Origin: Pusillimonas sp.
Lineage (GTDB): Bacteria > Pseudomonadota > Gammaproteobacteria > Burkholderiales > Burkholderiaceae_B
Assembly (NCBI RefSeq): GCF_044464525.1
Contig: NZ_JBIQLE010000002.1
Coordinates: 121,691-145,690 of the forward strand
Length of the DNA: 24,000 bases
Direction of reading: 5' to 3'
Shown here in pieces: positions 1-24,000 of this stretch. Below the pieces are notes generated by a model. The model had not been told where the DNA came from, made no database searches, and saw only the letters and a list, made by a program, of their open reading frames with translations. A program made the translations under genes and the position numbers. Every line of letters starts with the position of its first letter. Within the stretch, counting starts at the first letter, position 1.

Positions 1-1323
1 TGCGTGGGCAACCTCTCTATCGGCCAGACCAAGGGGCAAGTCGTCGAGCTCAAGCTAGACGGCGTCATCAGCCCAGCCTCGTCCGACTTCATCGTGCGCG
101 GCATCGATCGCGCCGCATCGCAAGATGCCCAGCTCGTCGTCATCACTCTGGACACTCCAGGGGGCCTGGACGCCTCCATGCGCAGTATCGTCAAATCGAT
201 ATTGTCGTCCCCCGTGCCCGTCGCGACCTATGTCGCTCCCACCGGCGCCCGTGCCGCCAGCGCCGGTACCTTTATCCTGTACGCCAGCCACATAGCCGCC
301 ATGGCGCCGGCCAGCAACATCGGCGCCGCCACGCCCGTACAGATAGGCGGTGCATCCAAGCCTGCCGAAGCCGCAAAGAAGGGCGAACAAGAAACCGAGC
401 CCACTGACGCCTCGGGTAGAAAAGCCCGCAACGATGCAGCCGCCTACATCCGCAGCCTGGCGCAATTGCGGGGCCGCAACGCCGACTTCGCCGGAAGGGC
501 GGTTCTGGACGCCGCCAGCATGTCGGCACAGGAAGCCCTTGAAGAAGACGTGATCGATGTCATCGCCACTGATATTTCCGACCTCTTGAAACAGCTCGAT
601 GGGCGTCAGGTCGAACTTGCCGGCGGCAATATGGCCAGCCTTCAAACGGCCGATGCGCCCGTTGCGCAAGTAGAGCCCGACTGGCGCACCAAGTTGTTGC
701 TGCTGATCGCCAACCCGCAGGTGGCGGTGATACTGATGATGATAGGCGTTTACGGGCTTTTCTACGAAGTAACCAGCCCAGGCCTGGCGGGCCCGGGCAT
801 CGCAGGCCTCATCAGTTTGCTGCTTGCTTTTTATGCGTTCCAATTGTTGCCCGTCAACTGGGCGGGTGTCGGCCTTATTTTCCTGGGACTGAGCCTTATG
901 ATTGCCGAAGTGTTCTTGTCCAGCTTCGGCATCGCCGGAGCGGGCGGCGTTGTCGCCTTTGTCCTGGGCGGCATATTCCTTACTGACACTGATATTCCCG
1001 GTTTTGATCTGGGGCTTCCCTTCATCATCGGCACTGCATTATTTAGTGCCGCAGTACTTCTGATCATCGGCCACCTGGCGCTTCGATCGTATCGCAGCCG
1101 TGTCGTCAGCGGCGCCGAATACATGGTTGGCCAGACAGGCACGGTAACCCATATCGAGAACGGCACTACTTATGCCAACATCCAGGGCGAGCTGTGGAAA
1201 GTTCATGGCGGCCAGCCGCTGCATACGGGCCAGACGGTGCGCGTTACATCGATTGACGGCCTGCTTCTTGCTGTCGACGTCGTTGCGCCGACTGCTTCCC
1301 GATCCAACCCACGACACTCCTAA
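1..1323 (+). CDS. NfeD-family membrane-bound serine protease (ClpP class, long form); 5' end cut by window edge
   Basis: The frame is open to position 1. The GTG at 4 is probably internal because no signal peptide or TM precedes the protease domain. ClpP-like N-domain motifs are present ([28 protein letters not shown]). A central block of about 4 hydrophobic helices follows ([23 protein letters not shown] ... LLIIGHLAL). The C-terminal OB-fold NfeD domain reads GQTGTV...GELWKV...[14 protein letters not shown]. An SPFH gene begins 20 nt downstream, the canonical pairing. Confidence 0.85.
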
Positions 1324-1343
1324 CTGTCCACCAAGGAAAACCT

Positions 1344-2204
1344 ATGTTCTTCTTCGATTTCGATCTTAACTTCGGCCTGCTGATCCTGTTGATCGTCATT
1401 GTGGTCATCTTGATCAACACGGTGAAGATTTTGCGCGAGTATCAGCGCGCCGTGATATTTACCCTGGGTCGCTTTACAGGTGTGAAAGGGCCGGGCCTGG
1501 TCATCGTCATTCCCGGACTGCAACAGATGGTGCGAGTCGACCTGCGTGTAATAACCATGGATGTGCCCAGCCAGGACGTCATCTCACGCGATAACGTTTC
1601 GGTCAGCGTCAACGCGGTGATCTACTTTCGCGTCGTTGCGCCGGACAAAGCCATCATCCAGGTCGAGCGTTACCTGGACGCCACCAGCCAGTTGGCCCAA
1701 ACCACATTGCGCGCCGTGCTGGGCAAGCATGACCTGGACGACATGCTCTCCGAACGCGAGAAGCTCAACCACGACATACAGGCCATACTTGACCAGCAGA
1801 CCGACGGCTGGGGCATCAAGGTAACCAACGTCGAGATCAAGCATATCGATCTCAACGAAACCATGATCCGGGCTATCGCACGCCAGGCCGAAGCAGAGCG
1901 CGAGCGGCGCGCCAAGGTCATCCATGCCGAGGGCGAAAAGCAGGCTGCCCAGGCATTGATGGAAGCCGCCCAGAAACTCGCCGAGCAACCCACGGCCATG
2001 CAATTGCGCTATCTGCAAACGCTTACGCAGGTGGCCGGCGACAAGACCTCCACTATCGTGTTTCCGGTGCCGGTCGACATGATCGCGGGCTTCTTTGATA
2101 AATCGGCGAAGGGCTTCTCTCCCATCGTGCCGCCTGTGCCCGCGCAGCCGACGGCGCCTGCCACCGACCCCGATCTGCCCCGGCGTATCGACCCGGTCGC
2201 ATAA
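1344..2204 (+). CDS. SPFH/band-7 (stomatin-like, slipin) membrane protein
   Basis: ATG is preceded by AAGGAAA. There is an N-terminal hydrophobic hairpin ([18 protein letters not shown]). The SPFH core reads [14 protein letters not shown]...[12 protein letters not shown]...VDLRV...[17 protein letters not shown] coiled-coil region follows ([27 protein letters not shown]...MQLRYLQTL). The C-terminal tail is Pro-rich. Confidence 0.9.
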
Positions 2205-2212
2205 GGTACGGC

Positions 2213-3421
2213 ATGAGCAATCGTCCAAGCAAAAAGATGCGATCTTCGAAGGCGCGCTATGCGGCGCAGGGCCGAGCGCTGCTTGCCGGCTTGGCAATCG
2301 CCGCGGCTGTGCTGCATGCGCCGGCTTTTGCACAAACCGAGACATTTGAAAGTGAAGCCGGGCCGCTCGAGGTAACGACGCTGCTAAAGGGCCTGGAAAA
2401 CCCCTGGAGCATGGCGTTCCTACCCGACGGCCGGGGCATGCTTATTACTGAAAGGCCGGGGCGCTTGCGTCTCTGGACGCCGCAAGACGGCTTGTCAAAA
2501 GCGCTGGCGGGAACGCCCGAAGTGTTCGCCCAGGGGCAGGGCGGTTTGCTCGACGTGGCATTGCCGCCCGACTTCCCCGAAACCCGACGCGTTTATCTGT
2601 CGTTTGCCGAAGGCTCGCCCCGCAATCCGAGCGAAGGGCCGGCCGGCACGGCAGTGGGATATGGCAGGCTGTCGCAAGACGGTCTTCGTCTGGAAGACTT
2701 TCAAGTCATTTTCCGTCAACAGCCCAAATTATCCAGTGGCGTGCATTTTGGGTCGCGCCTGGTGTTCGACGGCGACGGCCATTTGTTCATCGCCTTGGGC
2801 GAAAACAATCAACGCTCCACCGCCCAAGATCTGGACAAACTGCAAGGGAAGATCGCTCGCGTGCACCTGGACGGCAGCGTGCCGGAAGACAATCCTTTTC
2901 TTGACCGTGACGACGCCGCGCCTGAAATCTGGTCTTACGGCCATCGCAATCAACAGGGCGCCGCCATTAATCCCTGGAGCGGCGCACTTTGGACCCACGA
3001 ACATGGGCCGCGCGGCGGCGACGAAATCAATATAGCCGTCGCCGGCAGGAACTACGGCTGGCCGCTGGCCACCCACGGCATCAATTATTCAGGCTTGGCC
3101 ATACCCGAGGCTCAAGGCGAAGCTGTATCCGGGACAGAGCCGCCACACCATGTGTGGGAAAAATCCCCTGCAATCAGTGGAATGGCTTTTTATGATGCTC
3201 AGCGCTTTGCGCAATGGGAACATTCTCTTTTCATCGGCGCCTTGGTCGATAAATCAGTCATACGGCTGAAGCTGGACGGCGACAAGATTACTCACGAGGA
3301 AAGATTCCTGAAAGAAATGGGTGCGCGCATCCGCGACGTCAGGGTTGGCCCGGACGGCTATCTTTATGTATTGACCGACGAACGGGACGGACGCTTGTTG
3401 AAAGTGGGTCTCGAGCCCTGA
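2213..3421 (+). CDS. PQQ-dependent soluble sugar (glucose/sorbosone/aldose) dehydrogenase, YliI-like, secreted
   Basis: Sec signal peptide ends ...HAPAFA/QTE. Beta-propeller quinoprotein family motifs are present: LENPWSMAFLPDG, GGLLDVAL, SYGHRNQQG, HEHGPRGGDEIN, NYGWP. An alternative ATG at 2237 is possible. Confidence 0.85.
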   Translation: MSNRPSKKMRSSKARYAAQGRALLAGLAIAAAVLHAPAFAQTETFESEAGPLEVTTLLKGLENPWSMAFLPDGRGMLITERPGRLRLWTPQDGLSKALAGTPEVFAQGQGGLLDVALPPDFPETRRVYLSFAEGSPRNPSEGPAGTAVGYGRLSQDGLRLEDFQVIFRQQPKLSSGVHFGSRLVFDGDGHLFIALGENNQRSTAQDLDKLQGKIARVHLDGSVPEDNPFLDRDDAAPEIWSYGHRNQQGAAINPWSGALWTHEHGPRGGDEINIAVAGRNYGWPLATHGINYSGLAIPEAQGEAVSGTEPPHHVWEKSPAISGMAFYDAQRFAQWEHSLFIGALVDKSVIRLKLDGDKITHEERFLKEMGARIRDVRVGPDGYLYVLTDERDGRLLKVGLEP

Positions 3422-3435
3422 AAAGCGGCATAGGC

Positions 3436-3864
3436 TTACTTGACCAATGTCACGGGCAGGTCGATCAGGCTTATCACCTTGGTAGCCACCGAGCCCATCA
3501 CCAGGCCCGAAATGCGGCTGAGGCCCCTGGTGCCCATTACCACGTGGCTGCTGCCTTGCTCTTTGGCGTGCTCGACTATGGTCTCGGCCACGGGCCCCAC
3601 CAACACGGCGAATGTCGTCGTGGGTGCGGATGCGCCCGCCAGCAGCTCACGTGCGTCCTTAAGCGCCTTTTCGCCTTCTTCTTCGTAATATTCGTCGAGG
3701 ATATCGGCCGAGATGAAACGCTTGACGTTGCCCGAGGCGATGGGCGGCTGCACCGTAATGACTTGCAGCGTGGCGCCGGCGCGCTCGCCTATCATGGCAA
3801 GAGCCGTCTTGAGAGCGTTGAGGGACGATTCGGACCCGTCGACAGGGACTAGTACTTTATTCAT
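3436..3864 (-). CDS. Universal stress protein (UspA family, single domain)
   Basis: 142 aa. N-terminus is VLVPVDGSESS. The C-terminal ATP-binding-type motif G-x2-G-x9-G-S is present (MGTRGLSRISGLVMGSVATKV). Confidence 0.85.
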   Translation of the reverse strand: MNKVLVPVDGSESSLNALKTALAMIGERAGATLQVITVQPPIASGNVKRFISADILDEYYEEEGEKALKDARELLAGASAPTTTFAVLVGPVAETIVEHAKEQGSSHVVMGTRGLSRISGLVMGSVATKVISLIDLPVTLVK

Positions 3865-3955
3865 TCGGAACCCATAAGAATTTTGAGCCGTGCTCCGCGC
3901 TACGGATCGTTTTGGAATAGGGTTATCTTAAACCATGCGAATCGGGGTTGTTCCA

Positions 3956-4459
3956 CTAGGTTTCGTACAGTTTGCGTAAAAGGCGCAGCAAGGTATCGCG
4001 TTCACTATCTGAAAGGACGCTGGCGGCCTCATCTTCTATACGCAGAGCTTCTTTCTCTGCGCTTCGACAAAGTGTCAGGCCGGCGTCCGTCAGAGAAAAG
4101 CGTTGCTTGCGCCCATCGCGGTCGCTGCGCTGGCGAACAAGCAAGCCCCGGGCCTCAAGCCTTTCCAAAACAGGAGCCAGATTGGGCGGCGCCACGCCGA
4201 TGCCCTGGGCCACCTCTTTTTGGCTAAGGCCGGCGTTGGCCAATAAAAGGCTCAACACGGCGAAGTCGGCGGGCCGCAAGGAAAAAGACGCCATCCTCTG
4301 GTCGGAAAATGGTTCGACCTTCAGGAACGCCCGCCGGCAATGATAGCCCAGAAGGCGGTGCATCAGCGATGGAAGCAGGGCGCCTTGGTTATCGTCGTCG
4401 GCTGGATTATTCTGATGTGGAGCGGCCGAAGCGACGGCCGTCCGGCGACCCGATGTCAA
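3956..4459 (-). CDS. MarR-family transcriptional regulator
   Basis: Winged helix-turn-helix reads LSQKEVAQGIGVAPPNLAPVLERLEARGLLVRQRSDRDGRKQRFSLTDAG. I chose TTG at 4459-4457 as the start. It has GGAG 7 nt upstream and lies 1 nt after the TGA (4463-4461) of the upstream synthetase gene. The ORF-track start at 4540 would overlap that gene by 80 nt. An ATG at 4363 is an alternative but lacks an SD. Confidence 0.75.
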   Translation of the reverse strand: MTSGRRTAVASAAPHQNNPADDDNQGALLPSLMHRLLGYHCRRAFLKVEPFSDQRMASFSLRPADFAVLSLLLANAGLSQKEVAQGIGVAPPNLAPVLERLEARGLLVRQRSDRDGRKQRFSLTDAGLTLCRSAEKEALRIEDEAASVLSDSERDTLLRLLRKLYET

Positions 4460-4460
4460 T

Positions 4461-6446
4461 TCAAGACTCCGCCGGCGCCGCGTTGAGCCGTTGCGCGAAA
4501 TTGACAAACCAGGCCATGCTGTCGGGATTGGACATGGCATCGGGGCTGGCGACCTTGTCGACGCTGGTACCCAGCAGCAGCTTGCGCACGGGCAGTTCCA
4601 TCTTCTTTCCGCTAAGTGTGCGGGGAATCTGCGTTACAGCGTGGACGTCATTAGGCACATGGCGGGCTGACGCCTTGGTCCGGATTTGCTCTTTGATGCG
4701 CGCCGCCAACGCATCGTCCAGTTCGACGCCCTCGGCCAGCACCACGAACAGCGGCATGTAAGAAGGGCGGCCCAGATATTCAAGATCGACCACCATGCTG
4801 TCACGCACCTCGGACAGCTCTTCGACGACGCGATAAATTTCGGCCGTGCCCATGCGTATGCCATGGCGGTTGATGGTCGTGTCGGAACGACCATAAATTA
4901 CCGCCGTGCCGCGTTGGCTGAACTCAATCCAGTCGCCATGTCGCCAGTAACCCGGGAAGGTTTCGAAATAGCTTTCAAGATAGCGCTGATTGCCGGCGTC
5001 GTTCCAGAAACAAAGCGGCATCGAAGGCATGGGCTTGGTAATGACAAGCTCGCCGACTTCGTTGATGACGGCTTCTCCGTCGTCATTGAACGCGTATGCG
5101 GCCACGCCCAGCTCGGCGCATTGAATTTCGCCGGCCGTGACGGGCAGGCAGGGGGCGCAGGCCACGAAGCCCGACGCAATGTCGGTACCGCCGCTGATGG
5201 ACGCCAGCCACAGATCGCGCTTGACGTGGTCGTAGACCCATTGGTAAGCGTCCAGCGGCAGCGGTGAGCCGGTGGAGTTGATACTGCGCAAGGCTTGGAA
5301 ATTCGCTTGAGCGCCGGGGTTCAGTTCATCTTTCTTGCATTGGATCAAGAATGCGGCGCCGCAGCCGAAATGGGTAATGCCTTGCTCGTCAATGAAACGC
5401 CACAGCGATTGCGTATCCGGGTAAGCCGGATTGCCGTCGTACAGCACCACCGTGGCGCCCGATAAAAGACCGCCCACCATCAGGTTCCAGACAATCCATC
5501 CGGTGCTGCCCAGGAACATGAATCGGTCGCCCGCGCGCACGTCGTGCTGCAGCTGCATGGTCTTGAGGTGGGTGAGCACGATGCCGCCATGTCCGTGCAC
5601 CATGGCCTTGGGCATGCCCGTGGTGCCCGAAGAATAGACAATCCAAAGCGGGTGATCGAAAGGCAGACGCGTGAACTCCAGCGGCGCCTGCCGAGATAGC
5701 GCTTCAGTCCATGAAAGGCGATTTTTCCAGGACGGCGCGTCGTTGGAAGCCGGACCAGGCACGTGGATGACATGGTCGATAGACGGCAGTTTGTCCAGCA
5801 GTTCGGATACCACGGCGGAGCGGTCGTGCAATTTGCCGTTGTAGCGATAGCTGTCAACGGCAAACATGACCTTGGGCTCGATCTGCTGGAAACGATCGAC
5901 CACCACCGATACGCCCATCTCCGGAGAGCAACTGGACCAAATGGCTCCCAGGCTGGCGCAGGCCAGAAAAGCCACCACGGTTTCGGGAAGATTGGGCATA
6001 TAGGATACGACCCGGTCTCCGGGGCCTACCCCCAACTGCCGCAAGCGAGCCGCCAGCGCACCCGTTTGTTCTTGTAGATCTTTCCATGACACCTCGCGCG
6101 GCGGCGCGTCTTCTGCGCGGGCCAGCAGTGCAGGGCGGGAGGGGTCTGCGTTGCGAAAAACGTGTTCGGCATAGTTGAGCTTCACGTCTGGAAACCACTT
6201 GGCTCCGGGCATGCTTGCATCAGCCAACACCTCTGTGGGATCGCCATCGGCCTGCACATCGAAAAAGCGCCAGACTGCGCTCCAAAACTGCTCGAGCTCG
6301 TCGACCGACCATTGCCAGAGCGAGGCGTAGTCATCGAAGTGTTTTCCGTGCTCTTGCTTCATGTACTCGATGAACGCCGCCAGCCGTGTCTCGTTGATCT
6401 GTTGCGCGGTGGGGCGCCAAAGGACTTCGCCTTGCTCGATGGCCAT
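4461..6446 (-). CDS. Acetoacetyl-CoA synthetase (acetoacetate-CoA ligase), AMP-forming
   Basis: The N-terminus is typical of the family (LWRPTAQQINETRLAAFIEYM...YASLWQWSVDELEQFWSAVWRFF). The AMP-binding signature is YSSGTTGMPK. The C-terminal region reads PRTLSGKKMELPVRKLL. The start was moved to ATG 6446 (AGAGG SD upstream). The 37 codons upstream in the ORF track are AT-rich junk (LCIISIYSSFF). Confidence 0.9.
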   Translation of the reverse strand: MAIEQGEVLWRPTAQQINETRLAAFIEYMKQEHGKHFDDYASLWQWSVDELEQFWSAVWRFFDVQADGDPTEVLADASMPGAKWFPDVKLNYAEHVFRNADPSRPALLARAEDAPPREVSWKDLQEQTGALAARLRQLGVGPGDRVVSYMPNLPETVVAFLACASLGAIWSSCSPEMGVSVVVDRFQQIEPKVMFAVDSYRYNGKLHDRSAVVSELLDKLPSIDHVIHVPGPASNDAPSWKNRLSWTEALSRQAPLEFTRLPFDHPLWIVYSSGTTGMPKAMVHGHGGIVLTHLKTMQLQHDVRAGDRFMFLGSTGWIVWNLMVGGLLSGATVVLYDGNPAYPDTQSLWRFIDEQGITHFGCGAAFLIQCKKDELNPGAQANFQALRSINSTGSPLPLDAYQWVYDHVKRDLWLASISGGTDIASGFVACAPCLPVTAGEIQCAELGVAAYAFNDDGEAVINEVGELVITKPMPSMPLCFWNDAGNQRYLESYFETFPGYWRHGDWIEFSQRGTAVIYGRSDTTINRHGIRMGTAEIYRVVEELSEVRDSMVVDLEYLGRPSYMPLFVVLAEGVELDDALAARIKEQIRTKASARHVPNDVHAVTQIPRTLSGKKMELPVRKLLLGTSVDKVASPDAMSNPDSMAWFVNFAQRLNAAPAES

Positions 6447-6483
6447 GCCTGGACCTCTTGATGTAAAGAAACTGGAATAAATG

Positions 6484-6498
6484 CTTATGATACATAAG
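6484..6498. promoter_or_regulatory. Perfect palindrome CTTATG-ATA-CATAAG in the AT-rich divergent intergenic region; candidate operator
   Basis: Read directly: cttatg (6484-6489), ata, cataag (6493-6498). It lies 38-52 nt upstream of the synthetase ATG. A second inverted repeat GCATA-ct-TATGC is at 6649-6660. No binding protein has been demonstrated. Confidence 0.35.
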
Positions 6499-6742
6499 TA
6501 ATTCTGCAGGCACATGAGGATAGGCCTGGGGAAAACCATAAGACGAAGGCGACTCATGGTCCATCAGTTACAAACTGTGCTTCTTTTGTCCATTGAACCT
6601 CAAAGCACGGCATATATTGCAGTTTGATGTCATGACCGTGACTTATACGCATACTTATGCACAGACTTTGTGGATAAGCTTCCTGTCGCCGGGCGTGGTG
6701 CTTGCTAGGAAGATACAGCCATTTCGATTACCAGGCGAAGTC

Positions 6743-7294
6743 ATGAAAGCGTATCGCGTCGCAATATTGGTCGGCAGTTTGCGTAGGGATTCCTACAACC
6801 GGCAGTTGGCCGAAGCCCTCATTGCAGCGGGTTCAGGCCGGTTCGAATTTCAGCGAGTGCGCATCGATGATCTGCCTTTGTACAACCAGGATCACGATGA
6901 AAACCAGGCAGAGCCCGTAAGGCGGATGAAACGCCAAGTGCGGGAAGCAGACGGGGTGATTTTCGTCACGCCGGAATACAACCGTTCGATACCAGGGGTC
7001 TTGAAGAACGCCATCGACCATGGGTCTCGGCCCTTTGACGATAGTGTCTGGGCGGGAAAGCCTGCAGGAGTGATGGGGGCGAGCCCGGGGTCCATGGCTA
7101 CGGCGCTGTCACAGCGCGATCTGCGCAATGTCTTGGCGTCATTGGATATGCCGACGCTGGCCCAACCGGAAGCCTATGTGCTGGTTAAAGAGGGAACGTT
7201 CAATAACATAGGCGGCGTAAACGAAGAGTCGGTACATGTCTTTATGCAAGACTGGCTGCATCGCTACGCCGCCTGGGTGGCGAGATTCGCTTGA
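6743..7294 (+). CDS. NADPH-dependent FMN reductase (ChrR/YieF-like flavin reductase)
   Basis: Family motifs are present: VAILVGSLRRDSYN, ADGVIFVTPEYNRSIPGVLKNAIDHGSRP. The start was moved to ATG 6743 (MKAYRVAIL...). The upstream in-frame 50 codons fall in the AT-rich intergenic region. Confidence 0.85.
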   Translation: MKAYRVAILVGSLRRDSYNRQLAEALIAAGSGRFEFQRVRIDDLPLYNQDHDENQAEPVRRMKRQVREADGVIFVTPEYNRSIPGVLKNAIDHGSRPFDDSVWAGKPAGVMGASPGSMATALSQRDLRNVLASLDMPTLAQPEAYVLVKEGTFNNIGGVNEESVHVFMQDWLHRYAAWVARFA

Positions 7295-7301
7295 AGGGGA
7301 A

Positions 7302-7751
7302 TTAGCTGCTGAGCTTGAGGGTGCCCTTCATGATTGCCCAGTGGCCGGGGAAGGAGCAGAAGTAGGCGTAATCTTCGCCGGCGCTGAGCTTGCTGACGTC
7401 GAAAGTGACGGAAGCTTCTTCGCCTCCGCCTATCAGGTCGGTGTGGGCAATAATGCGCTCGTCGTCGGGCTTGAGGTAGTCATTGGCGGCGCCGGCGGCC
7501 ATGCCGTCGGTGGCGGCGGCCTGCATGTCGGCCTGGGTGGTCAGGACCCAGTTGTGGCCCATGGCGGCCACGGGCAGCTTGCCCACGTGCTTGAGATGAA
7601 CCGTGTATTTTTCGCACGATTTATCCACGGTGATTTCTTTTACGTTGAACTGCATTGCATCGTTGCCTTCGATGACGGTTTCGCAATTTGCGGCCATGGC
7701 GGGAAGCGCGGCGGCGGACAAAACAGCGGCTAGGGCGAATTTGGCGAACAT
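7302..7751 (-). CDS. azu: Azurin (type 1 blue copper protein) precursor
   Basis: Signal peptide is [22 protein letters not shown]. The mature sequence aligns along its whole length with known azurins ([12 protein letters not shown]...ITVDKSC...MGHNWVL...[14 protein letters not shown]...SVTFDVSKL). Copper ligands are His in MGHNW and C-x4-H-x3-M in [21 protein letters not shown] precedes the ATG. Confidence 0.95.
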
Positions 7752-7788
7752 ATCTGGCTCCGTTTAGCAGTAAAAAATTCGTGACAAC

Positions 7789-7819
7789 GCGGCCCTTCCG
7801 ACAATTCCGGAGGGGCCGC
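7789..7819 (-). promoter_or_regulatory. 12-bp stem-loop in the azurin upstream/leader region
   Basis: gcggcccttccg / acaattc / cggaggggccgc gives 12 pairs including one G-U, with a 7-nt loop. On the minus strand a T6 run follows 11 nt after the stem, about 20 nt before the azurin SD. Function unknown. Confidence 0.35.
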
Positions 7820-7887
7820 GCCGTATCTTGTGTACCCATTCTAACCTTGAGCACGGATATCCGGGTTGACCCTGATCAAACAGAATG

Positions 7888-7915
7888 TAAAAAGCCCGCC
7901 TCAAAAGAGGCGGGC
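7888..7915 (-). terminator. Rho-independent terminator downstream of the binding-protein gene
   Basis: On the minus strand: GCCCGCCTC-TTTT-GAGGCGGGC followed by TTTTTAC. It lies about 70 nt after the stop at 7983. Confidence 0.75.
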
Positions 7916-7982
7916 CAGGCAAGGACATATACAAGTCCTTGGATAAACGCGCCGTCACGGCGCGCCATGCCGCTGAATCGGC

Positions 7983-9155
7983 TTATTGCTTTTTATTCGT
8001 CAATGCATCCATGTCGATGAGGGACCAGTCGCCATCCTTGACAGTGATGAGAACGCGGCCACGCTCGTCCATGCCGAAGTGATCGGTTGGCGTCATGTTG
8101 TAGATGCCGTGGGTTGCGACCACTTCTTTGGCGTTCTCGATGGCGTCGCGAAGGCCGGCGCGGAATTCTGGAGTGCCGGGCTTGCCCGCCTTGAGCGCTT
8201 CAGGCACGGCGTTTTGGAACAGCAGGAAGGCGTCGTAGAACTGTGCGCCAAAGGCCGAAAGAGAGCCCTCGCCGTACTTGGCTTCGTAGCGCTCGGTATA
8301 GTCGAGGCCCAGTTTTTTGGACGGGTTGCTGTCGGGAAGCTGATCGGCCACGACAACCGGACCAACCGGCATGATGGTGCCTTCGACAGCCTTGCCGCCC
8401 ACGCGCATGAACTCTTTGGTTGCCGTACCGTGCGTTTGGTAGATTTGGCCCTTGAAGCCGCGGTCTTGCAAGGTGACCTGCGGCAAGACCGAAGGCGTGC
8501 CAGAGGCAACCACCAGCACCGCATCGGGCTTGAGGGACACGATCTTGACTGCCTGGCCGGTTACGCTGGTGTCTGTGCGGTTGAAGCGCTCCACGGCGGT
8601 AAGCTTGATGCCCGCGGCTTCGGTGGCTTTTTTCATGGCGGTGAGCCAGCTTTCGCCATAGGCGTCGGTATAGCCGATGAAGCCCAGCGTCTTGACTCCG
8701 GTAGCTTTCATGTGGGAGATCAGGCCGTCGGCCATTACATCGTAATGCTGCGGCGCACGGAACACCCATTTGTTCTTGTCTTCAGGCAGCTCGACCGGCG
8801 CGACGGTAATCTGCGGGGTCTTGGATTCGTTGGCGATCTCGGCCATGGCCGCGCTGGGCGGGGTGGAGGACGAGCCCAGCAGGATATCGACCTTGTCTTC
8901 GGCGACCAGCTTGCGTGCATTGCGGCCCGCCTGGGTGGCGTCGGTGGCGTCGTCAAGAACGATGTAGTTGACTTTTTCACCCTCGATGGTGTCAGGCAGC
9001 AAGGGCACGGTGTTTTTTTCGGGGATGCCAAGCGCGGCGGCCGGGCCCGTTGTGGAAAGCGATATGCCCACATTGATGTCGGCCTGCGCCGGCATGGCAA
9101 AGACCGCCATCGAACCGGCGGCGATAGCCGCCGCGAGCGTCAACTTTTTATTCAT
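7983..9155 (-). CDS. ABC-transporter periplasmic substrate-binding protein, Leu/Ile/Val-binding (LivJ-like, type I PBP) family
   Basis: Sec signal ends ...AMPAQA/DINVG. The start is typical of the family (INVGISLSTTGPAAALGIPEKN ... YIVLDDATDATQAGRNARKLVAEDKVDILLGSSSTP). A GGAG SD is present. Confidence 0.85.
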   Translation of the reverse strand: MNKKLTLAAAIAAGSMAVFAMPAQADINVGISLSTTGPAAALGIPEKNTVPLLPDTIEGEKVNYIVLDDATDATQAGRNARKLVAEDKVDILLGSSSTPPSAAMAEIANESKTPQITVAPVELPEDKNKWVFRAPQHYDVMADGLISHMKATGVKTLGFIGYTDAYGESWLTAMKKATEAAGIKLTAVERFNRTDTSVTGQAVKIVSLKPDAVLVVASGTPSVLPQVTLQDRGFKGQIYQTHGTATKEFMRVGGKAVEGTIMPVGPVVVADQLPDSNPSKKLGLDYTERYEAKYGEGSLSAFGAQFYDAFLLFQNAVPEALKAGKPGTPEFRAGLRDAIENAKEVVATHGIYNMTPTDHFGMDERGRVLITVKDGDWSLIDMDALTNKKQ

Positions 9156-9383
9156 GCTTACTCCTGATTTGCAACTTAAGGCACTGTTATTGAATTATGG
9201 CGCTCGCCCGGATCTGTTCTCCAGGCGCCAGCAGCGACTCTACGCCGTTAAAAAACCAGGGTCAAGATTTCTGGTTACATCTTCGGGTTAACCATCCCCA
9301 TTACGGTATCGGCCGTGCCGCAAGAAGCTGTTGGAGCCGCGAACGCGCCGATTGCGACGAGCGCAAGCTAATGGAACGAGACC

Positions 9384-9773
9384 TTAAGGCGCGCAGGCCG
9401 GAAACACCAGCAGCGGCAGGCCGGTGACGAACACCGCGCCAAGCGCCGAGACGTCGATCAGAAAAGTGGTACGCCACATGAAGCGGCCATGGAGGCCTTC
9501 GCCGTGTCCGTGCCGCAGCCTCCGCCACTGGCCGCCGCTGCGCCATGCCAGCGCCGCGCACGCCAGCAGGTGCGCCGCCCACAGTACGCCCAGCGCCAGG
9601 CTAACAGTCGACGCCCGCATTTCGGATGGAACAGAGAGGCAAGCCAGGGCGTGGCCCACATACAGGACGGTGAAGGCGACCGCCCACACAATGAAACCGG
9701 CGATGGCGCGCCACACGCCGGGCACCGGCCATGAAGCGCCATCATTTCGGCCGGGCCGAAGGGGGCCGTTCAT
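9384..9773 (-). CDS. Small hypothetical integral membrane protein (about 3 TM) translationally coupled to the oxidase subunit I+III gene
   Basis: ATG 9773-9771 overlaps the TGA 9772-9770 of the upstream gene (ATGA). GAGG lies 6 nt upstream. Three hydrophobic helices are visible: VWRAIAGFIVWAVAFTVLYVGHALACL, VSLALGVLWAAHLLACAALAW, FLIDVSALGAVFVTGLPLLVF. I recognise no family. The ORF-track start at 9902 would overlap the upstream gene by 133 nt. Confidence 0.5.
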   Translation of the reverse strand: MNGPLRPGRNDGASWPVPGVWRAIAGFIVWAVAFTVLYVGHALACLSVPSEMRASTVSLALGVLWAAHLLACAALAWRSGGQWRRLRHGHGEGLHGRFMWRTTFLIDVSALGAVFVTGLPLLVFPACAP

Positions 9774-12328
9774 GCCGAACCTCGCAAACCAAGCATCAAG
9801 ACCAGCAAGCCCAGGCCGCTCAAGCTTGTGTAGCCGGTCCACAGGGCCTGCACCCGCAACTCTTCCAGACATACCGCCTCGGCATGCAGGGCACGCCGGC
9901 ACAAAGCGTACAGCGCCATCAGCAGTGCGACGGCCAGATGCAGGCCGATATACACCAGAACGACCAGCATCAGAGCCGAATACGCATGCCCGGTCGGCGC
10001 TTCAAGCCAGTGAATCAGCACGCCGACCGCCGCCAGGGCCACTGCCGCACAAAGCACGCCGGCCGCCTGTGGCGCGATGCCGCGCCCCCTTGCTGGCGTG
10101 GCCAAAGCGGCGACAAGCAGCCCGGCCAGCGGCACACCCAGCATGACCCAGACCCAGGGATCTGGATCCAGCCGGCGCGGCGGCGGCCAGTTGGGCGCAT
10201 ACAGGCTCAGGAACAGGCAGCCAAATATCAGAGAACTCAGCAGGGCGGTGTTGGCGGCCAGCGCGCACGCCATTCCCCACCAGCCAGGCGAACCCCTGGC
10301 CGCCCAGTGGCCGGGCAGGTCCACCCCCGTACCGGCCGCAACACGCGGCGGATTGCCCTTGGGCGCCAACTGCCAAATCCATGCGGCAAAGAGCAGCACC
10401 GTCGCTGCGACGGCGGCCAAAGCGATTACATAGGTTTTAAAAAGCAGCGCAAGGAAAAACACGCCTGTTGCGATACCGCAATACAAGGGCATCCAGGTGG
10501 GGCCGGGCAAATGGATGACGCTGCGCGGCTCGCCGGTGATCACCTCGATGCTGAGTGTTTGGCGGGTGGGCGGCGGACATGCCGCCAGCCACATGCGGCC
10601 CCCCTCGATCTCGCCGCCCAGCGTGGGCCTCTCCCACAAGGGATAGCGTCCCGGTATGTCGGGGATGCTTGCAAAATTGTACGAGGGCGGCGGCATGGGC
10701 ATGGCCCATTCCAAGGTGCCGGCCTGCCATGGGTTGTGGCGCGCGGGATCGCCTTTGCGGGCATGCAGCACCAGGTCGATCAGAAATATGCCGAAGCCTA
10801 TGGCCTGAATGAAGCCGCCCATGCTGCTTAGCAGATTGAGCGTGTCCCAGCCCGAGTCTTGGCCATATGCGAAGATGCGTCGCGGCATGCCGAGCAGGCC
10901 GGTCAGGTGCATGGGCAGAAAGGTAAGGTTGAAGCCAACGAATACCAGCCAGAACGCCGTCGACCCAAGCCGGGCCGATGGCATGCGTCCGGTCAGGTGC
11001 GGCATCCAATAGTAGGCGGCCGCCATCAGCGGAAAGACTGCGCCGCCGATCAGCACGTAATGCATGTGGGCGACGACGAAATGGGTGTCGTGCACCTGCA
11101 CATTGAACGGTATCAATGCCACCATGACGCCCGTCAGGCCGCCCAGCACGAAGATCACGAGAAACCCGCCCAGGTACAGCATGGGCAGGCCGAAGCGCAC
11201 TTTGCCCGACCATAGCGTGGCGATCCAGGAAAAAAACTGTATGGCCGTGGGTATGGCCACCAGCATGCTCGCGGCGGAGAAAAGCGCAAGGCTCAGTTGC
11301 GGAATACCCACGGCGTACATGTGATGTACCCACAGCCCGAAGCTGAGAAAGCCCATGGCCACGATCGCGTTCACCACCCATGTGTGGCCCACCAGAGGAT
11401 GGCGTGCGAAAGTGGGAATCAAGGTTGAGACCATGCCCGCGGCCGGAAGAAAAATGATGTAGACCTCGGGATGGCCGAACATCCAGAACAGATGTTGCCA
11501 GAGCAGGTTGTCCCCACCCAGTTCGACGGTAAAAAAGGGCAGGCCGAAGGCGCGCTCAAGTTCAAGCAGGATGCTGCCCAGGATCAGCGGCGGAAACCCC
11601 ACCAGGATCATGCCGGCCGTGATCAGCATATACCACGCGAAGATGGGCATGCGCGCGAGGCTCATGCCCGGCGCCCGCATCTTCAGAATGGTGGCGATCA
11701 ATTCAACCGCCCCGCACAACGCCGAGATCTCCGCGAACGTGATGCCTATCAGCCATATGTCGCTGTTGATGCCCGGTGTGTACTGGTTGCCGGCCAGCGG
11801 CGTATACATGAACCAGCCGCTGGAGGGCGCAAGCCCCAGCGCCATGCCCGCCATCAGAATCAAGCCGCCGAATAGATAGCACCACCAGGCATAGGCGCCC
11901 AGCCTGGGAAAAGCCAAGTCGCGCGAGCCCAGCATCTTGGGCAACAGATAGAAGGCAAAGCCTTCAAGCATGGGTATGGCGAACAGGAACATCATCACCG
12001 TGCCATGCATGGTGAAGATCTGGCTGTACAGCTCGCTGTCCAGGAAACCGCTGTGCGAGGTGGCAAGCTGGGCCCGTATCAGCATGGCCAGCACGCCGCC
12101 GATTAGGAAGAAGCAAAGCGCGGCCAGCATGAAGCGCTTGCCCATGGCCGTATGGTTCACCGCCGACCAGCCGCGCCAGCCCGGCGGGGAACGCCAGACG
12201 CCGTCCAGGGCGCGATGCAGGGCGGCGGGATCGGCCCGCCCGCTCTGGGCGACGCCCTTCGCTGAGCCGGGCGCTTCATTTAGAGAACCGCGCGCCTTGC
12301 CGTTCGAGGGGCCGGGGGAGTCGTTCAT
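9770..12328 (-). CDS. Heme-copper (A-type) cytochrome c oxidase subunit I fused to a subunit III-like domain
   Basis: 852 aa. Subunit I signatures are FGHPEVYIIFLP (CuB His/Tyr and channel Glu), WVHHMY (CuB His pair), VVAHMHYVLIGG (heme ligands) and NPWQAGTLEWAMPMPPPSYNF (end of subunit I). Two extra TM helices follow, then a roughly 200-aa subunit III-like multi-TM region (GWWGMACALAANTALLSSLIFGCLFLSLYAPNWPP...). An AGGAG SD is present. The ATG overlaps the stop of subunit II (ATGA at 12325-12328). Confidence 0.9.
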   Translation of the reverse strand: MNDSPGPSNGKARGSLNEAPGSAKGVAQSGRADPAALHRALDGVWRSPPGWRGWSAVNHTAMGKRFMLAALCFFLIGGVLAMLIRAQLATSHSGFLDSELYSQIFTMHGTVMMFLFAIPMLEGFAFYLLPKMLGSRDLAFPRLGAYAWWCYLFGGLILMAGMALGLAPSSGWFMYTPLAGNQYTPGINSDIWLIGITFAEISALCGAVELIATILKMRAPGMSLARMPIFAWYMLITAGMILVGFPPLILGSILLELERAFGLPFFTVELGGDNLLWQHLFWMFGHPEVYIIFLPAAGMVSTLIPTFARHPLVGHTWVVNAIVAMGFLSFGLWVHHMYAVGIPQLSLALFSAASMLVAIPTAIQFFSWIATLWSGKVRFGLPMLYLGGFLVIFVLGGLTGVMVALIPFNVQVHDTHFVVAHMHYVLIGGAVFPLMAAAYYWMPHLTGRMPSARLGSTAFWLVFVGFNLTFLPMHLTGLLGMPRRIFAYGQDSGWDTLNLLSSMGGFIQAIGFGIFLIDLVLHARKGDPARHNPWQAGTLEWAMPMPPPSYNFASIPDIPGRYPLWERPTLGGEIEGGRMWLAACPPPTRQTLSIEVITGEPRSVIHLPGPTWMPLYCGIATGVFFLALLFKTYVIALAAVAATVLLFAAWIWQLAPKGNPPRVAAGTGVDLPGHWAARGSPGWWGMACALAANTALLSSLIFGCLFLSLYAPNWPPPRRLDPDPWVWVMLGVPLAGLLVAALATPARGRGIAPQAAGVLCAAVALAAVGVLIHWLEAPTGHAYSALMLVVLVYIGLHLAVALLMALYALCRRALHAEAVCLEELRVQALWTGYTSLSGLGLLVLMLGLRGSA

Positions 12329-12990
12329 GGCGCTCCTTGGCGATGGAGGGGCAGCGAGGCAAGCACCTGGGCAAGCCGCGCCTCTTCATGCGCCACGACT
12401 TGAAAATGCATGGCGGCATGCCCGATGCCGCAGTATTCGGCGCACTGGCCGTGATAAACGCCCGCCTGGCCGGCGGTGTACACGACCCGGTTCGTGCGTC
12501 CGGGTATCGCGTCCATCTTGCCACCCAGCCGGGGAACCCAGAAGCCATGTATGACGTCGGACGCGGTCAGTTCAATGGACACGGGCGCACCCGCCGGTAC
12601 ATGCAGCACATTCACCGAGTAACGCGCGCCGCCGGGCGCATCGGGGTAACTGACTTCCCACTGCCATTGGCTGGCCGTCACCTGGACGCGGTATTGCGTC
12701 TCGCCCTGTCCGGGCATGGCAAGATAGGCGTAGGCCAGCAGCGCCGACATCACGCTCAGCGGAAACAGCACGCCGCCGCCGAGCAACAGCCACAAGGGGC
12801 GCCGGCCCGGACGGCTTTCCGACCGCGCGCGAAGAGCGAAAAACACCAAGGCCAGCATCATCAGCAGTACTGATAGGCTGCCCCAGGCCATGACATACCA
12901 AATGTTGGCGATGTGCTGGGCCTGAGCACTGGCCGGATCCAAAGTGGATAGCGGAGCGCTATCGCATCCCGCCAGAAATGCCGCCGGCAT
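12325..12990 (-). CDS. Cytochrome c oxidase subunit II (CuA cupredoxin domain, no fused cytochrome c)
   Basis: Two TM helices are followed by a cupredoxin domain with a complete CuA site (DVIHGFWVP ... C-A-E-Y-C-G-I-G-H-A-A-M). The start is uncertain. I chose ATG 12990. ATGs at 13101 and 13107 are in frame but would overlap the divergent neighbour's start, and the intervening codons are rich in rare codons. The ORF-track start at 13473 is rejected. Confidence 0.8.
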   Translation of the reverse strand: MPAAFLAGCDSAPLSTLDPASAQAQHIANIWYVMAWGSLSVLLMMLALVFFALRARSESRPGRRPLWLLLGGGVLFPLSVMSALLAYAYLAMPGQGETQYRVQVTASQWQWEVSYPDAPGGARYSVNVLHVPAGAPVSIELTASDVIHGFWVPRLGGKMDAIPGRTNRVVYTAGQAGVYHGQCAEYCGIGHAAMHFQVVAHEEARLAQVLASLPLHRQGAP

Positions 12991-13019
12991 GATGAGCGCC
13001 GACTTCCAATCGCGAAGCC

Positions 13020-13062
13020 GCTTACCTTGCCGTCCCGGTTGTTGCTCGCTTGCAAGGTACGC
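13020..13062. promoter_or_regulatory. Inverted repeat (11-nt arms, 1 mismatch, 21-nt spacer) in the divergent intergenic region
   Basis: gcttaccttgc (13020-13030) pairs with gcaaggtacgc (13052-13062). It lies between the subunit II start (12990) and the DUF2231 start (13106). Confidence 0.3.
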
Positions 13063-13105
13063 GGCTTGCTGGCGTCTATGGTTCCGGGGCAAAAGGACCA
13101 TATCC

Positions 13106-13585
13106 ATGAAAGCCATGAAAGCATTCTTGCGGCGCAAGTCGGAAAACCCGCATACGGCGATGGCCCTTGGCAGCCATCCCTTGCACCCCATGGTCGTGCC
13201 TTTCCCAATCGCTTTCTTGATAACGGCGTTGGCCACGGACCTGATCTTCCTGATGACGGCCGACGCATTCTGGGCTCGCTTATCCCTTTGGCTGCTGGGT
13301 GGCGGGGCGTTCATGGGCGTGGTCGCAGGCCTGATCGGAGCGGCCGAACTGCTCATCATCGGTTCCATACGACGCAGGGCGGCCGCCTGGAGCCATTTCG
13401 TGGTGGCGGTGATGCTGTTGTCGGTCGCGTTCCTGAACTGGTTCATGAGACTGTCCGATCCGGTTGCCGCCATGTTTCCGTGGGGGCTGGGCCTGTCCTT
13501 TCTTGGCTTCCTGCTGGTCTCGATTGCGGGATGGCTGGGCGGAAAGCTGGTGTTTGAAGAGCGGGTGGGGGTAAAAGAGGCTTGA
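13106..13585 (+). CDS. DUF2231-family integral membrane protein
   Basis: AAGGA lies 9 nt upstream of ATG 13106. The N-terminal hallmark is GSHPLHPMVVPFPIAFL. Four hydrophobic helices are present. The C-terminus is GWLGGKLVFEERVGV, typical of the family as I recall it. Confidence 0.7.
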   Translation: MKAMKAFLRRKSENPHTAMALGSHPLHPMVVPFPIAFLITALATDLIFLMTADAFWARLSLWLLGGGAFMGVVAGLIGAAELLIIGSIRRRAAAWSHFVVAVMLLSVAFLNWFMRLSDPVAAMFPWGLGLSFLGFLLVSIAGWLGGKLVFEERVGVKEA

Positions 13586-14060
13586 AGCCGCTTTGGCTCT
13601 GGCGAGGCTCCAAAATTGGCGCCGGACTAGCATCTGAAAAATAGGGCAGGCGCGGCTTGGCCAACACCAGCCACAGCACGCAGGGGAACAGCAACACCGG
13701 CAGGGCGATGCGCATCACACGCGACAAGGCGTTGGCGCGCTCCGCTGTGTGACTTTGCTTGGCCAGGATGACGCCGCAGCGAGCATGAATAATGGCCAGT
13801 ATCGCCACAAAAAGCAGTTTTACCGCGAACCAGGGCGCGGTCACCTCGCGCATCGGAATCAGCGCGGTCCCGCTCACGATAGCCACAATGGCGAAAGGGG
13901 AGGCGATCCAGATATATAGGTTGCGGACCATGCCGTGCAGGCGCAAGTACTCGGGGTTGGATAGGCGCGGGTTATGTTCTGCCATAAGAATTGGCAGGTA
14001 GATCAAAGAGGCGCTCCAACAAACGATCGAAATGATGTGCAACCCCTTCACCCAGGCCAT
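13443..14060 (-). CDS. HemJ/CopD-like (UPF0093) membrane protein, diverged, with a Pro-rich C-terminal extension
   Basis: GGAGG SD precedes ATG 14060. WVKGLHIISIVCWSASLIYLPILMAEH...MVRNLYIWIASPFAIVAIVSG...WFAVKLLFVAILAIIHARCG...LAKP aligns with the HemJ pattern (LK.LHI....W.AGL.YLPRLFVYH ... R.LY ... KL..V......H). The core ends near 13653. The ORF then runs about 70 more codons to the first stop at 13443. Confidence 0.6.
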   Translation of the reverse strand: MAWVKGLHIISIVCWSASLIYLPILMAEHNPRLSNPEYLRLHGMVRNLYIWIASPFAIVAIVSGTALIPMREVTAPWFAVKLLFVAILAIIHARCGVILAKQSHTAERANALSRVMRIALPVLLFPCVLWLVLAKPRLPYFSDASPAPILEPRQSQSGFKPLLPPPALQTPAFRPAIPQSRPAGSQERTGPAPTETWRQPDRTVS

Positions 14061-14247
14061 TCTTCCTCCATTCGATCCCCGCGTTTCATCACTCGAAGGC
14101 TGGAGCAGCAAGCAGCATGCCCATCCGGCTCACCACCATAATCTGCTCAGTGCGGGCGCTCTAAGGGCGAAAGGCATCGACACATTCGCTGCACGGCAAG
14201 GGCATAGATATTGCTGATGCCACAGCTCGTTCGACGGGGTAAATACT

Positions 14248-16590
14248 ATGACTAAAAAACTTGATCGGGACTCCGGCCCCTATGCCGGCGTGCATCATGA
14301 AAAATCCAGCCCGTACGAAGGCTCTTCAGGGGGGTGGGGTTCTGTGCGCGCCCTGGCCGACATCTTTGCAAGAACTGGCGCCGCTACTGCGATGGCCACG
14401 ATTCTGCCCAGACAGAACAAGCCGGGCGGAGTCGCATGCGTAAGCTGTGCGTGGGCCAAGCCGGCCGATCCGCACACTTTTGAGTTTTGCGAGAATGGCG
14501 CCAAAGCGACGGCGTGGGAGGCCACTTCTCACAAGATAGACGCCTCGTTTTTCGCCGACCATCCAGTATCAGAGCTGCGCCGCTGGAACGATCACCAGCT
14601 TGAAAACAAGGGCCGCCTTGTGGAACCCATGGCATGGGATGAAGACTCCGGCTGCTACCAGCCCATTCCGTGGGATCAGGCCTTCGCCGAAATCGGGGCT
14701 CAATTGGACAGCATGGAGCCCGACTCGGTGGTTTTCTATACCTCGGGGCGCGCCTCGCTGGAGGCCGCCTACATGTACCAGTTGCTAGCGCGCACCTATG
14801 GAACGAACAACCTGCCGGACAGCTCCAACATGTGTCACGAGTCGACGTCCGTCGGCTTAAAAGACGCCATCGGGCTTGGCGTGGGCACTGTACGTCTAGA
14901 GGACTTTCGCCAGACTGAGGCCATCTTCTTTTTCGGCCAGAATGTCGGAAGCAACAGCCCTCGAATGCTGCACGAGCTTCAGGCGGCAAGCGAGCGGGGC
15001 GTTCCCATCGTCACGTTCAACCCGCTTCGCGAAAGGGGGTTGGAACGCTTTCGCAATCCGCAACGTCCCAGTCAGATGCTGGGCGCCGAAAGCACACCAG
15101 TCAGTTCACACTATCACCAAGTACGACTTGGCGGTGACATTGCCGCTGTGGCGGGAATCTGCAAAGCACTGCTTGAACGCCATGAGGCCCAATCGGGCGA
15201 CGCTTCAGCCGCATCCATTCTGGACATGGACTTCATTGACCGCCATACCTCTGGTTTCGAAGGCTTCGCCCAGTATTTACGCGACGCGCCATGGCCCGAC
15301 ATCGAACGGCACAGTGGCTTGACACGCACCGCGCTTGAGGACGCCGCTCGCATCTACGAAGCAGCCGACGGGGTGTTGCTGGTGTACGGCATGGGGCTTA
15401 CCCAGCACTTGCGCGGCGTGGACAACGTGCGCATGTTGGTGAATCTAGCCCTGATGCGAGGCAATATCGGCAAGCCCGGCGCCGGCCTCTGTCCGGTCCG
15501 AGGCCACTCGAATGTGCAGGGCCAACGCAGTGTAGGCATCACGGAAAAACCCGAACTGGCTCCGCTGGACCGGCTCGAGGAGCTCTATGCCTTCGAAGCT
15601 CCGCGCAAGAAGGGGCGGGACACAATCGGCACGTGCGAGGGCGTAATGGACGGTAGTGTGCGTGGCTTCGTGGCCTTGGGCGGCAACTTCGTGCGAGCCG
15701 CGCCGGATACCGAAGCGCTCGAGGGCGCGTGGTCGTCGCTCGACCTCACGGTTCATATCACCACAACCCTCAATCGCAGTCATTTGTATCCTGGCAAGGC
15801 GTCGTATCTGCTGCCTTGCCTGGGCCGCACGGAAGTAGACGAGCAGCTCAACGTGGCACAGGCGGTATCCGTAGAAGACAGTACGGCTTGCGTGCATGGT
15901 TCGCTCGGACGCAAGCCGCCGGCCGACCTGCGCCAGATGTCCGAGCCCGCCGTCATTGCCGGCATTGCCCTGGCCACCCCCAGGCTTGAAAGGGCCAGCG
16001 TGCCGTGGATTGAATGGTCGCAGGATTATTCCCAGGTTCGAGACGCCATCGAAGCAACTTATCCGCAACGATTTTCGCGCTTCAATGAACGATTATGGGA
16101 GCCCGGCGGCTTTCCTCTGACGAACGCTCCGCGTGAACGCATTTGGCATACCGACACCGGCAAGGCCCAGTTCGCAGCACCTGCCGACTTGACGGCCTTG
16201 CGACGCGAGCGGCTCGACGATGAAGACGTCATGCAGCTCATGACGCTGCGTAGCAACGATCAATTCAATACCACCATCTACGGTTACGAGGACCGGTTCC
16301 GTGGCGTCTCAGGTACCCGGCAGATCGTGTTCATGAACGAGGCCGACATGCAGCGGCTGGGCTTGGCCGAGGGTGACCGCATTACCCTGCACACTGCGTT
16401 GGAAGAGAACGTGGAACGGCGCGTGGCCGGGTTGAAGGTCGTTCCCTACGACATTCCGCAGGGGTGTTGCGCCGCTTATTACCCGGAATGCAATGTATTG
16501 CTTCCGGTCTGGCACCATGCTGAAATAAGTCGGGTGCCTGCCGCAAAGTCCATCCCTGTGCAAGTGTCGCATCACACCGAGAGTCTATAA
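14248..16590 (+). CDS. FdhF/YdeP-family molybdopterin oxidoreductase (formate-dehydrogenase-like, substrate unknown)
   Basis: 780 aa. The N-terminal hallmark is NKPGGVACVSCAWAKPADPHTFEFCENGAKATAWE. MopB-type domains run throughout (GRASLEAAYMYQLLAR, SNMCHESTSVGL, GMGLTQH, CPVRGHSNVQGQR). The C-terminal molydopterin dinucleotide-binding beta-barrel reads LMTLRSNDQFNTTIY...GDRITL. There is no in-frame TGA, so it is not a selenoprotein. Confidence 0.85.
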   Translation: MTKKLDRDSGPYAGVHHEKSSPYEGSSGGWGSVRALADIFARTGAATAMATILPRQNKPGGVACVSCAWAKPADPHTFEFCENGAKATAWEATSHKIDASFFADHPVSELRRWNDHQLENKGRLVEPMAWDEDSGCYQPIPWDQAFAEIGAQLDSMEPDSVVFYTSGRASLEAAYMYQLLARTYGTNNLPDSSNMCHESTSVGLKDAIGLGVGTVRLEDFRQTEAIFFFGQNVGSNSPRMLHELQAASERGVPIVTFNPLRERGLERFRNPQRPSQMLGAESTPVSSHYHQVRLGGDIAAVAGICKALLERHEAQSGDASAASILDMDFIDRHTSGFEGFAQYLRDAPWPDIERHSGLTRTALEDAARIYEAADGVLLVYGMGLTQHLRGVDNVRMLVNLALMRGNIGKPGAGLCPVRGHSNVQGQRSVGITEKPELAPLDRLEELYAFEAPRKKGRDTIGTCEGVMDGSVRGFVALGGNFVRAAPDTEALEGAWSSLDLTVHITTTLNRSHLYPGKASYLLPCLGRTEVDEQLNVAQAVSVEDSTACVHGSLGRKPPADLRQMSEPAVIAGIALATPRLERASVPWIEWSQDYSQVRDAIEATYPQRFSRFNERLWEPGGFPLTNAPRERIWHTDTGKAQFAAPADLTALRRERLDDEDVMQLMTLRSNDQFNTTIYGYEDRFRGVSGTRQIVFMNEADMQRLGLAEGDRITLHTALEENVERRVAGLKVVPYDIPQGCCAAYYPECNVLLPVWHHAEISRVPAAKSIPVQVSHHTESL

Positions 16591-16747
16591 ACATACGAAA
16601 TCCGTCCAGTGCGTTTCGTTGCGTTGCAGCATACAGGTCGACAAAAAAACTTATAGGGCAAATGGCCTAAATTCTGTTACGATCGGCGGCAACTCGAACG
16701 GCGACTTGTAAGTTGTGCCGCGAAGCCGCCACGCACTGGAGACAATC

Positions 16748-18949
16748 TTGAAGAATACAGTTCCAGCCCTCATGGCGGCCGGCTTGGCCGCGTTCGTGCT
16801 TGCCGGTTGTGGAAGCGGAGGAGGATCGGGCGACGACACCGCGCAAGGCCCCAACATTCTGTTCGTCATCATGGACGATGTCGGCATCGACCAGATGAAG
16901 GTCTTCGGCTATGGCGGCGCCGTCGGCCCCGACCTGCCCAATATCGACGCCGTCGCCCATGCGGGCGTGCGCTTTCGCAATACATGGTCCATGCCCGAGT
17001 GCTCTCCGGGCCGCGCCGCCTTCTTCACTGGCCGCTACCCACATCGCACCGGCATCCATCAGGCCATCGGCCCTCTGGATCTGGCCAATTCACAATTGTC
17101 TCCCTACGACGCCACCACGCCCAAGCTGCTTAAGCAGGCCGGCTACGAAAGCGCCATGTTCGGCAAGTTCCACCTGGCCGGCCCCGAGAATAACGAGGCC
17201 GAGAACGCCACGCCCGCCGTATTGGGATGGGATCATTTCTATGGCTGGGTGGGCGGTTTACCTGGTTCAATCGACAGCACGGCTGGTGGCGTCGACGCAA
17301 GCGGGCCATATATGTGCGGCTTCGTGCCGGGGGTCAACCTTCCTCCTGGGGAAAACATAGGAGCGCAAAAAGGCGCTTGCTACCAGCCTGATGGCGCTTG
17401 CCAGGTAATGGAGCGCACGTCGCCGGATCAAGACCCGGCCGGATTGCAATGCCTTGCGTCAGGAGGCGTCTTGGTCCCTGGTGAACAAACCTGCGGCACA
17501 ATGCCGACGAATCTCACCTTCGACAAGCTCAATGGCTACTATGTGTCGCCGCTGGTCATCATCAACAACGGCGACGTCGAAGAAGTGCCGCTTACCGATG
17601 AACGCGCACGCGGCTATCGCACCACCATCGAAACCGATGCCGCCGTCGAATGGATCAATTCGCGGCCGGCGAACAAGCCCTGGATGGCCACGGTCAGCTA
17701 CAGCGCCGTACACACGCCATGGCAGCAGCCGCCCCGAAACCTTCTTGCGGGCCATGTGGGGCCGCTGGATCATCTTAGCTGCACAGATGGAGTTGGCGTG
17801 CGTGTCATTCAAGACCGCATGACCGAGGCCCTGGATACTGAATTCGGCCGCCTGCTGGTAGAAACCGGCCTTGCGTCGTACAACGCTGACGGCAGCCTCA
17901 ATTACGACCCCAGCGCCTCGAACACCGTCATCGTCATCGTCGGCGACAATGGTTCGCTGGCCACGGCGGTCAAGCTGCCTTTCGATTTCACGCGCTCCAA
18001 GGGTTCGGCCTACCAGACCGGCGTCTGGGATCCGCTGATCATCGCCGGGCCGCAAGTGGTGCAGCCCGACCGCGAAGTCGACCATATGGTCAACATGGTC
18101 GACGTGTTCCAGTTCTTCGGCGAACTGGCCGGCATCGACGTTCATAAAGAGGTGCCGCGCACCGTCGATTCGGTGGGCATCCTGCCTTACCTGAAGGACC
18201 CGGGGCAGGGCAGCCTGCGCACCATCAACTTCACCATGGGCGGCATGAACATACAGGCTGACGGCGGAAGAAACGGTCCTTGCATCCTGGCCGAGTCCGC
18301 ATGCACGGTTATCCCCACATCCAAGAGCGTCTGCGAAGACAACCTGGGTGTGTGGTGGGGCAAAGACTACAACGAGGGCGAGGGGGTGATACCCACCAAT
18401 CCCCCCGGAGCCGGCTATGAAACCTGCGCTGATGTAAACAAGGCCATGTTCGAGACGCACGGGACGATGTACGGGCTGGTGCCCGAGTCCTCCGTGGCCA
18501 TCCGCGACGACACTTACAAGCTGGTACGCAACAGCAGCAGGGACTACGACCCCGCTACCAAAGACTTCGTGACGGAAACGGTTGAAGAACTATTCGTAAT
18601 CGACCAGGCCAAGCCTGTCCCCAAACTCGACCGTGAAGGCGAGAGCCTCCTGGTGGGGCCTGGAAAAGCGAAGGATGCAGAGTCGCAAGAAGCCTACAAC
18701 TACCTGCGCGTCATGCTGGACGACATGCTGGCCTCCAACCCCGAGTGCCCGGGCGACGGCAATATGGATGGCGTCGTCGACGCTGAAGACCTGACGCAAT
18801 GGCGGCGCATCGCTCACGCCTGGGGCGAATCCAGCGTCTACGATTTCGTCACCGGCGAACATCGCGACGGCAAGACCAACCACCTTGACGAAGCGGTCAT
18901 CCTGGCCAAACTGAACACGACCTGCGAACGCACCTACAGCATCTATTGA
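16748..18949 (+). CDS. Sulfatase-like (alkaline-phosphatase superfamily, Cys/FGly type) lipoprotein with Cys-rich inserts and a C-terminal dockerin-like module, paralog 1
   Basis: Catalytic motifs are intact: VIMDDVG, PECSPGRAAFFTGRYP (C-x-P-x-R, Cys codon 17000-17002), GKFHLAG, AVHTPW, VGDNG, SKGSAYQTG. The lipobox is VLAGC followed by GSGGGSG. The start was set to TTG 16748 (GGAGA 6 nt upstream) by homology with paralog 2. The ORF-track GTG at 16715 is less likely. Confidence 0.85.
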   Translation: MKNTVPALMAAGLAAFVLAGCGSGGGSGDDTAQGPNILFVIMDDVGIDQMKVFGYGGAVGPDLPNIDAVAHAGVRFRNTWSMPECSPGRAAFFTGRYPHRTGIHQAIGPLDLANSQLSPYDATTPKLLKQAGYESAMFGKFHLAGPENNEAENATPAVLGWDHFYGWVGGLPGSIDSTAGGVDASGPYMCGFVPGVNLPPGENIGAQKGACYQPDGACQVMERTSPDQDPAGLQCLASGGVLVPGEQTCGTMPTNLTFDKLNGYYVSPLVIINNGDVEEVPLTDERARGYRTTIETDAAVEWINSRPANKPWMATVSYSAVHTPWQQPPRNLLAGHVGPLDHLSCTDGVGVRVIQDRMTEALDTEFGRLLVETGLASYNADGSLNYDPSASNTVIVIVGDNGSLATAVKLPFDFTRSKGSAYQTGVWDPLIIAGPQVVQPDREVDHMVNMVDVFQFFGELAGIDVHKEVPRTVDSVGILPYLKDPGQGSLRTINFTMGGMNIQADGGRNGPCILAESACTVIPTSKSVCEDNLGVWWGKDYNEGEGVIPTNPPGAGYETCADVNKAMFETHGTMYGLVPESSVAIRDDTYKLVRNSSRDYDPATKDFVTETVEELFVIDQAKPVPKLDREGESLLVGPGKAKDAESQEAYNYLRVMLDDMLASNPECPGDGNMDGVVDAEDLTQWRRIAHAWGESSVYDFVTGEHRDGKTNHLDEAVILAKLNTTCERTYSIY

Positions 18950-18961
18950 TGCCCACCCTCA

Positions 18962-18999
18962 AGGCCCGCCCGCCCCGGCGGGCCTGCCGCTCCTTTTGC
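18962..18999 (+). terminator. Putative intrinsic terminator/attenuating hairpin between the tandem paralogs
   Basis: aggcccgcc-cgcccc-ggcgggcct forms a 9-bp GC stem (18962-18985). A delayed, interrupted T tract follows (ccTTTTgcTTc). The T tract is imperfect, so read-through is plausible. Confidence 0.45.
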
Positions 19000-19069
19000 T
19001 TCGGCGCGGTTCCGCATTAATTGTTAGTGGCTTCTTGATTCAACGGGGCGAACACCTAAGGACGCAACA

Positions 19070-21238
19070 TTGAACAAGACCGCGACCACCTTGCTTGCCG
19101 CCACCTGCTGCGCACTGGCGCTTGCCGCATGCAGCAGCGGGGGAAGCTCCGACGATACGGCGTCAGGAACCCCCAACATCCTCTTCGTCATCATGGACGA
19201 CGTCGGCATAGACCAGATGAAGGCCTTTGGTTATGGCGGCGACGATCCTCCGCACATGCCCAACATCGACATGGTGGCGGAAGCGGGGCTGCGCTTTCGC
19301 AATACCTGGTCCATGCCCGAGTGCTCACCGGCACGCGCGGGCTTTTTCGTGGGACGCTATCCATTTCGAACCCACATCTACCAGGCCATTGGCGAGAACG
19401 ACCTGGCCAATGCCCAGCTTTCTCCTTACGAAACCGCCATCCCGCAATTGCTTAAGCAGCGCGGCTATGAAAACGGCCTGTTCGGCAAGTTTCACCTGGC
19501 GGGGCCCGACAACATCGAGCAGACAAACACCATGCCGGCCGTGCTGGGCTGGGACCGCTTCTACGGCTGGATCGAGGGCTTGCCAGAATCCATCGACACC
19601 TCGGCCGGAGGTGTGGCTTCGGAAGGCGTGCATATGTGCGGTTTCGTTCCCGGCAGCCGTGCTGCGGGCGGGGCCGATGCGGGCGCCTGCTACCAGCCTG
19701 ATCTTAGCTGCGCGTACATCGAGCGAGAGTCGCTAGACCACGACGCGGCCGGCCTGCAGTGCCTCGATTCCGGCGGAATTTTCGTGCCGAACGCTCAATG
19801 CAGCGACACAGCGCCCACAGGCCTGAACTTCAAGCAGACCAATGCGCATTACGTATCGCCCTTGGTGATTATCGAGGCAGGCCAGGTCGAGGACGTACCG
19901 CTCGACGACAGCCGCTCGCGCGGTTTCCGCGCCCGCATCGAAACCAACGCCGCCATCGAATGGATCAATTCCCGCCCGGCGCAAAAGCCGTGGATGGCCA
20001 CGCTTAGCTTCAGTTCGGCCCACACGCCCTGGCAACAGCCGCCCCAAAGCATGCTTCCAGGCGGGAAACCGGCCCTGGACACGCTGGACTGCAGCGAAAC
20101 AGCACACGGCCGCCGGATACAGAATCGCATGACCGAAGCCCTGGACAGCGAGTTTGGCCGGCTGCTGGTCGAAACCGGCATGGCCACCCGCAACCGCGAC
20201 GGCAGCCTGAACTACGATCCCAAGGCAAGCAACACCGTCATCGTCATCGTGGGCGATAACGGCACGCTGGCTTCGGCGGTCAAAAAACCTTTCGTCAGCG
20301 GCCAGGCCAAGGGCACCGCCTACCAGACAGGCGTATGGGACCCGCTGATCGTCGCCGGGCCGCAAGTGGTCGAACCTGGACGAGAAATCGACCACATGGT
20401 CAACGTCGTCGATCTGTTCCAGTTTTTCGGCGAACTGGCCGGCATCGACGTGCACCAGGAAGTGCCTCGCACGCTGGATTCCGTGGGCATCCTGCCTTAC
20501 CTGGGCGACCCCCGGCAGCCCAGCTTGCGCAGCATCAACTTTGCCATGGCCAACCTCAATGAACAGGCTAATGGCGTCAAGAACAGCCCTTGCGTCGTCG
20601 AAGGAACCACGTGCACGCAGATTCCGATGAACAAAGAGATCTGTCAGGATACACAAGGCGTATGGTGGGGCCCCGGGTACGATGACCACAGCGTGATCGA
20701 TAACGGCGGCGCGGGATACGGAAGCTGCGCCGAAGTCAACCAGGCGCTGCATGTAAAGGGCGAGCCGCTGTTGAATATTCTTGCCGAAACTTCGGTGGCG
20801 ATACGAAACGTCAACCACAAGCTGGTACGCAATACGAGCCAGCTATATGACTCGGATAACGACAGTATTCGAACCGAAACAGTCGATGAGTTATTCGAAA
20901 TCGACCAGGCCGCGCCTGTGCCGTTGCTGGACACAAAAGATCGGAATCTGTTGCCGCCCTCAAGCCCCGAAATAGAGGCCATCTACAAAGACCTGAAACA
21001 AAAGCTTGAACGTATGTTGGCCTCTGACCCGCATTGTCCCGGCGACGGCAACATCGACGGCGTCGTCGACGGCAACGACCTGGAAAACTGGGCGCGCATC
21101 GCCAACGAATGGGGCAAATCCAGCGTCTATGACGCCATCATCGACGACGTGCGCGACGGCGTGACCAATGCTGCCGACGGCACTGTCATCCAGAACAACC
21201 TTGGCAAAACCTGCGAAAAAACCTATGCGCTTTACTAA
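19070..21238 (+). CDS. Sulfatase-like (Cys/FGly type) lipoprotein with Cys-rich inserts and a C-terminal dockerin-like module, paralog 2
   Basis: TTG start with AAGGA 7 nt upstream. The lipobox is ALAAC followed by SSGGSS. Catalytic motifs are present: VIMDDVG, PECSPARAGFFVGRYP (Cys codon 19322-19324), GKFHLAG, SAHTPW, VGDNG, AKGTAYQTG. It is collinear with paralog 1 over its full length. Confidence 0.85.
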   Translation: MNKTATTLLAATCCALALAACSSGGSSDDTASGTPNILFVIMDDVGIDQMKAFGYGGDDPPHMPNIDMVAEAGLRFRNTWSMPECSPARAGFFVGRYPFRTHIYQAIGENDLANAQLSPYETAIPQLLKQRGYENGLFGKFHLAGPDNIEQTNTMPAVLGWDRFYGWIEGLPESIDTSAGGVASEGVHMCGFVPGSRAAGGADAGACYQPDLSCAYIERESLDHDAAGLQCLDSGGIFVPNAQCSDTAPTGLNFKQTNAHYVSPLVIIEAGQVEDVPLDDSRSRGFRARIETNAAIEWINSRPAQKPWMATLSFSSAHTPWQQPPQSMLPGGKPALDTLDCSETAHGRRIQNRMTEALDSEFGRLLVETGMATRNRDGSLNYDPKASNTVIVIVGDNGTLASAVKKPFVSGQAKGTAYQTGVWDPLIVAGPQVVEPGREIDHMVNVVDLFQFFGELAGIDVHQEVPRTLDSVGILPYLGDPRQPSLRSINFAMANLNEQANGVKNSPCVVEGTTCTQIPMNKEICQDTQGVWWGPGYDDHSVIDNGGAGYGSCAEVNQALHVKGEPLLNILAETSVAIRNVNHKLVRNTSQLYDSDNDSIRTETVDELFEIDQAAPVPLLDTKDRNLLPPSSPEIEAIYKDLKQKLERMLASDPHCPGDGNIDGVVDGNDLENWARIANEWGKSSVYDAIIDDVRDGVTNAADGTVIQNNLGKTCEKTYALY

Positions 21239-21239
21239 G

Positions 21240-22388
21240 ATGTCACGAAGAAGATGGTTGGTGCTGGGCGGCGCAACGGTCGGCGCCGCCGCAGTGGCGG
21301 CGGCGCTGGCCTGGAATTCCCCTGCGCCAAAGGCGCCGGCCGAACCCATCGTCGTCCTGGGCGACGGCGTCTCTGCTCCTGAAGGCATGGCCTGGGTACC
21401 GCCCGGCACGTTTCAAATGGGAAGCGAAAGCAAGTTGGCCCAGCTCAACGAAAAACCCGCTCATTCAGTCAGGGTAGGGGGGTTCTGGATGGACGTCGCC
21501 CACGTCACCAACGACGAGTTTGCTGAATTCGTGCGCCAGACCGGCTATGTAACAACCGCTGAGCAAAAGCCTGATTGGGAAACCATACGCGTTCAATTGC
21601 CGCCTGGCATTCCCAAACCGCCCGACGACGTCCTGGTGCCGGGCGCCATGGTATTCGCGGGCACCAATGGGCCCGTCGATCTGCGGGATTATTCGCAATG
21701 GTGGCGCTACGTGCCCGGCGCCGACTGGCGTCATCCCCAAGGGCCGGGCAGCTCCATCGAAGACAAGGGCGATCACCCCGTCGTGCAGGTCAGCTACGAC
21801 GACGCGCTGGCTTATGCCAAATGGGCCGGCAAACGCCTGCCCACCGAGGCCGAGTGGGAATATGCCGCGCGCGGCGGGCTCGAGCAGGCCACCTTTATAT
21901 GGGGTGACGAACTTATGCCCGACGGCCGGCAAATGGCAAACTATTGGGATACCGAACAGCAAGGCACGTTTCCGGTCGTCAGCCCCAAGGCGGGCGGCGC
22001 CGAGGGCACCGTACCGGCCCGCACCTTTCTACCGAATGGCTACGGCTTGTACGACATGACCGGCAACGCCTGGCAATGGGTGGCCGACTGGTACGGCGCC
22101 GATTATTTCGCCAAGCAGGCCACCGCCAAAAAGACCATCGACAACCCCAAGGGCCCCGAAAAATCATTCGACCCCTCAGACCCCGGCGCGCCCGCCAACG
22201 CGCCCAAGCGGGTGATACGCGGAGGGTCTTTCCTGTGCAACGAAAGCTATTGCCTGTCGTACCGGCCAAGCGCGCGGCGCGGCTCTGATCCCTACAGCCC
22301 CATGTCGCATGTTGGATTCCGCTTGGTAAAGGACGCACCGGCGCCCACGGCGGCGCAGGTGGCGACGCATACAGCCAAGACACCTTGA
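21240..22388 (+). CDS. Formylglycine-generating enzyme (FGE/SUMF1 family sulfatase-modifying factor) with an N-terminal RRR plus hydrophobic segment
   Basis: FGE-sulfatase domain motifs are present: MAWVPPGTFQMGS, HPVVQVSYDDALAYAKWAGKRLPTEAEWEYAARGG, YGLYDMTGNAWQWVADWY. The catalytic Cys pair is in RGGSFLCNESYCLSYRPSARRG. ATG 21240 lies 1 nt after the TAA of paralog 2. ATG 21225 is an alternative. The ORF-track start at 21168 overlaps paralog 2 by 71 nt. Confidence 0.9.
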   Translation: MSRRRWLVLGGATVGAAAVAAALAWNSPAPKAPAEPIVVLGDGVSAPEGMAWVPPGTFQMGSESKLAQLNEKPAHSVRVGGFWMDVAHVTNDEFAEFVRQTGYVTTAEQKPDWETIRVQLPPGIPKPPDDVLVPGAMVFAGTNGPVDLRDYSQWWRYVPGADWRHPQGPGSSIEDKGDHPVVQVSYDDALAYAKWAGKRLPTEAEWEYAARGGLEQATFIWGDELMPDGRQMANYWDTEQQGTFPVVSPKAGGAEGTVPARTFLPNGYGLYDMTGNAWQWVADWYGADYFAKQATAKKTIDNPKGPEKSFDPSDPGAPANAPKRVIRGGSFLCNESYCLSYRPSARRGSDPYSPMSHVGFRLVKDAPAPTAAQVATHTAKTP

Positions 22389-22401
22389 AACCGCTTCAAT
22401 G

Positions 22402-22435
22402 AAAAACGCCGATCGCTGGATCGGCGTTTTTTGTT
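22402..22435. terminator. Bidirectional rho-independent terminator between convergent genes
   Basis: AACGCCGATC-gctg-GATCGGCGTT forms a 10-bp stem (22405-22428). It is flanked by an A5 run on the left and TTTTTTG on the right, so each strand reads stem plus T-run. Confidence 0.8.
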
Positions 22436-22479
22436 TCAGCTGAAGATGCCTTAAGGAATGAGCCCGAGAGCGGGCGAGC

Positions 22480-24000
22480 CTAAGAAGCCGGCCGGCAATC
22501 TCTGCGCATGTTCTGGTTGATGATGGCCAGGTCGGCCTCGTTCGTCAGGCCGTCGTGGTTGAAGTCGTACCAGCTTGAATGGCCGCCGTTATGGGTGCTG
22601 AAATACTTCCAGTTTTCGACATCTTGCTCGTCGACCACCAGGTCGAGGTTGCCGTCGCCGGGGCAATCGATATGGCTGGCAAGCAGGGTATCCATTTCGG
22701 TTGTCAGCGCCTGATAGTTTTGCTGCATTTCAGGCGTCATGTGATGAGGCGGCTGCAGCAAGTCCAGATTCTCGCGGTCCAGAAGCGGCAATGGGACGTT
22801 CTGATTAATGGCATAGAACTCTTCGCTGGATTCGACTTCGTTGCTGGCGCAGTTCAGGCGTTCGAGCTGCACCAATTTGAAGGATTCATTGCGCACGGCT
22901 CGTTGGGAGTTGGGCAAGAGATCGACGGGGTCATCGCCTTGGTTGACAAGGTACTCATTGACGGCACAGCATGATTCCAAGCCTTCGGCGCCCGCGACGC
23001 CACCTGGGCCATACCAGACGCCGCTCTGGTCTGCGCATACCCCCGCTTGTGGAAAGATCTGAACGCACATATTGAACGCCGGAATCACGCAAGGTGAAGG
23101 GGGGTCGGCTTTGACCGACGCGATATTGGTGCCCATTTCGGTGTAATTGGTGCTGCGGATGCTTGTTTGAGATGGTTCAGTAAGGTAGGCGAGCACCGGC
23201 TGAGCGTCGACCTGCCGCGTTTCGGGCAAGGCCTGCGCAAGATCGATGCCGGCCACTTCGCTGAACAAGGCGTACATATCGGCGGAATTGACCATGTGGG
23301 GCACTTCACGGCCGGGCTCTTTGACCATGGGGCCGGCCACTACCAACGGCACCCAGACCCCGGTCTGGTAGGGCGAACCTTTGGCTCGCGTCAGGCTGAA
23401 GGGGAATTTGACGCTAGGGCCGTATGTGCCGTTGTCGGCCATTATGACAACCACGGTGTTGGTCTCTTGTGGCCGGTAATCAAGCGCGCCGTCTGCGCGA
23501 TACTTGGCAAGGCCGGTTTCGACCATCAGGCGCCCGATTTCCGTATCCAGCGCTTCAATCATGTGGGTGGTCAGCTCGCGCTGCGCCAGCAACGAGCCCT
23601 CGTTCTCGGCATCGTTTGTACACGTATAGGCGTCGATCTGGGCAGCGGCGTCGGGCAGCAATGAAACAGGCGGCGGCTGCAAGGGCGTATGGATGGCCGA
23701 ATACCCTACGCTGGCCATCCAAGGCTTATCGGAAGGCTGCTGCGTGATCCAGTCGACAGCCAGGTCGGTTTCCATGATAGTGCGGTAGCCGCGACCCCGA
23801 GCGTGTTCCGGGGGGAACACCTGAACCGTGCCGTCCGCATGGTTGATGACAAGCTCGCTGGTGTAATAACCATTTTGTTCGGTGAAATCCAGGTAGCTGG
23901 GCGCCGAGGCGTGGCACGACTGGCCCGGGTCGAACAAGCCGCCGCCCGCCACGCAGGCCAGGCCGGGAATGCTCTCTTCCTGGGTAGATATGTCGGTGCA
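22480..24000 (-). CDS. Sulfatase-like protein, paralog 3 (more diverged); N-terminal part lies beyond the window edge
   Basis: The frame stays open through 24000; the GTG at 23952 is internal. It is collinear with residues from about 240 to the end of paralogs 1 and 2: LACVAGGGLFDPGQSC...NGYYTSELVI, KPWMASVGYSAIHTPLQPPP, VVVIMADNG, AKGSPYQTGVW, HMVNSADMYALFSEVAGID, and the same C-terminal DCPGDGNLD...DFNHDGLTNEADL module. Confidence 0.8.
   Translation of the reverse strand, partial: CTDISTQEESIPGLACVAGGGLFDPGQSCHASAPSYLDFTEQNGYYTSELVINHADGTVQVFPPEHARGRGYRTIMETDLAVDWITQQPSDKPWMASVGYSAIHTPLQPPPVSLLPDAAAQIDAYTCTNDAENEGSLLAQRELTTHMIEALDTEIGRLMVETGLAKYRADGALDYRPQETNTVVVIMADNGTYGPSVKFPFSLTRAKGSPYQTGVWVPLVVAGPMVKEPGREVPHMVNSADMYALFSEVAGIDLAQALPETRQVDAQPVLAYLTEPSQTSIRSTNYTEMGTNIASVKADPPSPCVIPAFNMCVQIFPQAGVCADQSGVWYGPGGVAGAEGLESCCAVNEYLVNQGDDPVDLLPNSQRAVRNESFKLVQLERLNCASNEVESSEEFYAINQNVPLPLLDRENLDLLQPPHHMTPEMQQNYQALTTEMDTLLASHIDCPGDGNLDLVVDEQDVENWKYFSTHNGGHSSWYDFNHDGLTNEADLAIINQNMRRDCRPAS

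Follow-up and report, generated by a model that had tools for sequence, protein, structure and literature searches.

Sulfatases of the S1 type (PF00884), among them human arylsulfatase A (1AUK/1E3C), P. aeruginosa AtsA (1HDH) and the bacterial S1_15/16/19 carbohydrate sulfatases, share an alkaline-phosphatase-like fold and a full set of metal-binding and catalytic residues. Formylglycine-generating enzymes (FGE) are described as acting on the motif CxPxR and anSME on SxPxR or CxAxR (PMC2459300). T2SS/GspN-dependent lipoproteins, such as Klebsiella PulA, A. baumannii InvL and others, are hydrolytic enzymes that carry a lipobox, depend on a GspN-bearing T2SS and need a P2'-P8' stretch rich in G/S or N/D (PMC12802150, 2025). 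The putative cargo listed in that study includes an arylsulfatase lipoprotein of A. baumannii, and GGG/GDD motifs were reported there as Lol-avoidance signals in Pseudomonas.

Our window is a stretch of 24,000 nucleotides from Pusillimonas sp., one region of which contains the genes for a copper-type FGE and for three intact, paralogous sulfatase lipoproteins of the S1 (formylglycine) type, 722-733 amino acids long (Table 1). With the S1 sulfatases the paralogs have the fold and the complete metal-binding and catalytic set in common, together with C-x-P-x-R in P1 and P2 and a co-encoded FGE. However, P1-P3 are lipoproteins, P3 carries C-T-T-T-R, and all three are only 14-18% identical to any solved structure, the best solved relatives (S1_15, S1_16, S1_19, S1_7) covering only parts of the protein. 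Solved S1 sulfatases comprise 450-560 amino acids, so that the first-pass annotation was right in describing the paralogs (total about 720 amino acids) as some 200 residues longer. They have a Cys-containing insertion of about 120 amino acids between the GKxH and HTP motifs and an extended C-terminus, which ends in a putative dockerin-like double EF-hand module. This end spans nearly the whole Dockerin type I profile (PF00404) in all three paralogs, at scores (11.6-16.4 bits) below the cut-off of 22.9. With the T2SS/GspN lipoproteins the locus shares the lipobox, the P2'-P8' motif, the GspN-bearing T2SS and the hydrolytic nature of the cargo. In contrast to the PulA and InvL systems, cargo genes and a maturation enzyme of their own are built into the gsp locus here, a link known from genomes.

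Table 1. Features of the sulfatase region (positions refer to the window)
Feature	Position	Strand	Description
Core of conserved upstream element	16674..16683	+	CTGTTACGAT; 65 nt before P1 start; family consensus AAAATCTGTTACGATTTT
Paralog 1 (P1)	16748..18949	+	S1 sulfatase lipoprotein, 733 aa, TTG start, lipobox LAGC then C-GSGGGSG
Hairpin 3' of P1	18968..18990	+	G+C-rich, followed by T-rich tail; probable terminator
Paralog 2 (P2)	19070..21238	+	S1 sulfatase lipoprotein, 722 aa, TTG start, lipobox LAAC then C-SSGGSSD
FGE gene	21240..22388	+	copper-type formylglycine-generating enzyme, 382 aa
Hairpin between convergent FGE and P3 genes	22414..22426	+	terminator-like
Paralog 3 (P3), C-terminal 506 aa	22480..24000	-	runs off window; lipobox LASC then C-GSGGNDV; C-T-T-T-R active-site motif

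The sulfatase paralogs and the co-encoded FGE

The gene arrangement agrees with the first-pass description (P1 and P2 in tandem, P3 convergent, one FGE gene), and so do the estimated protein size of 720-735 amino acids and the stronger divergence of the third copy: P1 and P2 are 62% identical, P3 shares 46-47% with each. For P1, an alternative GTG start is present at 16715. The full P3 gene (G000:C2:144170-146365) encodes 731 amino acids and extends to what would be window position 24675. In the PF00884 profile search, all three paralogs scored above the cut-off of 25 bits (P1, 109; P2, 106; P3 fragment, 26.7), and full-length P3 reached 78.5 bits in the genome search. Among 88 family members D43, D44, C85, R89, K140, H142, H318, D396, N397 and K414 (P2 numbering) are invariant. 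This set covers the metal-binding D, D, D and N as well as the catalytic R, K, H, H and K. Eleven Cys are invariant in the same sequences, one of them being the catalytic residue. The maturation motif (C/S)-x-(P/A)-x-R reads CSPGR in P1 and CSPAR in P2, with P3 as the exception; P1 and P2 thus keep the sulfatase catalytic motifs, as had been claimed.

An AF2 model of P2 (pLDDT 91.7) was compared with the PDB by Foldseek, and S1 sulfatases (ASA, ARSB, AtsA, bacterial S1_x) ranked on top with E-values of 1e-21 to 1e-18 and target-normalised TM-scores mostly of 0.54-0.72. In the predicted structure P2 adopts the S1 sulfatase fold, which is alkaline-phosphatase-like and consists of two subdomains. 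The genes are under purifying selection (dN/dS 0.05-0.25 overall, 0.10-0.25 for P1 against its orthologs) and are therefore not decaying, which excludes an objection raised beforehand. Classical sulfate-starvation proteins are poor in Cys and Met; P1-P3 are not, and this counts against the explanation favored below. The three old paralog lineages probably differ in specificity.

The FGE matched PF03781 (FGE-sulfatase) with an E-value of 6e-77 (259 bits) and solved FGEs with E-values of 1e-61 to 1e-74 (1.3e-74 for T. curvata 6s07, 4e-67 for human 1y1e). It has the same catalytic domain as human SUMF1 and the T. curvata, S. coelicolor and M. tuberculosis enzymes, and both cysteines of the Cu(I)-binding catalytic pair C-x4-C are kept (FLCNESYC, corresponding to FLCHESYC in the T. 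curvata enzyme). In contrast to the characterized FGEs, the gene lies within a T2SS locus and the protein has an extra N-terminal extension of about 46 amino acids, made up of positive charges (RRR), a hydrophobic stretch some 20 residues long and a linker rich in Pro. A hydrophobic N-terminus with positive charges ahead of it was found in all relatives examined. An upstream in-frame ATG at 21168 was considered as FGE start but is unsupported by the N-termini of relatives. Judged from sequence features, namely this hydrophobic export/anchor segment, maturation is probably periplasmic. The extension implies a putatively extracytoplasmic catalytic domain, which would bring the enzyme nearer to the ER-lumenal eukaryotic enzyme than to the characterized bacterial FGEs.

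The FGE had been called dedicated to the trio. It is co-encoded and its gene, which starts 1 nt after the P2 stop as noted before, is translationally coupled to P2, but it is not strictly dedicated since the genome has three further Cys-type sulfatases besides P1-P3. Two of the Cys-type sulfatases of this genome are apparently cytoplasmic and would be left without a maturase if the FGE were periplasmic, which counts against the explanation that we favor below.

The C-T-T-T-R motif of paralog 3

The N-terminal third of P3, which lies beyond the window, carries C-T-T-T-R, L-D-D and G-K-M-H in place of the canonical motifs. P3 does not keep CxPxR, in contrast to the motifs HTP, DNG and KG..YQTG that the first-pass annotation saw in its C-terminal two thirds. 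Because of C-T-T-T-R, P3 of this lineage may no longer be FGly-modified and could act as a Cys-nucleophile enzyme, as a binding protein or be a slowly failing copy, with catalysis left to P1 and P2. This reading is consistent with the rarity of the variant in the P3 clade, in which 117 of 120 proteins keep C-[ST]-P-[ST]-R and CTTTR is confined to the present gene and one 88%-identical relative. The described preference of FGE for CxPxR (PMC2459300) also favors it, as do the pathogenicity of a Pro to Leu exchange in the motif of human IDS (PMC10185571) and the fact that no anSME gene was found in the genome. However, the catalytic residues of P3 are otherwise intact, and the two CTTTR-bearing genes gave a dN/dS of 0.105 at a dS of 0.65, so the variant is maintained under purifying selection. 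On balance, we regard loss of FGly modification as somewhat unlikely. The natural C-T-T-T-R variant could show whether FGE tolerates a proline-less motif, which bears on aldehyde-tag technology.

Linkage to the T2SS and lipoprotein sorting

The first-pass annotation saw no clue to the substrate of the trio and no accompanying transporter. The latter is true inside the window, but P3 is transcribed divergently from gspO and 211 nt separate its start codon from a T2SS cluster (gspO, C, G-N, D, E, F) beyond the window edge, so that an informative neighbor had been missed. Pfam profiles identified gspO, C, G, H, I, J, K, L, M, D, E and F. In the place of gspN lies a gene with no direct PF01203 match of its own, which is 41% identical (2e-61) to a gene of Pusillimonas sp. 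T7-7 that matches this profile. Judged from these assignments, the cluster is a complete T2SS including GspN, and it holds the only Gsp-type secretin of the genome.

When we searched 121 Alcaligenaceae genomes, the sulfatase family was present in 33 of them, in line with the earlier impression of an accessory block. All 33 carriers have gspD, the family was absent from every gspD-less genome (0/54), and both traits co-vary inside six genera. In 25 of 31 carriers (16 of 20 genera), an orthologous FGE lies at most 15 kb from gspD or shares a small contig with gspC and gspO. Depending on the genome, the module flanks the gsp cluster on the gspO or on the gspF side, and in three genomes with sulfatases elsewhere the FGE is still located beside the T2SS. 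The layout is identical in Pusillimonas sp. T7-7 (CP002663.1) and likewise present in a Gallionella MAG. Orthologous T2SSs occur without sulfatases in 34 of the 67 genomes with gspD, and the T2SS is thus not dedicated to the sulfatases. T2SS adjacency is largely restricted to one bacterial family, so that these counts are inflated by shared ancestry; it is lacking in family members of Pigmentiphaga, Comamonadaceae, Xanthomonadales, Alloalcanivorax, Methylococcus and Halopseudomonas.

The lipoboxes reported before for P1 and P2 are found in P3 too, each following a hydrophobic segment. Outer-membrane localization had been predicted for P1 and P2 by the +2 rule, but this prediction is unsafe since a Gly/Ser-rich stretch after the Cys is the T2SS/GspN sorting motif as defined by experiment (PMC12802150). 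The P2'-P8' stretches of P1, P2 and P3 score 7/7, 7/7 and 6/7. Among the approximately 149 predicted lipoproteins of the genome, the score is bimodal, with values of 0-4 in 135 and of 6-7 in 13 proteins. The latter are almost all hydrolases (four sulfatases, three TAP-like hydrolases, two subtilases, PhoX, an S9 peptidase, a VWA protein and a DUF1254/1214 protein). Across the family, 159 of 197 members with a lipobox score at least 5. We note in passing that the +2 rule is an enterobacterial one.

Alternatively, P1-P3 may follow ordinary Lol sorting, face the periplasm from the outer or inner membrane and act on imported small sulfate esters, and their T2SS adjacency would be inherited synteny or a joint island, uncoupled in function. 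Such sorting matches the +2 reading, and the concentration of the adjacency in one family, the many members without a T2SS neighbor and the T2SSs without sulfatases point in the same direction. However, the adjacency outlasts rearrangement to either gsp end, the FGE keeps its place beside the T2SS where the sulfatases have relocated, and gspD-less genomes lack the family. Moreover, the published sorting motif is rare (13/149) and enzyme-specific in this genome, and no sulfate-ester uptake system was found nearby. We therefore consider Lol sorting unlikely.

The P1 copy of the upstream element is weaker than the consensus, and a closer match precedes P3 beyond the window edge (L007:2520-2533). 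Of 110 sulfatase gene starts in 79 related loci, 19 have a site with at most one mismatch 60-230 nt upstream, whereas about 0.3 were expected. AAAATC-N6-GATTTT is a candidate operator of the module.

Proposed function and implications

Taken together, we think it reasonably probable that P1-P3 are FGly-dependent S1 sulfatase lipoproteins, which are matured by a periplasmic FGE, displayed on the surface via the T2SS and cleave external sulfate esters. Since the T2SS adjacency is kept across many Alcaligenaceae, the lipid-anchored sulfatases are most likely surface-displayed and would desulfate external material. The precursors would cross the inner membrane unfolded via Sec and be lipidated on the lipobox Cys. 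The copper-dependent FGE, facing the periplasm via its N-terminal signal/anchor, would then oxidize the Cys of C-S-P-x-R to formylglycine, and the sulfatases would fold with Ca2+ and about five disulfides. The GspN-containing T2SS may move them over the outer membrane, after which their lipid would anchor them to the cell surface or to vesicles, as for PulA and InvL. Outside the cell, they would hydrolyze sulfate esters on substrates whose size or variety precludes import. Their role may be nutrient scavenging beside other surface lipoprotein hydrolases (PhoX, proteases, esterases) with the same sorting motif. In this scheme, the data presented support the fold, the catalytic residues, the nature of the FGE, the lipoboxes, the sorting motif and the T2SS linkage in gene order and phyletic distribution, whereas the topology of the FGE, export by the T2SS, display at the surface and the class of substrate are inferred.

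A PMH/PehA-like use of the FGly nucleophile, directed at phosphate or phosphonate esters and serving phosphorus scavenging with the PhoX lipoprotein, appears highly improbable: the active sites of sulfatases and PMH are alike, PehA gave weak NCBIfam matches, a PhoD gene lies near the Pigmentiphaga locus and PhoX has the same sorting motif, but the PehA equivalog scores of 38 and 25 bits fell far below the cut-off of 900, and the best sequence and fold matches were all sulfatases, with no PMH structure in the top 60 / top 50. An uninformative search for a Pho-box-like site upstream of the genes found none.

Sulfur cycling in soil and sediment is gauged as a standard by extracellular arylsulfatase activity. 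To our knowledge, only a few of the responsible bacterial enzymes and of their export routes are known. The locus is a genetically compact candidate, which combines an enzyme family, a maturase, a probable export machine, a sorting signal and a candidate operator, and it occurs in strains that can be cultivated and are not pathogenic, for example Pusillimonas sp. T7-7 and P. noertemannii DSM 10065. The locus can address the site of bacterial FGE action and offers a natural system in which to test the GspN route of lipoprotein secretion, which was proposed recently.

More tentatively, and as a possibility that we do not hold with confidence, Alcaligenaceae and some other Betaproteobacteria may possess a self-contained mature-and-display module with an exported FGE, a GspN-containing T2SS, its own operator (AAAATC-N6-GATTTT) and, in this lineage, an FGE accepting C-T-T-T-R. 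In such a module FGly would be formed in the periplasm after Sec translocation, as in the eukaryotic ER, and the T2SS would then bring the finished sulfatase lipoproteins to the cell surface. If true, post-translocational FGly formation would for the first time be found coupled to a secretion system in bacteria, and acceptance of C-T-T-T-R would be a natural extension of the FGE substrate range.

Sulfatase genes and their products

The host genome of the window (3.69 Mb, here G000) belongs to the Alcaligenaceae, and the nearest named relatives of the encoded proteins were found in Pusillimonas noertemannii, Verticiella, Candidimonas and Parapusillimonas. The open reading frames of the three S1 (formylglycine-type) sulfatase lipoproteins (P1, P2, P3) and of the formylglycine-generating enzyme (FGE) were located as the first-pass annotation had described, and in a Pfam search, the Sulfatase and FGE-sulfatase profiles matched above their cut-offs. 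P1 and P2 share 62% identity and P3 is 46-47% identical to either. G+C-rich hairpins were found 3' of P1 and 3' of FGE and thus, the likely transcription units are P1, then P2 plus FGE, and P3 convergent on them. Except for these hairpins, a scan for sigma-70 promoters and terminators performed no better than on shuffled sequences, and an Rfam search of window 16000-24000 gave no match. Gene decay was ruled out since every reading frame is intact and dN/dS versus orthologues amounted to 0.05-0.25. At the DNA level, P1 and P2 are 71-78% identical in blocks of 180-300 nt, which keep constant offsets (2289-2322 nt) and involve short near-identical runs. This pattern would fit strong constraint as well as gene conversion that happens now and then.

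Coordinates of the features discussed (G000, source genome; L, loci; C, contigs)
Feature	Position	Strand	Remark
P1	window 16748-18949	+	ORF
P2	window 19070-21238	+	ORF
FGE	window 21240-22388	+	ORF
P3	window 22480-24000 (cut by window end); whole gene G000:C2:144170-146365	-	731 aa
P1/P2 DNA-alike blocks	window 17997-18296 vs 20307-20606		example; three more
Element AAAATCTGTTACGATTTT, weaker copy	window 16674-16683		upstream of P1
Element AAAATCTGTTACGATTTT, only good copy in G000	L007:2520-2533 = G000:C2:146519-146532	-	upstream of P3
Ten further motif lipoproteins	G000 C9:84067-87713, C18:32203-36857, C20:6351-8267, C1:135957-138275, C44:348-2129, C6:86562-87725, C5:1526-3001, C3:126-1946
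Cys-type sulfatases without signal peptide	G000 C18:23982-25118, C1:124526-125671		CVPSR and CGPSR
Fourth-clade sulfatases (examples)	L021:13307-15649; G042:C1:1381470-1383770		G042, another genome
Kinase/regulator loci	L021:7300-9806, L016:7341-9853
Kinase/regulator, 15 further loci	L036, L038, L043-45, L048, L066, L073-75, L082, L084, L087-89, L091, L096
762-aa protein of Alloalcanivorax	L016:5050-7338		between kinase and second sulfatase gene

In an alignment of 88 sequences, all catalytic residues of S1 sulfatases were invariant and ten further cysteines were also kept. A confident AlphaFold2 model of P2 (pLDDT 91.7, pTM 0.92) had arylsulfatase A, arylsulfatase B, AtsA and bacterial carbohydrate sulfatases as best PDB neighbours, with target-normalised TM-scores of up to 0.72 at an identity of only 14-18%. 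In PDB sequence and profile searches, each half of the catalytic domain, N-terminal and C-terminal, gave matches of its own. The extra length of these proteins has three sources: a subdomain inserted between the GKxH and HTP motifs (approximately residues 170-285), an elaborated C-terminal subdomain, and the last 65 or so residues, which align over the full length of the dockerin type I profile with a score below threshold. Clustered at 90% identity, the family makes up more than 1,500 groups, which all bear just the name "sulfatase-like hydrolase/transferase". P1+P2 and P3 belong to two deep clades of it (100% support each), and P1 and P2 form separate, well-supported lineages, each common to other genera. 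This argues for non-redundant specificities of the three proteins. Many relatives carry a fourth clade that is absent from G000; its members (about 780-800 aa) are 41-44% identical to P2 and have a likewise dockerin-like C-terminus.

Near residue 88, P3 carries the motif C-T-T-T-R in place of C-x-P-x-R. The proline is kept in 117 of 120 relatives of the P3 clade, and CTTTR was found elsewhere only in one relative, which is 88% identical to P3. Between these two genes dN/dS was 0.105 and therefore, the variant is maintained. The loss of the proline makes it conceivable that P3 is a copy without formylglycine (FGly) modification, but we consider this rather unlikely.

Linkage to the T2SS locus and the sorting signal

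The first-pass annotation had stated that no transporter, glycoside hydrolase, TonB receptor or regulator accompanies the sulfatases in the window. Glycoside hydrolases, TonB receptors and ester transporters are indeed missing alongside, but a T2SS (gsp) cluster was hidden beyond the window edge. gspO is divergent from P3 and lies 211 nt beyond its start codon, followed by gspC, G, H, I, J, K, L, M, a GspN homologue, D, E and F; the secretin of this locus is the only Gsp-type secretin of G000. Among 121 Alcaligenaceae genomes, the sulfatase family was found in 33 (20 of 51 genera) and gspD in 67. All 33 carriers have gspD, and the family is absent from all 54 genomes that lack gspD. For six genera, the number of genomes with sulfatases equals that with gspD, both being smaller than the genus total; since every carrier is also a gspD genome, presence and absence of the two coincide genome by genome there. 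An orthologous FGE was located within 15 kb of gspD, or together with gspC and gspO on one small contig, in 25 of the 31 other carriers (16 of 20 genera). In the gene maps, some genomes have the module at the gspO end whilst others have it at the gspF end, and in three genomes the sulfatases are elsewhere while FGE is still beside the T2SS. In Pusillimonas sp. T7-7 (CP002663.1), gspG to gspF are followed by a P3-type gene and then, on the opposite strand, by FGE and a P2-type gene. T2SS linkage was likewise seen on the metagenomic contig that carries the closest P3 relative.

An alignment-based scan of 185,000 species' genomes yielded 79 named loci. Their common core is a sulfatase gene with FGE directly after it (about 62 of 79 loci). 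T2SS genes were within 10 kb in 28 loci, one of them in a Gallionella MAG and thus from beyond the Alcaligenaceae. Orthologous FGE is absent from T2SS-positive genomes without sulfatase and thus, sulfatase plus FGE is an accessory module joined to the T2SS locus and no core part of it.

As Roberts, Gura and Sandkvist demonstrated (mBio 2025, PMC12802150), T2SS export of lipoproteins requires GspN and, right after the lipidated cysteine (P2'-P8'), a stretch enriched in Gly/Ser ("GGG") or Asn/Asp. The same study describes a mixed Gly/Asp motif on B. pseudomallei cargo, a need of PulA for PulN, GGG/GDD as Lol-avoidance signals in Pseudomonas and an arylsulfatase lipoprotein, RE180_12660, among putative A. 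baumannii cargo. The stretches of P1 (C-GSGGGSG), P2 (C-SSGGSSD) and P3 (C-GSGGNDV) all fit this motif. When we screened G000 for lipoproteins with a regular expression (n=149), the count of G/S/N/D at the seven positions was bimodal (0-4 in 135 candidates, 5 in one, 6-7 in 13). The top group consists almost entirely of large hydrolases: P1, P2, P3, a fourth sulfatase (contig C3), three TAP-like alpha/beta hydrolases, two subtilases, PhoX, an S9 peptidase, a VWA protein and a DUF1254/1214 protein. These motif-bearing lipoproteins are a candidate T2SS surface-lipoprotein secretome. Among family members with a lipobox, 159 of 197 scored at least 5 and the commonest +2 residue was Asp. The outer-membrane localization that had been deduced from the enterobacterial +2 rule is therefore superseded by the post-cysteine GspN/T2SS sorting motif. 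The proteins might still be Lol lipoproteins facing the periplasm, their synteny with the T2SS being coincidental, but we regard this as rather unlikely. The sorting motif supports the T2SS route independently of synteny.

FGE and its predicted location

FGE, a bona fide copper-type enzyme, matched the enzymes of T. curvata (1e-74) and humans (4e-67), and both catalytic cysteines are kept. A gene for an anaerobic maturase was not found in G000 (98.7% complete), and the only other FGE-fold gene is EgtB-like in appearance. In contrast to characterized cytosolic-type bacterial FGEs, the enzyme carries an N-terminal extension of about 46 residues, in which an RRR stretch is combined with a hydrophobic segment roughly 20 residues long and a Pro-rich linker. 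Its relatives keep the charge-then-hydrophobic pattern and do not keep the twin arginine, which favours a Sec signal peptide or a signal anchor over a Tat signal. The positive-inside rule predicts a catalytic domain that faces the periplasm, where it would encounter sulfatase chains still unfolded as they leave Sec. G000 encodes two more Cys-type sulfatases without signal peptide; a periplasmic location of its sole FGE would leave them without a maturase.

Regulatory context and proposed role

The conserved element AAAATCTGTTACGATTTT, with 6-nt inverted arms (AAAATC and GATTTT), precedes P1-type and P3-type genes by 60-230 nt and was found at 19 of 110 gene starts in related loci (about 0.3 expected). 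It may serve as an operator or as an extended -10 promoter (TGnTACGAT). None of its sites is in a locus with a two-component system. Such a system, a multi-TM histidine kinase with a GerE-type response regulator, forms an alternative conserved context (17 of 79 loci and Alloalcanivorax). It flanks sulfatase plus FGE modules instead of the T2SS in Pigmentiphaga, some Bordetella, Comamonadaceae, Xanthomonadales and Alloalcanivorax; B. petrii has both. The flanking kinases (about 610 aa; Pigmentiphaga and Alloalcanivorax 37% identical) have no homologue in G000, and their sensor domain gave no Pfam match and hence no clue to the ligand. The Alloalcanivorax locus also encodes a protein with multihaem cytochrome-like motifs and TPR repeats.

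S1 sulfatase, copper FGE and T2SS lipoprotein cargo are known kinds. In the literature searched, the long architecture, the building of FGE and sulfatases into a gsp locus, the exported FGE and the proline-less motif appear undescribed. Our search retrieved nothing linking T2SS, sulfatase and FGE and nothing on Pusillimonas sulfatases or Alcaligenaceae T2SS cargo; the GspN paper (PMC12802150) was the only relevant one.

We propose that Sec export and lipidation would be followed by FGly formation in the periplasm, oxidative folding and surface transfer via GspN/T2SS, after which the enzymes would hydrolyse extracellular sulfate esters. Phospho-esters as substrates instead are very unlikely, PMH/PehA-type models scoring far under their cut-offs. 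A "sulfur economy" test was not supportive, the sulfatases being richer in Cys and Met than the median protein, and a Pho-box search upstream of P1, P2, P3/gspO and gspC/gspG gave poor matches only, the region upstream of the genome's own phoX matching no better. Because the enzymes are not poor in Cys and Met and no nutrient-responsive site was recognized, we hold the following role at moderate confidence only. Since neither glycoside hydrolases nor TonB receptors nor ester transporters are encoded alongside, the sulfatases would release sulfate for scavenging, in parallel to the PhoX and protease lipoproteins.
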